DNA from: an uncultured Candidatus Saccharimonas sp. | GTDB lineage: Bacteria > Patescibacteriota > Saccharimonadia > Saccharimonadales > Saccharimonadaceae | DNA: 56,580 nucleotides | NCBI GenBank assembly: GCA_964466345.1 | Contig: CAYXMZ010000001.1 | Coordinates: 1-56,580, forward strand | Direction of reading: 5' to 3' | Shown here: piece after piece, positions 1 to 56,580 of the stretch | How the letters are laid out: the number at the start of each line of letters is the position of its first letter | Position numbering within the stretch: position 1 is the stretch's first letter | The notes under the pieces: generated by a model | Database searches by the model: none | Told to the model about the DNA's origin: nothing | The model's input: the letters and a program-made list of their open reading frames with translations, nothing else | Program-made: the position numbers and the translations under genes

Positions 1-2
1 GA

Positions 3-170
3 GGTCTAGTTAGTAATTATAACGAGAATGTGACAGCCCTTCGTGGCTTCTTCCGTGGGGGCCTCTGGAGTAATGGTAGCTCTGCTGGCGTGTTGCATCT
101 GACTTTGAGCTATAGCCCTGCGACCCCTAGCACTTACGTCGGTTTTCGCGTTGCAACACAACCCACCTAG
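3..170 (+). CDS. 3' end of a CDS entering from upstream of the window (last 55 aa: ...ALRGFFRGGLWSNGSSAGVLHLTLSYSPATPSTYVGFRVATQPT*)
   Basis: Frame +3 is open from the window edge to TAG at 168-170. It is absent from the ORF track because it is under 60 aa here. The RGG-W-N...GFRVA pattern resembles the C-terminal strands of FGE/SUMF1-like domains, judged from memory of that family only. Confidence 0.45.
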   Translation, partial: GLVSNYNENVTALRGFFRGGLWSNGSSAGVLHLTLSYSPATPSTYVGFRVATQPT

Positions 171-204
171 TGTTTCTTGCCTGTGTTGTGGTACAATTAG
201 CACC

Positions 205-1449
205 ATGTTAGATATTCGTTTTATCCGCAACAATGCGGACTTAGTGCAAAAAAATGCCGACAATAAAGGCTATAAAATTAATATCCAAGAACTTTTAGAC
301 TTGGACGCTAAACGTTTGAAATTACAATCTCAGATTGAAGAATTGAATACTAGGCGTAATGAAAATACCGCAAAAGCAAAAGGTACTAAGCCGACACCAG
401 AATTAATTGCCGAAGGCAAAGAGATTAAACAACAACTAGCAAAATTAGAAGCAGAATTCAAAGATATTGATGCTAGTTTTACAACATTTATCAAACAAGT
501 ACCGAATCTAATTGCTGATGATGTGCCAATCGGTGACGAAAGCACCAGTGTTGAGGTTACTTGTTGGGGCGATAAAAAGCCACAAGCCAAAGATCATCTG
601 GATTTTGCCACTAATCGTGGCTGGTTGGATTTTGAACGCGGCGCCAAAGTAGCTGGAAATAAATTTTATTATTTAAAAGGCGATTTAGCCCTGCTCGAGA
701 ATGCAATTATTCAGTTTGCGTTGAACTTAGTAACCCAAAAAGGCTTTACTTATATGACAGTGCCGGCATTAGTAAACGGGCGAATAGCAGAAGGTACTGG
801 TTTTGCTCCGCGTACTAGTGACCAAAGCGATGAATATTATATTGAGGGCGAGGATTTAGTTTTAAATGCTACTGCTGAGATACCGTTAACTGGTTATCAT
901 GCAGACGAGATTATAGACGAAGCTGACTTACCTTTGCGCTATGCAGGTTTTAGTGCTTCGTTCCGTAAAGAAGCTGGCGCTTACGGCAAATTTACGCGTG
1001 GACTATTTAGAGTGCATCAGTTTAACAAATTAGAGCTTTATGTTTTTGCTACGCCCGAACAAAGCGCTAATATGCATCAGGAAATTTTAGCCGTAGAACA
1101 AGAAATCTGGCAGGCTATCGGAATTCCTTATAGAGTTATAAACATTGCTAGCGGAGACTTGGGTACTCCAGCATATAAAAAATACGATATTGAATATTGG
1201 TCGCCAGTAGATAATATGTATCGTGAATTGACCAGCTGTTCTAATTGCACCGATTTTCAAGCTCGTGGTTTGAATATTCGTTTGCGCCGAAAAGACGGTA
1301 AAGTTGAAATTTTGCATACGTTAAATGGTACCGCCGTGTCACTAGCGCGTACCTTGGTGGCTGTAATTGAAAACTTCCAAACAGAAGATGGTAAATTGAT
1401 AGTACCAGAGGTTTTGCGCCCTTACTTAAGTAATCGCGAAGTGTTATAA
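205..1449 (+). CDS. serS: seryl-tRNA synthetase
   Basis: ATG at 205 gives MLDIRFIRNN, the canonical SerRS N-terminus, followed by the coiled-coil arm and a class II core (FRKEAG, GTAVSLARTLVAVIENFQ). The track's start at 151 overlaps the upstream CDS end. Confidence 0.93.
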   Translation: MLDIRFIRNNADLVQKNADNKGYKINIQELLDLDAKRLKLQSQIEELNTRRNENTAKAKGTKPTPELIAEGKEIKQQLAKLEAEFKDIDASFTTFIKQVPNLIADDVPIGDESTSVEVTCWGDKKPQAKDHLDFATNRGWLDFERGAKVAGNKFYYLKGDLALLENAIIQFALNLVTQKGFTYMTVPALVNGRIAEGTGFAPRTSDQSDEYYIEGEDLVLNATAEIPLTGYHADEIIDEADLPLRYAGFSASFRKEAGAYGKFTRGLFRVHQFNKLELYVFATPEQSANMHQEILAVEQEIWQAIGIPYRVINIASGDLGTPAYKKYDIEYWSPVDNMYRELTSCSNCTDFQARGLNIRLRRKDGKVEILHTLNGTAVSLARTLVAVIENFQTEDGKLIVPEVLRPYLSNREVL

Positions 1450-1485
1450 TTGAGTCTATAATACCAATATAACAGAGGAGGTAAT

Positions 1486-1848
1486 ATGATTACATCAATC
1501 CGAATCGTTGGTATAGACTACGACGTTAATGATTTGACAAAAAAATACGTGACCAAGCGCATTGGTAGACTTGATCGTTATATTCCGCGCAATTTACGTA
1601 GATCGGTAGTTGCAGACGTAAAATTACAACAAGTTAATCACGATCACGGCAATAAATACGCAGTTGAAGTTGTACTATCTATGGACGGAAATTTGATTGT
1701 TGCCAAAGACTCTACTAGCAACATTATGGCTGCAATAGATATCGTAGAGGCAAAATTAGTTTCACAATTAAGTGATTATAAATTTGAGACTATTGAGCAC
1801 CTTGGTCGCCGTAATAAAATGAATCGATTTAGGCGCTTTCTTAAGTGA
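1486..1848 (+). CDS. hpf: ribosome hibernation/associated factor (HPF/RaiA/YfiA family, short form)
   Basis: 120 aa with the typical pattern (I.G...V...L..YV..R...L.RY). A GAGGAGG Shine-Dalgarno sits 7 nt upstream. The position upstream of secA matches the arrangement in Firmicutes. Confidence 0.8.
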   Translation: MITSIRIVGIDYDVNDLTKKYVTKRIGRLDRYIPRNLRRSVVADVKLQQVNHDHGNKYAVEVVLSMDGNLIVAKDSTSNIMAAIDIVEAKLVSQLSDYKFETIEHLGRRNKMNRFRRFLK

Positions 1849-1856
1849 TTTTTGGC

Positions 1857-1885
1857 TTGTCTAAACTAACTAGCGGTCTTATAAT
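1857..1885 (+). promoter_or_regulatory. putative sigma70-type promoter for secA (TTGTCT-17-TATAAT)
   Basis: TTGTCT at 1857-1862, a 17-nt spacer, then TATAAT at 1880-1885. A roughly 50-nt leader carries GGAG before ATG 1941. Confidence 0.45.
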
Positions 1886-1940
1886 TGGTCATAGTGTTTG
1901 ACTGAGTTGATGTGGGAATAGGAGTAATCATCTTTTAAAT

Positions 1941-4553
1941 ATGGTAAGTAAGAATAAATTGTTAACGAAAGTGTTCGGTGATCCGCAGGCGCGGACAATT
2001 AAAGCTTTGCGTAAAAAAGTTACTTCTATAAACAACCTGAGCAAAAAATATCAGGTTATGTCTGACAATGAACTAAAAAAACAAACCGATAAATTGCGCG
2101 AGAGACTCAAAAAAGGTGCAAGTTTAGACGCTATTCTTGCAGATGCTTTCGCGGTTGTACGCGAAGTTAGCGATCGAGTTCTTGGGATGAGACCGTTCGA
2201 TGTTCAGCTCATCGGAGGAATGGTCTTAAATGATGGCAACGTCGCAGAGATGAAAACCGGAGAAGGTAAGACTTTGGTCGCGACCTTACCGGTGTACTTG
2301 AATGCGCTTGAACAAAAAGGCGTTCACGTAGTAACGGTTAACGATTATTTAGCTCAGCGCGATGCTTCTTGGATGGGGCCGATCTATCATTTTTTGGGAA
2401 TTAGCGTCGGTGTGATCATTAACGAGGCTTCTTTTATTTATGATCCAGATTTTGATAATGAAAATCACCAAGACGAACGACTTAAGCGTTTGCGACCAAT
2501 TACGCGTAAGGAAGCTTATGCGGCCGATGTAACTTATGGAACTAACAATGAATTTGGATTTGACTATTTGCGTGATAATATGGCCAATGACGTGGATTTA
2601 CTTAGACAGCGCGAACTGAATTTTGCGATTGTTGATGAAGTAGACAGCATTTTAATAGACGAAGCTCGTACGCCACTTATTATTAGTGCGCCTGCATCTG
2701 AGAGTGCCGATAGTTATTATCAGTTTGCTAAAATCGCAGAACGTTTAGTTCCAGAAGATTATATATTAGACGAAAAACACCACAACGTAGCTTTGAGTGA
2801 CGAGGGCGTTGAAAAAGTTCAAAAAATATTAGGTATTAAAAATTTATATAGTCCAGAATATGTTCGTTCCGTTTATCACATAGATAAAGCTTTGAGGGCT
2901 CAAACATTATTTAAGCGTGATAAAGATTACGTAGCAACTAACGATGGTGAAATCATTATTGTCGATGAATTTACCGGCCGTTTGATGCATGGTCGTCGAT
3001 ATAATGAGGGGCTTCATCAGGCGATTGAAGCTAAAGAAGGCGTGCCGGTACTTCAAGAAAGTATGACTTTAGCTACTATTTCGTTCCAAAATTACTTCAG
3101 GCTTTATAAGAAACTGTCTGGTATGACTGGAACTGCTTTTACTGAAGCTGAGGAATTTCAACAAATTTATAGTCTAGACGTAGTACAGATTCCGACCAAC
3201 AGGCCGATGATACGTGAAGATAGGGCAGACTTAATATACAAGACAGAAAAATCAAAACTTAAAGCGGTAGCTGATGCTATTTATGAATATCATAAACAAG
3301 GACGTCCTGTATTGGTTGGCTCGGCTTCGATTGCAAAAAATGAACTGATTGCTGGATATTTAGAAAAGCTTAAAATTCCTTATGAAATATTAAATGCTAA
3401 GAATAACGAGCGTGAGGCGGCAATTATTGAAAAAGCCGGCGAAAAGGGAGCTATTACTTTAGCAACAAACATCGCAGGTCGTGGAACTGATATCAAACTA
3501 GGAAAGGGCGTCAAAGAACTTGGCGGATTAGTGGTAATAGGTTCAGAAAGACACGAATCACGTCGAATTGACAATCAGCTACGTGGTCGTTGCGGACGAC
3601 AGGGCGATCCTGGCATGACGCAATTTTATGTTAGTACCGAAGATGACTTGATGCGTATTTTCCAAGGTGAAAAAATTGCTCGTTTGATGGATAGACTAGG
3701 TGTCGATGATGATACGCCGATTCAAAACAAAGCTGTTTCAAAAACCTTAGAAGCAGCTCAAAAACGCGTTGAAGGTTTTAATTTTGATACACGTAAAAAC
3801 GTCGTTCAGTATGACAATGTTATAAATCGTCATCGTTATGTAGTTTATGCGATGCGTCGTAAGATTCTTGAAGGTGACGATATCGGCCCAGAAATTAAGA
3901 GGTTAATAGAAAATGAAGTCCAAGAGTTAACTATTTTACCAATGCAAACAAATCCGAACTTTGTTGAGGCATTTGAATCTATTTTTCCACTTAAAAAATC
4001 GATTATTGAACAGATAGGTAAGGAAACTAGACTCAAAATTCGCCAAGAAGAAGCTTCAAAAGCCGTCGGTGAATTGTATGAGCAAAAAACCGAAGAATTA
4101 AGCGAAGAAATTATGAGCAAAATCGAACGCGAAGTTTATTTGCAAGTTTTGGATGTTTTGTGGATGCAACACTTGGAAAATATGCAACACTTACGCGAGG
4201 GAATTCATTGGCGTGGCGTCGGACAACGAGATCCGCTAGTTGAATATCGAAGTGAGTCACAAAAATTATTCGATAGTCTACAAGCTACTTTGCGTCAAGA
4301 AGTATTACGAGCAATTATGCACGTTCAACGAAGCGACGCAAAAGCACGTGAGGAAGAAGAGGACTATGATACTGAATTAACTCGTCTGGCCGAAACTGCA
4401 GTTGAGACTGGCGTAAACGAAGTTACTGGCGGTACAAAATCACGCGATAAGGATTTTGGTAATAAAAAAATACAAAAAAACATATCAAAAAAGACTGTTG
4501 CGCGCAAAAAGAAAAAGACAGCTCGGCAGAATCGCAAACATAAGCGTAAATAA
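1941..4553 (+). CDS. secA: preprotein translocase ATPase SecA
   Basis: 870 aa with MKTGEGKTLVATLP (Walker A), DEVDSILIDEARTPLIIS and TNIAGRGTDIKLG. The C-terminus is a Lys/Arg-rich tail without the Cys/His zinc motif. Confidence 0.97.
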   Translation: MVSKNKLLTKVFGDPQARTIKALRKKVTSINNLSKKYQVMSDNELKKQTDKLRERLKKGASLDAILADAFAVVREVSDRVLGMRPFDVQLIGGMVLNDGNVAEMKTGEGKTLVATLPVYLNALEQKGVHVVTVNDYLAQRDASWMGPIYHFLGISVGVIINEASFIYDPDFDNENHQDERLKRLRPITRKEAYAADVTYGTNNEFGFDYLRDNMANDVDLLRQRELNFAIVDEVDSILIDEARTPLIISAPASESADSYYQFAKIAERLVPEDYILDEKHHNVALSDEGVEKVQKILGIKNLYSPEYVRSVYHIDKALRAQTLFKRDKDYVATNDGEIIIVDEFTGRLMHGRRYNEGLHQAIEAKEGVPVLQESMTLATISFQNYFRLYKKLSGMTGTAFTEAEEFQQIYSLDVVQIPTNRPMIREDRADLIYKTEKSKLKAVADAIYEYHKQGRPVLVGSASIAKNELIAGYLEKLKIPYEILNAKNNEREAAIIEKAGEKGAITLATNIAGRGTDIKLGKGVKELGGLVVIGSERHESRRIDNQLRGRCGRQGDPGMTQFYVSTEDDLMRIFQGEKIARLMDRLGVDDDTPIQNKAVSKTLEAAQKRVEGFNFDTRKNVVQYDNVINRHRYVVYAMRRKILEGDDIGPEIKRLIENEVQELTILPMQTNPNFVEAFESIFPLKKSIIEQIGKETRLKIRQEEASKAVGELYEQKTEELSEEIMSKIEREVYLQVLDVLWMQHLENMQHLREGIHWRGVGQRDPLVEYRSESQKLFDSLQATLRQEVLRAIMHVQRSDAKAREEEEDYDTELTRLAETAVETGVNEVTGGTKSRDKDFGNKKIQKNISKKTVARKKKKTARQNRKHKRK

Positions 4554-4575
4554 AGGGTAGGCAGAAAGAATAAAC

Positions 4576-5862
4576 ATGAAACATCAAGTTCAAGAGGTAC
4601 GTTTAAAAAATGGAGCACGAGGATTGTTGATAGACGTGCCGGGCGCAACAACTATGAGCATGCAATTTCATTTCCGAGCAGGAGATCGTTATGCAAAAAC
4701 AAAAGATATTGAGCAGGTTGCGCATATTATGGAACATATGGCTTTTGGTGCTAATGCCAAGTTTCGCTCAGAGTCTCAATTTGAGTTTGAATTTACAAAA
4801 AACGGCGCCTATCATAATGCTTATACGAGCGATTTGTCTATGGTTTATGATGCCTATTGTGCTGATTTTGAATGGAATCGTATCTTAGATTTACAAAAAC
4901 TAGCGATTTGCGAGCCGCGATTTAATGAAGGAGAATTGATAGCCGAAAAAGGCAACGTACGCAGTGAGTTGACTGGGTATTTAAATAATTATAATCGGTT
5001 ATTAGGCCCTCGTGTCCAGCAACTCTTAGGTGAAGATGTGTTGACCTATCGTCAGTCTTTACAAACTATCAATAATGTTACTTTAGCGGATGTGCGCGAG
5101 CACCATCGTCGTACCCATACGACCAAAAATTTACGATTTATTATTGCCGGTAAGCTAAAAGGTCGCAAAGCGGAGATAAAAAGACAATTGAGCGAATTCA
5201 GTCTCCCAGAAGGCGATAGATTGGAGGCGCCACATGATATATTACATAAAGCTAACCCAGTCCTTATCCGCCGAAAAGACGCAACTAATCTGACTTTTGG
5301 TATGTTTATGGTTTTGTCGCGACAACTTACCAACCAAGAACAAGACGCTGTCTCTTGTCTTAACCATATCCTAACCGGCACGACGCATTCACGAATTTTT
5401 GGTAAGGCTCGACAAAAAGGTCTGGCATATAACGTGAGCTCCTATATAGGCAGTGGTTTGTATGATAGCGGCTGGGATATTACTGGCCAAGTTAATCACG
5501 AGTCTGTTGAAGGTTTGTTTGACATTATCGTTAAAGAGCTAAAGCGCGTTTTAGACGGAAGAATTAATGCAAGTGATATTAAGGCAGCTCAGTCTTTTGC
5601 GTTAGGTCGTTACCAAATGGGTGCTCAAACAGTTTCGCAAATCAGTAACTTTTATACTAGTCGCTATTTTGCAGATGGTTTTATTGAGAATTATGAAAAA
5701 GTTCCTGAAATGATAAAAAACGTGACAGTTGATTGTATGGTTGAAACTGCCCGACAATTTATTGGTGAAAATAAATGGGTATTAGCTGCGGTAAGTAATT
5801 GTGAGAAGAGTGAATTAGCAAAATTAAATGATAAATTAGAAGCGTTGTTCGCGAGGAAGTAA
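4576..5862 (+). CDS. M16 (pitrilysin/insulinase) family zinc peptidase
   Basis: Inverted zinc motif HxxEH (HIMEH) near the N-terminus, with a downstream GAYHNAYTS segment. The 428-aa length fits the two-domain M16 layout. Confidence 0.8.
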   Translation: MKHQVQEVRLKNGARGLLIDVPGATTMSMQFHFRAGDRYAKTKDIEQVAHIMEHMAFGANAKFRSESQFEFEFTKNGAYHNAYTSDLSMVYDAYCADFEWNRILDLQKLAICEPRFNEGELIAEKGNVRSELTGYLNNYNRLLGPRVQQLLGEDVLTYRQSLQTINNVTLADVREHHRRTHTTKNLRFIIAGKLKGRKAEIKRQLSEFSLPEGDRLEAPHDILHKANPVLIRRKDATNLTFGMFMVLSRQLTNQEQDAVSCLNHILTGTTHSRIFGKARQKGLAYNVSSYIGSGLYDSGWDITGQVNHESVEGLFDIIVKELKRVLDGRINASDIKAAQSFALGRYQMGAQTVSQISNFYTSRYFADGFIENYEKVPEMIKNVTVDCMVETARQFIGENKWVLAAVSNCEKSELAKLNDKLEALFARK

Positions 5863-5864
5863 GT

Positions 5865-7157
5865 ATGAAAATTGCTATTGCTGGATATGGAGTCGAGGGA
5901 GAAGCAAGTTATCAGTATTTTTCTAAAAATCGAGACAACGATATAACCATCGTTGACGAAAATAAGCCAAGTCTCCCTTTACCCCAAGGTGTCAAAACCA
6001 TAATTGGTGACGAGTGTTTTAGCAAGCTGCAAGGTTTTGACTTGGTGGTCAGAACCGCAGGTCTAGCGCCATACAAAATTAAAACCGATGGTAAAGTTTG
6101 GTCTGCTACGAACGAATTTTTTGATAAATGTCCGTGCACAATCATAGGTGTAACTGGTAGTAAAGGTAAAGGTACGACAGCTAGTTTGATCGCCAGTATT
6201 CTTGAGGCTGCTGGCGATAAGGTTTGGCTTCTTGGCAATATTGGTACGCCAGCATTAAATGTACTAGATAATATTAAACCGAACGACATAGTAGTATATG
6301 AGTTGTCTAGTTTCCAATTATGGGATTTACAAAAATCACCTCATATAGCAGTGGTATTATTTATCGAAATTGAGCATCAAGATGTTCATCGCGGACTTAA
6401 TGAATATGTGGCGGCAAAGAGTAATATAACACTTCATCAAACACTTGATGATACTCTAATATACAATATTAACAACGAACATGCACGCCGAATTTCAGAA
6501 AGTTCAAAAGCACACTTGATAGGATATTTGGGGGGTAATGCAACACACGTAAAAGACGGATATTTTTGGCATGGTGAACAAAAAATTTGTTCAGTTAGAG
6601 CTATAAAGCTAGTTGGTTTACACAATCAAGACAATGCCTGTGCGGCTATTGAGGCAGCTTGGCAGTTTACCCAAAATCCAAAAATTATTGAAAAAGGACT
6701 AGGTGAGTTTAAGGGACTGCCACACAGACTACAATTTGTTAGAAAAATTCAAGGGGTAAGATATTATGATGATAGTATAGCTACTACACCATCGTCAGCC
6801 ATTGCAGCCTTACGTTCTTTTGGCTCTGAACATAAAGTAATAATCCTGGGCGGATCTTATAAAGGCTCAGATTTTTCAGAGCTGGCAAATGAAATGAAGA
6901 AGCAAGACGCTTACGCGATATTAATCGGTGATGAGGCTAAGCGTATTGCCGATAGTTTTATAAAAGCTAATTTCTCAAAATTTGAAATAATCGAAAATGT
7001 AAAGATGTCAAATATAGTAAAACGTGTCCAAGAACTGTCGAAAGGAACCGGCGTGGTATTACTTAGTCCAGCAGCGGCTAGTTTTGGCTTATTTAAGAAC
7101 TATGTTGACAGAGGTAATCAATTTATTCAAGCCGTTAAAAAGCTAGAGGAAAATTAG
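5865..7157 (+). CDS. murD: UDP-N-acetylmuramoyl-L-alanine--D-glutamate ligase
   Basis: N-terminal Rossmann segment (IAIAGYGVEG), Mur ligase P-loop (GVTGSKGKGTT), and HRLQFV plus DDSIATTP in the C-terminal domain. The 430-aa length is typical of MurD. Confidence 0.8.
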   Translation: MKIAIAGYGVEGEASYQYFSKNRDNDITIVDENKPSLPLPQGVKTIIGDECFSKLQGFDLVVRTAGLAPYKIKTDGKVWSATNEFFDKCPCTIIGVTGSKGKGTTASLIASILEAAGDKVWLLGNIGTPALNVLDNIKPNDIVVYELSSFQLWDLQKSPHIAVVLFIEIEHQDVHRGLNEYVAAKSNITLHQTLDDTLIYNINNEHARRISESSKAHLIGYLGGNATHVKDGYFWHGEQKICSVRAIKLVGLHNQDNACAAIEAAWQFTQNPKIIEKGLGEFKGLPHRLQFVRKIQGVRYYDDSIATTPSSAIAALRSFGSEHKVIILGGSYKGSDFSELANEMKKQDAYAILIGDEAKRIADSFIKANFSKFEIIENVKMSNIVKRVQELSKGTGVVLLSPAAASFGLFKNYVDRGNQFIQAVKKLEEN

Positions 7158-7161
7158 ATTA

Positions 7162-8247
7162 ATGGAAGCAGTTTTATTTAAAAAACTGGAAGAGTTATTA
7201 ATTAAGATCGATCAGGCTTTCAATAAATTAGATATAGCTGACAAGAATAGTAAAATTAAGGTTCTTCAAAAAGAGTTAGCCGAATCGAGTATTTGGAATA
7301 ACCCTACAAAAGCTCAAAATAAAAGTAAACAACTAGCTTCTTTATCAAAAGCCGTCGACCCTTGGATTACTTTGCAAACACAAGTTAACGACTTGAAAGA
7401 TTTAGTTAAGCTTGGGGATAATAGTTTAAACAAAGAGTTTGATCGTGAGATTTTAGCTTTACAAAAAGAGTTTGAAAAATTACGCAAAGACCTAATGTTT
7501 GGTGGTAAATATGACGAAAGAGGCGCAATTTTACGTTTAACTGCCGGTGTGGGTGGAACTGATGCTCGGGATTGGGCTGAAATGCTAGAGAGAATGTATT
7601 TACGTTGGGCTGAAAAATCAGACATGAAAGCAGAAGTTATCGAACGTTCAACTGGTGAAGAAGCGGGCATCAAAACTAGTGTTATTGAAATTAGTGGTCC
7701 TTATGCTTACGGTAAGTTACGAAGCGAGAATGGTGTTCACCGATTAGTGCGACTGAGTCCGTTTAATAGTGATAATTTGCGTCAAACTAGTTTTGCTCTG
7801 GTGGAAGTTTTACCTCAAATCGATGCTCCAGATGAAGTAAATATCAACCCTAAAGACATAAAGGTTGATGTTTATCGTGCTAGTGGACACGGTGGTCAGA
7901 GCGTGAATACGACTGATAGTGCAGTGCGCGTTACACACTTGCCGACTGGTATAGTAGTGACTGTTCAAAATGAACGTTCTCAACTACAAAATCGTGAAAC
8001 AGCGATGACTATTTTGCGTTCCAAATTGACACAAATGATGTTAGAAAATCATGCCGAAAGTTTAGCTGATTTGAAGGCAGGTGAGTCGGCGACTTGGGGT
8101 GCGCAGATTCGTAACTACGTACTGCATCCATACACAATGGTCAAAGATACACGTACAAAATATGAGGACAGAGACGCACAGGGTGTTCTGGACGGAAAAA
8201 TAGACGGCTTTATTGACGCATATTTAAAAGCTGAGATATCTAATTAA
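7162..8247 (+). CDS. prfB: peptide chain release factor 2, encoded in one continuous frame
   Basis: Carries the SPF tripeptide (RLSPFNS), the GGQ motif (GHGGQSVN) and MYLRWAE. The N-terminus aligns through the region where most bacteria have the +1 frameshift site, and no in-frame stop is present. Confidence 0.95.
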   Translation: MEAVLFKKLEELLIKIDQAFNKLDIADKNSKIKVLQKELAESSIWNNPTKAQNKSKQLASLSKAVDPWITLQTQVNDLKDLVKLGDNSLNKEFDREILALQKEFEKLRKDLMFGGKYDERGAILRLTAGVGGTDARDWAEMLERMYLRWAEKSDMKAEVIERSTGEEAGIKTSVIEISGPYAYGKLRSENGVHRLVRLSPFNSDNLRQTSFALVEVLPQIDAPDEVNINPKDIKVDVYRASGHGGQSVNTTDSAVRVTHLPTGIVVTVQNERSQLQNRETAMTILRSKLTQMMLENHAESLADLKAGESATWGAQIRNYVLHPYTMVKDTRTKYEDRDAQGVLDGKIDGFIDAYLKAEISN

Positions 8248-8310
8248 ATTAGTAATTTTTTAAATTTTTAACTTTGCGCCTGTTTTTACTTATGCTATAC
8301 TTATCTAAGT

Positions 8311-8994
8311 ATGATACTGCTAGATAGGGTAACAAAATCTTATTCCAAAGATGCTAAGCCGGCTGTCGATCGGATTAGTTTGTTTATAGAACCACGAGAG
8401 TTCGTGATATTAGTGGGTACTAGTGGTGCCGGTAAATCGACTCTATTCAAATTACTAACGCGCGAAGAAAAACCAACTAGTGGAAAAATTGTAGTTGGTG
8501 GTATTGATTACGACACCCTAAAGGACAAGGATATTCCTCTTTTGCGTCGAAAAATTGGTTGTGTCTTTCAAGATTTTAAACTTTTACCGCAAAGAACGGT
8601 TTTTGAAAACATTGCTTTTGCTCTTGAAATTGCAGGTATGACATATCGAGAAATCAAAAGTACTGTTCCGAAAGTTATTGAGTTGGTCGGTTTGACTGGT
8701 AAAGAAAAATATTTCCCACATCAATTATCTGGTGGGGAACGCCAGCGTGTGGCTATTGCTCGTGCGGTAGTTCGCCAGCCGAAAATTTTAATTGCAGATG
8801 AACCAACTGGTAACCTTGACCCTAAACATAGTTGGGATATTATTAGGTTACTTGAGAAAATTAATAAATACGGTACGACCGTTGTCTTAACAACGCACAA
8901 TGCTGAAATAGTTAATAAACTAAAACGTCGCGTGGTAACTCTTGAACATGGTAAAATTACCGGCGATCAAGCCGTTGGAAGTTATCGACAATGA
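8311..8994 (+). CDS. ftsE: cell-division ABC ATPase FtsE
   Basis: Walker A (GTSGAGKST), ABC signature (LSGGERQRV) and Walker B (ILIADEPTGNLD). It overlaps ftsX through an ATGA junction. Confidence 0.93.
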   Translation: MILLDRVTKSYSKDAKPAVDRISLFIEPREFVILVGTSGAGKSTLFKLLTREEKPTSGKIVVGGIDYDTLKDKDIPLLRRKIGCVFQDFKLLPQRTVFENIAFALEIAGMTYREIKSTVPKVIELVGLTGKEKYFPHQLSGGERQRVAIARAVVRQPKILIADEPTGNLDPKHSWDIIRLLEKINKYGTTVVLTTHNAEIVNKLKRRVVTLEHGKITGDQAVGSYRQ

Positions 8995-9971
8995 GTAAAA
9001 ATAATCAAAAATCTTCACGTAGCAAAAATCAAAAAACTAGAAAGCATCGTTTATTGACTTTTTCGCGAATCTTGCGCTACGGATTTAGTAGTCTCGCGCG
9101 AAACTCTTGGTTATCGATAGCAGCGACGGCAGTTATGACTATTACTCTAATGATAATTTTTGTTTCATTTTTAACACAAAACATATTAAACAATACTCTA
9201 GGTGAATTGCGTGACAAAGTGGATATGTCGATTTATCTCAAAACTGATACTACCGACGAGCAAGCCTCAGAATTAATAAAAGAAGTAGAAAAGTTAACTT
9301 CTGTTAAATCAGCGCAATTTATTAGTTCTGAAAAAGCTCGCAGTCAAATTGCCGAAGAGAATAGTTCGGACAGCGATGTTATTGCGGCTATTCGTGAAGC
9401 AACTAACCAGACGCCAGCTACTTTGCGTGTTGTCGTGCAAGACATAAACGACACCACTGAGCTTCAAAATTTTACAAAAAACAATGAACTAATAAAGAAA
9501 TATATAAATTCTGATTATAAACCGTCTTTCGCGGGAGAACGCAAAGACACTATAGAATCAATTGGTCGCGCTGTAGACTTTGCTCAGAAGATTGGAGCCG
9601 GTGTGGCGGCAATATTTATGGTGATTTCGGCACTAATCATATTTAACACTATACGAATGGCGATATTTAATCGTCGTGAAGAAATAGAAATGATGAAGTT
9701 GATAGGAGCAAGCAAAGCATTTATTAGAGGTCCGTTTATTGTCGAGGCGATGATTTATGGATTCATTGCGGCGATTATTGCAACTGGCATTGGTAGTATA
9801 GTTTTGTGGCGCGTGGCTGGTACGTTAAGTAGCTATCAAATAACGGTTCAGCCTACGATTGATATTTTGATAAGTTTTGGTTGGGTAGTTTTGCTTGGTA
9901 TGATAATTATTGGCTCTATTATCGGGGTTATTTCTTCGCTACTTGCAACTAAACGCTACCTCTCTGAATAA
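8991..9971 (+). CDS. ftsX: cell-division permease-like protein FtsX
   Basis: N-terminal transmembrane segment, a large extracytoplasmic loop and three C-terminal transmembrane segments (FtsX fold). It is translationally coupled to ftsE. Confidence 0.9.
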   Translation: MSKNNQKSSRSKNQKTRKHRLLTFSRILRYGFSSLARNSWLSIAATAVMTITLMIIFVSFLTQNILNNTLGELRDKVDMSIYLKTDTTDEQASELIKEVEKLTSVKSAQFISSEKARSQIAEENSSDSDVIAAIREATNQTPATLRVVVQDINDTTELQNFTKNNELIKKYINSDYKPSFAGERKDTIESIGRAVDFAQKIGAGVAAIFMVISALIIFNTIRMAIFNRREEIEMMKLIGASKAFIRGPFIVEAMIYGFIAAIIATGIGSIVLWRVAGTLSSYQITVQPTIDILISFGWVVLLGMIIIGSIIGVISSLLATKRYLSE

Positions 9972-9972
9972 A

Positions 9973-10002
9973 TTGACCTAACTATGTGGCTTATGGTATA
10001 AT
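9973..10002 (+). promoter_or_regulatory. putative promoter TTGACC-18-(TGg)TATAAT, 9 nt upstream of ATG 10012
   Basis: TTGACC at 9973-9978, TGg at 9994-9996 and TATAAT at 9997-10002. The track's GTG start at 10006 would lie 3 nt after the -10 box. Confidence 0.55.
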
Positions 10003-10011
10003 AACGTGGTT

Positions 10012-11214
10012 ATGAGATTACAAAACAAACATAAAATATCTCAAACTTTTACTCTTAAATCCGCAAGGATAGCTGTTTGTGTTTTGTTGATTGCAGGGAT
10101 ACTCTCTAGTGTATTTAGTTTACGCAGCAATGCCTGCTCGTCGATTAGTGAATGTGATGCTGAGATAAACAACTTACAACAGCAAATATCTGATTATCAA
10201 AAAGAAGCCAGCGCTCTAAGCGAACAGGCAATGACCTTGCAGAATGCTCTTGGTGAGTTAGCAAAACAACGAGCAGTTATACAAGCCCAAATAGACATTA
10301 GTCAGGCGCAATACGACAAATTGACTAGACAAATCATTGAAACAGAAAATCAGATTCAAACAAATCGTGATGCTTTAGGAAAAGTTATAGCTGACTTATA
10401 CGTTGATGATAAAGTAACGCCACTAGAAATGTTAGCTAGTAGCAGTACTATTGGTGAATATCTGGATAAACAAGAATACCGTAGCTCTGTGCGGAATCAA
10501 CTAACGGCCACTATTACTCAAATAAAGAAACTAAAAGCCGAACTAGACGAACAAAAATCTCAACTTTCTAAGGTGCTAGAGACCCAGAAGGCTCAAAAGG
10601 CTAGTTTAGTAGAAAAAGAAGCTGAGCAGAGTAATTTATTGGCCATGACAAAGGGTGAAGAGGCAAATTATCAGTCAATGATTAGTAAAAATCAAAATAA
10701 AATTGCTCAAGCAAGAGCAACTCAGGCTGCTATAAATGCTCGTTATACTAATTCGGGTGGGTATACGCTAGTAAGTGGAGGTAGTTTGGGAGACTATCCT
10801 TGGAACTGGTCTAATTGTGCTATGGAAGGATTTTTGTCAACGGGCGGATCCGATGGAAATGGCGGTGACGGTCACGGTTATGGTTGCCGTCAATGTGCAA
10901 GTTATGTAGCTTGGCGGATAGCTAAGGAAACTGGCAGGTATTATCAATGGGGAAATGCCGCAAATTTCTACCAGAATGCCGTAAACGCTGGCTATTCACC
11001 GGGAGGTGCACAATCCGGCTCAATCGCTATCATGACCGGGTATACTGCTCAAAACGGTATATATGGACATGTGGCGTGGGTTGAAGCTGTAAGCGAAGAC
11101 GGTCAACAGGTTTTGATAAGTCAATATAACCATAATTACGGTGCTGGTTACGGAATGTATAGTGAAATGTGGTTGTCAATTGGCGCGTTTGATTACTACG
11201 TACATATTTTGTAA
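10012..11214 (+). CDS. secreted or membrane-anchored coiled-coil + CHAP-domain peptidoglycan hydrolase (PcsB/CwlO-like architecture)
   Basis: N-terminal hydrophobic anchor and about 200 aa of heptad-like Q/E/K/L-rich sequence. The C-terminal CHAP domain has Cys in GYGCRQCASYVAWR and His in GHVAWVE. It lies directly downstream of ftsEX. Confidence 0.8.
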   Translation: MRLQNKHKISQTFTLKSARIAVCVLLIAGILSSVFSLRSNACSSISECDAEINNLQQQISDYQKEASALSEQAMTLQNALGELAKQRAVIQAQIDISQAQYDKLTRQIIETENQIQTNRDALGKVIADLYVDDKVTPLEMLASSSTIGEYLDKQEYRSSVRNQLTATITQIKKLKAELDEQKSQLSKVLETQKAQKASLVEKEAEQSNLLAMTKGEEANYQSMISKNQNKIAQARATQAAINARYTNSGGYTLVSGGSLGDYPWNWSNCAMEGFLSTGGSDGNGGDGHGYGCRQCASYVAWRIAKETGRYYQWGNAANFYQNAVNAGYSPGGAQSGSIAIMTGYTAQNGIYGHVAWVEAVSEDGQQVLISQYNHNYGAGYGMYSEMWLSIGAFDYYVHIL

Positions 11215-11270
11215 ATCAAATCTCTCAAAATGCGTTATAATTGATTAAGCTAATATTTGAGGCGGGGTTA

Positions 11271-12500
11271 ATGACTCATAAAAAAGACATAATTGATAAA
11301 GATGTTGAAAATAAACGTCAGATAAAAGTTGATTTATCTGCAACTTTTAAATTTGTAGCCGTAGCGCTGATCGCTGTTCTAGGTTATATAGCAGGAATTT
11401 ATCATTATCGGATAGAAGCCGCTATTGCACCAGTATTTGGCTACAGAGCATATTCGGGCACTATCGACCTAACATCACTGCAAGAAACATACAATGCCTT
11501 GGCTAGCAACTTTGATGGTGATTTAGATACTAGGAAATTAATTAGTGGCGCTAGTAGAGGTTTAGTAGAGGCGGCTGGTGATGAATATACGATGTATTTA
11601 GACGCTACTGACGCAGAGGAATACAACAAAAGTCTATCAGGTGAAATTGGTGGTGGAATCGGCGTTGAGGTTGGGATAAGAAAAGACAGAATCACTATAG
11701 TAAATGTATTAAAAGGTAATACTGCAAAGGCGGCTGGGGTCCTGGCTGGTGACGTGTTGCTTGGTGTTAATGATGACGCAGTGAGTGACTGGACCGTGGA
11801 ACAAACGGTCGCAAAAATTCGCGGTGATGTTGGTACAACTGTTAAATTAACTGTCGAACGCGAAGGTGCTATTAAAACTTTTACTATAACGCGTGCCGAG
11901 ATTGACAATCCAAGTGTCCGTAGTGAAATCTCTGGTAAGATTGGCATATTAACTATCCTGAGATTTGATAATGAAACCGGTGATTTAGCTCGCTTAGAAG
12001 GCGAGAGTCTAATTAGTCAGGGCGCTCAATCTATAATTTTAGACTTACGTAGTAATGGCGGTGGATATGTCGAAGCTGCTAGAGCCGTGGCTGGATTGTG
12101 GCTAGATGATAAAAAAATAGTAACCGAAAAAACTACTTTGGGGCAGGTTAAAGCGACTATTATTACTGGCAAAGATGCGATTTTAGACGGGTTTCCAACG
12201 GTCGTATTAGTGAACGGTTCAACAGCTAGTGCTAGTGAAATTGTGGCTGGAGCTTTAAAAGACTACGGAGCTGCAACTCTAGTGGGTGATCAAACTTATG
12301 GCAAGGGTAGTGTGCAAAAATTAATTAATCTTAGTGATAAAGCGTTATTGAAAGTAACAGTGGCTCGATGGTTTACTCCAAAAGATCAAAATATCAGTGG
12401 TAATGGTATCATTCCTAATAAAATAGTGGGCTTAACTAGTGATGATTTAAATAATGATCGTGACCCGCAAATGGACGAGGCCAAGAACATTTTGCTGTGA
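11271..12500 (+). CDS. S41 family C-terminal processing (tail-specific) peptidase with PDZ domain
   Basis: Motifs LDLRSNGGGYV, GSTASASEIVAGALKD (catalytic Ser) and TYGKGSVQ (Lys), plus a PDZ-like segment (GDVLLGVND). ATG at 11271 follows a GAGGCGGGG ribosome-binding site. Confidence 0.88.
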   Translation: MTHKKDIIDKDVENKRQIKVDLSATFKFVAVALIAVLGYIAGIYHYRIEAAIAPVFGYRAYSGTIDLTSLQETYNALASNFDGDLDTRKLISGASRGLVEAAGDEYTMYLDATDAEEYNKSLSGEIGGGIGVEVGIRKDRITIVNVLKGNTAKAAGVLAGDVLLGVNDDAVSDWTVEQTVAKIRGDVGTTVKLTVEREGAIKTFTITRAEIDNPSVRSEISGKIGILTILRFDNETGDLARLEGESLISQGAQSIILDLRSNGGGYVEAARAVAGLWLDDKKIVTEKTTLGQVKATIITGKDAILDGFPTVVLVNGSTASASEIVAGALKDYGAATLVGDQTYGKGSVQKLINLSDKALLKVTVARWFTPKDQNISGNGIIPNKIVGLTSDDLNNDRDPQMDEAKNILL

Positions 12501-12512
12501 TAAGCTTGTGTT

Positions 12513-12547
12513 TAATATGTATTTTGTAGTAATATGTATTTAATATG
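12513..12547 (+). repeat. 12-nt perfect direct repeat TAATATGTATTT x2 (12513-12524, 12530-12541) plus a third partial copy TAATATG (12541-12547) ending on the start codon
   Basis: Read directly in the 44-nt gap between the ctp-like gene and the receiver gene. Confidence 0.6.
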
Positions 12548-12922
12548 GAAGCAAAGAAAAATATTTTATTAGTTGAAGACGACACAGCTTTGTCTGGAGT
12601 ATATAAATCTAGACTTGAGATGGAAGGCTTTAACGTTCGTGAAGTTGATAATGGTGAAAAAGCCTTGTCGGTAGCTATTGAATTCAAACCAGACTTGATA
12701 CTACTAGATGCAATGATGCCAAAAATTAGTGGTTTTGATGTTTTAGATATTTTACGCAACACCAAAGAAACGGCTAATATCCGGATAATTATGTTAACTG
12801 CCCTCAGTCAGCCTAAGGATAAAGAACGTGCCGAAGAATTAGGCGTAGATGACTATCTAGTAAAATCACAAGTTGTTATTGGTGATGTGGTTGAACGTGT
12901 TAAATATCATTTAGGCGTTTAG
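12545..12922 (+). CDS. stand-alone response-regulator receiver protein (CheY-like, no output domain)
   Basis: 125 aa with an acidic pocket (VEDD), the phospho-acceptor Asp context (LILLDAMMP), LTA and a conserved K (DDYLVKS). Confidence 0.88.
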   Translation: MEAKKNILLVEDDTALSGVYKSRLEMEGFNVREVDNGEKALSVAIEFKPDLILLDAMMPKISGFDVLDILRNTKETANIRIIMLTALSQPKDKERAEELGVDDYLVKSQVVIGDVVERVKYHLGV

Positions 12923-12961
12923 ACCAATAAAAAAGACCAGCTATATTATTTGAATTTTAAA

Positions 12962-12983
12962 ATACCCGCGTAAGAGTGGGTAT
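12962..12983. terminator. weak hairpin between convergent genes (ATACCC-10 nt-GGGTAT), flanked by A and T runs
   Basis: A 6-bp stem at 12962-12967/12978-12983, followed by TTATT on the + strand and preceded by TTTTAAAAT. Confidence 0.4.
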
Positions 12984-13008
12984 TTATTATTAAAGGTCCT
13001 AAAGTAAT

Positions 13009-13281
13009 TTATTTTACTATTACTTGTGTGCGAGGCACGGTTTTGCCAGTAAAGCTTTTTTTGCGGATTTTAGTAAAAGATACAATTCCGTCAACCGCAG
13101 CGTGAATAGTGAAGTTGCGACTGATAAAAGTACCTGGGCCAGCAATTTTTGTAGAACCAGTTTGACGAACTAAAACCTCACCTCGTCGTACTTTTTGACC
13201 ACCAAAACGCTTAACACCTAGTCTTTGACCGGCATTATTGTGAATATTTTTTGATGTACCGCCAGCTTTGACGTGTGACAT
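13009..13281 (-). CDS. rpmA: 50S ribosomal protein L27
   Basis: MSHVKAGGTSKNIHNNAGQRLGVKRFGG matches the L27 N-terminus with no Prp-cleaved extension. A GAGGAG Shine-Dalgarno lies upstream. Confidence 0.96.
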   Translation of the reverse strand: MSHVKAGGTSKNIHNNAGQRLGVKRFGGQKVRRGEVLVRQTGSTKIAGPGTFISRNFTIHAAVDGIVSFTKIRKKSFTGKTVPRTQVIVK

Positions 13282-13326
13282 ATTAACTCCTCAAAATTTA
13301 CAATAATTAACGAAAAATCGAACTCA

Positions 13327-13355
13327 ATTGTACCAAACATCTGTTAATTAGTCAA
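13327..13355 (-). promoter_or_regulatory. putative promoter for rpmA: TTGACT-17-(TGg)TACAAT on the minus strand
   Basis: The reverse complement of 13350-13355 is TTGACT and that of 13327-13332 is TACAAT, with TGg immediately upstream. The leader to ATG 13281 is about 40 nt. Confidence 0.6.
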
Positions 13356-13371
13356 CAGAAGCAGAAATATA

Positions 13372-14553
13372 TTAATTGTTTTTTTGCAGGATTAACAATT
13401 CTCGTGCTACGACTTGATTCGGACGGTGATAAATCAGTTCTTCTGGTCGAATGATTTGTAATTCAACACGTTTGTAGCCAAATTCCTCTAGATGTTCAAT
13501 TAGCGGTAGGTGAGAAATTGTACCATAACGACTCACCCAAGCTGGCACTGCTAAACAAACGACTGAGTCAGGAGTTATTTGGTGATTAAGGTTCTTTAAA
13601 AACATTGTGACTAGGTTGTTGCAGTTATGTTTTACCTCGCTAAATTTATGTGGTTCGGGAAAAGCACTAAAAGGTTGACCTAAATAAGTTTCGCTGACAA
13701 CTAAATCAATAGACGAGTCCCACTTTGCGGACATTGCGTTTCCTGTAGCTAATTTATAATCAAAATCAATACAGTGAGTTTTTTTAAGCCAGTCTAGATT
13801 TTCTTTGCTATACTCGATCATTTTGTCTGAAATATCCGTACCAACAACTGTTTTAAAGCCCATTAAGCCAGCTTCTTGTAAAATCACTCCAGTACCACAA
13901 AAAGGATCAAGCAGGGTCAGCTCGCTTGGATCTTTGTCGCCAAGGGCTAGATTTATTATAGTTTGAGCGAGCTTAGGTGGTAACATTCCTACGAAAGCAT
14001 CTCTTTTGGGACGAGCTTGGTCGCGTTTAGAGTAAGCGGTAATGTTTTGAGTCGATTTAGTCTCTGCTAAAACAAGTGAACCACTGTCTTCTGAGCGTAC
14101 AATCATCAATTCTACTTTCGTCGACAGAGAGCCTAGCTTGTTGTGATAACTGACAGCACTTGATAAGGCGCTTGTCGCATTAGGGATTAGACGCAGACTT
14201 ACGTTTTTTGTTCGTAATTTTCGTTTCAAACCAAGACCGAGCCTTTGTATATCATATGGTTTTGTGTTGTTATCGTACACACTAATTCCGAATGTAATTT
14301 TATTCTTACTATCTATAAAGCGCTTGTAGTATTCTTCGATGATTTGCTGTGATGCCGAGGCGAGACTTTGTTTGTCTAAAATAGTTGTGACTGTGCCGAC
14401 TTTTACAACACCGCCAAATTGATCGATGTCAAACTTCTTTGTATTGACTGTAACGGCATGGGTAGATATTCGGGAGATATTACTAGCACCGAATCTACGT
14501 TCTAATTCTGCTAACCCAAGTTCTGGTTGACGACCTAAAATTGCTATAAACAT
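13372..14553 (-). CDS. class I SAM-dependent methyltransferase (UPF0020/Trm11-like putative RNA methylase)
   Basis: SAM motif I (LLDPFCGTGVILQEAG) and an acidic motif II (GTDIS). The N-terminal half (AILGRQPELGLAELE) resembles RNA-methylase N-domains. The start is moved to ATG 14553, 7 nt downstream of a TATAAT (complement of 14561-14566). Confidence 0.6.
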   Translation of the reverse strand: MFIAILGRQPELGLAELERRFGASNISRISTHAVTVNTKKFDIDQFGGVVKVGTVTTILDKQSLASASQQIIEEYYKRFIDSKNKITFGISVYDNNTKPYDIQRLGLGLKRKLRTKNVSLRLIPNATSALSSAVSYHNKLGSLSTKVELMIVRSEDSGSLVLAETKSTQNITAYSKRDQARPKRDAFVGMLPPKLAQTIINLALGDKDPSELTLLDPFCGTGVILQEAGLMGFKTVVGTDISDKMIEYSKENLDWLKKTHCIDFDYKLATGNAMSAKWDSSIDLVVSETYLGQPFSAFPEPHKFSEVKHNCNNLVTMFLKNLNHQITPDSVVCLAVPAWVSRYGTISHLPLIEHLEEFGYKRVELQIIRPEELIYHRPNQVVARELLILQKNN

Positions 14554-14609
14554 ATAGACAATTATATACATATATTCAACTTTTTTGGTGTTATAATATT
14601 GGTTAAGCT

Positions 14610-15635
14610 ATGAAAATTCGTAAAATATTAAATATCTCTGTCTTTATATTGCTCCTGTTGGTCGTTTATTTTAGTTGGGACGATATAGTTCAAGCCCTGG
14701 GTTTGTTGGGGCAAGTTAATCTGTGGATTTTGGTTTTATTGATACCAATACAGCTTGTAAGCTATTATGCTTCTGGACAAGTAATATTCTCTTATTTGCG
14801 TGATAAAGGCAATCTAAAACGCGTCGGTGGATGGCAGATGACTCGGATGGCGTTAGAGCTGAACTTCGTAAACCATATTTTACCTAGTGGTGGGGCGGCT
14901 GGATTTTCATATTTAACTTGGTTACTAACTAGATTTAATGTTAAACCCGGTCGCTCGGTGATGGCTCAAGTAGTAAGATTCGGTGTTATTTTCACAACAT
15001 TTGTGGGATTAATACTTCTTTCAGTGATTTATTTATTTTTTAACCAAAAAATTAACAATACTATAGCTTGGTGGAGTTTTGGATTAGCTATCGGTGTGAT
15101 TACGTTGATTTTTATAGCAATAAAAATAATCGGCAACAAGCGTCGTATGCAAAAAGTTGGAAGATGGATTACTAATATTATTAATTTAATAATATCAAAG
15201 CTAACTCGCGGAAGGAATTGTGAGGTTCTACAGCTAAAGCAGACCGAGAAATTTTTTAATGACATTTATAGAGATTATGAAATAATCCGTCGCGATAAAA
15301 AAATTCTCAAAAAGCCTTTTTTGTGGGCTATCCTAGCTAACATTTGTGATATGGGTTTGATATTTATAACCTTCTTGGCTTTGGGCCATTTTATTAATCC
15401 GGCGCTCTTGTTTATTGCCTTTGGTTTGGCTACAACGCTTAGCGTGTTTTTCTTTACGCCAGGTGGAATGGGTATGTACGAAGCGACGATGATTGCTTTT
15501 TTGACTTCAGCGGGTATTGTGTCTGAAGTAGCAATAGCTGGAACGCTTCTTGCTCGCATTATTTTACTGTTCCTCACAATTGTATTTGGTTATCTATTTT
15601 ATCATCAGACAATGAGAGGCCATGACGAAAAGTAG
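14610..15635 (+). CDS. polytopic membrane protein, UPF0104 / lysylphosphatidylglycerol-synthase-TM-region-like family
   Basis: About 8 predicted transmembrane segments. The overall pattern (GG..GF..L, PGG.G..E) is typical of that family. TATAAT at 14592-14597 with an upstream TGt. Confidence 0.55.
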   Translation: MKIRKILNISVFILLLLVVYFSWDDIVQALGLLGQVNLWILVLLIPIQLVSYYASGQVIFSYLRDKGNLKRVGGWQMTRMALELNFVNHILPSGGAAGFSYLTWLLTRFNVKPGRSVMAQVVRFGVIFTTFVGLILLSVIYLFFNQKINNTIAWWSFGLAIGVITLIFIAIKIIGNKRRMQKVGRWITNIINLIISKLTRGRNCEVLQLKQTEKFFNDIYRDYEIIRRDKKILKKPFLWAILANICDMGLIFITFLALGHFINPALLFIAFGLATTLSVFFFTPGGMGMYEATMIAFLTSAGIVSEVAIAGTLLARIILLFLTIVFGYLFYHQTMRGHDEK

Positions 15636-16725
15636 CATTTTACCACTATTTACCGTTAGTGATTTTATAGTCAGCTTAAATCAAATCTTGGAGTTTTCAT
15701 TTCCAACCGTGGAGGTTGAAGGGGAAGTGTCTTCTTTTAAAATTAATCAAAATAAATATGTGTTTTTTGATATTAAAGATGAAGGAGGTAGTATAGGTTG
15801 TTTTATGACAACTTGGCAGCTGCGGCAACCGATAGAAGACGGTATGAAAATTATTGTCACCGCTACACCAAAACTAACTCAATGGGGTAAATTTAGTTTG
15901 ACGGTTAAAGCGATTCGTCCCGTCGGCGAAGGCTCGATCAAGAAGAGCTTTGAACTACTTAAAATAAAGCTAGACAAAGAGGGGCTGTTCACTCCGGAAC
16001 GAAAAAGAGAGCTACCGATTATCCCACGACACGTCGCCGTGGTTAGTAGTGTAGACGCCGCTGGCTATGCTGATTTTATAAAAATTATAAATAATCGGTG
16101 GGGCGGTATGGAAGTCTCAGTGGCTAATGTACAGGTTCAAGGTGCAAGTGCTCCGGATCAAATTATTAGAGCAATAAAATATTTTAATCAATTAGAAATT
16201 TTGCCAGAAGTTTTAGTTATCGTACGCGGTGGCGGAAGTGTTGATGATCTAGCTACTTTTAATGATGAGCTGTTAGTGCGAGCTATTGCAAGTAGTCGTA
16301 TTCCTACTTTAGTTGGTGTTGGTCATGAAATTGATGAATCTTTGGCCGATCTTGTAGCAGACAAGCGGGCTTCTACCCCAAGCAATGCCGCTGAAATATT
16401 AGTACCAGACAAACGTGAAGTAATCGGACGTTTAAATATACAGATGACCGGATTATTACCAAGAGTTGAGAAGTTGGTAGAAACAGAGCAAAAAGCACTC
16501 GCTACGAAAATAGATGTTGTTTTAACAACAATAAATCAAAAAATTGAAGACACTAAGTGGCGAATTGATAGATATAAACAATTAATAGACCAGATAAATC
16601 CGAACAAAGTGTTAGAGAGAGGTTATGCGATTTGGCGTGGTCAAGCCTTAGAAGGTTCTATGATTGAAGTTGAAACAAGTAAACACATAATGAAAGCGGA
16701 GGTGAAAAATGTCCGACAAAAATAA
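15622..16725 (+). CDS. xseA: exodeoxyribonuclease VII large subunit
   Basis: OB-fold N-terminus (VEGEVSSFK...YFDIKDE) and a catalytic core (VIVRGGGSVDDL, GHEIDESLADLVAD). Confidence 0.92.
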   Translation: MTKSSILPLFTVSDFIVSLNQILEFSFPTVEVEGEVSSFKINQNKYVFFDIKDEGGSIGCFMTTWQLRQPIEDGMKIIVTATPKLTQWGKFSLTVKAIRPVGEGSIKKSFELLKIKLDKEGLFTPERKRELPIIPRHVAVVSSVDAAGYADFIKIINNRWGGMEVSVANVQVQGASAPDQIIRAIKYFNQLEILPEVLVIVRGGGSVDDLATFNDELLVRAIASSRIPTLVGVGHEIDESLADLVADKRASTPSNAAEILVPDKREVIGRLNIQMTGLLPRVEKLVETEQKALATKIDVVLTTINQKIEDTKWRIDRYKQLIDQINPNKVLERGYAIWRGQALEGSMIEVETSKHIMKAEVKNVRQK

Positions 16726-16912
16726 AACTATTGCACAAAAAACAGCCGAGCTCGATGCGATTATCGCTTGGTTTGATAGTGGAGAGTTTGATTTAGAATT
16801 GGCGTTAGATAAATTCAAACAAGCCGAAAAATTAACTTTAGAAATAGAAGAAGACCTTAAGGCCTTAAAGAACGAGATAAATATAGTAAAAAAACGCTTT
16901 GATCAAGACTAA
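16709..16912 (+). CDS. xseB: exodeoxyribonuclease VII small subunit
   Basis: A 67-aa helical protein with LELALDKFKQAEKL. It overlaps xseA and has a GGAGGTG Shine-Dalgarno. Confidence 0.88.
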   Translation: MSDKNKTIAQKTAELDAIIAWFDSGEFDLELALDKFKQAEKLTLEIEEDLKALKNEINIVKKRFDQD

Positions 16913-16935
16913 ATTTCAAGCATAAAGGATTTATC

Positions 16936-16964
16936 TTTACAAGCTAAAGTAGCATAAGTATAAT
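16936..16964 (+). promoter_or_regulatory. putative promoter TTTACA-17-TATAAT, 6 nt upstream of ATG 16971 (leaderless layout)
   Basis: TTTACA at 16936-16941 and TATAAT at 16959-16964. Confidence 0.55.
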
Positions 16965-16970
16965 GGCGCT

Positions 16971-17621
16971 ATGACTAAAAAATTTCATAATGGTTCGGCT
17001 AAAGCTTGGATGATAACCACGATTTGTTTGATAGTTTTTGTTGCTGGTTTAGCTGTCTTGTCTGTTTGGTTGTTTCTTAATTACACCGATCAAAAAGACA
17101 ATGTTGATAGTAAAATTGCTGACGCAAAAGCAATAGTCGAGAGAGAGCAAGCTGAAATTTACGAAAATAAGCTTACAAAAGAAAAGAACAATCCATTTAA
17201 TGATTTTAATGGTCCCGAAGATTACGGTTCTCTGTCTTTCAAATATCCAAAAACTTGGAGTGTTTATGTTGAGGATGAGGCTAGAGACGGCGGTGATTAT
17301 GAAGCTTATTTAAATCCTGGAACAGTGCCGCCAGTTGGCGAAAAACAACAATTCGCACTTAGGGTTTTGATTGAAAGTAAGAGTTATGATTCGGTTGTAA
17401 CTAAGTACGACTCGCTGGTTTCGAAAGGAAGCTTAGAACTCAGCACCATTAAGATTAATGACGTAGCTGGAACTAGACTTGAAGGTAGTTTTAGCAAAGA
17501 CATTAGAGGTATAGCTATAATTTTCAAAATTCGTGATAAAACTTTGACGATGCGAACAGATGCTTATACGTTTAGAGATTATTTTGATCAAATCATTCAA
17601 ACAATCAAATTCAACCAATAA
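16971..17621 (+). CDS. membrane-anchored extracytoplasmic protein of unknown function
   Basis: Single N-terminal transmembrane segment (WMITTICLIVFVAGLAVLSVWLF) followed by a roughly 170-aa mixed alpha/beta-looking domain. I recognise no catalytic motif. Confidence 0.6.
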   Translation: MTKKFHNGSAKAWMITTICLIVFVAGLAVLSVWLFLNYTDQKDNVDSKIADAKAIVEREQAEIYENKLTKEKNNPFNDFNGPEDYGSLSFKYPKTWSVYVEDEARDGGDYEAYLNPGTVPPVGEKQQFALRVLIESKSYDSVVTKYDSLVSKGSLELSTIKINDVAGTRLEGSFSKDIRGIAIIFKIRDKTLTMRTDAYTFRDYFDQIIQTIKFNQ

Positions 17622-17640
17622 TTTGTGTTACAATTAGCCT

Positions 17641-18378
17641 ATGAGTACGGTGCGAGGTAAACGTACAATTCTGAGTGTGCCGAACGGAAGAAAGCTTTCT
17701 TCAGTAGTAATGGCGGCACACGAATTAAAAGCGCCACTTAGTCTAATTCGGCAGCTTTCGCTTGGTTTGGAAACAAATAATATTAAAAGTTCAGAAAACC
17801 AAAGAATAGTAGAACAGATTGTGTTAACCAGTGAGCGCGCGCTAAGATTAACTAGCGACTTGACTAAGTCTATAAAATTAGATAACGCTTTATTTAAGCT
17901 TGAACCAATAAATGCTCAGAGATTATGTGAAGATGTCGTGCGTGATATGACGCCTTTGTTTAAGGCTAACGACAAAGAGATTAAAATTGAAAAAAAGCGT
18001 CGCTCAATGCTTTTGATCGCTAACTCTGATTTATTGCGTCGTATTTTGATGAATTTTAGCGATAATGCACTAAGATATTCAGAAGGTAAAAATGTAGTCG
18101 AAATAAAAGTCGGTTCTATATCAAAAGGTGAAATCATTCGTGTTGGAATACGCGATTATGGTCCGGCTTTATCTAGCCGGGCTCTAAAAGCCATAAAAAA
18201 TAAAGATTTAATATCAAATGCCGAAACAGCTAGTCGACCGTTAAGCAGTGGTTTAGGTATTTATATTTCTGGTCAATTTGCTGAAGCGATGAACGGTCAG
18301 ATTGGTGCGATAAGGCATCGTGATGGAACGACTTTTTATGTCGATCTTCAAGCTTCAAGACAATTGAGATTATTATGA
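17641..18378 (+). CDS. minimal cytoplasmic histidine kinase (DHp + CA only; no TM or sensor domain)
   Basis: H-box (AAHELKAPLSLI) about 25 aa from the N-terminus, N-box (NFSDNALRYS), G1 (IRDYGPAL) and G2 (GLGIYI). Confidence 0.85.
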   Translation: MSTVRGKRTILSVPNGRKLSSVVMAAHELKAPLSLIRQLSLGLETNNIKSSENQRIVEQIVLTSERALRLTSDLTKSIKLDNALFKLEPINAQRLCEDVVRDMTPLFKANDKEIKIEKKRRSMLLIANSDLLRRILMNFSDNALRYSEGKNVVEIKVGSISKGEIIRVGIRDYGPALSSRALKAIKNKDLISNAETASRPLSSGLGIYISGQFAEAMNGQIGAIRHRDGTTFYVDLQASRQLRLL

Positions 18379-18740
18379 AAAAAATTTTTATAGTCGAAGA
18401 TGATTCTTGGTTAGCTGAACAACTAAAGCGTACCTTGGATGCTTCCGGTTACGAGACTTTTATAGCGTCTCACGCCCTGACGGCAGTTCAATCGTTGGAT
18501 AAATTCTACCCAGACTTATTTATCATGGACGTTTTACTGAGTGGTGTTACTGCTTTTACGTTGATGAATGAATTGCAAACTTACTATGATACGTCTAAAA
18601 TTCCAGTAATTCTATGTACTAATTTAGCTGGTGATTTAAATTTTGATTCTTTTTCATCTTATAATATTCAAAAAGTTATCGATAAAACTACTATGAAACC
18701 GCAGGATTTGATTTTGGCTGTCAAGGAGTTAATAGGTTGA
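18375..18740 (+). CDS. stand-alone response-regulator receiver protein
   Basis: 121 aa with VEDD, an acceptor Asp in LFIMDVLL, and no output domain. It has an ATGA overlap with the kinase gene. Confidence 0.85.
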   Translation: MKKIFIVEDDSWLAEQLKRTLDASGYETFIASHALTAVQSLDKFYPDLFIMDVLLSGVTAFTLMNELQTYYDTSKIPVILCTNLAGDLNFDSFSSYNIQKVIDKTTMKPQDLILAVKELIG

Positions 18741-19411
18741 AACCGTTAAGACTGAAGGCGATTGTGTTGCGTCGCACAAATTACGGTGAAGCAGATAGAG
18801 TTCTACAACTTCTTACTTCGAAAGGTAAGATGAGCGTTATAGCAAAAGGGGTTCGTCGTGAAAAAAGTCGTTTAGCTGGTGGGATAGAATTATTATCAAT
18901 TTGTGAAGTGGTAATTGTTAGCGGCAAGGGCGACTTAGCCGTCTTGACCTCATCGCGATTGGTTAAATTTTATAGGCATATTATGGATGATTATGATAAG
19001 TTGCAATTTGCTTACGATGTTATGAAGTGGGTAGCAAAAGCTAGTGAAAATTCTGTTGATAATGATTGGTACGAAGTGCTTGCAAATGTTCTAGCTGGTT
19101 TAGATTCAAAATCTTTGCCAATAAATTTGGTAAAATCTTGGTTTTATACACGCTATGCTATCTTGACTGGTTATGAACTAAGTTTGTGGCGCGACATTAA
19201 TGGTGATAAGGTATCGGCTGATTCGAATTATCGATACGATATATCTGAACGTGGTTTGGTAATCGACGAAAAAGGAGATTTAACAGCTAGCCATATTAAA
19301 CTATTACGTTTAATAGCTACCAAACCGCTTAAAACTTTGGCGCAAATTGGTGGAATTGATGATTTTTTACCAATCTGTCTAGAAGTTACCAGGACTCACG
19401 CTTCGATATAA
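18737..19411 (+). CDS. recO: DNA repair protein RecO
   Basis: OB-fold N-terminus (KAIVLRRTNYGEADRVLQLLT). A TTG start lies 9 nt after an AAGGAG Shine-Dalgarno and overlaps the receiver gene's stop. Confidence 0.85.
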   Translation: MKPLRLKAIVLRRTNYGEADRVLQLLTSKGKMSVIAKGVRREKSRLAGGIELLSICEVVIVSGKGDLAVLTSSRLVKFYRHIMDDYDKLQFAYDVMKWVAKASENSVDNDWYEVLANVLAGLDSKSLPINLVKSWFYTRYAILTGYELSLWRDINGDKVSADSNYRYDISERGLVIDEKGDLTASHIKLLRLIATKPLKTLAQIGGIDDFLPICLEVTRTHASI

Positions 19412-19455
19412 CTTACTAGCGGGTTTTTATAAATGTTGGTATAATTACAAAAGTT

Positions 19456-20769
19456 ATGAGTCAAAACGAAAATCGAAACGACAAATTAGACAAAATCGTA
19501 AGTTTAACTAAACGACGAGGTTTTATTTATCAAGGTTCCGAAGTCTACGGTGGTTTAAGCGGTACTTGGGACTTTGGTCCTTTGGGTGTTGCGTTAAAAC
19601 GGAATATCATGAATTTGTGGTGGCAGATGTTTGTTGATAGTCGTGATGATATGTATGGTGTGGACGCTGCAATTTTGATGAATCAAAAAGTCTGGAAGGC
19701 TAGTGGACATGTCGATACGTTTTCTGATCCCCTGGTTGAGTGTTCTAATTGTCATGGTCGTTTTCGAGCTGACAAAATTGACTTAAGCAAATGTCCTAAT
19801 TGTGGAGCCAAAGAACCTTTTAGTGAGCCACGTGCTTTTAATATGATGTTTAAAACAACTGTTGGGCCAGTTGAAGACGAGCCTAGCGTTAGCTACCTGC
19901 GTCCAGAAACCGCCCAAGGTATTTTTACTAATTATGCAAATGTTGTCGATAGTTTTTATCCTGATTTGCCTTTTGGTATTGCTCAACAAGGTAAGGCTTT
20001 TCGTAATGAGATAAGTCCGCGCGATTTTATTTTCCGTGCGCGAGAATTTGAGCAAATGGAAATTGAGTATTTTGTGAATCCTGATAAATGGGAAGAATCT
20101 TTTGAGATGTGGCGTGATTTGGTATGGAAGTGGTGTGAGGCTTTAGGATTACCAAAAGAAGCCATACATGAATTTGAGGTACCTGCTGAAGAACGTGCTC
20201 ATTACAGCAAACGAACAATTGATTTTGAGTTTGATTTTCCGATTGGCCGTGATGAATTACTTGGTCTAGCGTATCGAACTGATTTTGATCTTTCTAATAT
20301 ACAGCGTGAGAGTGGAAAAAATATGGAATATACCGTTAAGGGTACGAAAGATAAGTTTATTCCACATGTTATAGAACCGAGTTTTGGTGTAGAACGGGCA
20401 GTTATGGCGGTATTGTCAAGCGCCTATCACGAAGACGAGGTCGGGGGCGAAAAACGTGTATTTTTGAAGTTGCCAGAAAATATAGCGCCTATTAAATATG
20501 CGGTTTCGCCATTATTAAAAAATAAACCAGAGTTGGTAGCGAAGGCGCGTGAAGTTTACGAAGCGCTAAAAGAAAATCCAAAACATGGTGGTCGAATAAT
20601 GTGGGACGACAATGGCAATATTGGTAAACGTTATCGCCGACAAGATGAAATCGGTACGCCTTATTGTGTAGTTGTTGATTTTACAACACTAGAAGACGAA
20701 ACAGTGACCGTGCGTGATAGAGATATAACTGAACAATCTCGAGTTAAAATAGCAGATTTAATTAAGTAG
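19456..20769 (+). CDS. glyQS: glycyl-tRNA synthetase (dimeric alpha2 class II type)
   Basis: Motifs RRGFIYQGSEVYGGL, FRNEISPR, a Cys cluster (CSNCHG...CPNCG) and an anticodon-binding C-terminus. Confidence 0.94.
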   Translation: MSQNENRNDKLDKIVSLTKRRGFIYQGSEVYGGLSGTWDFGPLGVALKRNIMNLWWQMFVDSRDDMYGVDAAILMNQKVWKASGHVDTFSDPLVECSNCHGRFRADKIDLSKCPNCGAKEPFSEPRAFNMMFKTTVGPVEDEPSVSYLRPETAQGIFTNYANVVDSFYPDLPFGIAQQGKAFRNEISPRDFIFRAREFEQMEIEYFVNPDKWEESFEMWRDLVWKWCEALGLPKEAIHEFEVPAEERAHYSKRTIDFEFDFPIGRDELLGLAYRTDFDLSNIQRESGKNMEYTVKGTKDKFIPHVIEPSFGVERAVMAVLSSAYHEDEVGGEKRVFLKLPENIAPIKYAVSPLLKNKPELVAKAREVYEALKENPKHGGRIMWDDNGNIGKRYRRQDEIGTPYCVVVDFTTLEDETVTVRDRDITEQSRVKIADLIK

Positions 20770-20779
20770 ATTTTTATTG

Positions 20780-21211
20780 ATGATAACCTATTTTACTGAT
20801 GGAAGTTGTAGCCCGAACCCGGGACCAGGGGGTTTTGCCGTGGTGAAAGAAAGCGAATGGGTGATCGTAGGTCATGAGGATATGACGACAAATATTCGTA
20901 TGGAAGCTCGAGCGTTAATAGCGGCACTAAAAGACGCTGACGGAAAAGAATGTCAAATACTAACGGATAGTGAATTTTGGGTTAACGTTCTTACGAAATG
21001 GGCTCGCTCTTGGGAGCGTAATGGTTGGGTGAAGCGTGGTGGCGAAATTCGCAATCTTGAAATTGTTAAAGAAGTCTACTGGTTATACAAACAATCGGTT
21101 GCTGAGGTTAGTTGGGTTAGGGGCCATAATGGCAATGTTCAAAATGAGTTAGCCGACAACTGGGCTAATCGAGCGCGCGAAGAACGTTTAGTAGGCAAAT
21201 TTTTGTTGTAA
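20780..21211 (+). CDS. rnhA: ribonuclease HI
   Basis: TDGSCSPNPGPGGFAVV (DEDD first Asp), a Glu in MEARALI, TDSEF and NELADNWA. Confidence 0.9.
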   Translation: MITYFTDGSCSPNPGPGGFAVVKESEWVIVGHEDMTTNIRMEARALIAALKDADGKECQILTDSEFWVNVLTKWARSWERNGWVKRGGEIRNLEIVKEVYWLYKQSVAEVSWVRGHNGNVQNELADNWANRAREERLVGKFLL

Positions 21212-21222
21212 TAAATTATGTC

Positions 21223-21251
21223 TTGATTGAGATCTTTACCTCTGCTATAAT
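21223..21251 (+). promoter_or_regulatory. strong putative promoter TTGATT-17-(TGc)TATAAT ending 7 nt before the rpsU ATG
   Basis: TTGATT at 21223-21228, TGc at 21243-21245, TATAAT at 21246-21251 and ATG at 21259. There is no Shine-Dalgarno between them. Confidence 0.65.
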
Positions 21252-21258
21252 ACGATTT

Positions 21259-21474
21259 ATGGTACAAGTAATACGTAAAGACGAACGCGAAGCAAATGAA
21301 AACATTCTTCGCAGATTTAACCGCAAGGTTTTGCAAAGCGGCATTTTGGCTTCGGCTAAAGCCTCGATGCGTAATAGCAAACCAATTTCTAAGGTAGAAC
21401 GACGAAAAAAAGCGATTATTCGCAAAGCTCGTAGGGCCGAAAAATTGGATAGAGCTAGGATGGGAATCAAATAG
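21259..21474 (+). CDS. rpsU: 30S ribosomal protein S21
   Basis: MVQVIRKDEREANENILRRFNRKV aligns with the S21 N-terminus (MP.I.V......ALRRFKR). The track start at 21223 coincides with the -35 box. Confidence 0.9.
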   Translation: MVQVIRKDEREANENILRRFNRKVLQSGILASAKASMRNSKPISKVERRKKAIIRKARRAEKLDRARMGIK

Positions 21475-21926
21475 TGAGTCTTAAAAGCTCAATCGAAAAC
21501 GATTTAAAAGCCGCTTTATTAAGCGGCAATCGTTTTAAAGTTCAAGTTTTACGTAGTCTTAAGGCGGTTATTTTAGATGAAGAAGTTGCTCAAGGTAAAC
21601 GTGAAGAGGGCTTGGACGACTCAACGATTGAAAATCTAATAGCTAGAGAAATTAAAAAACGTAAAGAGAGCGCTGAAGCTTATAAACAAGCTGGTAGACA
21701 GGAATTAGTTGATAGTGAATTCCAAGAAGCCGAGGCCATGACCGAATATTTACCACAACAATTATCAGAAACAGAAATTAGTGATGAAGTTAAAAAGACG
21801 ATTGCCGAATTAGGTGCGAAAGACTTAAAAATGATGGGGGCTGTCATCGGCGCAACTAAACAGCGGTTAGGTAATACTGCCGACGGGTCGTTGATTGCAA
21901 AAATTGTCAAGGAAGTGTTGAGTTAG
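21474..21926 (+). CDS. GatB/YqeY domain-containing protein
   Basis: A 150-aa helical protein with LKAALLSGN, EIKKRKESAEAY and YLP.QLSE. The rpsU-yqeY adjacency is as in Firmicutes. Confidence 0.8.
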   Translation: MSLKSSIENDLKAALLSGNRFKVQVLRSLKAVILDEEVAQGKREEGLDDSTIENLIAREIKKRKESAEAYKQAGRQELVDSEFQEAEAMTEYLPQQLSETEISDEVKKTIAELGAKDLKMMGAVIGATKQRLGNTADGSLIAKIVKEVLS

Positions 21927-21933
21927 AAAAAAT

Positions 21934-22470
21934 ATGTTATTGTTATTGGGCCCTCCAGGTGCTGGTAAAAGTTTGCAAGGACAAATGTTAGAGGAAAGGC
22001 GAGGTTTTAAATGGCTATCGCTAGGGTCTATTATTCGTAAATTAAACGACAAGCATTTGAAAGATGTAATGAAAAAAGGAGATTTAGTTGACTATTCTAC
22101 TGCTAATAAAATACTCCAAACAGCTTTTGAAAAATACGGAAGTAATAAAGTAGTTCTTGATGGATTTCCACGTAGTCAAGAGCAAGCCAAATGGTTGATT
22201 AATAATGAATATTTTACAAACCTAAAATTAGTTATAGTTTTTGATATTTCGGATGAAGAAATTTACAAGCGTTTAGCTTTGCGAGGACGAGAAGACGACA
22301 CCAAAGACTCAATAGCTGAAAGAATTGATAAATATAATAAATCAATAGAGTCTATTTTAATGGCTTTCGATAGTGCCAATGTAGCAACAGTACATATTAA
22401 TGCCGAAGGTGGTATTGATCAAGTTTATGATCGAATAGAAGAGCAGGTTTCGAAATGCGGCATAATTTAA
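21934..22470 (+). CDS. adk: adenylate kinase (short form without zinc lid)
   Basis: P-loop (LGPPGAGKS), LDGFPRS and RGREDD. Confidence 0.85.
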   Translation: MLLLLGPPGAGKSLQGQMLEERRGFKWLSLGSIIRKLNDKHLKDVMKKGDLVDYSTANKILQTAFEKYGSNKVVLDGFPRSQEQAKWLINNEYFTNLKLVIVFDISDEEIYKRLALRGREDDTKDSIAERIDKYNKSIESILMAFDSANVATVHINAEGGIDQVYDRIEEQVSKCGII

Positions 22471-23225
22471 AATCAATTCAGCCAGTTAAAACTGAGGCAG
22501 AAATTCAAGCAATGCGCGATGGGGGCAAGATATTGGCTGGTATATTAGCTGATTTAAAGAACTATGTCGTCGTTGATATGAGCGAACTTGAGGCGGCGGA
22601 ATATGTAGAGCGTGAAATTGAAGCTCGCGGAGCAATTGCTACTTATAAAACTCCAGAAGTTGATTTTCCAAGTGTAATTTGTGTCTCTACAAACGACGAA
22701 ATAGTGCACAGCATACCGACCGAATATCGATTTGAGCAGGGTGATGTGGCAAGTTTTGACTTAGTTATTACTTACAATGGGATGAAGGTTGATAGCGCTT
22801 TTACTATGGTAGTTGGAGAACAACCAAAAGGAGCAAAAAAGCACTTACTAAAATATACTGAAAGAAGTTTATACGCTGGTATTAATGCTATTTCTGGTGC
22901 TACAAGAGTCGGAGATATTAGTGAGGCGGTTGAAAAAACATTAAACGAAGGAGGGCTAGGTATTATTAGAGAGTTGGTAGGTCATGGTATAGGTCACAAA
23001 ATGCAACAACCACCGGAAGTGCCAAACTATGGTCGTAAGGGTAATGGACCCTTACTTTTGCCAGGCGACACGATCGCTATTGAGCCAATGGCGACCTTGG
23101 GTGGTGATGATATTAAAACGACAGATCAATGGACTATTTCCACCAAAGACGGTAGTTTAGCGGCACATTTTGAACACACTGTTTTGATTACTGAAACTGG
23201 CGCTGAAATTTTAACTCAAATTTAA
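22455..23225 (+). CDS. map: type I methionine aminopeptidase
   Basis: Metal ligand contexts (FDLVITYNGMKVDSA, GHGIGHKM, IEPM, FEHTVLIT). Confidence 0.92.
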   Translation: MRHNLKSIQPVKTEAEIQAMRDGGKILAGILADLKNYVVVDMSELEAAEYVEREIEARGAIATYKTPEVDFPSVICVSTNDEIVHSIPTEYRFEQGDVASFDLVITYNGMKVDSAFTMVVGEQPKGAKKHLLKYTERSLYAGINAISGATRVGDISEAVEKTLNEGGLGIIRELVGHGIGHKMQQPPEVPNYGRKGNGPLLLPGDTIAIEPMATLGGDDIKTTDQWTISTKDGSLAAHFEHTVLITETGAEILTQI

Positions 23226-23273
23226 TATTTTGATAACTATGCAAAACGCTGCTTAAGCGTTATAATCTTAAAT

Positions 23274-24506
23274 ATGCAAGAAACTACACCTAAATATGCA
23301 GTTGGAATAGATATAGGAACAACAGCCGTCAGATGTATAGTCGGTCACATCGATAGTGTAACTGGCATGCCAACTATTATTGGTGTTGGCACGGCGCCTA
23401 ATAGTGGTATGCGTAAGGGTAATGTGGTCAATCTCGATGGACCATCCCAAGCAATAGACGAAGCGCTTGGTGAAGCAGAGAGAATGAGTGGTTATCAAAT
23501 AAACACCGCCACCATTAACATTAATGGTAGTCATATTTTGAGTACTCACACTGATGGTATGATAGCCGTTGGAAGTGCCGATCACGAAATTACGACCGAA
23601 GATTTACGTAGACTAGAAGAAGTTGCAACCGTTGGTAAAGTTCCAGCTAATCGTGAAATCCTTGAAATTATTCCTCATTCCTATAAATTAGATGGTCAAG
23701 ATAACATTAAGAATCCGATAGGTATGACGGGAACTAGGCTCGAAATAGATGCACATGTACTTTCGGTTTTGTCTCCTAATTTAGTGAATCTGCAAAAAGC
23801 AGCCGAGTCTGCCAAGCTTAATCCACACGCAGTAGTTGTTTCTGGAGTAGCAGCTGCCAGAGCAGTTTTGAACGAGCATCAGGTTGAAAGTGGCGTGGCT
23901 TTGATAGATATAGGTGGTAGTACAACCAACGTTGCGATTTATGAAGAAGGTGATTTACAATACGCAGCTGTAATTCCGATTGGTGGCATCAATATAACCA
24001 ACGACTTAGCCATCGGACTTAAAACCGATCCAGAAATTGCCGAAAAAGTAAAAATAAGTCACGCCTCGGCTGAACGTAGTGATAAATCTGGTGGAGCTGG
24101 TATTAATCATAACGGTGAAACCTATACTTTTGATATTCAAGAAATTGACGAAATAGTTGATGCAAGGTTAGAGGAATTATTTGAAGCTATCAACAAAGAA
24201 CTTGAAAAAGCAGGTCGAGCCGGTAAACTACCGAGCGGTGTAGTGTTAACGGGTGGAACCGCTATGTTAGAAGGGTTAGCTGATTATGCCAAAGACGCAC
24301 TTGGTTTAGCCGCTAGAGTTGGCAAAATAACTGACTACGGTGGTGTTTCGGACGATGCTAGCTCGCCTCAATTTGCAACTGCTGTTGGACTGATGTTGAT
24401 TGATTCTCAAAGTGACGTTAATAACGCTCCGCCTCTTAATCTAAAAAAAGTAAGTGGTAATGTTGGCGGTGTTTTGAGTAGACTATTTGGTCGCTTTAAG
24501 GGTTAA
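23274..24506 (+). CDS. ftsA: cell division protein FtsA
   Basis: Actin-fold motifs (AVGIDIGTTAVRCIVG, IDIGGSTTNVAIY, VLTGGTA). TATAAT at 23261-23266 lies 7 nt before the ATG. Confidence 0.93.
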   Translation: MQETTPKYAVGIDIGTTAVRCIVGHIDSVTGMPTIIGVGTAPNSGMRKGNVVNLDGPSQAIDEALGEAERMSGYQINTATININGSHILSTHTDGMIAVGSADHEITTEDLRRLEEVATVGKVPANREILEIIPHSYKLDGQDNIKNPIGMTGTRLEIDAHVLSVLSPNLVNLQKAAESAKLNPHAVVVSGVAAARAVLNEHQVESGVALIDIGGSTTNVAIYEEGDLQYAAVIPIGGINITNDLAIGLKTDPEIAEKVKISHASAERSDKSGGAGINHNGETYTFDIQEIDEIVDARLEELFEAINKELEKAGRAGKLPSGVVLTGGTAMLEGLADYAKDALGLAARVGKITDYGGVSDDASSPQFATAVGLMLIDSQSDVNNAPPLNLKKVSGNVGGVLSRLFGRFKG

Positions 24507-24570
24507 GTTTTATTTTAAAAGTGCTATACTGTATAATTGGTAATCATAAGATTGGGAGATAGTTGATATT

Positions 24571-25791
24571 ATGCCTGAAGTTAAACCAAGTGAGATACAA
24601 ACATTTGCTAGCATCAAAGTAGTTGGTATAGGTGGCGCCGGTAATTCGGCTGCTAACCGTATGAAAGAAGCGGGACTGACTGGTGTGCAATTTGTTGCTA
24701 TGAATACTGATGCACAAGCGCTTCACAATAGCAAGGCTGATGTAAAAATCCACTTAGGCAAGGCTACTACTAAGGGCTTAGGCGCTGGGGCTGATCCTAG
24801 CGTTGGAGAAGCGGCTGCGAACGAATCACGCGATGATATACGCGAGGCACTAAATGGGGCGGACATGGTTTTTGTAACAATTGGAGCTGGTGGTGGTACC
24901 GGTAGCGGGGCTGGCTATATTGTGGCGGAAATCGCGCGTGAACTAGGTGCACTAGTAGTGGGAGTAGCCACTAGACCGTTTACGTTTGAGGGCGAAAAGC
25001 GTCGCAAAAACGCCGAATGGGCTATTGCTAAACTTAGACGTAATGTCGATACAATGATAACTATTCCGAATGATCGTTTGCTTCAAACTATCGATCGTCG
25101 TACGCCACTTCTTGAGACATTTAAAATCGCTGATGATGTCCTAAGACAGGGCGTGCAAGGTATCTCGGAACTTATTACCGAGCATGGACTAATTAACCTC
25201 GATTTTGCCGATATTAAGGCTATTATGAGTAATGCTGGGTCTGCTTTGATGGGAATTGGTCGTGCTAGTGGTGAAAACCGTGCAGTCTTGGCTGCTCAGC
25301 AAGCCATCGAGTCGCCTCTAATTGAAGTGTCAATTGATGGTGCTAAGGGTGTGTTATTCAACGTAACCGGTGGTTATGATATGAGTATGAGTGAAATTCA
25401 AGAAGCTGCGGAAATTATAACTAGTGCTGTATCACCAGATGCAAATATTATTTTTGGTGCAACTTTGAAGCCCGAAATAGATGATGAACTTATAATTACG
25501 GTAATTGCTACTGGATTTGACGCTGCGTATCTGAACGACCAAGCTGAGGCTATTGAAGATAATGAACAAGACAAACTTCATCAAGTTAGCGACGAGGAAG
25601 TAAGCGGAGTAAACCTTGATTTAGATGCTCAACAGAGAGCCGCTGATATATTTAGTGAGGAAAACACCACTAATATATGGGATCAACCAGACGATGATGA
25701 CGAAAACGACACGCCAGCTTTCTTACGTCGTCGTAAAAAAGGTAAAAAATCCAACAAACACGATAAAGACGACTCAAAAGACAAGGATTAA
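24571..25791 (+). CDS. ftsZ: cell division GTPase FtsZ
   Basis: Tubulin signature GGGTGSGA, NTDAQAL and a C-terminal peptide (DTPAFLRRR) followed by an extra charged tail. A GGGAGA Shine-Dalgarno lies upstream. Confidence 0.97.
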   Translation: MPEVKPSEIQTFASIKVVGIGGAGNSAANRMKEAGLTGVQFVAMNTDAQALHNSKADVKIHLGKATTKGLGAGADPSVGEAAANESRDDIREALNGADMVFVTIGAGGGTGSGAGYIVAEIARELGALVVGVATRPFTFEGEKRRKNAEWAIAKLRRNVDTMITIPNDRLLQTIDRRTPLLETFKIADDVLRQGVQGISELITEHGLINLDFADIKAIMSNAGSALMGIGRASGENRAVLAAQQAIESPLIEVSIDGAKGVLFNVTGGYDMSMSEIQEAAEIITSAVSPDANIIFGATLKPEIDDELIITVIATGFDAAYLNDQAEAIEDNEQDKLHQVSDEEVSGVNLDLDAQQRAADIFSEENTTNIWDQPDDDDENDTPAFLRRRKKGKKSNKHDKDDSKDKD

Positions 25792-25793
25792 AC

Positions 25794-26282
25794 ATGTCAA
25801 AGAATAATATTGGTAATAGTCGTGTCGTAGAATCTCGCGAAGTTAGCGATGGGCTGGCAATTCGTCGTCGTCGTGAAGCACCAGATGGTACTAGATTTAC
25901 TACTTATGAGAGAATTGAGCGACCAAACTTGGCGGTTGTCAAAAAAGATGGTGTGCGTGAACTTTTTGATAGAGACAAATTAACTATTGCTATAAAGCGT
26001 TCTGTCGGTAAATTTTTTGTGTCAGAAGTTGAAATCGATGAAATGGTTAATGATATAGAGGATGCTATATATGATATCGGTGAATTAGAAATTACCTCTA
26101 AACAGATTGGCGAGAAAGTACTAGGTGAACTATTAAAACGTAATGAAGTAGCATATGTACGCTTTGCTAGTGTTTTTCATCAATTCAAAACACTTAACGA
26201 TTTTGTAAAAATTTTGGAAAAGACGCTCAAACACAAAGACGAAGTGAGTAAAAATGCGAGTCGTAGTAGTATACAAAGATAA
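25794..26282 (+). CDS. nrdR: NrdR-family transcriptional repressor homologue lacking the Zn-ribbon cysteines
   Basis: RRRRE..RFTTYE and ATP-cone segments (VVKKDGVRELFDRDKL, VAYVRFASVF) align with NrdR. The protein contains no cysteine at all. Confidence 0.8.
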   Translation: MSKNNIGNSRVVESREVSDGLAIRRRREAPDGTRFTTYERIERPNLAVVKKDGVRELFDRDKLTIAIKRSVGKFFVSEVEIDEMVNDIEDAIYDIGELEITSKQIGEKVLGELLKRNEVAYVRFASVFHQFKTLNDFVKILEKTLKHKDEVSKNASRSSIQR

Positions 26283-26514
26283 AACTGACTATGCACGTAT
26301 CGTTGAAGAGTTTTTGCACGACTTCAAACGCCAGACAGGGCATGATTTAGAAGTAATAAACCCGGAAGAACGTCAAAACTTACAATTTTGTGAAGCTTAC
26401 GATATTTTAAGATACCCGACCATATTAGCTATTAGTGATGATGGTCGCTTGCAAAATTCTTGGGTTGATTTGCCATTACCAACAATCAATGAAATCAGTT
26501 ATTACATACAATAA
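26254..26514 (+). CDS. small thioredoxin-fold-like protein without a CxxC motif (NrdH/glutaredoxin-like topology)
   Basis: 86 aa. MRVVVVYKDKTDYARIVEEFL lines up with the beta1-CxxC-alpha1 region of NrdH/Grx but reads TDYA. It overlaps nrdR by 29 nt. The fold call comes from pattern only. Confidence 0.4.
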   Translation: MRVVVVYKDKTDYARIVEEFLHDFKRQTGHDLEVINPEERQNLQFCEAYDILRYPTILAISDDGRLQNSWVDLPLPTINEISYYIQ

Positions 26515-26634
26515 ATATCTTAGGGCGTTTTTGGGTATCTGGTAGTCATGTTGAGTTTGTGCGACAGTTTATTGTTGTCGTACTTTATATTTTAAGTTTT
26601 AGATTTTTAGCGCTTTCTTTTTTGATATTATAGC

Positions 26635-26663
26635 TTGTCTTGTTGGTAGTTTTGAAATATAAT
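26635..26663 (+). promoter_or_regulatory. putative promoter of the ileS leader (TTGTCT-17-TATAAT)
   Basis: TTGTCT at 26635-26640 and TATAAT at 26658-26663. The predicted transcription start is near 26670, giving a leader of about 225 nt. Confidence 0.5.
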
Positions 26664-26669
26664 TACACC

Positions 26670-26895
26670 AAGACACTTCACCTCGGTGGATTAGTGGCTA
26701 TCAACCACGAACGTCAGTGAATAGAACGGCTCTGTTATGGAACTTAGTAGATTTCACCGTGAACGCTACGACAAAGCGAGCAATTAAGAGCTAAAAGAAT
26801 CACTTCTTTTGGAAGTCAGATGGTAACTCCCGAAAACTACGGGATCTGATGTTCGAAAGAAGTGGTTTTATTTTAAAAAAAAGGAGTTATAAACA
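26670..26895 (+). promoter_or_regulatory. structured ileS 5' leader, candidate tRNA-Ile-responsive T-box-like riboswitch
   Basis: Hairpin GUGG/CCAC with loop CUAUCAA (AUC at 26700-26702). Bulged helix UCAGA[UGGUAACU]CCCG-loop-CGGG-A-UCUGA at 26816-26849. Outer stem CACUUCUUU/AAAGAAGUG followed by a U-run (26801-26874). UAACUCC at 26824-26830 is complementary to the Shine-Dalgarno region GGAGUUA at 26883-26889. Confidence 0.45.
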
Positions 26896-29766
26896 ATGAA
26901 GTTCAAGTCAGGCACTCGTCGTAAACCAGTTGAATACGAAAAAGACCTTGTTGCATATTGGAAACAAAACGACACTTTTCATAAGTCAATCGACAATCGT
27001 TCAGCCGATAATCGTTTTGTTTTTTATGATGGGCCACCGTTTATTACTGGAACGCCTCATCATGGTACATTGCTTTCAAGTATTATCAAAGATGCTATTC
27101 CGCGTTATCAAACTATGAAAGGCAAACGCGTTGATCGCCGTTGGGGTTGGGATTGCCATGGATTACCGGCTGAGAATTTTGTTGAAAAAAAGCTTGGAAT
27201 TACAGATCGTCGCGACATCGGAACTAAAATAAATTTGGCTGATTATATTAATACAGCTCGCGAAAGTATGATTCAAACAGGTAATTTGTGGGAGGAAACT
27301 ATCGAGCGAGTAGGTCGTTGGGTTGATTTTACTGGTGCTTACAAAACGATGGACAAAGATTTTATGGAGTCGGTTTGGTGGGCATTTAAAACTTTGTACG
27401 ACAAAGGCAAAATATACGAAGGCGATCGTGTACTTTTGTACGATACCTCTTGGGCAACGCCACTATCAAAAAGTGAAGTATCTATGGACTCGGAGGCTTA
27501 TGTTGAAGTAACTGATCCAAGTTTGTATGTGAAGTTTAAAATAGTTGGCGAGGATAATTATTTGCTAGCTTGGACAACAACACCCTGGACTTTGCCGGCC
27601 AACACGGCACTAGCTATTAATAGTGAAATAAAATATTCACAAATTGAAGTTGGCGAACAAAAGTTAATTTTGGCTACAGATACTATTGAGCGAGTTATGG
27701 TTGACGAAAAAGGTCAAGCCCTTGAATACAAAATGATAAAAGATATTTCAGCTGATGAATTATTAAGCAAAACCTACGAACCGTTATTCGGTGATAGAGG
27801 AGAGAATGCTCACAAAATTTGGTCGGCAGATTTTGTTTCAACCGATTCTGGTACGGGCGTTGTTCACATTGCGCCGGCCTATGGTGAAGACGATTTTGCA
27901 TTAGCGAAAAAGAACAATATACCGGTGATTCATACGATTGACGACTATGGTATCTTCACAGAAACTGAATGGCAAGGTGACGAAATATGGCAAGCGAACA
28001 AAATAATTGCCAAGAAGTTATTAAGTCGTGGCGTTGCATGGAAAATTGAATATACTTTACATGAATATCCGCACAATCCACGTAACGGTAAACGGTTAAT
28101 TTACCGAGCTCATCCGAGTTGGTTTATGGATATTGACGAACAACGTAGCGAGATGATTGCTCAAAATGCTGAGATTTATTGGTTCCCGGAACATATAAAA
28201 CACGGACGATTTGAAAAAAATATAGAGCAGGCACCTGATTGGAACCTTAGTCGCGATCGATTTTGGGCGACAGCTATGCCAGTTTGGAAGGGCGTGGACA
28301 AAGACGGTCGAGAATACACAAAAGTAATTGGTAGTTATGCTGAGCTAAAAGAACTTAGTGGTGTGGAATTAGAGGATTATCATCGTCCTTGGGTTGATGA
28401 TATTACTTTTGAAATAGACGGAGTTAAATACCAGCGTATCGATAAAGTGCTTGATTGTTGGTTCGAATCGGGCAGTATGCCGTTTGCGCAATTTCATTAT
28501 CCATTTGAGAATGTTGAAAAATTTGAGCAAAATTTCCCAGGCGATTTCATCGTTGAATACGTGGGTCAAGTTCGCGCTTGGTTCTACTACGTACATGCTG
28601 TAGGTGTTGGTCTGTTCGGGCGTAATGCTTTTAAAAACGTCATAGTTACGGGTAATATAATGGGCGAAGATGGCCGTAAAATGAGCAAAAGCTACGGCAA
28701 CTTTACCGATCCGAACGAATTGATGGATATATATGGTGCTGATAGCTTGCGATTCTTGATGCTGTCGAGTCCTCTGACTAATGGTGAAGATTTTGTGCTA
28801 AAAGATAAAGAAGTCGGTGATGTCGCACGAAAACTATCGATGATTTGGAATATGTACGACTTTTTCACCATGTATGCCGAAGTTGACGGTTGGGAGTTTA
28901 ACGGTGAACTCAAAGACCCTTATGATACACTGCAAAACCCGTTGGATAAATGGATTGTTAGTCGCGTACATCAAGTAAACACAGAAGTTGATGAAGCGTT
29001 GGCTCGTTACGACATACCGGGTGCGACCGATCCTATCTTGCCGTTTATTGATGACGCAAGTAATTGGTATGTTCGTCGTAGTCGCCGTCGTTTTTGGAAA
29101 TCAGACAATGATTCGGATAAAAACAGTGCTTACCAGACCTTGCACTATGTCCTTTCGCAATTAGCGATAATAATGGCACCGTTTACGCCGTTTTTGTCTG
29201 AGGAGCTATACCAAAAGCTAGTTGGCGGTGAAAGTGTGCATTTGTTGGACTGGCCAACCCCAGCCAGTATAAATCACGAGATTATAGAGGAGATGTCAAC
29301 CGTGCGTGAATACGTCAACCAAGGTTTGAGTTTGCGTGCGCAAAACGGGCTCAAGGTTCGCCAGCCTTTAAATAGCGTGACGATTCCGAGCGCTGGTAAT
29401 TTGGTTGATTTTAACTCTATTTTAACTGAGGAATTAAACGTAAAATCAGTTCAGGTCGGTGGAGATTTTGGACTAGATATGAATATTACCACTGAATTAA
29501 AGAGCGAAGGGATTGCTAGAGAAGTAATTCGACATATTCAAAGCGCTCGCAAGAAAGCGGGCTTAAATGTTGATGACAGGATTGGATTATCTCTGATAAC
29601 AGATAATGCCGAAACACAAGAAGCTATAAAAACACATCAAGAAACTATAAAACACGAAACCTTAGCGGTGGAAATATTAGATTCAATTGTTGACGGATAT
29701 GAAGAAAGTGTAAAAATTGAGGAAGCAGAGCTAAAAATTGCCCTACGAAAGAAGAACGAAGTCTGA
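26896..29766 (+). CDS. ileS: isoleucyl-tRNA synthetase, type 2 (eukaryote/actinobacterial-like)
   Basis: YDGPPFITGTPHHGT (HIGH region of the type 2 form), WDCHGLP, KMSKS (GRKMSKSYGN), a CP1 editing domain, and a C-terminus without the type 1 zinc-binding domain. Confidence 0.95.
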   Translation: MKFKSGTRRKPVEYEKDLVAYWKQNDTFHKSIDNRSADNRFVFYDGPPFITGTPHHGTLLSSIIKDAIPRYQTMKGKRVDRRWGWDCHGLPAENFVEKKLGITDRRDIGTKINLADYINTARESMIQTGNLWEETIERVGRWVDFTGAYKTMDKDFMESVWWAFKTLYDKGKIYEGDRVLLYDTSWATPLSKSEVSMDSEAYVEVTDPSLYVKFKIVGEDNYLLAWTTTPWTLPANTALAINSEIKYSQIEVGEQKLILATDTIERVMVDEKGQALEYKMIKDISADELLSKTYEPLFGDRGENAHKIWSADFVSTDSGTGVVHIAPAYGEDDFALAKKNNIPVIHTIDDYGIFTETEWQGDEIWQANKIIAKKLLSRGVAWKIEYTLHEYPHNPRNGKRLIYRAHPSWFMDIDEQRSEMIAQNAEIYWFPEHIKHGRFEKNIEQAPDWNLSRDRFWATAMPVWKGVDKDGREYTKVIGSYAELKELSGVELEDYHRPWVDDITFEIDGVKYQRIDKVLDCWFESGSMPFAQFHYPFENVEKFEQNFPGDFIVEYVGQVRAWFYYVHAVGVGLFGRNAFKNVIVTGNIMGEDGRKMSKSYGNFTDPNELMDIYGADSLRFLMLSSPLTNGEDFVLKDKEVGDVARKLSMIWNMYDFFTMYAEVDGWEFNGELKDPYDTLQNPLDKWIVSRVHQVNTEVDEALARYDIPGATDPILPFIDDASNWYVRRSRRRFWKSDNDSDKNSAYQTLHYVLSQLAIIMAPFTPFLSEELYQKLVGGESVHLLDWPTPASINHEIIEEMSTVREYVNQGLSLRAQNGLKVRQPLNSVTIPSAGNLVDFNSILTEELNVKSVQVGGDFGLDMNITTELKSEGIAREVIRHIQSARKKAGLNVDDRIGLSLITDNAETQEAIKTHQETIKHETLAVEILDSIVDGYEESVKIEEAELKIALRKKNEV

Positions 29767-29769
29767 GGC

Positions 29770-29798
29770 TTGCAATTTGTAAGGTTTTATGTTACAAT
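29770..29798 (+). promoter_or_regulatory. putative promoter TTGCAA-17-(TGt)TACAAT
   Basis: TTGCAA at 29770-29775, TGt at 29790-29792 and TACAAT at 29793-29798. It is followed by an A-rich leader without a Shine-Dalgarno up to ATG 29827. Confidence 0.55.
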
Positions 29799-29826
29799 AT
29801 AAGAACGGTAATAAAAAAATAAAAAT

Positions 29827-30042
29827 ATGTCGATTTTAAATTATTTAAACCTACAACCAATAGATGACTCGTCAGATGACAGTTTGAACGGTCATAGTTA
29901 TAATGCCGATGAAGATATGGCTTTAGATCAACAAATCAGTGAAGTCGAACTAGACAATTACTGGGACAACGTAGTTGAGGATATCCATAGGGATCCAGAG
30001 TGGTTTAGTTTTGCTGATGAGAACGACGACTCGGCCAAATAA
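29827..30042 (+). CDS. small, extremely acidic protein of unknown function (71 aa)
   Basis: About 20 Asp/Glu against 2 Lys/Arg. It has its own promoter-like element. I recognise no family. Confidence 0.5.
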   Translation: MSILNYLNLQPIDDSSDDSLNGHSYNADEDMALDQQISEVELDNYWDNVVEDIHRDPEWFSFADENDDSAK

Positions 30043-30108
30043 CGCTTGTGGAAGCAACCTTTATCTGATATAATCGGCCACTGATAGTTTATTAAATAAA
30101 GGAAAAAC

Positions 30109-30417
30109 ATGAAGAAAGCAGTCATTAGGGTTGGCGGTAAACAGTATTTAGTCGCCGAGAAAGACAGTTTGCTGGTTGATTTACTGCCCGAAGGCACTAA
30201 ACAAATAGAGCCTGAGGTATTGATGATTATTGATGGCGAGGACGTTCAAGTTGGCAAGCCGGTTGTCGAAGGCGCAAAGGTTGTAGCCAAAGTTGTTGAA
30301 GATTTAGTTAAAGGTGAAAAAATACGAGTTATTCGCTATAAAGCAAAGAAACGCGTTCACAAAGAAACTGGTCACCGTCAGAAATATAGTCAGATTGAGA
30401 TAATCTCAATCAAATAA
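30109..30417 (+). CDS. rplU: 50S ribosomal protein L21
   Basis: MKKAVIRVGGKQYLVAEKDSL and RYKAKKRVHKETGHRQKYSQIEI are typical L21 sequences. Confidence 0.95.
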   Translation: MKKAVIRVGGKQYLVAEKDSLLVDLLPEGTKQIEPEVLMIIDGEDVQVGKPVVEGAKVVAKVVEDLVKGEKIRVIRYKAKKRVHKETGHRQKYSQIEIISIK

Positions 30418-30422
30418 AATCG

Positions 30423-30452
30423 AAAAACCCGTTCCTAAAAAGCGGGTTTTTT
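30423..30452 (+). terminator. intrinsic terminator after rplU
   Basis: AAAAACCCG (30423-30431), an 11-nt loop, then CGGGTTTTT (30443-30451) running into a T-tract. Confidence 0.65.
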
Positions 30453-30491
30453 GGTATATTGGTATATAAGAACTCGAGGGAAAAATATAAA

Positions 30492-31259
30492 GTGGCAGTT
30501 GTAATATCAGTAACAAACCAAAAAGGTGGGGTTGGTAAGACTACTACCGCTGTTAGTTTGGCGTATTATATTGCAAAAAGTAACAAAAAAACCCTTTTAA
30601 TAGACTTTGATCCTCAAGGAAACGCTACTAGCGGACTTGATATAGACAAGAAAAACCTTAAGGCCACTATGACTGACGTGATAATGGGGAACGCAAAGCT
30701 AAGCGATGTTATTTTGCCAACAGCATATAAAGGTTTTTTTGTGGCCCCAACGTTAGCTTATTTGGCTGATGCTGAAGTGAAGTTAGCCCAAGCGGATAAG
30801 CGTTTTTCGCGCTTGCGAGACGCTATTCAAGAAATAGATGCTAATTACGACGCAATTATAATTGACTGTCCACCGAGTCTTAGCTTATTGACGGTTAATG
30901 GACTAGTGGCGTCGAAATATATTATATTGCCAGTGCAAGCAGAGTTTTATGCTTTAGAAGGCCTTGGACAGTTGCTTGAGACGATGAAACTAGTACGTAA
31001 GGCGATGAACCCTACACTTGATTTGTTGGGTGTATTAACGACGATGATGGATAGTCGTACGACTTTGAGTAAGCAAGTTTATGAAGAAATTAAACGATAT
31101 TTTCCGGGCAAAGTATTCACGGCGACTATTCCGCGTAATATTCGTCTAGCAGAAGCACCGAGTCACGGATTGCCAATAGGGGCTTATGATAAATTTTCAA
31201 AAGGAGCGCGCGCTTATAAGGCGTTTTCAAAGGAGGTGATGAGTCGTGCCGGTATCTAA
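30492..31259 (+). CDS. parA: chromosome partitioning ATPase ParA/Soj
   Basis: Deviant Walker A (NQKGGVGKTTT) and IIDCPPSL. A GTG start at 30492 with an AGGGA ribosome-binding site fits the usual N-terminus better than the TTG at 30459. Confidence 0.9.
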   Translation: MAVVISVTNQKGGVGKTTTAVSLAYYIAKSNKKTLLIDFDPQGNATSGLDIDKKNLKATMTDVIMGNAKLSDVILPTAYKGFFVAPTLAYLADAEVKLAQADKRFSRLRDAIQEIDANYDAIIIDCPPSLSLLTVNGLVASKYIILPVQAEFYALEGLGQLLETMKLVRKAMNPTLDLLGVLTTMMDSRTTLSKQVYEEIKRYFPGKVFTATIPRNIRLAEAPSHGLPIGAYDKFSKGARAYKAFSKEVMSRAGI

Positions 31260-32142
31260 AAAACGAGGTTTGGGTAGGAGTTTTGAATCTTTAATTCCAA
31301 CCGATTTGTTAGATGAGTCTTTCGATCCGACAGCTTCACAGGATCAAAAAGTTAGCGAACTACGACAAGTTAAGATTAGCGAGATTAGTGCTAATCCTGA
31401 TCAGCCACGAAAAAACTTTGATAGCGAAGAGATGAAAAGCCTGACTGATTCAGTTATTGAATACGGCGTATTACAGCCTATCATTTTGTCTCCTTATAAG
31501 GGTGGCTATCGAATTGTAGCTGGTGAAAGGCGTTTTCATGCGGCTAAGGCCGCTGGACTCGATAAAATTCCAGCTTTAGTGCGAACTTTAGATAATCAAC
31601 GCAATTTGGAGGTTTCTTTGATAGAAAATATTCAAAGGCAAAACCTTAACGTTGTAGAAGTTGCAACAGCTTACTTAAAGCTTCAAACTCAATTCAATAT
31701 GACTACGGAACAAATTGCCAAGCGAGTTGGCGCGGGTGGAGTTAGCACGATAGCCAACAAAATCCGACTGCTAAAACTTCCGAAATTTGTTAAAGACTTA
31801 CTAGTTGAAGGAGTATTAACTGAGGGTCAAGTACGACCGTTAGCTGGTGTGGACGAAAAGATTTTACAAAAAGTTATACCACGTATAGTCAAAGAGCACT
31901 GGAGTGCTCGCAAGGTTGAACAGTTTACAGTAGATTTGAGTAAAAACATTCAAACAGCGGCAGTACTGGTTAGTCACCAGATTAAAGAACAGCCTTATAA
32001 AAAACAATTAAAAAGCTTTAAACAATATCTCAAAGCTGATGTAAGCATATCTACCACGACTCGCGGATCGGGGAGAATTACCATAAAGTTTAAAAACGAA
32101 GATGAATTTGAGCGATTACAAAAACTTTTGAGCTCTAATTAA
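31246..32142 (+). CDS. parB: chromosome partitioning protein ParB/Spo0J
   Basis: KRGLGRSFESLI, the ParB box (IVAGERRFHAAKAAG) and an HTH segment. It overlaps parA. Confidence 0.9.
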   Translation: MPVSKKRGLGRSFESLIPTDLLDESFDPTASQDQKVSELRQVKISEISANPDQPRKNFDSEEMKSLTDSVIEYGVLQPIILSPYKGGYRIVAGERRFHAAKAAGLDKIPALVRTLDNQRNLEVSLIENIQRQNLNVVEVATAYLKLQTQFNMTTEQIAKRVGAGGVSTIANKIRLLKLPKFVKDLLVEGVLTEGQVRPLAGVDEKILQKVIPRIVKEHWSARKVEQFTVDLSKNIQTAAVLVSHQIKEQPYKKQLKSFKQYLKADVSISTTTRGSGRITIKFKNEDEFERLQKLLSSN

Positions 32143-32738
32143 AATAATCGAATTTTGTTAAAAGGAAATATTCTAACACCAACTGGACCAATTACGTCAT
32201 ATAGAGGAATAGTGCCAAGTCCATTGCGTGAGTCATAAGAATAATTACCTTGTCTGTGATCTCCCGAGACGAAGATTTCATTTTCTGGTACAACGATGTC
32301 TGTCGCGCCACTTATAGGATGGCCTATAGATTGATTGTTTGCGTCTGGATTAAAACCGTTGGGACTGTTACTATTAAATACAGTAATTTTGCCATCTTTT
32401 AACACTACGCGCTCGCCGCCAAAAGCAATTACGCGCTTGACGATATATTCATCAATATTACTTCCAGCCACGTATTTTGGATTTTTGAAAACTATAATTT
32501 GTCCGCGCTCGGGTTTGTATGTTTTGCCTTGTAGATTGGCTATAGTTACGGGTAGGCGATTGATGATTATATGATCGTTTGTATAGAACGTTGTCTCCAT
32601 GCTAGGCCCGACCACATTGAAACTACGGAATATAAAGGCATTAAGGAGTAATGTCGTAACTGCTACGCAAACGACAAACAGCACAACACTTAATGCGTCT
32701 TTTATCCAGGTACGATAATTAAAAAACGTTTTATTCAT
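32139..32738 (-). CDS. lepB: signal peptidase I
   Basis: Catalytic Ser (GPSMETTF) and Lys (VKRVIAFGGERV) boxes, plus GDHRQGNYSYDSR. The start is set to ATG 32738, 7 nt downstream of a TATAGT (complement of 32746-32751). Confidence 0.88.
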   Translation of the reverse strand: MNKTFFNYRTWIKDALSVVLFVVCVAVTTLLLNAFIFRSFNVVGPSMETTFYTNDHIIINRLPVTIANLQGKTYKPERGQIIVFKNPKYVAGSNIDEYIVKRVIAFGGERVVLKDGKITVFNSNSPNGFNPDANNQSIGHPISGATDIVVPENEIFVSGDHRQGNYSYDSRNGLGTIPLYDVIGPVGVRIFPFNKIRLF

Positions 32739-32822
32739 ACCTTGTACTATACACTTTTTATGTATTTTTGGCGACAAAACTTCCAATGAAACGATAAATT
32801 ATGTATAGTGGTATGAGTATTT

Positions 32823-34436
32823 ATGAACAAACGTGTTTCTAATGTTGAAGGTTTTATTTCTAAACGGTCTGGTGAGAAAGGACGTAATCTTAGTGACCAA
32901 CAAGGTCGTAAACAACTAACCGAAATTGGCGGTCAAGTTGTAAAGACCGATTTAATTAAAGACAATCTTAAACAATCAGATATCGATGAATCTTTTAAAA
33001 ACATTGATGAGATAGCAGAACCTAAGAAAAAGTTAACACGGAGACAAAAACGTCTCGAGCGACGCAATCTGCGTATTAAAAAAACACACAAAAAACGTCG
33101 TATAGTAAAGTGGATTATACTTGGATTTGTAGTAATTATACTTGCTATAGCCGGTTTTTTTGGTTACAAACTATGGTCGGCTAGTCAGAGTAGTTTGACG
33201 GGCAATATATTAAATGTATTTTGTGGTCAAAAACTTAAAGAAGACGACAATGGACGCAGTAATTTCTTGATTTTTGGTACGAGTGAAGATGATCCTGGGC
33301 ACGAAGCGCCTAATCTGACGGATTCGATAATGGTTGTTAGTGTTGATCAGACGAATAAAGACATGATAATGTTTAGCATTCCGCGCGATTTAGAGGTTGA
33401 ATACGGCAGACCTTGTGTCAGCGGTTATAGAGGCAAAATAAATGCTTTTTATCAATGCGTAAACGAAGAGGAAACTCTTGAAGCTGAAAAAGAAAGGCTT
33501 GAAGAGATGCGCTTATTAGTAAGTGATATGCTGGATTTGGATGTTCAGTACTCTGTCCACGTTAATTACACAGTGCTTAAAGATGTAATTAATGCTATCG
33601 GTGGCACTATCCCTATCAATATTGAGAGCAGTGATCCAAGAGGCTATCTAGATAGTCAGTTGGATTATGTTTGTGGAGACAGCTATGATGATCGAATTAA
33701 AAACTGTCCACCGCGCGGTCATTATGTAGATTACCCTAATGGCATGGCTACGTTAAATGCCGATCAAGCATTGAATTTAGCGCGAGCTAGGGGAGATTCG
33801 GAGCCGACTTATGGGTTTGCCGACTCAAACTTTGAACGCGAAAAGAACCAACGTAAGATTTTGATGGCTATTCGAGAAAAGGCGTTTTCAAGTGGTACTT
33901 TAACTAATTTTTCTGCAATATCAAAATTAATAGATGCTTTGGGTGATAATTTGCGAACTAATATCGAAATAGGAGAAATAACTACTTTGGCGCATGTTTT
34001 TAGCGAATTAAATAATTCAAATATCAAAAGTTTAGATTTGCTTGGCGACCATATCTTAGCGGGTAGTGGCAACCCGTCTGCTGGGACATATAATTATATC
34101 GAATGGCAAGAATATTTGAAGGTAAAGTTATCAAGAAACCCTATAACTAGGGAAGGCGCATCGTTGGTGGTTCTTAATGGCACTAAGGAGGCTGGTTTAG
34201 CTGAAACCAAAGCTAGTGATCTAGAGGACTTAGGCTTTGTTGTGGCTGGAGTAGACAATGCACCAGAGGGGGAATATAAAACGGTAGAAATCTATCAATT
34301 AAGTTCAGAAAACACATTAGCTACTGCAAAAAAACTAAAAGAGCTTTACAGTGTTGACATTTCTACCGATAAGCCACCGGTGATTGTTGATAGTTCGGTC
34401 AAGTTTGTTGTTATCTTTGGGGGCATCGAGTCGTAA
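32823..34436 (+). CDS. LytR-CpsA-Psr (LCP) family glycopolymer ligase with C-terminal LytR_C-like domain
   Basis: N-terminal basic region plus a transmembrane segment. LCP core (LTDSIMVVSVD, IPRDL, RARGDS). Confidence 0.82.
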   Translation: MNKRVSNVEGFISKRSGEKGRNLSDQQGRKQLTEIGGQVVKTDLIKDNLKQSDIDESFKNIDEIAEPKKKLTRRQKRLERRNLRIKKTHKKRRIVKWIILGFVVIILAIAGFFGYKLWSASQSSLTGNILNVFCGQKLKEDDNGRSNFLIFGTSEDDPGHEAPNLTDSIMVVSVDQTNKDMIMFSIPRDLEVEYGRPCVSGYRGKINAFYQCVNEEETLEAEKERLEEMRLLVSDMLDLDVQYSVHVNYTVLKDVINAIGGTIPINIESSDPRGYLDSQLDYVCGDSYDDRIKNCPPRGHYVDYPNGMATLNADQALNLARARGDSEPTYGFADSNFEREKNQRKILMAIREKAFSSGTLTNFSAISKLIDALGDNLRTNIEIGEITTLAHVFSELNNSNIKSLDLLGDHILAGSGNPSAGTYNYIEWQEYLKVKLSRNPITREGASLVVLNGTKEAGLAETKASDLEDLGFVVAGVDNAPEGEYKTVEIYQLSSENTLATAKKLKELYSVDISTDKPPVIVDSSVKFVVIFGGIES

Positions 34437-34462
34437 GATTTGTGCTATACTATTTACTAGCT

Positions 34463-35266
34463 ATGGAGTTTTTGCGAAACATTAACAAAAAATCGCTTGC
34501 CAGCGAGGTCCTGTACGTAGTATTAAATGTTGGTTTGGCGATTGTGGCAATGGTGCTAGTACGAGTTACTGGTACGGTTTGGTTGGCTCTAGTTTTGATG
34601 TTATTAAGTCGTTGGCGAGTTTTTGCTGTAAGACCGCGATTCTGGTTGGCGAACATTCAGTCGGATTCAGTAAGTTTAATAATTAGCCTAAGCTTCGTTA
34701 TTTTCTTGTTTTTGGCTAACGGTAATCCTAGTAGTTTTCAAGTTTTACTAACGCAAATTGCGTTAGTAGTTCTATATACCATGTGGCTATTGTTACTGAG
34801 ACCTAAATCGAAACGTATGTATATTGTTATGCAAGCTGGCGTAGCTTTGTTCTGTGGAGTGACGGCGGTTTACGCTATTGCATACGCAGCTCCAGTATCA
34901 TTAACAGTGCTATTTATTTGGCTTATCGGAGTCTCAACCGGCCGACACGTACTTGGTAGTTATGACGAAGAGCCACACAGCGGTTTTTTAAATCTAGTTT
35001 TTGGTTTGGTAATCGCAGAATTAGGCTGGTTGGGCTACCACTGGGCTATCGCTTATAAGTTATACTTTATGGGTAATTTGATGCTGCCTCAGATGTCTAT
35101 AATTATAACTTTGGTCGGATTTTTGATGTATCGATGCTACAATTCCTATAGGCATCATCAAAAAATTCGTTTAAATGATATAATATTGCCGTTGATTTTT
35201 TCGATCGCTTTAACGCTTGTTTTATTACTATTCTTTAATAGTATTAGTGTAAGTTCGTTTAGCTAG
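34463..35266 (+). CDS. polytopic integral membrane protein of unknown function
   Basis: About 8 hydrophobic segments and no recognisable motif. ATG at 34463 lies 11 nt after (TGc)TATACT at 34446-34451. The track's GTG at 34442 lies upstream of that -10 box. Confidence 0.6.
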   Translation: MEFLRNINKKSLASEVLYVVLNVGLAIVAMVLVRVTGTVWLALVLMLLSRWRVFAVRPRFWLANIQSDSVSLIISLSFVIFLFLANGNPSSFQVLLTQIALVVLYTMWLLLLRPKSKRMYIVMQAGVALFCGVTAVYAIAYAAPVSLTVLFIWLIGVSTGRHVLGSYDEEPHSGFLNLVFGLVIAELGWLGYHWAIAYKLYFMGNLMLPQMSIIITLVGFLMYRCYNSYRHHQKIRLNDIILPLIFSIALTLVLLLFFNSISVSSFS

Positions 35267-36093
35267 GCTTTTTGTAGGATAACTACATAATCGATAGTTT
35301 TAATTAAAACGAACTGCTTTTTAAGTGAATATTGGTGTATTTGTTCGTGTTGAGCTGGATCGGCTTCTAATAACAAGTAACCGCTCGGAGCTATTTTAGT
35401 AGAAGCCTGGTCGATAAGTTTTTGGATAATTTCTAGACCTCCTTCGTCGGCAAAAAGTGCAATTTTGGGTTCGAAATTAGTTTCTGGTGAACGCATCCAG
35501 CTACTGTCGACATAAGGTAGATTAGCTATAATTAAATCTGGATTGGGTGGTAGATTTGTTAATAAATTTGACGATGTAATTTTAACATCGCTTTTTAATA
35601 ATTTAGCGTTGCGACGAGCAACTAACAACGCAGAATGGCTAATATCGCTTAGAGTCACGTTTAGATTCGGTAGTTCTAATTTGGCGGTAATTCCCAAAAT
35701 ACCACTACCTGTGCCTATGTCATATAAAACTTCGTGTTTGTTTAGTTTGACTATTTTTTTAAGCTCTTCAATAATTGTTTCTGAGGTTGGACGGGGAATT
35801 AATACGCTCGGCGTGACGATAAAATTGCGTCTATAAAATTCTTTTTGTCTTGTTAAATAAGCTATTGGTTGATGAGACAGTCTTTTTTCTAATAAAAGAT
35901 TAGCTTTTTTAACTTGAAAAATAGATAATGTTTTTTCGGGGTGAGCGTGTAGATATATGCGTGGGCGTTTTAGAATGTGAGCTAATATAACCTCGGTGTC
36001 TAAGCGCGGAGTTCCAATGGTTGCTTTCTTAAGCCGATTAGTGGCGCAATCGAGCCAAAACTTAATCGTCGGTCTTGGTGAGGCTGAGTTCAT
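35263..36093 (-). CDS. prmC: release-factor glutamine N5-methyltransferase PrmC/HemK
   Basis: SAM motif ([12 protein letters not shown]) and the NPPY-type motif as IIANLPYV. The start is uncertain (ATG 36093 or 36117), and either overlaps the 3' end of prfA. Confidence 0.85.
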
Positions 36094-37135
36094 ATTCGTA
36101 ACTTTGTAAGCGTTCAATTAAATCGTCGATATTGCCATTCATTGCACTTGCTATATTGCTTCGTGAATAGCTGATGCGATGATCTGTAATTCGGTCTTGA
36201 GGAAAGTTGTAGGTACGGATTTTTTCCGACCGATCACCGGAACCTATTAAGCTACGTCTTTTGGCGTCCTGGGTAGCTTGCTCAGCTTCTATTTTTTGTT
36301 GTAATAGACGACTACGGAGTACTCCCATGGCTTTTTCTTTGTTCTTGATTTGTGATTTTTCATCTTGGTTGATTACAACCATACCAGTTGGCAGGTGAGT
36401 AATGCGAACTGCTGAGTCTGTGGTATTAACGCTTTGACCGCCATGTCCACCAGAACGAAAGACGTCAACTTTTATGTCGCTTGGATCAATTTTAATGTCG
36501 GTTTCTTCGGCCTCTGGTAGAACGGCTACGGTGGCGGTGCTAGTGTGTATTCGTCCAGCTGATTCAGTTACAGGTACGCGTTGCACGCGGTGGACGCCTG
36601 ATTCAAATTTGAGCTTTGCGTAAGGGGAACTGCCTTTAACTGCGAAAACTACCTCTTTTAATCCGCCGCTATCGTTGACACTTTCGCTTATAATCTCTGT
36701 TTTAAAACGATGTATTTCACACCAGCGTAGATACATTCTATATAAATCGCTAGCGAACAAACTCGCCTCGTCGCCGCCAGCACCGGCTCGTATCTCTACT
36801 ATGATATTTTTTTTATCATTAGGATCAGTGGGCGATAGAATGTCGGCTAAATCGCGTTCGATTTGAGCTAACTGTTTATTCAAATCTTCTATGTCTTGTT
36901 GAGTGATTTCGTATAAATCACTATCGCCGGATTCAACAATAGCTTGATCGTCAAGAAGTTGTTGTTCGAGTTTTTGGCGTAAAGAAGTTTTTTCTAAAAT
37001 AGATTCAACCTCTGTTAAACGCTTGGTTTTATCTGCGAAAGTAGGATCGGCGTATGCCGAAGGATTTGCTAAAAACTCGGTTATTTCAGCACGTTCAGTT
37101 TGTAATTTTGTTTGATCAACTTGTATTCTATTCAT
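36062..37135 (-). CDS. prfA: peptide chain release factor 1
   Basis: PxT tripeptide (RVPVTES) and the GGQ motif ([23 protein letters not shown]). Confidence 0.96.
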
Positions 37136-37198
37136 ACTTAACTCATTGTAGCAAAAAAGACCGCCTTTTCTAAGTAGACGATCTTTTTTTAGGACAAA

Positions 37199-37525
37199 CT
37201 ATTTGCTTGAAGTTTGACGTGATGCTTTTCGGGCATTCTGTTTTTTAGCTTTTTGAGCTAATTGTTTTTGGCGTGCAGCTGCGGTAGCTGAACGAGCCTT
37301 AAACTTATCGACGCGACCCTCAATGTCGATGATTTTTTCCTCACCAGTAAAGAAGGGGTGTGAGGCTGAAGAAATATGCACTCTGATAAGAGGATATTCC
37401 TGTCCGTCGGTCCACTTTATGGTTTCGGTTGAATTAGCTGTTGAACGTGTTAAAAATTGAAAATCAGCAGCTTCATCGCTAAAAACGACCATACGATAAT
37501 CGGTTGGGTGAATACTATTTTTCAT
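37199..37525 (-). CDS. rpmE: 50S ribosomal protein L31, type B (no CxxC), with a basic C-terminal extension
   Basis: [15 protein letters not shown]...[10 protein letters not shown] matches L31 type B. About 35 extra Lys/Arg/Ala-rich residues follow. ATG at 37525 lies 9 nt after (TGc)TATAAT (complement of 37535-37543). Confidence 0.88.
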
Positions 37526-37616
37526 ATCTGAAAGATTATAGCAAATTTCATGTGCCAAGTCTATAGATAGTTAGATTTTATATTATAAAAACTCTATTAA
37601 GTTTTAGGAAGGGGTC

Positions 37617-37646
37617 TTGCAAAATTAACTTGATAAAGCTTATACT
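37617..37646 (+). promoter_or_regulatory. putative promoter TTGCAA-18-TATACT, 8 nt upstream of the rpiB ATG
   Basis: TTGCAA at 37617-37622, TATACT at 37641-37646 and ATG at 37655. Confidence 0.5.
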
Positions 37647-37654
37647 TAGGTTAT

Positions 37655-38104
37655 ATGAAAATATTTATTGGAAGTGACCATCAAGGGTTTCAGTTAAAAG
37701 AAAAACTATTCGCTTATTTAGTCAAACGTGGCTATGATGTAGAGGACGTGGGTGATAAAGTACTTGATCCGAATGATGATTTTCCAGAATTTGCCCAAGC
37801 GGCGGCGCTGAAAATAATTGGTAGTGATGACAAAGATCCACGTGCGATTTTAATTTGTGGTGGAGGACAGGGGATGTGTATGGCGGCTAATCGTTTTCGT
37901 GGTATTAGAGCCAGTCTCGTTTGGGATGCATTTGAAGCAAAAATGACTCGAAACGATAATGATAGTAATGTGCTTTGTTTACCATCACGCACACTGAAAG
38001 ATGATGATGCGGCTTGGGAAGGAATAGTCGAAACTTGGTTGAGTACACCTTTTGCGGGAGCGGCACGATTTAAAAGGCGTAATGCGCAGATTGATAATAT
38101 CTAA
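37655..38104 (+). CDS. rpiB: ribose-5-phosphate isomerase B (RpiB/LacAB family)
   Basis: MKIFIGSDHQGFQLKE and ILICGGGQGMCMAANR (catalytic Cys region). Confidence 0.9.
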   Translation: MKIFIGSDHQGFQLKEKLFAYLVKRGYDVEDVGDKVLDPNDDFPEFAQAAALKIIGSDDKDPRAILICGGGQGMCMAANRFRGIRASLVWDAFEAKMTRNDNDSNVLCLPSRTLKDDDAAWEGIVETWLSTPFAGAARFKRRNAQIDNI

Positions 38105-38748
38105 TGAGCATAATTGTCCCTTGTATAACAGTCGAAATTGAAGACGAATACCATGCGACTATTGAGCGCTTTCAGTCATTTGCAACTAGAGTTCAAATAG
38201 ATATTAGTGATGGTGAGTTTGCGCCGGTCTTGTTATTACAGCCAGATAAACTAACTTGGCCATCAACATGGCAAGTAGATATTCACGTAATGGCATATCA
38301 TCCAGAAAAATATATTGATCAGCTAATAAAACTCAGGCCGAGCCTAATTATTCTACACGCTGAAGCAAAGGTTGATCTAAAACCTTTGTTTGCTCAAATT
38401 AAGCAATCTGGCATCAAAATTGGATTGGCGCTTCTTAAGACAACAGTGCCTTCAAGTGTAGAGGAATATATTAAAGTTGTAGATCACGTCTTGATATTTT
38501 CAGGTGATTTAGGTCACTATGGAGGCACAGCTAGTATGATGCAATTAGAAAAAGTACGTTTGGTTAGAGCAATCAATCCAAAAGTAGAGGTAGGTTGGGA
38601 TGGTGGTGTGAGTGTTGATAATGCATTTACTTTACGTCAAGGCGGGGTTGATGTGTTGAACACCGGTGGAGCCGTCAACAAAGCAGCTGATCCCGTGGGT
38701 GTTTATAATCAGCTTTTGGCTGAAGCCAATAAAGAGGGTGTGGTCTAA
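38104..38748 (+). CDS. rpe: ribulose-phosphate 3-epimerase-like TIM-barrel protein (divergent)
   Basis: It aligns with Rpe through VDIHVMAY (DVHLM) and VGWDGGV (EVDGGV). The first metal-ligand His context HFDVMD reads QIDISD. Confidence 0.6.
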   Translation: MSIIVPCITVEIEDEYHATIERFQSFATRVQIDISDGEFAPVLLLQPDKLTWPSTWQVDIHVMAYHPEKYIDQLIKLRPSLIILHAEAKVDLKPLFAQIKQSGIKIGLALLKTTVPSSVEEYIKVVDHVLIFSGDLGHYGGTASMMQLEKVRLVRAINPKVEVGWDGGVSVDNAFTLRQGGVDVLNTGGAVNKAADPVGVYNQLLAEANKEGVV

Positions 38749-38752
38749 TATA

Positions 38753-39601
38753 ATGGCAGAAAAATTATCGATTAAACAACTTGAAGACAAAGCAAAAGAA
38801 ATTCGCTTGGAAGTTATTAAAATGTTGAACGAGGCAGGTAGCGGTCATACTGCCGGTAGCTTAGGGATGGCCGACATCTTTACGGCGCTTTATTTTGATA
38901 TTATGAAATTTGACCCAACAAACCCTAATTGGAATGAAAGAGATATTCTTTTTTTGAGCAACGGACATATAGTTCCGGTTCAATATGCGGCGATGGCAGA
39001 GGCAGGTTTTTTTGATAAAACTGAGTTAACGAGTTTGCGAAAACTTGGCAGTCGCTTGCAAGGTCATCCTGAACGTGAAAAATTGCCAGGTCTTGAAAAT
39101 ACTAGCGGACCTTTGGGTAGTGGTTTATCTCAGGCTGCTGGAGTAGCATATGCTTTTCAATATCTTAATAAAAATCCACACCGGTTTGTTTATGTGACGA
39201 TGGGTGACGGTGAGTTGGACGAAGGAAATATTTGGGAAGCAGCTATGTTTGCTGGCAAATATAAACTTAGTCAGTTAATAGCATTTATTGATAGAAATAA
39301 TATTCAAATTGATGGAGAAACCGAGCAGGTAATGCCTCTTGAAGATTTGAGACTCAAGTGGGAAGCTTTTGGTTGGCGTGTAATTGAAATTGACGGGAAT
39401 AATATGCGTGCAATCATTGACGCAGTTAGTCTAGCCAAGGCCGTAACTAATAGGCCGTGTGTTGTCATTGCTTACACTGTACCGGGAAAAGGCGCTAAGT
39501 TTATGGAATATGACTACAAATGGCACGGTGTAGCGCCAAATGCCGAACAGGCCGAAAAAGCTATAAATGAAATAAATAAATCAGAGGTAAGCAATGAGTA
39601 A
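38753..39601 (+). CDS. tkt: transketolase, N-terminal (TPP pyrophosphate-binding) subunit
   Basis: GSGHTAGSLGMADI, GHP and GDGELDEGNIWEA. The split two-gene form is present. ATG at 38753 removes the track's overlap with rpe. Confidence 0.9.
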   Translation: MAEKLSIKQLEDKAKEIRLEVIKMLNEAGSGHTAGSLGMADIFTALYFDIMKFDPTNPNWNERDILFLSNGHIVPVQYAAMAEAGFFDKTELTSLRKLGSRLQGHPEREKLPGLENTSGPLGSGLSQAAGVAYAFQYLNKNPHRFVYVTMGDGELDEGNIWEAAMFAGKYKLSQLIAFIDRNNIQIDGETEQVMPLEDLRLKWEAFGWRVIEIDGNNMRAIIDAVSLAKAVTNRPCVVIAYTVPGKGAKFMEYDYKWHGVAPNAEQAEKAINEINKSEVSNE

Positions 39602-40592
39602 TTATGCGCTGAATCCTAAAGTTTATGACGGTGAAATTGAGACTGATAAAATTCGTGCCGGTTTTGGTCGTGGATTAAAGGTTGCGGGGCAAAACAACGA
39701 ACAAGTTGTGGCTTTGTGTGCCGATTTAACCGACAGTATTCAGTTTGATTTGTTTTCCAAAGAATTTAAAGATAGATTTATTCAAATTGGTATAGCTGAG
39801 CAAAACTTAGTGACGGTAGCGAGCGGTTTAGCGTTAGTTGGTAAAATACCCTTTGCTGGTAGTTACGCAGCCTTTAGTCCTGGTCGTAATTGGGAGCAAA
39901 TTAAAACAACTATTGCCTTGAATAATCAACCAGTTAAAATTATTGGTGGACACGCAGGTTTGGTCACTGGTCCGGATGGAGCTACTCACCAAATGTTAGA
40001 AGATATAGCTTTAATGCGCGCGATGCCGAATATGATCGTAGTAGTTCCGGGAGACGCCATAGAAGCCGAAAAAGCTACATTAGCTATTGCTCAAAATGGT
40101 AAACCAAGTTATTTAAGGTTATCTCGTCCAGCAGTGCCGACCTTTAGCGTAATTGATTCACCGTTCGAAGTTGGAAAAGCATACGTGCTACGTGATGGAC
40201 GCGACGTAAGTTTGATAGGCTGTGGAATATTAACTTATCAATTATTGAAAGCGGCGCAGTTATTGAGTCAGCAGGGAATCGAAGCCGAAGTGGTGCACAG
40301 CCCAACAATTAAACCACTTGATGATGATACGGTTATTGAAACTGCTCGTAGAACTGGTCGTATAGTAACGGCTGAAGAAGCGCAAATAATTGGAGGTCTT
40401 GGTGGTGCGGTTTCAGAAGCTTTAGGTGCTAAGCTGCCTACACCAATTTTACGAATTGGTGTAAATGATCGTTACGGTGAAAGTGGCGAGAGCGATGAGC
40501 TGATTAAGTATTTTGGATTAGATTTTGAGTCTATAGCTCGCAGGGTTTCTGAATTTGTAAGTAATACACCTCAGTACCATAGAGATTATTAA
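39594..40592 (+). CDS. tkt: transketolase, C-terminal (pyrimidine-binding + C-domain) subunit
   Basis: GIAEQNLVTVASGLA, GPDGATHQMLEDIALMR and IKPLD. Confidence 0.9.
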   Translation: MSNYALNPKVYDGEIETDKIRAGFGRGLKVAGQNNEQVVALCADLTDSIQFDLFSKEFKDRFIQIGIAEQNLVTVASGLALVGKIPFAGSYAAFSPGRNWEQIKTTIALNNQPVKIIGGHAGLVTGPDGATHQMLEDIALMRAMPNMIVVVPGDAIEAEKATLAIAQNGKPSYLRLSRPAVPTFSVIDSPFEVGKAYVLRDGRDVSLIGCGILTYQLLKAAQLLSQQGIEAEVVHSPTIKPLDDDTVIETARRTGRIVTAEEAQIIGGLGGAVSEALGAKLPTPILRIGVNDRYGESGESDELIKYFGLDFESIARRVSEFVSNTPQYHRDY

Positions 40593-40606
40593 TAAGGAGA
40601 AATATT

Positions 40607-41524
40607 ATGAGTTTAAGTATTGAGCAGATTCGTGAAAATGTTGTAAAAGCACGTGAGTTAATGAAACGTAGCTGTGATGAACGTTTTGCCGTAGGCGCTT
40701 TTAATGCAGACAATCAAGACGTTTTAGTTGCGATTGCTCGCGCTGCTCAAAAAAATAATTCACCAGTTATAGTTGAAGTTACATATGACGAAGTTAGCGT
40801 AATGGGTATAAATAACGTTCGTTCTATGGTTGATAATTACAAACAAGAATATGGCATTGAAATGTACATCAATCTTGATCATGGCCGTTCCGTAGAAATG
40901 TCAAAACAAGCAATCGATGCGGGATTTGAATTTGTTCATATAGATGTTTGCCAAGCTAATCATGATGCTACGATGGATGAAATAATTTCTCAAACTTGTG
41001 AAGTAGTTGAATATGCAAAAAAAACTGGCGCAATTGTCGAAGGCGAGCCTCGTCAATTTGGTGGTAGCAGTAATTTGCACACTGAGACGATTAATTACGA
41101 AGAGATTAAGAAGTTTTTTACAAAACCCGAAGAAGCTCGAGATTTTATAGACAAAACTGGTATAAATACTTTTGCAGTAGCTATAGGAAACCTTCATGGT
41201 AAATATCCTGTACCAAAGATATTAGATATTGAATTGCTGAAACAAATTCGCTTTGCTATTCAAGAGGAGGCTTTCATTAGTCTGCATGGTGGTAGCGGTA
41301 CACCAGAAGAGTATTTTACACAAGCAGCTCAGAATGGTGTGAACAAAATAAATATCAATAGTGATATTCGCTATGCTTATAGAACTGGTTTAGAAAAAAT
41401 TTTGCGAGACAATCCGGATCAATATGCGATTGCAAAAATTATAGAACCTGTGCGACAGAGTGTACAGACAGTGATTGAAGAAAAAATTGCTATGCTTGGT
41501 TCGCAAGGCAAGGCTCGGATTTAA
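40607..41524 (+). CDS. fba: class II fructose/tagatose-bisphosphate aldolase
   Basis: FAVGAFN, LDHG, IGNLHGKY and LHGGSG zinc/substrate motifs. An AAGGAG Shine-Dalgarno lies upstream. Confidence 0.88.
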   Translation: MSLSIEQIRENVVKARELMKRSCDERFAVGAFNADNQDVLVAIARAAQKNNSPVIVEVTYDEVSVMGINNVRSMVDNYKQEYGIEMYINLDHGRSVEMSKQAIDAGFEFVHIDVCQANHDATMDEIISQTCEVVEYAKKTGAIVEGEPRQFGGSSNLHTETINYEEIKKFFTKPEEARDFIDKTGINTFAVAIGNLHGKYPVPKILDIELLKQIRFAIQEEAFISLHGGSGTPEEYFTQAAQNGVNKININSDIRYAYRTGLEKILRDNPDQYAIAKIIEPVRQSVQTVIEEKIAMLGSQGKARI

Positions 41525-42603
41525 GAATTATCTCTTTTTGATTCAATAGCTGTAAGTAGGGAATCAAATGAAGCTTTAAATTTGTTAACACCTTCAGTTT
41601 CTAGTTTATTACTAACATCGGATAAATCGATGCCAAGATTTTTGACGGATTGTATAGTTTTGTATGCTTGGTCAATATCTACCATACTGACGGTTTGAGT
41701 TTTTTGTGGTAAGTGATCAAGAATAGCCTCGATAGTTTTTTCTGGGAGAGTATTTACGGTCAGAGGTAATAATAAATTAGCTACATATAAAAGATCGCTA
41801 TATTCAGGATTTTTAGTTGAAGTAGAAGCAAGTAATAATCGCTGAACTGATGGTCCATGAGCGTCGATGACAGCTTCTTTGCCGAGTCTTTCAAGAAATA
41901 CGTCATATGCCATAATTGTTTGGGCAACAGCCGTTTTACCTCTTAATTCTAGTGCTTGTGGAGTAGCAATTGAATTGAGCGTTTTATCAATTTCGTTGTC
42001 GACACGGCTTACAAACAATGAAGCAACGCTTCGTGCTTGGTTGCCCGAGCCAGTCATGTGAGTATCTTTGAATGCGGTTATTACTTCTTGATATCTATCT
42101 AGTCCAAAGAGTAAGGTGACGTTAACGTTGATGCCAGCAGACAAAAGTTCGCGTATAGCTGGGATACCCGCAGGTGTAGCCGGGACTTTTATAAACAGAT
42201 TTTGTACACCAACTTCTTGCCAAAGGGCTTTTGCTTGCTTGATTGTTCCTTCTGTGTCATCGGCTAGATTAGGCGATACCTCTAGCGATACGTAGCCATC
42301 TTCTTTGTTTGAGCTCTCGTACAGAGGCAGAAAAGCCTTAGATGCGGCTTGAATATCCGCAATGCTTAATTTAAAAAATATTTCTTCATTATTCAATCCC
42401 CGTGCAATGTATTCACGTATATCTTGATCGTAATCAGAACTCTCGGTTATCGCTTTTTCTAGAATAGTTGGATTAGAAGTCAAACCTCTAATGCCAGAGT
42501 TGATATATTGTTGAAGGCGACCAGAATTTATTAAATTTCTCGATAAATTATCTAGCCAAGGGCTTTGTTGATGTAATTGGTGTAGTTTTTCTAAGTTTGT
42601 CAT
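41521..42603 (-). CDS. tal: transaldolase (long, actinobacterial-type family)
   Basis: QSPWLDNLSR, GLTSNPTI and the KVPAT (IKVPATPAG) Schiff-base lysine region. Its stop codon overlaps the fba stop (TTAA). Confidence 0.9.
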   Translation of the reverse strand: MTNLEKLHQLHQQSPWLDNLSRNLINSGRLQQYINSGIRGLTSNPTILEKAITESSDYDQDIREYIARGLNNEEIFFKLSIADIQAASKAFLPLYESSNKEDGYVSLEVSPNLADDTEGTIKQAKALWQEVGVQNLFIKVPATPAGIPAIRELLSAGINVNVTLLFGLDRYQEVITAFKDTHMTGSGNQARSVASLFVSRVDNEIDKTLNSIATPQALELRGKTAVAQTIMAYDVFLERLGKEAVIDAHGPSVQRLLLASTSTKNPEYSDLLYVANLLLPLTVNTLPEKTIEAILDHLPQKTQTVSMVDIDQAYKTIQSVKNLGIDLSDVSNKLETEGVNKFKASFDSLLTAIESKRDNS

Positions 42604-42640
42604 TTGTCTTTATTGTAGCAGATAGTTTATAATAATGCAT

Positions 42641-43612
42641 ATGGTTAAAGTAAAAATTTGTGCTTTAGGCTCTGCTTCACAAGACGTTTTTATATCAGGT
42701 AAGGGTATAGAAGCAAAATTTGATGCCAAAAATAATGAATATGTTGAGGAATTAAAATTAGGGGCAAAACTAAATGTTGACAAAATAGAATTTGCTACGG
42801 GAGGTGGGGCGACTAATGCAGCCACGACTTTTGCTAGACAAGGCTTAGAAAGCTCGTTTATAGGCAGGCTTGGTAGAGACGTGTCTGCTCAAAATGTTAT
42901 TGCTGAGCTTGACCAAGAAAATATCGATAGCTCGGATGTTATTTATGATTCAAAAGATAAAACACAATACTCGACTGTTTTATTAGCCGAAAATGGTGAA
43001 AGAACGATATTAATATACAGAGGGGCTTCGGATGACCATAAGCTTAGCGAATATCAGGAAATAGATTTTAGAAAATTTGATTGGTTGTATGTATCTAGTT
43101 TCGGCGGAGCGGTTGAAGTTTTGGATTTTATATTTAGTGAAGCGCACGCGAAAGGCGTTAAAATATTTTTTAATCCTGGCGCTCTAGAATTAAAACAAGC
43201 AGAAAAACTAAAAGGATTGCTCGAAGACGTCAACGTTTTGCTAGTTAATAAAGAAGAAGCTCAAACTATTGTCAACGGACAAACATTGGAAGAACTAGTG
43301 CGAAAGCTCAAAAATTATGTTGACGTGGCTATTATTACAGATGGACCAAACGGTTTAATTGGAACTGACGGCAGAACTGTCGTACGAGCTGGAATGTATG
43401 AAGATGTGAAAGTCGTTGATCGCACTGGAGCAGGTGATGCTTTTGGCTCAGGTTTTTTAAGCCAATGGGCTTCGGGAAGGTCATTAAAAGACTCAATTTT
43501 GTTTGGTAGCGCCAATTCTACTTCAGTCGTAACCAAAATTGGCGCAAAATCTGGAATATTGCAAAGAAGTGTCCGACTTCACGAAATGCCAATGGACGAA
43601 AAATCTTTTTAG
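42641..43612 (+). CDS. PfkB/ribokinase-family sugar (phosphate) kinase
   Basis: GGGATNAA N-terminal motif and DRTGAGDAFGSGFL C-terminal motif. ATG at 42641 lies 7 nt after TATAAT at 42628-42633. Confidence 0.85.
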   Translation: MVKVKICALGSASQDVFISGKGIEAKFDAKNNEYVEELKLGAKLNVDKIEFATGGGATNAATTFARQGLESSFIGRLGRDVSAQNVIAELDQENIDSSDVIYDSKDKTQYSTVLLAENGERTILIYRGASDDHKLSEYQEIDFRKFDWLYVSSFGGAVEVLDFIFSEAHAKGVKIFFNPGALELKQAEKLKGLLEDVNVLLVNKEEAQTIVNGQTLEELVRKLKNYVDVAIITDGPNGLIGTDGRTVVRAGMYEDVKVVDRTGAGDAFGSGFLSQWASGRSLKDSILFGSANSTSVVTKIGAKSGILQRSVRLHEMPMDEKSF

Positions 43613-43623
43613 GAATATATGCT

Positions 43624-44118
43624 ATGGATAGTTTTTTACAAAACATTTTAGGAATTAAAACACCGTTATTTTCTAGCGGAATGACTAAACTCGAAAAAGC
43701 TACTGGACATAGTGCGATAGACGTTCGTTTAATTGTCGATATTAATTCTCGTAAGACTCAGATTTTATGCGAGCTAGGTCTTGATCCTCGCGACACTACT
43801 GGTAGGGAAATGTATGCAGCGTTGATGTCGGCTGTAAAACAAGATAATATCGAAACTTTACTAGGGGAGAGTGACTATGTTTTGGCGGTTATTGGTAAGG
43901 ATATTATATCTCTTAATTTGATTGATGTTATTGAAAATTATCATTATCAACTTAAGTACGAAGATCGATGTCTTAAACATGGACGACGTAGTTTGTGTGG
44001 AGAAATTGTTAATCGTTATATTTCACACTCTCGTACCAACAACAAAACGGTATTGGAAATTGCACGTAACATAGAGCTTATTAATGATAAAACGTGTTAT
44101 AATAACCATAAGAATTAA
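43624..44118 (+). CDS. hypothetical protein (164 aa), no family recognised
   Basis: A long ORF in a coding-dense context with an AGGA ribosome-binding site. I could name no motif. Confidence 0.5.
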   Translation: MDSFLQNILGIKTPLFSSGMTKLEKATGHSAIDVRLIVDINSRKTQILCELGLDPRDTTGREMYAALMSAVKQDNIETLLGESDYVLAVIGKDIISLNLIDVIENYHYQLKYEDRCLKHGRRSLCGEIVNRYISHSRTNNKTVLEIARNIELINDKTCYNNHKN

Positions 44119-44136
44119 AAGCGGGGGGATTATTAG

Positions 44137-44757
44137 GTGAGGTATCAAATTGGAGTGTCGGGTGCAGCTAGTGGCGAAACAGTTGAGGCCTCGCATCAGT
44201 TAGCTTATGACGTTGGTAAAGCTATAGCTAAATATAATAAAACTTTGCTAACAGGCGCAACAAAGGGTTTGCCTTGGTTTGCTGCTTATGGATTTTCTTC
44301 TGTGAAAAAATCTGAACGCAAAGGTTTTTCGATTGGATTTTCACCAGCAGTGTCTTTTCGAGAACACGTAAATGTTTATCGTTTGCCAACAGAAATTTTT
44401 GATTATATTAATTTTTCTGGTGGTGATTATGTTGGTCGTAACAGTTATTTAATACGAAGTAGTGACGCCGTTATTACTATAGGCGGTCGACTAGGAACTC
44501 TTAACGAGTTTACCACTGCACTTGAAAGCAATATACCAGTAGGCGTTTTATTAGGAAGCGGAGGAACTGCAGATCTTGTTCCAACGTTAGAAACAGTATT
44601 AGAGGTTCCTCAAAAACACGACATTGTTTATGATACCGATCCAGAAAGACTAGTTAAAAAAATCATCAAACTACTAGATGAATATTATGCTGACTTTAAA
44701 CATAATGGTAACGGTGAGACCGAAAAAGTTCTCGAAAAATTTCCTTGTCACAAATAA
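44137..44757 (+). CDS. LOG/SLOG-superfamily Rossmann-fold protein (TIGR00725-like)
   Basis: IGVSGAASG N-terminal glycine loop, GGRLGTLNE (GGxGTxxE-type LOG motif) and GSGGTAD. GTG start after a GGGGGGA ribosome-binding site. Confidence 0.6.
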   Translation: MRYQIGVSGAASGETVEASHQLAYDVGKAIAKYNKTLLTGATKGLPWFAAYGFSSVKKSERKGFSIGFSPAVSFREHVNVYRLPTEIFDYINFSGGDYVGRNSYLIRSSDAVITIGGRLGTLNEFTTALESNIPVGVLLGSGGTADLVPTLETVLEVPQKHDIVYDTDPERLVKKIIKLLDEYYADFKHNGNGETEKVLEKFPCHK

Positions 44758-44810
44758 CCTGAATAAACACAAAAAATTCTATTAGCTTGTAGGTAATTTA
44801 ATTATTTTAA

Positions 44811-44847
44811 GCTTATTTTAATATCTTATTAAGAATAAGCGAATAAG
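44811..44847 (+). repeat. cluster of four AATAAG/CTTATT heptamer copies upstream of the uvrB promoter
   Basis: GCTTATT at 44811-44817, TCTTATT at 44824-44830, GAATAAG at 44833-44839 and GAATAAG at 44841-44847. The middle pair forms CTTATT-AAG-AATAAG. Confidence 0.6.
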
Positions 44848-44871
44848 TAGTAACTATTATATAATTAACTG

Positions 44872-46839
44872 GTGAGTAAATTTAAACTAACTAGCGATTA
44901 TACGCCAACAGGCGATCAACCAACTGCAATAACTCAATTAATTAGCGGTCTTGACGAGGGCGAGCGCGAACAAGTTTTGCTTGGCGTAACTGGAAGTGGT
45001 AAAACTTTTACGATGGCTAACGTCATTGCGAAGCGACAGAAGCCAACTTTAGTATTAGCTCATAACAAAACTTTAGCGGCTCAGCTCTATAGTGAGTTTA
45101 AGGCTTTTTTCCCAGATAATGAAGTGCATTATTTTGTTAGCTACTTTGATTATTACCAGCCAGAAGCTTATATCGCTAGCTCGGATACTTATATCGAAAA
45201 AGATAGTCGCATAAATGACGAGATAGATAGATTACGTCATGCTGCTACGTCAGCATTATTGACGCATCGAGATGTCATTATTGTGGCGAGCGTGAGTTGT
45301 ATATATGGCATCGGTTCTCCTGAAGACTATGGTGAAATGGCCATTCGCTTGACTTTAGGTGAAAAACGTAAACAGGACAAGTTTGTACGACTTTTGACGG
45401 ATATTCAATATCAACGAAACGACATGGATTTTCGTCGTGACACTTTTAGAGTTAGGGGAGATGTAGTCGACGTTTTTCCTGCCGGTAGTGATACTGGTTA
45501 CAGAATAGAATTTTTTGGTGATACGGTTGACAGAATTACTCAAATAGATCCCTTGACGGGTGAGATTTTGTCATCTCCGAAAAACTTGACAGTTTTTCCT
45601 TGTAGTCATTACGTTACACCAAAACACAAGCTGGAGCACGCTATAGAAGGTATTGAGTGTGAGTTTAAAGATCAGAAAAGATTATTCGAAGAAAACAATC
45701 AATTACTAGAAGCACAACGCTTAACTCAGCGCACCAAATATGATATAGAAATGCTTAAAGAGACGGGATTTGTTAAGGGGATAGAAAATTATAGCCGTTA
45801 TTTAACTAATCGTGAAGTAGGTGAACAACCGGCGACCTTACTCGATTATTTTCCGGATGATTTTTTGATGATTATTGATGAAAGTCATATGACAATACCG
45901 CAAGTAAGAGGCATGTATAATGGTGATAGGTCGCGAAAAGAAGTACTAGTGAACTATGGATTTAGATTACCTTCTGCGCTCGATAATCGACCATTGAAAT
46001 TTTCTGAATTTGAAGAACACATAAACCAAGTAATTTACGTATCGGCGACGCCAGGTGATTATGAACTGTCTCGTAGTTCGGTACTGGCTGAACAAATTAT
46101 TCGCCCAACTGGTTTGACTGAGCCAGCGGTTAGTATTAGACCGACCAAGGGTCAAATTGATGATTTGATTAATGAAATCAGTAAGCGCATTTCTAAAAAA
46201 CAGCGAGTATTAGTGACGACGTTAACGAAGAGAATGGCAGAAGACCTCTCGTCTTATTTAGTTGAAATGGGTATAAAAACCGCCTATATTCACAGTGAAA
46301 TTGACACTTTAGAACGAGGTGATATTTTACGAGACCTAAGAGATGGAGTCTACGACGTATTAGTTGGTATTAATTTGTTACGAGAGGGTCTAGATTTACC
46401 AGAGGTCAGTTTAGTTGCTATTATGGATGCCGACAAAGAGGGTTTTTTGCGCAGCAAGGGAGCACTTATTCAAACCGCCGGACGTGCCGCTAGGCATGTT
46501 GAAGGTGAGGTTTTGATGTATGCTGATGTAATGACCGATTCGATTAAAGGCGCTATAGCCGAGATGGATCGTCGCCGTAAAATTCAAATTGATTACAATA
46601 AAAAACACAATATATCTCCGCGCAGTATAACTCGTGATGTAGGTGAAGGACTTAGAGCGTTAATACCTAAGAAAGTTGATGAAAAAACGAAAATTGATTT
46701 GCGTAAAATTCCACGCGATGAATATCCTGGCTTGATTAGCGACCTTACTTCTCAAATGGAATTAGCTAGCGCTAATTTAGAATTTGAAAAAGCTGCTGAT
46801 TTGCGCGATCTTATTGCTGAGATACGTGAGAAAACATAG
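44872..46839 (+). CDS. uvrB: excinuclease ABC subunit B
   Basis: The GTG-initiated MSKFKLTSDYTPTGDQPTAI matches the UvrB N-terminus. Also GVTGSGKT, DESH and the C-terminal UVR domain (EFEKAADLRD). Confidence 0.96.
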   Translation: MSKFKLTSDYTPTGDQPTAITQLISGLDEGEREQVLLGVTGSGKTFTMANVIAKRQKPTLVLAHNKTLAAQLYSEFKAFFPDNEVHYFVSYFDYYQPEAYIASSDTYIEKDSRINDEIDRLRHAATSALLTHRDVIIVASVSCIYGIGSPEDYGEMAIRLTLGEKRKQDKFVRLLTDIQYQRNDMDFRRDTFRVRGDVVDVFPAGSDTGYRIEFFGDTVDRITQIDPLTGEILSSPKNLTVFPCSHYVTPKHKLEHAIEGIECEFKDQKRLFEENNQLLEAQRLTQRTKYDIEMLKETGFVKGIENYSRYLTNREVGEQPATLLDYFPDDFLMIIDESHMTIPQVRGMYNGDRSRKEVLVNYGFRLPSALDNRPLKFSEFEEHINQVIYVSATPGDYELSRSSVLAEQIIRPTGLTEPAVSIRPTKGQIDDLINEISKRISKKQRVLVTTLTKRMAEDLSSYLVEMGIKTAYIHSEIDTLERGDILRDLRDGVYDVLVGINLLREGLDLPEVSLVAIMDADKEGFLRSKGALIQTAGRAARHVEGEVLMYADVMTDSIKGAIAEMDRRRKIQIDYNKKHNISPRSITRDVGEGLRALIPKKVDEKTKIDLRKIPRDEYPGLISDLTSQMELASANLEFEKAADLRDLIAEIREKT

Positions 46840-46867
46840 ATTTTTGATTTAATTTAGAGGCGGTGGT

Positions 46868-46896
46868 TTGCTTTTTTGTGTTATAGATGATACAAT
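46868..46896 (+). promoter_or_regulatory. putative rpsB promoter TTGCTT-17-(TGa)TACAAT
   Basis: TTGCTT at 46868-46873 and TACAAT at 46891-46896. It predicts a leader of about 76 nt. Confidence 0.5.
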
Positions 46897-46978
46897 ATTG
46901 TTGTAATATATTTTAATGAATCAGCCGGCGTAAAACTTCTGTTAAAAAGCGCTGGTGAAGTAAAAGGAGTTATAGAAT

Positions 46979-47776
46979 ATGACTGTAAAAGTCGATATTA
47001 AAGATCTGTTCGATGCAGGGGTTCATTTTGGCCATAAAACTAGTCATTGGAGCCCAAAAATGGCACCATACATTCATAGCAAACGTCAAGATGCACATAT
47101 TATCAATCTTGAAAAAACCGTCGAAGGACTTGAGGCGGCTTTGCCATTCATTACTAAAGTAGTGGCTAGCGGTAAACAAATATTATTTGTTGGAACGAAG
47201 AAGCATTTAAAAGAAATAATAAAACAATCTGCTGAAAAAGCAGGACAGCCTTATGTAAACGAACGTTGGTTAGGCGGAACTCTTACTAATACTGATACTA
47301 TTTCACGCCAAATCAGAAAACTTAAAGATTATGAAAAGCGAATGGAAGCTGGAGAGCTTGAGAAACGTTATTCAAAACTTGAAGTTCAGCGCATACAAGA
47401 AGAAATCGACAGTCTTAATTTGAAATACAGTGGAATAAAAGACTTAGATGGTATGCCAGGAGTAGTATTTGTATCCGATGTGATAGTCGATGCTAATGCT
47501 GTAAAAGAAGCTAATAAAAGTCAAATTCCAGTTATCGGCATTGTCGACAGTAATTCCAACCCGTCAGCAATTGACTATGTAATTCCTGGCAACGACGATG
47601 CGATCAAAGGTGTAAAACTTATACTTGATTACATTTGTGAGGCTATTAAAGACGGCGCTAGCAAGGTAAAAACGATTGAATCTAAAAAAGCCTCAAGTAG
47701 CAAACCAACAAAAGAATTAACAGAAGAACAAAAAATAGCCGAAAAAAAGGAGGAAGCTCGTGAATATTTCAATTGA
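46979..47776 (+). CDS. rpsB: 30S ribosomal protein S2
   Basis: LFDAGVHFGHKTSHWSPKM and FVGTKK. It has an acidic/lysine-rich C-terminal tail and an AAGGAG Shine-Dalgarno. Confidence 0.96.
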   Translation: MTVKVDIKDLFDAGVHFGHKTSHWSPKMAPYIHSKRQDAHIINLEKTVEGLEAALPFITKVVASGKQILFVGTKKHLKEIIKQSAEKAGQPYVNERWLGGTLTNTDTISRQIRKLKDYEKRMEAGELEKRYSKLEVQRIQEEIDSLNLKYSGIKDLDGMPGVVFVSDVIVDANAVKEANKSQIPVIGIVDSNSNPSAIDYVIPGNDDAIKGVKLILDYICEAIKDGASKVKTIESKKASSSKPTKELTEEQKIAEKKEEAREYFN

Positions 47777-48356
47777 GGATATTAAAAAACTCAAGGAATT
47801 GAGTGGTATTGGATTAACCGATGCAAAAGTAGCGCTTGTCGAGGCAAAAGGTGATTTTGACAAAGCTCTCGAGGCTCTACGCAAAAAAGGTCTTACAAAA
47901 GCCGAAAAACGTAGTGAACGTGAAGCTAGGCAGGGAATTATAGACACTTATGTGCACGACAGTCGAATTGGCGTGATATTAGAAGTAAATTGTGAGACAG
48001 ATTTTGTAGCACGAACTGATGATTTTAAAAATTTTGCTCATGAAATTGCACTGCAGATCGCATCTATGGACCCAAAATACATTAATGAAAGTGACATTCC
48101 GAGTAAAGAGCTAGAGCGTGTCAAGAATGAAGCTATTGAAAAAGCTAAATCCGATGGTAAGCCAGCCGATATGATAGATAAAATCGTCGAAGGTCAAGTA
48201 AAAAAACATTTCGTCGATCAAGTATTGATGAGCCAAACTTATTTTCGCGACGAGAAACAGACCATAACTGATCTAACAAAAGAAACTATTTCCAAACTCG
48301 GTGAAAACGTAATTGTACGTCAGTTCAAACGAATAGAGCTTGGTGTTAGCGAATAG
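47760..48356 (+). CDS. tsf: elongation factor Ts (short form)
   Basis: IKKLKELSGIGLTDAKVALVEAKGDFDKALEALRKKG (UBA-like N-domain) and LEVNCETDFVAR. GTG start after AGGAGG, overlapping the rpsB end. Confidence 0.93.
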   Translation: MNISIEDIKKLKELSGIGLTDAKVALVEAKGDFDKALEALRKKGLTKAEKRSEREARQGIIDTYVHDSRIGVILEVNCETDFVARTDDFKNFAHEIALQIASMDPKYINESDIPSKELERVKNEAIEKAKSDGKPADMIDKIVEGQVKKHFVDQVLMSQTYFRDEKQTITDLTKETISKLGENVIVRQFKRIELGVSE

Positions 48357-48374
48357 TGCTATAATAGACCTATT

Positions 48375-48929
48375 ATGTTTGATAACAAATCATACGAAAG
48401 TAAATTAAATCAAGTCACTGAACGGCTAGAAGAGGAACTTAAAAAAATTCGCACTGGTCGAGCCCATCCTTCGCAACTAGATAGCATAAAAGTTGAAGTC
48501 TATGGGTCTATAATGCCTCTTAATCAGGTGGCTAATATTACTGCTCCAGAGGCTCAAATGTTATTAGTGACGCCATTTGACGCAAACAATTTAAAGGTAA
48601 TTAGTGATGCTATCAGGTCTAATCAGAGTTTTGATTTTAATCCTAGTGACGATGGTCGCGTAGTGCGAGTGCCTGTTCCGCCGTTGACTGAGGAACGCCG
48701 TAAAATGCTCGTTAAGCAAATTGCTGATAAAATTGAGGATTCTCGAATTGCCCTCAGAGTTGTTCGTCAAGATGCTTTCAAAGATATAAAACGCAGTAAA
48801 GAAGCCCGTGAGATTTCCGAAGATGATGCTAAGCGTAATGAAAAGCAAATTGATGATATGATTGGTAATGCTAATAATAGGGTTGAGAGTCTTTTCAAAG
48901 ACAAAGAAAAGGAAATCCTTACAATATAA
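48375..48929 (+). CDS. frr: ribosome recycling factor
   Basis: LKKIRTGRAHPSQLDSIKVEVYG and VPVPPLTEERRK. Confidence 0.95.
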   Translation: MFDNKSYESKLNQVTERLEEELKKIRTGRAHPSQLDSIKVEVYGSIMPLNQVANITAPEAQMLLVTPFDANNLKVISDAIRSNQSFDFNPSDDGRVVRVPVPPLTEERRKMLVKQIADKIEDSRIALRVVRQDAFKDIKRSKEAREISEDDAKRNEKQIDDMIGNANNRVESLFKDKEKEILTI

Positions 48930-49627
48930 TGAACGATAATAAAACTGATATTCCTAAGCACATCGGCTATATTGTTGACGGTAATCGTCGTTGGGCAAAA
49001 AAACACGGGTTGCCATCTTACGAAGGTCACTTAGCTGGGTATGATAAATTAAAAGACGTAGTTATTGCAACATTTGATATGGGTGTAGAATATGTTACTG
49101 CTTATATTTTCAGTACAGAAAATTGGCAACGAAGTCAAGACGAGGTGAAAGGTTTGATGAATTTAGTATTAAAAATGCTAACGTCAGATTTGCATGTTTT
49201 TGAAGAAAATGATATCAAATTGCGAATTTTAGGATCGCGCGAAGGTGTCGATAAAAAAATTATCAAAGCCATGGACAATGCTGAATCAAAAACTGCAAAT
49301 AATAAAAGAGGGGTTTTGGCTTTGTGTTTTAACTATGGTGGCCGGCTAGAAATAGTCGATGCGATCAAGCAAATTATAAATAGTGGTATTAAGCCAAATA
49401 AAATAAACGCTGAATTGATTGAACAATATCTGTATTCACCGGACATACCGGACATTGATTTAGTACTTCGTACGAGTGGTGAAAAACGCTTATCTAATTT
49501 TATGTTGTGGAGAACTGCTTATAGCGAAATGATTTTTATTAACAAAAATTGGCCTGATATGAAAAAAAGCGACGTTCGAGCTGCGCTTAACGAATACACT
49601 CGTCGTCAAAGGCGATTTGGTAGCTAA
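48929..49627 (+). CDS. uppS: undecaprenyl-diphosphate synthase (cis-prenyltransferase)
   Basis: HIGYIVDGNRRWA, FSTENW and RTSGEKRLSNFMLW. Confidence 0.94.
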   Translation: MNDNKTDIPKHIGYIVDGNRRWAKKHGLPSYEGHLAGYDKLKDVVIATFDMGVEYVTAYIFSTENWQRSQDEVKGLMNLVLKMLTSDLHVFEENDIKLRILGSREGVDKKIIKAMDNAESKTANNKRGVLALCFNYGGRLEIVDAIKQIINSGIKPNKINAELIEQYLYSPDIPDIDLVLRTSGEKRLSNFMLWRTAYSEMIFINKNWPDMKKSDVRAALNEYTRRQRRFGS

Positions 49628-49629
49628 TT

Positions 49630-50772
49630 ATGATTGTCGGGGGGGTAATACTTGGCTTGATCGTATTAACCTTATTGGTTGTCATACATGAACTCGGTCA
49701 CGCTATCGTCGCACTCCGTAATGGAGTAGGAGTAGAAGAGTTTGGCGTTGGTTTTCCGCCAAAGATTTGGTCATGTAAACTAAAAAATGGTACATTATTA
49801 TCAATTAATGCGTTGCCTATAGGTGGTTTTGTTCGTCTGCAAGGCGAAACCGAATCTTCAAAAAATAAAGGGGACTATGGTTCTGCGAATTTTTGGCAAA
49901 AAACTAAGATTTTGTTGGCGGGGGTTCTTGCTAACTGGCTACTTGCCATAATCCTTTTAACTACACTGGCTTTTATAGGTATGCCGAGAGCACTAGAAAA
50001 CCAATTTTCGGTAGCCAACGACACTACGACAATTTATCAACCGGTAAGTATAATCTCTGTTTTAGATGACAAGCCAGCTAGTAAAATAGGAATACAGCCT
50101 GGTGATCAAATAAAAAAATTCAAAGATAATCAAATTACGACAGTTGATCAGCTTATTGGTTTAATCCAGTCAAGCTCGGGTGAAAAAGTTGGAATAGAAT
50201 ATTTACGTAATGGAGAAATAAAATTAGCTGAGGTCAATATCGTAGCGGATGATGACGGTAAAGGGCTTTTTGGTGTTGGGCTTAGTCAAAATGAGTATAT
50301 GCGCTCAACTTGGTCGGCGCCGATTGTCGGAGTGGTAACAACTGCGCAGTTTACCTATGAAACGTTGAGAGGTTTTGGTTCTATGGTCGGCAACCTTGTT
50401 AGTGGAATGATAATGCAATTTAGTGACGATGAAAACGCGAGGACTGAAGCACAGGCTAATTTTACCTCAGCTAGTGACAGTGTAGCTGGACCTTTAGGAA
50501 TATTAGGTGTAATTTTTCCAGCAGCCGGCAAGGCTGGAATTACGCAAACTATATTTTTAACAGCTATTATTTCTTTGTCTTTAGCTGTAGTGAACATTTT
50601 ACCTATACCAGCACTAGATGGCGGTAGATGGTTAGTCATGACAATCTTTAAGATATCGAAACGTAAGCTGACAAAAGAACTAGAAGAAAAAATTCAAATG
50701 ATAGGGTTTGCGTTTATAATGGCATTAGTAATTTTGGTGACTATTGCCGATATTGCAAAGATTATTTCTTAG
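49630..50772 (+). CDS. rseP: site-2 (RseP/RIP) zinc metalloprotease with PDZ domain
   Basis: HELGH in the first transmembrane segment, a PDZ segment (GIQPGDQI) and NILPIPALDGG (the NxxPxxxLDG motif). Confidence 0.92.
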   Translation: MIVGGVILGLIVLTLLVVIHELGHAIVALRNGVGVEEFGVGFPPKIWSCKLKNGTLLSINALPIGGFVRLQGETESSKNKGDYGSANFWQKTKILLAGVLANWLLAIILLTTLAFIGMPRALENQFSVANDTTTIYQPVSIISVLDDKPASKIGIQPGDQIKKFKDNQITTVDQLIGLIQSSSGEKVGIEYLRNGEIKLAEVNIVADDDGKGLFGVGLSQNEYMRSTWSAPIVGVVTTAQFTYETLRGFGSMVGNLVSGMIMQFSDDENARTEAQANFTSASDSVAGPLGILGVIFPAAGKAGITQTIFLTAIISLSLAVVNILPIPALDGGRWLVMTIFKISKRKLTKELEEKIQMIGFAFIMALVILVTIADIAKIIS

Positions 50773-50773
50773 T

Positions 50774-51511
50774 ATGAAAAAGATTTGGCAAAATTTATAT
50801 AGAATTCTAATTTATCCAGCGTGGTTGATATTTGTTTTTTTGATATCTCAGTTGATAATTGGCGGGTTGATCAAGGTTGGACAGGTTTTTGATATTCATA
50901 TTTCTATAAACCAAGTGGTAGGGAATAGTCTTCTAACACTTGGTGTGTATTTGCTAATGATTTTGGTTTTATTTTTTTTACCAAAACCAATTGCAAATAA
51001 AAGAACTACTCTAAAAGAGTTAGGTTTAAATAAATGGCCTGCTTGGCGTGATATTTTACTAGCTCCTTTGGGACTGGTAATTTATTATTTGTTGTCTGGG
51101 TTGCTGATACTATGCGCTAGTTATATCGTGCCTGGTTTTGATATTAATCAAACTCAGAATACAGGTTTTAGTAATTTAAACGGACAGCTTGAATATTTAT
51201 TAGCTTTCGTTATATTGGTTTTAATTGTGCCATTGGCCGAGGAAATACTATTTCGCGGTTATTTATTTGGTAAAATGTCTCATCGCAACGCTAATGTAGT
51301 TTCGATTTTGATAACTAGTTTAGTCTTTGCGGTGTTACATTGGGCTTGGAATGTGAGTATAGATGTGTTTGCTCTTAGTATTATAGCTTGCGTTCTAAGG
51401 GTAACGACTGGAAATATCTGGGCTGGAGTGTTGCTCCATTCGTTAAAAAACGGTATAGCATATTTTTTCCTCTTTATCTATCCGCTAATTTCTATTACAC
51501 TAGTAAGATAA
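50774..51511 (+). CDS. CPBP (CAAX/Abi) family intramembrane glutamic endopeptidase
   Basis: EEILFRGYLF (EExxxR), FAVLHW and LLHSLKN motifs in a polytopic protein. ATG at 50774 lies just after the rseP stop. Confidence 0.82.
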   Translation: MKKIWQNLYRILIYPAWLIFVFLISQLIIGGLIKVGQVFDIHISINQVVGNSLLTLGVYLLMILVLFFLPKPIANKRTTLKELGLNKWPAWRDILLAPLGLVIYYLLSGLLILCASYIVPGFDINQTQNTGFSNLNGQLEYLLAFVILVLIVPLAEEILFRGYLFGKMSHRNANVVSILITSLVFAVLHWAWNVSIDVFALSIIACVLRVTTGNIWAGVLLHSLKNGIAYFFLFIYPLISITLVR

Positions 51512-52758
51512 TGCGTGTTTCAAGATTATTTACAAAAACTAGCAAAACAGCTCCAAGCGATGACGTGGCAAAAAATGCTGAACTTTTAGTTAGGGCTGGT
51601 TATATACACAAAGAATTAGCAGGAGTTTACGCTTATTTGCCGTTGGGTTTAAGGGTTTTAGAAAATATTAAAAAAATCATACGTGAAGAGATGAACTCCG
51701 TCGGGGGTCAAGAAGTGATGATGACGACCTTACAGCCAAAGGATATTTGGGAAAAAACCAATCGCTGGGATGATGCAAAGGTGGATAATTGGTTTAAGAC
51801 CAGGTTAGCTAATGGTACCGAGCTAGGTGTAGGCTTGACACACGAGGAACCGATTGTCGATGCGGTGAGTAATTTCATTAATTCTTATAAGGATTTACCT
51901 TTTTCGGTGTATCAGATACAAACTAAGTTTCGTAATGAATTACGTGCAAAAAGTGGATTACTTCGTGGGCGTGAATTTATTATGAAAGATATGTATAGTT
52001 TTAGCCGTAACCAAGCTGAACACGAAGCCGAATACGAAAAAGTTGTCGAAGCCTACTATAAAGTTTATTCTCGATTAGGTTTGGGTGATTTAACGTACAG
52101 AACGTACGCCGACGGGGGAATTTTTACTAAGCGTTTCAGTGATGAGTTTCAGACACTGAGCGAAGTTGGTGAAGATACTATTTTTGTAGATGAAGAGCGA
52201 AAAGTGGCTATCAATGTCGAGATTATGACCGATGAGAATTTAGATAAACTGGGATTGGATCGTAAAAAACTAGTTGAAAAAAGAGGTGTTGAGGTAGGTA
52301 ATACCTTCCACCTCGAAAGTAAATACACCGATGCTCTGGGCGTTTATTTTATAGATGAACAAGGCCAAAAACAACAAATTATCATGGGTTGTTATGGTAT
52401 TGGCGTGAGTCGTTTGATGGGTGTTATTGCTGAATTGTTTTCTGATAACAAAGGACTGATATGGAACGAAAATATTGCACCTTTTAAAGTTTATCTAGCG
52501 CGAATTGGGGATGGAGAGGTCGAGACAGAAGCTGATAAAATATACGACCTTTTAATTAAAGCAGGGGTTGATGTATTGTATGACGACCGCGAAGTAAGTG
52601 CTGGTCAAAAATTTGCTGATAGTGAACTTTTGGGCATTCCGTATAGATTAACAATTAGTGAACGGTCTTTAAGTGGTGGAACATACGAACTAACGACACG
52701 TATAGATCATGAAATTAAAATGTTGACACTTGAACAGTTGCTTGCTAAACTAGGCTAA
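51511..52758 (+). CDS. proS: prolyl-tRNA synthetase, bacterial-type but lacking the INS editing domain (415 aa)
   Basis: MRVSRLFTKTSKTAPSD matches the ProRS N-terminus. Class II motifs 2 and 3 (FRNELRAKSGLLRGREFIMKD, GCYGIGVSR). Only about 25-30 aa occupy the position where INS normally sits. There is a TAATG junction with the upstream gene. Confidence 0.9.
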   Translation: MRVSRLFTKTSKTAPSDDVAKNAELLVRAGYIHKELAGVYAYLPLGLRVLENIKKIIREEMNSVGGQEVMMTTLQPKDIWEKTNRWDDAKVDNWFKTRLANGTELGVGLTHEEPIVDAVSNFINSYKDLPFSVYQIQTKFRNELRAKSGLLRGREFIMKDMYSFSRNQAEHEAEYEKVVEAYYKVYSRLGLGDLTYRTYADGGIFTKRFSDEFQTLSEVGEDTIFVDEERKVAINVEIMTDENLDKLGLDRKKLVEKRGVEVGNTFHLESKYTDALGVYFIDEQGQKQQIIMGCYGIGVSRLMGVIAELFSDNKGLIWNENIAPFKVYLARIGDGEVETEADKIYDLLIKAGVDVLYDDREVSAGQKFADSELLGIPYRLTISERSLSGGTYELTTRIDHEIKMLTLEQLLAKLG

Positions 52759-52780
52759 TTACAATGAGTTTTGGAAAAAA

Positions 52781-52806
52781 TGCGCTAGATATAGCGTAGT
52801 TATTTT
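52781..52806 (+). terminator. intrinsic terminator after proS
   Basis: TGCGCTA-GATA-TAGCGTA hairpin (52781-52798, one G-U pair) followed by GTTATTTTT. An A-run precedes it. Confidence 0.6.
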
Positions 52807-52847
52807 TAAGAAAAACTCCATATATGATGTTAAAGGATAAGAAAATT

Positions 52848-53303
52848 ATGAAAAAAACGATTCAAATTACAAAAGAAGGTAAGCAAGAGCTAGAGAAAGA
52901 AATTGCTGATCTAAAAGGCCGTCGCAAGGAGATTGCCGAGAGAATAGCTACGGCACGCGATTTCGGTGATTTAAGTGAAAATGCTGAATATGACGCCGCT
53001 CGTGAAGAACAAGGTCTTGTAGAGAGTCGAATTGCTGAAATTGAGGACATTTTATTAAATGCTCAAGTTATAAAAAACAGTCGAAAAAACGAAATAGAAG
53101 TTGGATCGCTGGTTGAACTAAGCGATGGTAGCAATACTTATAATTATACTATCGTTGGCCCAGTGGAAGCAGACCCGTTGGCTGGTAAAATCAGTAATGT
53201 ATCGCCACTAGGAACTGCTCTAAAAGGTAAAAAAGTAGGCGAGACTGCTGTAATTTCAACGCCAAAAGGCGAGACAAAATACAAAGTTGTTCGTATCAGA
53301 TAG
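52848..53303 (+). CDS. greA: transcription elongation factor GreA
   Basis: MKKTIQITKEGKQELEKEIADLKG...DLSENAEYDAAREEQ. ATG at 52848 follows an AAGGA ribosome-binding site. Confidence 0.93.
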   Translation: MKKTIQITKEGKQELEKEIADLKGRRKEIAERIATARDFGDLSENAEYDAAREEQGLVESRIAEIEDILLNAQVIKNSRKNEIEVGSLVELSDGSNTYNYTIVGPVEADPLAGKISNVSPLGTALKGKKVGETAVISTPKGETKYKVVRIR

Positions 53304-53319
53304 TGTTATAATAGGCTAG

Positions 53320-54549
53320 ATGAATCAAATAGAGGCGTTGAAAGTTATGCTTTCTGGGGAAAGCGTGCTGTTAACTGGGTCGGCTGGCTCTGGTAAAACT
53401 TTTGTATTAAATAAATTTATTAAAAAAGCACGAAAGTTAAAAAAGTCTGTTTCAGTAACGGCGACTACTGGATTAGCGGCGACACACTTGGGAGGTACGA
53501 CAATTCACTCTTGGAGTGGTATAGGTATAGACGATTTTTTAAAAGAAGGGTTTTTTGAAACCTTCCCCAAAAATAGGCGTGAGATTATACGAAAAACAGA
53601 TATACTGATTATCGATGAAATTAGTATGCTTCATGATTATAGATTCGATATGATTGATGAAATTTGTCGTACTGTCCGTGGTAATAATCAACCGTTTGGT
53701 GGATTACAGGTGATATTAAGTGGTGATTTTTTTCAGTTGCCGCCAATTAACAGACGAGGAGGAAGAGAGGGTGGTTTTGTTGTCAATAGCCGAGCTTGGC
53801 AAGAGTTAAATCCTACGATATGTTACTTAACCGAACAGTATCGTCAAGACGATAGAGATTTATTGGAAATACTAGACGCTATTAGGGAAGGTGATTTAAC
53901 CGAAGGTCATATTGAAAAATTATTAACAAGACTCAACGAAACCCCAAACGATGAAGTTCTAACCGAATTACATACAGTAAACACAGATGTTGATAAAATT
54001 AATAGAGAACGACTAAACAAGCTAAACGGTGAAGAAGTATCATATAAACAAACGGCTACTGGACAAAAAAAATACGTTGATATTCTTAAAAAATCTATTT
54101 TAGCCCCGGAGACTCTAGGGCTAAAAATCGGAGCGCTTGTAATGGCGGTCAAAAATAGCTCAGATTACAAATACGTTAACGGAAGTTTAGGAGAAGTCGC
54201 TGGTTTTGATGCAGACACTAACTATCCGGTAATAGATTTTATGAATGGTCACAGCGCTGTTGTTGTTCCAGACACATGGGAGCTTACTGATGGTGAAAAT
54301 CGTAAAGCTTCAATTACTCAAATCCCACTTAGATTGGCTTGGGCGATTACGGTCCATAAATCTCAAGGCATGACCTTAGATGCTGCTAAGATTGATTTGA
54401 GTAAAGCTTTTGTTGAAGGAATGGGTTATGTGGCACTTAGTCGAGTAAAGAATTTATCCAGTTTATATCTGTTAGGAATTAATAAAATGGCCCTTAGAAC
54501 TAGTGAAGATGCTAAGTTAATTGACGAAATGTTACGTCAAAAATTGTAA
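53320..54549 (+). CDS. PIF1/RecD-like superfamily 1B DNA helicase
   Basis: Walker A (GSAGSGKTF), TGLAATHLGGTTIHSW, IIDEISML, LSGDFFQLPP and a C-terminal ITVHKSQG motif. Confidence 0.82.
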   Translation: MNQIEALKVMLSGESVLLTGSAGSGKTFVLNKFIKKARKLKKSVSVTATTGLAATHLGGTTIHSWSGIGIDDFLKEGFFETFPKNRREIIRKTDILIIDEISMLHDYRFDMIDEICRTVRGNNQPFGGLQVILSGDFFQLPPINRRGGREGGFVVNSRAWQELNPTICYLTEQYRQDDRDLLEILDAIREGDLTEGHIEKLLTRLNETPNDEVLTELHTVNTDVDKINRERLNKLNGEEVSYKQTATGQKKYVDILKKSILAPETLGLKIGALVMAVKNSSDYKYVNGSLGEVAGFDADTNYPVIDFMNGHSAVVVPDTWELTDGENRKASITQIPLRLAWAITVHKSQGMTLDAAKIDLSKAFVEGMGYVALSRVKNLSSLYLLGINKMALRTSEDAKLIDEMLRQKL

Positions 54550-54571
54550 GATAGTTTATACTTGGTGGTGT

Positions 54572-55828
54572 ATGAAAAAGCGTTTTTTTAATAAGAACTT
54601 TTTGTGGGGAGCGGCTGTTGCAGCGCATCAAGTTGAGGGCGGTAACGAATACAATCAGTGGACCATATGGGAACGTGACAATGCCGAGAGGCTAGCAAAA
54701 AAAGCAGAAAAAAGGCTCAGCAATCTTGATAGTTGGCCTATAATAAAAAACCAAGCTCAAAACCCTGAAAACTATATTTCTGGTAAAGCAGTAGACCACT
54801 TTGATTTATATAAAGAAGATTTTAGTTTATTAGAAGAACTACATTTTAATGCTTTTCGTTTTAGTGTTGAATGGTCACGGGTAGAGCCAAGAGAAGGTGA
54901 ATTTGACTATAAAGCAATTGAATATTATAGAAAATACATAGCTGAATTGAAGAAAAGAAATATCGAGCCAGTTGTAACTTTATTTCACTTTACTTTACCA
55001 AATTGGTTTGTCGAAAAAGGTGGTTTTGAAAAACTTCGAAACAGCAAATATTTTGTGCGTTTTACCAGAAAAATTATGTCTGAATTAAGAGGTGACGTAC
55101 GTTATATTATTACTATCAACGAGCCTGAAATTTATGCCTCAAGTGTATACCAACATAAGAAATGGCCGGCATTAAGACATGGCGTCTTACGAACTTTTGG
55201 CATAATGTTATGTTTGGCCTATAGTCATAAAAAAGTTTATAAAGCCTTGCGTAAAATAGATTCACGATTTTTAATATCAATTTCCAAAAATTCAGTTTAT
55301 TATTATGCCGGAGACGATGCACTACTAAGTCGTCTTGGAGCAAAAATTTATCGTTTTTTCCAAGACTATCTTGTTATTGGCATGTTTATTCGTCACTGTG
55401 ATTTTTTGGGTGTTAATTATTACTTTAGTAACCGGGTTGATAAGTTCCATATTAATAATTCGAACCAGTTATCGAGCGACCTTGGATATGATATGGACCC
55501 GGCCGATATACAGTTTGTTTTGCAGAGTTTATATAAAAAATATCATAAGCCTATATTTATTACTGAAAATGGTCTTGCCGATAGTCAAGATCAATATCGT
55601 CAATGGTGGATAGAACAAACTGTAGCTGGTATGCGTGTAGCTATTTTGAGTGGGGTAAAATTAATTGGCTATTTACACTGGAGTTTACTAGATAATTTTG
55701 AGTGGTCTTACGGTAAATGGCCACGATTTGGCTTAGTAGAGGTAAGTTATCGTACTATGAAACGGAAACTTAGACCAAGTGCGATTTGGTTTGGTGAATT
55801 TGTCAAAAAAACGCGAGGGTTAAAATAA
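54572..55828 (+). CDS. glycoside hydrolase family 1 (beta-glucosidase/6-phospho-beta-glucosidase-like)
   Basis: FLWGAAVAAHQVEGG, acid/base TINEPE, nucleophile ITENG and W..LDNFEW. ATG at 54572 lies 9 nt after TATACT at 54557-54562. Confidence 0.88.
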   Translation: MKKRFFNKNFLWGAAVAAHQVEGGNEYNQWTIWERDNAERLAKKAEKRLSNLDSWPIIKNQAQNPENYISGKAVDHFDLYKEDFSLLEELHFNAFRFSVEWSRVEPREGEFDYKAIEYYRKYIAELKKRNIEPVVTLFHFTLPNWFVEKGGFEKLRNSKYFVRFTRKIMSELRGDVRYIITINEPEIYASSVYQHKKWPALRHGVLRTFGIMLCLAYSHKKVYKALRKIDSRFLISISKNSVYYYAGDDALLSRLGAKIYRFFQDYLVIGMFIRHCDFLGVNYYFSNRVDKFHINNSNQLSSDLGYDMDPADIQFVLQSLYKKYHKPIFITENGLADSQDQYRQWWIEQTVAGMRVAILSGVKLIGYLHWSLLDNFEWSYGKWPRFGLVEVSYRTMKRKLRPSAIWFGEFVKKTRGLK

Positions 55829-56580
55829 TGGACAGTCCATTTGAAAAAAGTTACGTTAAAATCACGGTTATAGGTGGAGGGACTGGTAGTTTTACTCTAT
55901 TGCAAGCGCTCAAAAAATATACTAAGCAGTTAGCGGCAGTAGTAAATATGTCCGACGATGGTGGAAGTACGGGTGCATTACGAGACGAGCTAGGTGTGTT
56001 ACCGCCAGGTGATGTGCGACAATGTTTAGTCGCTCTTAGTAAATCACCACTTATGCGTGAGTTGTTTAGTTATCGGTTTGAAGAGGGTACTTTTAAAGGA
56101 CATGCTTTTGGTAATATTTTTCTTACTGCGCTTGAAAAAACTACAGGTAGTTTTGACGAAGCGGTGGCAGCAGCTTCTGATATATTGAGTATCAGTGGTA
56201 AAGTAATTCCAGCTACATTGGATAATATACGATTAAAAATGAAGTGGCCAGGAGCCAGTATTATCTTGAATGGCCAAAGAACTATATCAAGTGATTATTT
56301 TAAACTTGATCCGCGTCGTGCGATTTTATCACTAATACCTAATGCAAAACCGAATCTTATGGCAATTGCAGCGATCGAACAGGCGGATATAGTGATAATA
56401 TCTCCCGGTGATTTGTATTCATCACTAGGTCCATTATTGGTTATAGATGGTATTGGTGAAGCCTTAGTAAAAACCAAAGCTATAAAAGTCTATGTATCTA
56501 ATCTAGTAACAAAATATGGCCAAACAGGGGGTTTTACAGTTGCAGATCATGCAAATGAAGTTGAGCGTTTCGCAAAAGCA
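55828..56580 (+). CDS. yvcK: YvcK/CofD-family protein (UPF0052, gluconeogenesis-factor-like), 3'-truncated by the window end
   Basis: Not in the ORF track because no stop lies in the window. The frame is open for 251 codons. ITVIGGGTGSFTLLQAL and MSDDGGSTGALRDELGVLPPGDVRQCLVAL. There is a TAATG junction with the GH1 gene. Confidence 0.85.
   Translation, partial: MDSPFEKSYVKITVIGGGTGSFTLLQALKKYTKQLAAVVNMSDDGGSTGALRDELGVLPPGDVRQCLVALSKSPLMRELFSYRFEEGTFKGHAFGNIFLTALEKTTGSFDEAVAAASDILSISGKVIPATLDNIRLKMKWPGASIILNGQRTISSDYFKLDPRRAILSLIPNAKPNLMAIAAIEQADIVIISPGDLYSSLGPLLVIDGIGEALVKTKAIKVYVSNLVTKYGQTGGFTVADHANEVERFAKA

Follow-up and report, generated by a model that had tools for sequence, protein, structure and literature searches.

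In 2015, Sherwood, Grundy and Henkin reportedly described a translational T-box with an ultrashort Stem I upstream of ileS in Actinobacteria. Structures of the ileS T-boxes of M. tuberculosis and M. smegmatis (6UFG and 6UFM) are listed in PMC7583486, and for the M. tuberculosis element it has been described that charged tRNA leads to a flexible linker, with Stem III away from the antisequestrator (PMC12647780). The T-box discriminator comprises an RRRxG purine string preceding Stem III and a 7-nt bulge between helices A1 and A2, with UGGN next to A1 and ACC on its 3' side, while the element directly 5' of A1 is known to dock on the tRNA-bulge duplex and the terminal A2 pair, a G-U wobble, acts as a steric sensor of the 3'-aminoacyl group (PMC7583486). 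Canonical transcriptional T-boxes (RF00230; e.g. B. subtilis tyrS and glyQS) are likewise leaders of aminoacyl-tRNA synthetase genes, act by transcription attenuation and form a terminator that excludes A1 and A2; according to PMC7583486, rapid capture of tRNA by T-boxes that control transcription depends on a long Stem I. The TBDB class II model was used for a genome-wide search in Actinobacteria only. In this study, the features by which T-box membership was judged were taken from Table 1 of PMC7583486 and from Rfam RF00230.

The window (the whole stretch of DNA that was analysed) comprises 56,580 nt of contig CAYXMZ010000001.1 from an uncultured Candidatus Saccharimonas sp. (GCA_964466345.1). 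The leader of its ileS gene spans about 26670-26874 on the + strand, in the long gap 5' of ileS, and its sequence argues that it is probably a tRNA-Ile-responsive T-box riboswitch which would control ileS by transcription attenuation. The features of the locus are as follows:

26635-26663, + strand: promoter-like TTGTCT-17-TATAAT (consensus scan, 10/12 matches)
26694-26708, + strand: Stem I, 4-bp GUGG/CCAC with the 7-nt apical loop CUAUCAA (covariation)
26700-26702, + strand: putative Specifier AUC (Ile), followed by the conserved purine A26703
26717-26757, + strand: Stem II, with a variable apical part (covariation, RNAalifold, RF00230 alignment)
26717-26721/26753-26757, + strand: Stem II lower helix GUGAA/UUCAC
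26722-26727 and 26746-26752, + strand: S-turn-like strands UAGAAC and AGUAGAU (conserved blocks)
26758-26778, + strand: IIA/B pseudoknot (covariation)
26758-26760/26768-26770, + strand: IIA helix CGU/ACG (97-99% paired)
26764-26767/26775-26778, + strand: IIB, loop CGCU with AGCG (sequence-by-sequence covariation)
26782-26790, + strand: purine-rich linker AAUUAAGAG, ending in AAGAG (26786-26790), which fits RRRxG
26791-26812, + strand: Stem III, CUAAAAGAA / loop UCAC / UUCUUUUGG (ON-state hairpin)
26797-26868, + strand: predicted OFF-state terminator hairpin (MFE fold, covariation, RNAalifold)
26815-26820/26845-26850, + strand: helix A1, GUCAGA/UCUGAU, 6 bp (100% paired, 4 compensatory pairs)
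26821-26827, + strand: T-box bulge UGGUAAC, 7 nt (canonical length)
26828-26832/26840-26844, + strand: helix A2, UCCCG/CGGGA, 5 bp (99% paired, 4 compensatory pairs)
26865-26874, + strand: terminator U-run GUUUUAUUUU (intrinsic terminator)
26883-26898, + strand: Shine-Dalgarno (SD) GGAG and ileS ATG (ORF list)
26896-29766, + strand: ileS ORF (IleRS by Pfam and NCBIfam)

The original prediction, which was made from the window alone, had placed a type 2 ileS downstream of the leader, and the product indeed matches TIGR00392 with 806.7 bits, is MupA/MupB-like and carries a DUF5915 tail. The promoter-like site that it had named was recovered in the consensus scan, and transcription is predicted from this site to start near 26670. 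A promoter match of at least 9/12 within 90 nt upstream was found in 51/78 relatives as against 6/78 coding controls, with the end of the -10 element mostly 25-35 nt 5' of Stem I in the relatives. The gap comes close to being the only long one in the window, as had been described; intervals of 245-450 nt also separate other ORFs (counting those of 100 aa or more), and each of these intervals contains a plausible ORF of 67-90 aa. ARAGORN detected no tRNA genes in the window and no tRNA-Ile in the 60 loci scanned; bacterial tRNA-Ile generally carries the discriminator base A73.

A covariance model built from the leader identified one copy 5' of ileS in 77/80 other Saccharibacteria genomes. Across the 716 kb searched, this family model produced 78 matches (43-166 bits), all of which are upstream of ileS, on the same strand and one per genome, with no match elsewhere; the window leader scores 149.6 bits, although it is itself among the model-building sequences. 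In 57 relatives ileS directly follows the leader, while intervening genes are present in 19 loci. All elements listed in the original prediction exist at the coordinates that it gave, and folding of 26668-26900 gives a z-score of -3.2. Covariation was assessed in a MAFFT alignment made without reference to any structure: the ON fold is 92.2% paired and 26/34 of its pairs are compensatory, with none of 500 shuffles being equally good and slid partners reaching 29-48% pairing, while the OFF fold is 90.4% paired with 32/41 compensatory pairs. The helices that had been proposed for a covariation check on ileS upstream regions thus covary (92% paired versus 29-48% when slid). Additionally, RNAalifold independently yields Stem I, Stem II, IIA, A1, A2 and the enclosing terminator, and the ensemble of leader elements exceeds chance by far.

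Searches with RF00230 gave a different picture for the window and for its relatives. At the gathering thresholds (93 bits for RF00230), no Rfam family matches the whole window or the loci of 16 relatives, and at E <= 10 Rfam returned noise only in 26480-26950 (HOLDH, 10.7 bits, and ST7-OT4_3), RF00230 not being among the hits. Sub-threshold alignments scoring 28.7-36.6 bits coincide exactly with the leader in 5/8 relatives tested, with E = 8e-6 for the relative L015; these 29-37 bits compare with no match for the window. The alignments in relatives are full length and cover the Stem II GAA/AGUA motif, the IIA/B pseudoknot (IIA with CGUUA), Stem III and the UGGUACC core, all of which are shared with the canonical T-box. 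The original prediction had named the lack of an RF00230 hit, together with a lack of conservation and covariation of the helices in relatives, as the outcome that would speak against it; the hit is indeed lacking in the window (E <= 10), but the helices are clearly conserved and covary. The window leader departs from the family consensus in its bulge (UGGUAAC) and in having UA for GA below Stem I, and this departure, along with its escape from RF00230, counts against the assignment to some extent.

The AUC that had been noticed in the 7-nt loop of the GUGG/CCAC hairpin proved to be conserved in 76/78 members (AUCA in 72/78). In the MAFFT alignment this Stem I helix (26694-26697/26705-26708) is fully paired (100%) and shows compensatory changes, and its second pair is CG in 38 and UA in 38 members of the 78-sequence alignment. 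A long Stem I with a distal double T-loop platform, as found in the canonical T-box, is absent from the leader, which has the 4-bp hairpin instead (42 nt stand for 87 Stem I model positions in the RF00230 alignment); known ultrashort T-boxes also lack it. The K-turn at the base of the canonical Stem I is not clearly present. The lower helix of Stem II is 98% paired with 4/4 pairs compensatory, and RNAalifold predicts both its lower and upper helices. The blocks GAAGAA and AGUAGA are conserved across the family, align to the Stem II GAA/AGUA motif of RF00230 in L015 and are S-turn-like in sequence. Downstream of Stem II, the IIB pairing takes the forms CGCU/AGCG, UCGA/UCGA, UCAG/CUGA, ACAG/CUGU, UCGG/CCGA, CAGC/GCUG and CGGC/GCCG, and is only 61% paired in fixed MAFFT columns because its register shifts.

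As judged from sequence, the discriminator of the leader is complete, consisting of RRRxG-Stem III-AA, A1, a 7-nt UGGUAMC bulge (M = A or C) and A2. The string AAGnG stands immediately 5' of Stem III in nearly all 78 members. Stem III is 89% paired with 6/9 compensatory pairs in the MAFFT alignment (93% and 8/9 in the 78-sequence alignment), is missing in 7/78 members and corresponds to the hairpin AAAAGAA/UUCUUUU (26793-26799/26804-26810), originally regarded as a competing hairpin and here found to be real and conserved; the AA that follows it (26813-26814) is invariant, as is GAA in a 28-sequence alignment. The T-box-like element UCAGA/UCUGA (26816-26820/26845-26849), with the bulge UGGUAACU (26821-26828) and CCCG/CGGG (26829-26832/26840-26843), is present, and its limits were refined to a 6-bp A1, a 7-nt bulge and a 5-bp A2. 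The bulge reads UGGUACC in 67/78 members and UGGUAAC in 4/78, the window having AAC on the 3' side where the T-box definition has ACC. UGG is invariant at the 5' edge adjoining A1, and the UGGU of the original prediction is conserved in 73/78 members, with UGGA (four members) or UGGC (one member) replacing it in the other five. The first pair of A2 is GU in 33, UA in 18, GC in 16 and AU in 10 of the 78 members (U26828-A26844 in the window); that this pair, described as a G-U sensor, is G-U in only 33/78 is a further point counting against the T-box reading.

The minimum-free-energy fold of the window leader is a terminator hairpin that encloses the tRNA-binding element. Its 16-bp lower stem pairs Y (26797-26812), made up of the Stem III loop and 3' strand, with Z (26853-26868), the downstream strand adjoining the U-run; A1, bulge and A2 lie intact inside. 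The Y:Z helix (86% paired, 12 of its 16 pairs compensatory) incorporates the enclosing stem CACUUCUUU/AAAGAAGUG (26801-26809/26856-26864) followed by GUUUUAUUUU that had been predicted, which is real and conserved, though longer than first drawn. A lower stem of at least 7 bp (median 15 bp) encloses the element in the MFE fold of 78/78 members, and measures 11-19 bp in 67 members with Stem III and 7-8 bp, covering the purine string, in seven members without it. Median energies are -32.6 kcal/mol for the OFF fold and -20.4 kcal/mol for the ON fold. In 78/78 members, a run of at least four U lies 9-19 nt (median 15) past the A1 3' end, and the output of the leader would therefore be transcription termination. 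Stem III (X:Y) cannot coexist with the terminator stem (Y:Z), as both use Y, and covariation is seen in each. A1 and A2 are kept in either predicted fold, as the terminator spares their 3' strands, and the suspected departure from the canonical exclusivity of terminator and antiterminator is thereby borne out. A canonical terminator from the 3' strands of A1 and A2 was also considered and found to be weak (median -4.8 kcal/mol when these strands and the downstream sequence were folded). We found no description of a terminator wrapping the tRNA-binding element of a T-box.

In the mechanism that we propose, tRNA-Ile(GAU) would be caught jointly by the Specifier loop and Stem II. The 3' ACCA of uncharged tRNA would pair with UGGU and stack on A1, and the purine string and Stem III would dock on the resulting duplex; docking would hold Y in Stem III and so bar Z, allowing the polymerase to cross the U-run and ileS to be transcribed. 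With charged tRNA or none, the Stem III latch would be loose and Z could displace X at the base of Stem III, whereupon the long hairpin, being the more stable by about 10 kcal/mol, would end transcription. As Stem III is missing in seven members, Stem III itself cannot be the universal competitor; in these members the 7-8 bp terminator stem would pair the purine string directly, following the same logic. With either Stem III or the purine string being paired by the terminator, the competitor always lies directly 5' of A1. The leader has no long Stem I, and the kinetics of tRNA capture may therefore be a problem for such a co-transcriptional switch.

The same attenuating T-box might conceivably operate with no latch role for Stem III or the purine string, if the tRNA bound to the bulge and stacked on A1 blocked zipping of the terminator sterically or kinetically, or if the Stem I/II domain with its bound tRNA held Y. 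This is an unlikely arrangement, albeit the best placed of the alternatives: the intact state of A1, bulge and A2 in both folds and the seven members devoid of Stem III are compatible with it, but X:Y covaries, even though a plain terminator would need Y:Z only, and the terminator pairs the purine string itself where Stem III is missing.

The original prediction read the leader as a tRNA-Ile T-box with a reduced Stem I and suggested translational control through the SD, and of these only the former part is supported. According to the latter, UAACUCC (26824-26830) would mask GGAGUUA (26883-26889), which covers the SD, except when the T-box element is held by uncharged tRNA-Ile, in the manner of the leaders of actinobacterial ileS. 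The complementarity is real, perfect over 7 nt and rare for this exact segment pair (8/20000 shuffles), and a short Stem I is the type so far described for translational T-boxes (PMC7583486). Conversely, a 7-nt match between the SD and any part of the leader arises in 819/2000 shuffles (41%), and in the 57 relatives in which ileS directly follows the leader the best Watson-Crick run of the bulge/A2 strand against the SD region averages 3.56 nt, compared with 3.36 nt for shuffled SD regions, with 7 nt reached only in the window. The pairing is thus window-specific and not conserved, and translational control is not supported. Furthermore, the terminator stem and U-run are present in all 78 members, and the ileS SD cannot be the target in the 19 loci with other genes between leader and ileS. 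We consider translational control quite improbable. Poorest of all is the prospect that the leader senses no tRNA and instead serves as a protein-binding or RNA-stability element (e.g. for IleRS autoregulation via a tRNA-like leader) ahead of a constitutive leaky terminator, which might appeal to the missing Rfam match of the window and to the fact that tRNA sensing is deduced from sequence, but which is very hard to reconcile with the AUC conservation, the invariant UGG in a 7-nt bulge, RRRxG-Stem III-AA and the sub-threshold RF00230 alignments, a T-box design throughout.

The attenuating tRNA-Ile T-box favoured here resembles the actinobacterial ileS T-box, as far as described features go, in its gene and tRNA-Ile specificity, its apical-loop Specifier, its short Stem I without the elbow-binding distal platform, its S-turn-like Stem II motif and IIA/B pseudoknot, and its RRRxG-Stem III-AA, A1, UGGN bulge and A2; Stem II is obligatory there, and a like dependence may be expected here by analogy. 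The two differ in host (Saccharibacteria versus Actinobacteria), in output (a predicted U-run intrinsic terminator in 78/78 members versus an SD sequestrator) and in the alternative helix, which would take up the Stem III 3' strand or the purine string here and takes up the 3' strands of A1 and A2 there. The canonical terminator excludes A1 and A2, whereas the one predicted here encloses the antiterminator. It is an evenly balanced question whether the leader constitutes a distinct T-box class, and the first riboswitch class described for Saccharibacteria/Patescibacteria, in which A1 and A2 never unfold and which would act co-transcriptionally without a long Stem I. A full-text literature search turned up no paper in which T-boxes are mentioned together with Saccharibacteria, Patescibacteria or the candidate phyla radiation.

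If the assignment is correct, it would extend T-box regulation to the candidate phyla radiation, here to epibiotic, genome-reduced Saccharibacteria that depend on their hosts for amino acids and whose leader is missed by the standard tool, Rfam RF00230. It would also provide a counter-example to the rule that transcriptional T-boxes need a long Stem I and elbow platform while ultrashort ones are translational. Additionally, functions would be separated in this design, the A1/bulge/A2 site for the tRNA 3' end being kept in both states and only the Stem III/purine latch being exchanged. For the ileS T-box of M. tuberculosis, recent single-molecule work put forward linker and Stem III docking as the route by which charging is transduced, an idea which the Saccharibacteria design would make directly testable. 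The alignment of the 78 members could also serve as the seed of a new covariance model for annotating genomes.

Some minor structural features were noted in the 5' half of the leader. In its MFE fold, GGUGGAU is paired to the Stem II 3' strand; this fold was disregarded because covariation does not support the pairing. A K-turn or basal helix below Stem I was rejected as a family-wide feature (5.03 nt versus 4.92 nt in shuffles). Tandem GA/GA is partly conserved at this position (47/78 and 64/78), and a basal helix GAACAU/AUGUUC is seen in one subclade.

The window has the composition of a bacterial chromosome stretch (~38% G+C, strong GC skew), in which adk, map, ftsA, ftsZ and nrdR are followed by an 86-aa ORF, a 381-nt gap and a 956-aa ORF. 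The product of the last is an isoleucyl-tRNA synthetase (IleRS; TIGR00392, 806.7 bits, exceeding its cut-off) that strongly resembles MupA and MupB, type 2 enzymes resistant to mupirocin, and carries a C-terminal DUF5915 domain. A terminator-like hairpin directly follows the 86-aa ORF and closes the upstream operon, so that the gap holds both the end of the nrdR operon and the ileS leader. Each element listed in the original prediction of a T-box-like leader was found where it had been placed.

Features in and around the gap (window coordinates)
26254-26514, 86-aa ORF upstream of the gap, no match in Pfam or NCBIfam
26559-26583, terminator-like hairpin upstream of the ileS promoter, 10 bp then TTTATATTTT
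26635-26663, promoter-like TTGTCT-17-TATAAT upstream of the leader
26694-26697/26705-26708, Stem I, 4-bp helix closing the 7-nt loop CUAUCAA
26717-26757, Stem II
26786-26790, AAGAG, linker end 5' of Stem III
26791-26812, Stem III, then invariant AA
26815-26820/26845-26850, helix A1
26821-26827, T-box bulge UGGUAAC
26828-26832/26840-26844, helix A2
26797-26812 with 26853-26868, lower stem of the terminator, 16 bp
26896-29766, 956-aa ORF (ileS), downstream of the gap

The further window gaps 12923-13371, 16726-16970 and 21212-21473 measure 245-450 nt and are bounded by ORFs of 100 aa or more; each contains a possible 67-90 aa ORF, and they gave no Rfam match at gathering thresholds. A 71-aa ORF without a Pfam match (29827-30042) lies between ileS and rplU (30109-30417).

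The 80 best matches to the window IleRS among species-representative genomes (61-72% identity) are nearly all labelled Saccharibacteria, Saccharimonadia or Patescibacteria, the remainder being uncultured MAGs, and most of them likewise have a gap, of 200-300 nt, upstream of ileS. In a plain MAFFT alignment the most similar upstream regions share the invariant blocks GAGYGGCUAUCANCCRCGAA, GAAGAA, AGUAGA, AAnUAAGnGC, GGAUGGUACC and a U-run, while a regular-expression screen found an AUC loop and a UGG bulge motif spaced 90-160 nt apart in 55 of the 80 loci. A covariance model (R1) built from a 28-sequence MAFFT alignment retrieved 78 matches from 716 kb (43-166 bits), exactly one per source and all upstream of ileS on the ileS strand; the 56-kb window held no second match, and three loci lacked one, among them a locus whose upstream sequence spans just 547 nt.

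The 90 nt preceding the leader held a promoter-like match of 9/12 or better in 51/78 loci, versus 6/78 coding controls, and the -10 element most often ended 25-35 nt before Stem I. These positions fit a leader that would start shortly before Stem I. Many relatives carry, 5' of Stem I but after the predicted transcription start, a short hairpin whose sequence varies (for example L015 2792-2806; window 26679-26691, where it is weak), and in the subclade L001, L005-L007, L015 and L025 a GAACAU/AUGUUC helix surrounds this hairpin and Stem I in a three-way-junction-like arrangement. Neither a K-turn nor a basal helix of this kind under Stem I had family-wide support.

The Specifier-loop AUC is retained in 76/78 members and followed by A in 72. 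In Stem II the lower helix covaries and is bordered by conserved strands of the GAAGAA and AGUAGA types, and 3' of Stem II the loop of hairpin IIA pairs with a downstream tetranucleotide to form a pseudoknot that covaries from sequence to sequence (CGCU/AGCG in the window; UCGA/UCGA, UCAG/CUGA, CAGC/GCUG, CGGC/GCCG and others in relatives). The 3' part of the leader matches the published T-box discriminator, in which 5'-RRRxG-Stem III-AA-3' is followed by A1, A2 and, between these helices, a 7-nt bulge that always opens with UGGN (PMC7583486). The bulge reads UGGUACC in 67/78 members, with UGG invariant at the edge adjoining A1; the G-U pair at the base of A2, described as a steric sensor, is present in only 33/78. 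The fourth bulge base, which should pair with the tRNA discriminator base, is not U in 5/78 (UGGAACC in L026, L045, L072 and L079; UGGCACC in L068).

Assignment to the Rfam T-box family RF00230, the check proposed with the original prediction, failed for the gap alone, which gave no T-box match even at E ≤ 10, and the window had no Rfam match at gathering thresholds. Five of eight relatives searched gave RF00230 matches exactly on the leader (L015 32.3, L025 36.6, L022 36.2, L012 33.0 and L017 28.7 bits), all below the gathering cut-off of 93 bits; the curated model does not recognise the family. The L015 match (E = 8e-6, local search) spans the full model length; it covers the GAA/AGUA motif of Stem II, hairpin IIA with its CGUUA, Stem III and the core AA-N-GG-UGGUACC, and 42 nt stand in for 87 Stem I positions. 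The family is therefore taken to consist of divergent T-boxes in which Stem I is truncated. Judged from sequence, the sensing parts of the leader are those of a bona fide T-box, which would bind tRNA.

The predicted conservation of AUC and bulge was borne out, as was covariation of the helices. No structure guided the MAFFT alignment; in it, 92.2% pairing was reached by the ON fold, made up of Stems I, II and III, IIA, IIB, A1 and A2, with compensatory changes in 26/34 pairs; none of 500 shuffles was as good, and sliding the partners by 1-3 columns left 29-48% paired. In a 78-sequence alignment, biased towards the structure because it was fitted to the model, 97.2% of cells pair and Stem III shows compensatory changes in 8/9 pairs. 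RNAalifold recovered the same helices without a supplied structure.

The predicted fold of 26668-26900 (z = -3.2) consists mainly of a single long hairpin (~26796-26868), after which comes a U-run. A run of at least four U lies 9-19 nt after the A1 3' strand in 78/78 members, and the output is therefore read as transcription termination. The anti-SD pairing from which translational control was originally suggested is specific to this window and not supported as a family feature: among 57 relatives with ileS directly after the leader, the longest complementary stretch that the bulge/A2 strand can form with the SD region averages 3.56 nt versus 3.36 in shuffled controls, and in 41% of shuffles the SD region has a 7-nt match somewhere in the leader.

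The terminator of a canonical T-box has as its 5' strand the 3' strands of A1 and A2, which leave the antiterminator to form it (PMC7583486). Such a terminator is essentially absent here, those strands and the downstream sequence folding at a median of -4.8 kcal/mol. Instead, the MFE fold in 78/78 members leaves A1, bulge and A2 in place below which there is a further stem, the lower stem (median 15 bp, minimum 7), linking the sequence directly 5' of A1 to that directly 3' of it; 12/16 of its pairs in the window are compensatory in the MAFFT alignment. Because the loop and 3' strand of Stem III double as the 5' strand (Y) of this stem, pairing of X with Y in Stem III and of Y with Z in the terminator stem are mutually exclusive. 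Both pairings covary; for example, Y column 137 is C/U while X column 128 and Z column 198 are both G/A. A plain terminator would have no need of complementarity between X and Y, which as a sequence feature is what marks a switch. Median energies are -32.6 kcal/mol for the OFF fold and -20.4 kcal/mol for the ON fold, an advantage of ~10 kcal/mol for the former. In 67 members the Stem III segment is 20 nt or longer, and the lower stem, of 11-19 bp, leaves the purine string free. Seven (L030, L033, L038, L039, L044, L073 and L076) lack Stem III, and their lower stem, of only 7-8 bp, pairs directly with the purine string UAAGYYCC; four are intermediate. In every member the terminator competes with the element directly 5' of A1.

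Beside these conserved alternative pairings and the U-run, we propose a latch, because an antiterminator without Stem III shows no appreciable tRNA binding (review PMC7583486) and because, in single-molecule work on the M. tuberculosis ileS T-box (PMC12647780), uncharged tRNA leaves the linker docked and Stem III stacked while a charged mimic leaves the linker flexible and Stem III moves off the antisequestrator. We infer that uncharged tRNA-Ile would bind and hold Stem III and the purine string latched to the A1/bulge/tRNA stack, so that strand Z could not invade at the base of Stem III and the polymerase would read through. With charged or no tRNA the latch would be loose, X would be displaced by Z and the extended hairpin would terminate transcription.

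In the full-text literature searched, no paper linked a T-box or riboswitch with Saccharibacteria, Patescibacteria or the candidate phyla radiation, and no published T-box description was found with this apparent expression-platform topology or from this host phylum; description elsewhere is possible. The TBDB short-Stem-I (class II) model was applied only to Actinobacteria and to sequences found by RF00230 (PMC7778990), and TBDB would therefore have missed this family, which forms an exception to the generalisation that transcriptional T-boxes need a long Stem I.

Other genes separate the leader from ileS in 19/78 loci, which also counts against pairing of the leader with the ileS SD there.

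Intervening genes (coordinates of the relatives' ileS loci)
L007, 2441-3004
L020, 2465-3004
L052, 2445-3017
L062, 2426-3004
L037, 2423-3001
L016, 2390-3004
L056, 1694-3004
Also in L063, L069, L027, L055, L019, L021, L014, L008, L049 and L065

Since they sit between the T-box terminator and ileS, these genes would be co-regulated by tRNA-Ile charging. They are small and unrelated; GNAT acetyltransferases of 179-204 aa account for at least six, while the products of others contain CAP or cupin domains or match nothing in Pfam. GNAT and IleRS are linked elsewhere too, the NCBIfam model NF040702 describing an IleRS fused to an N-acetyltransferase domain.
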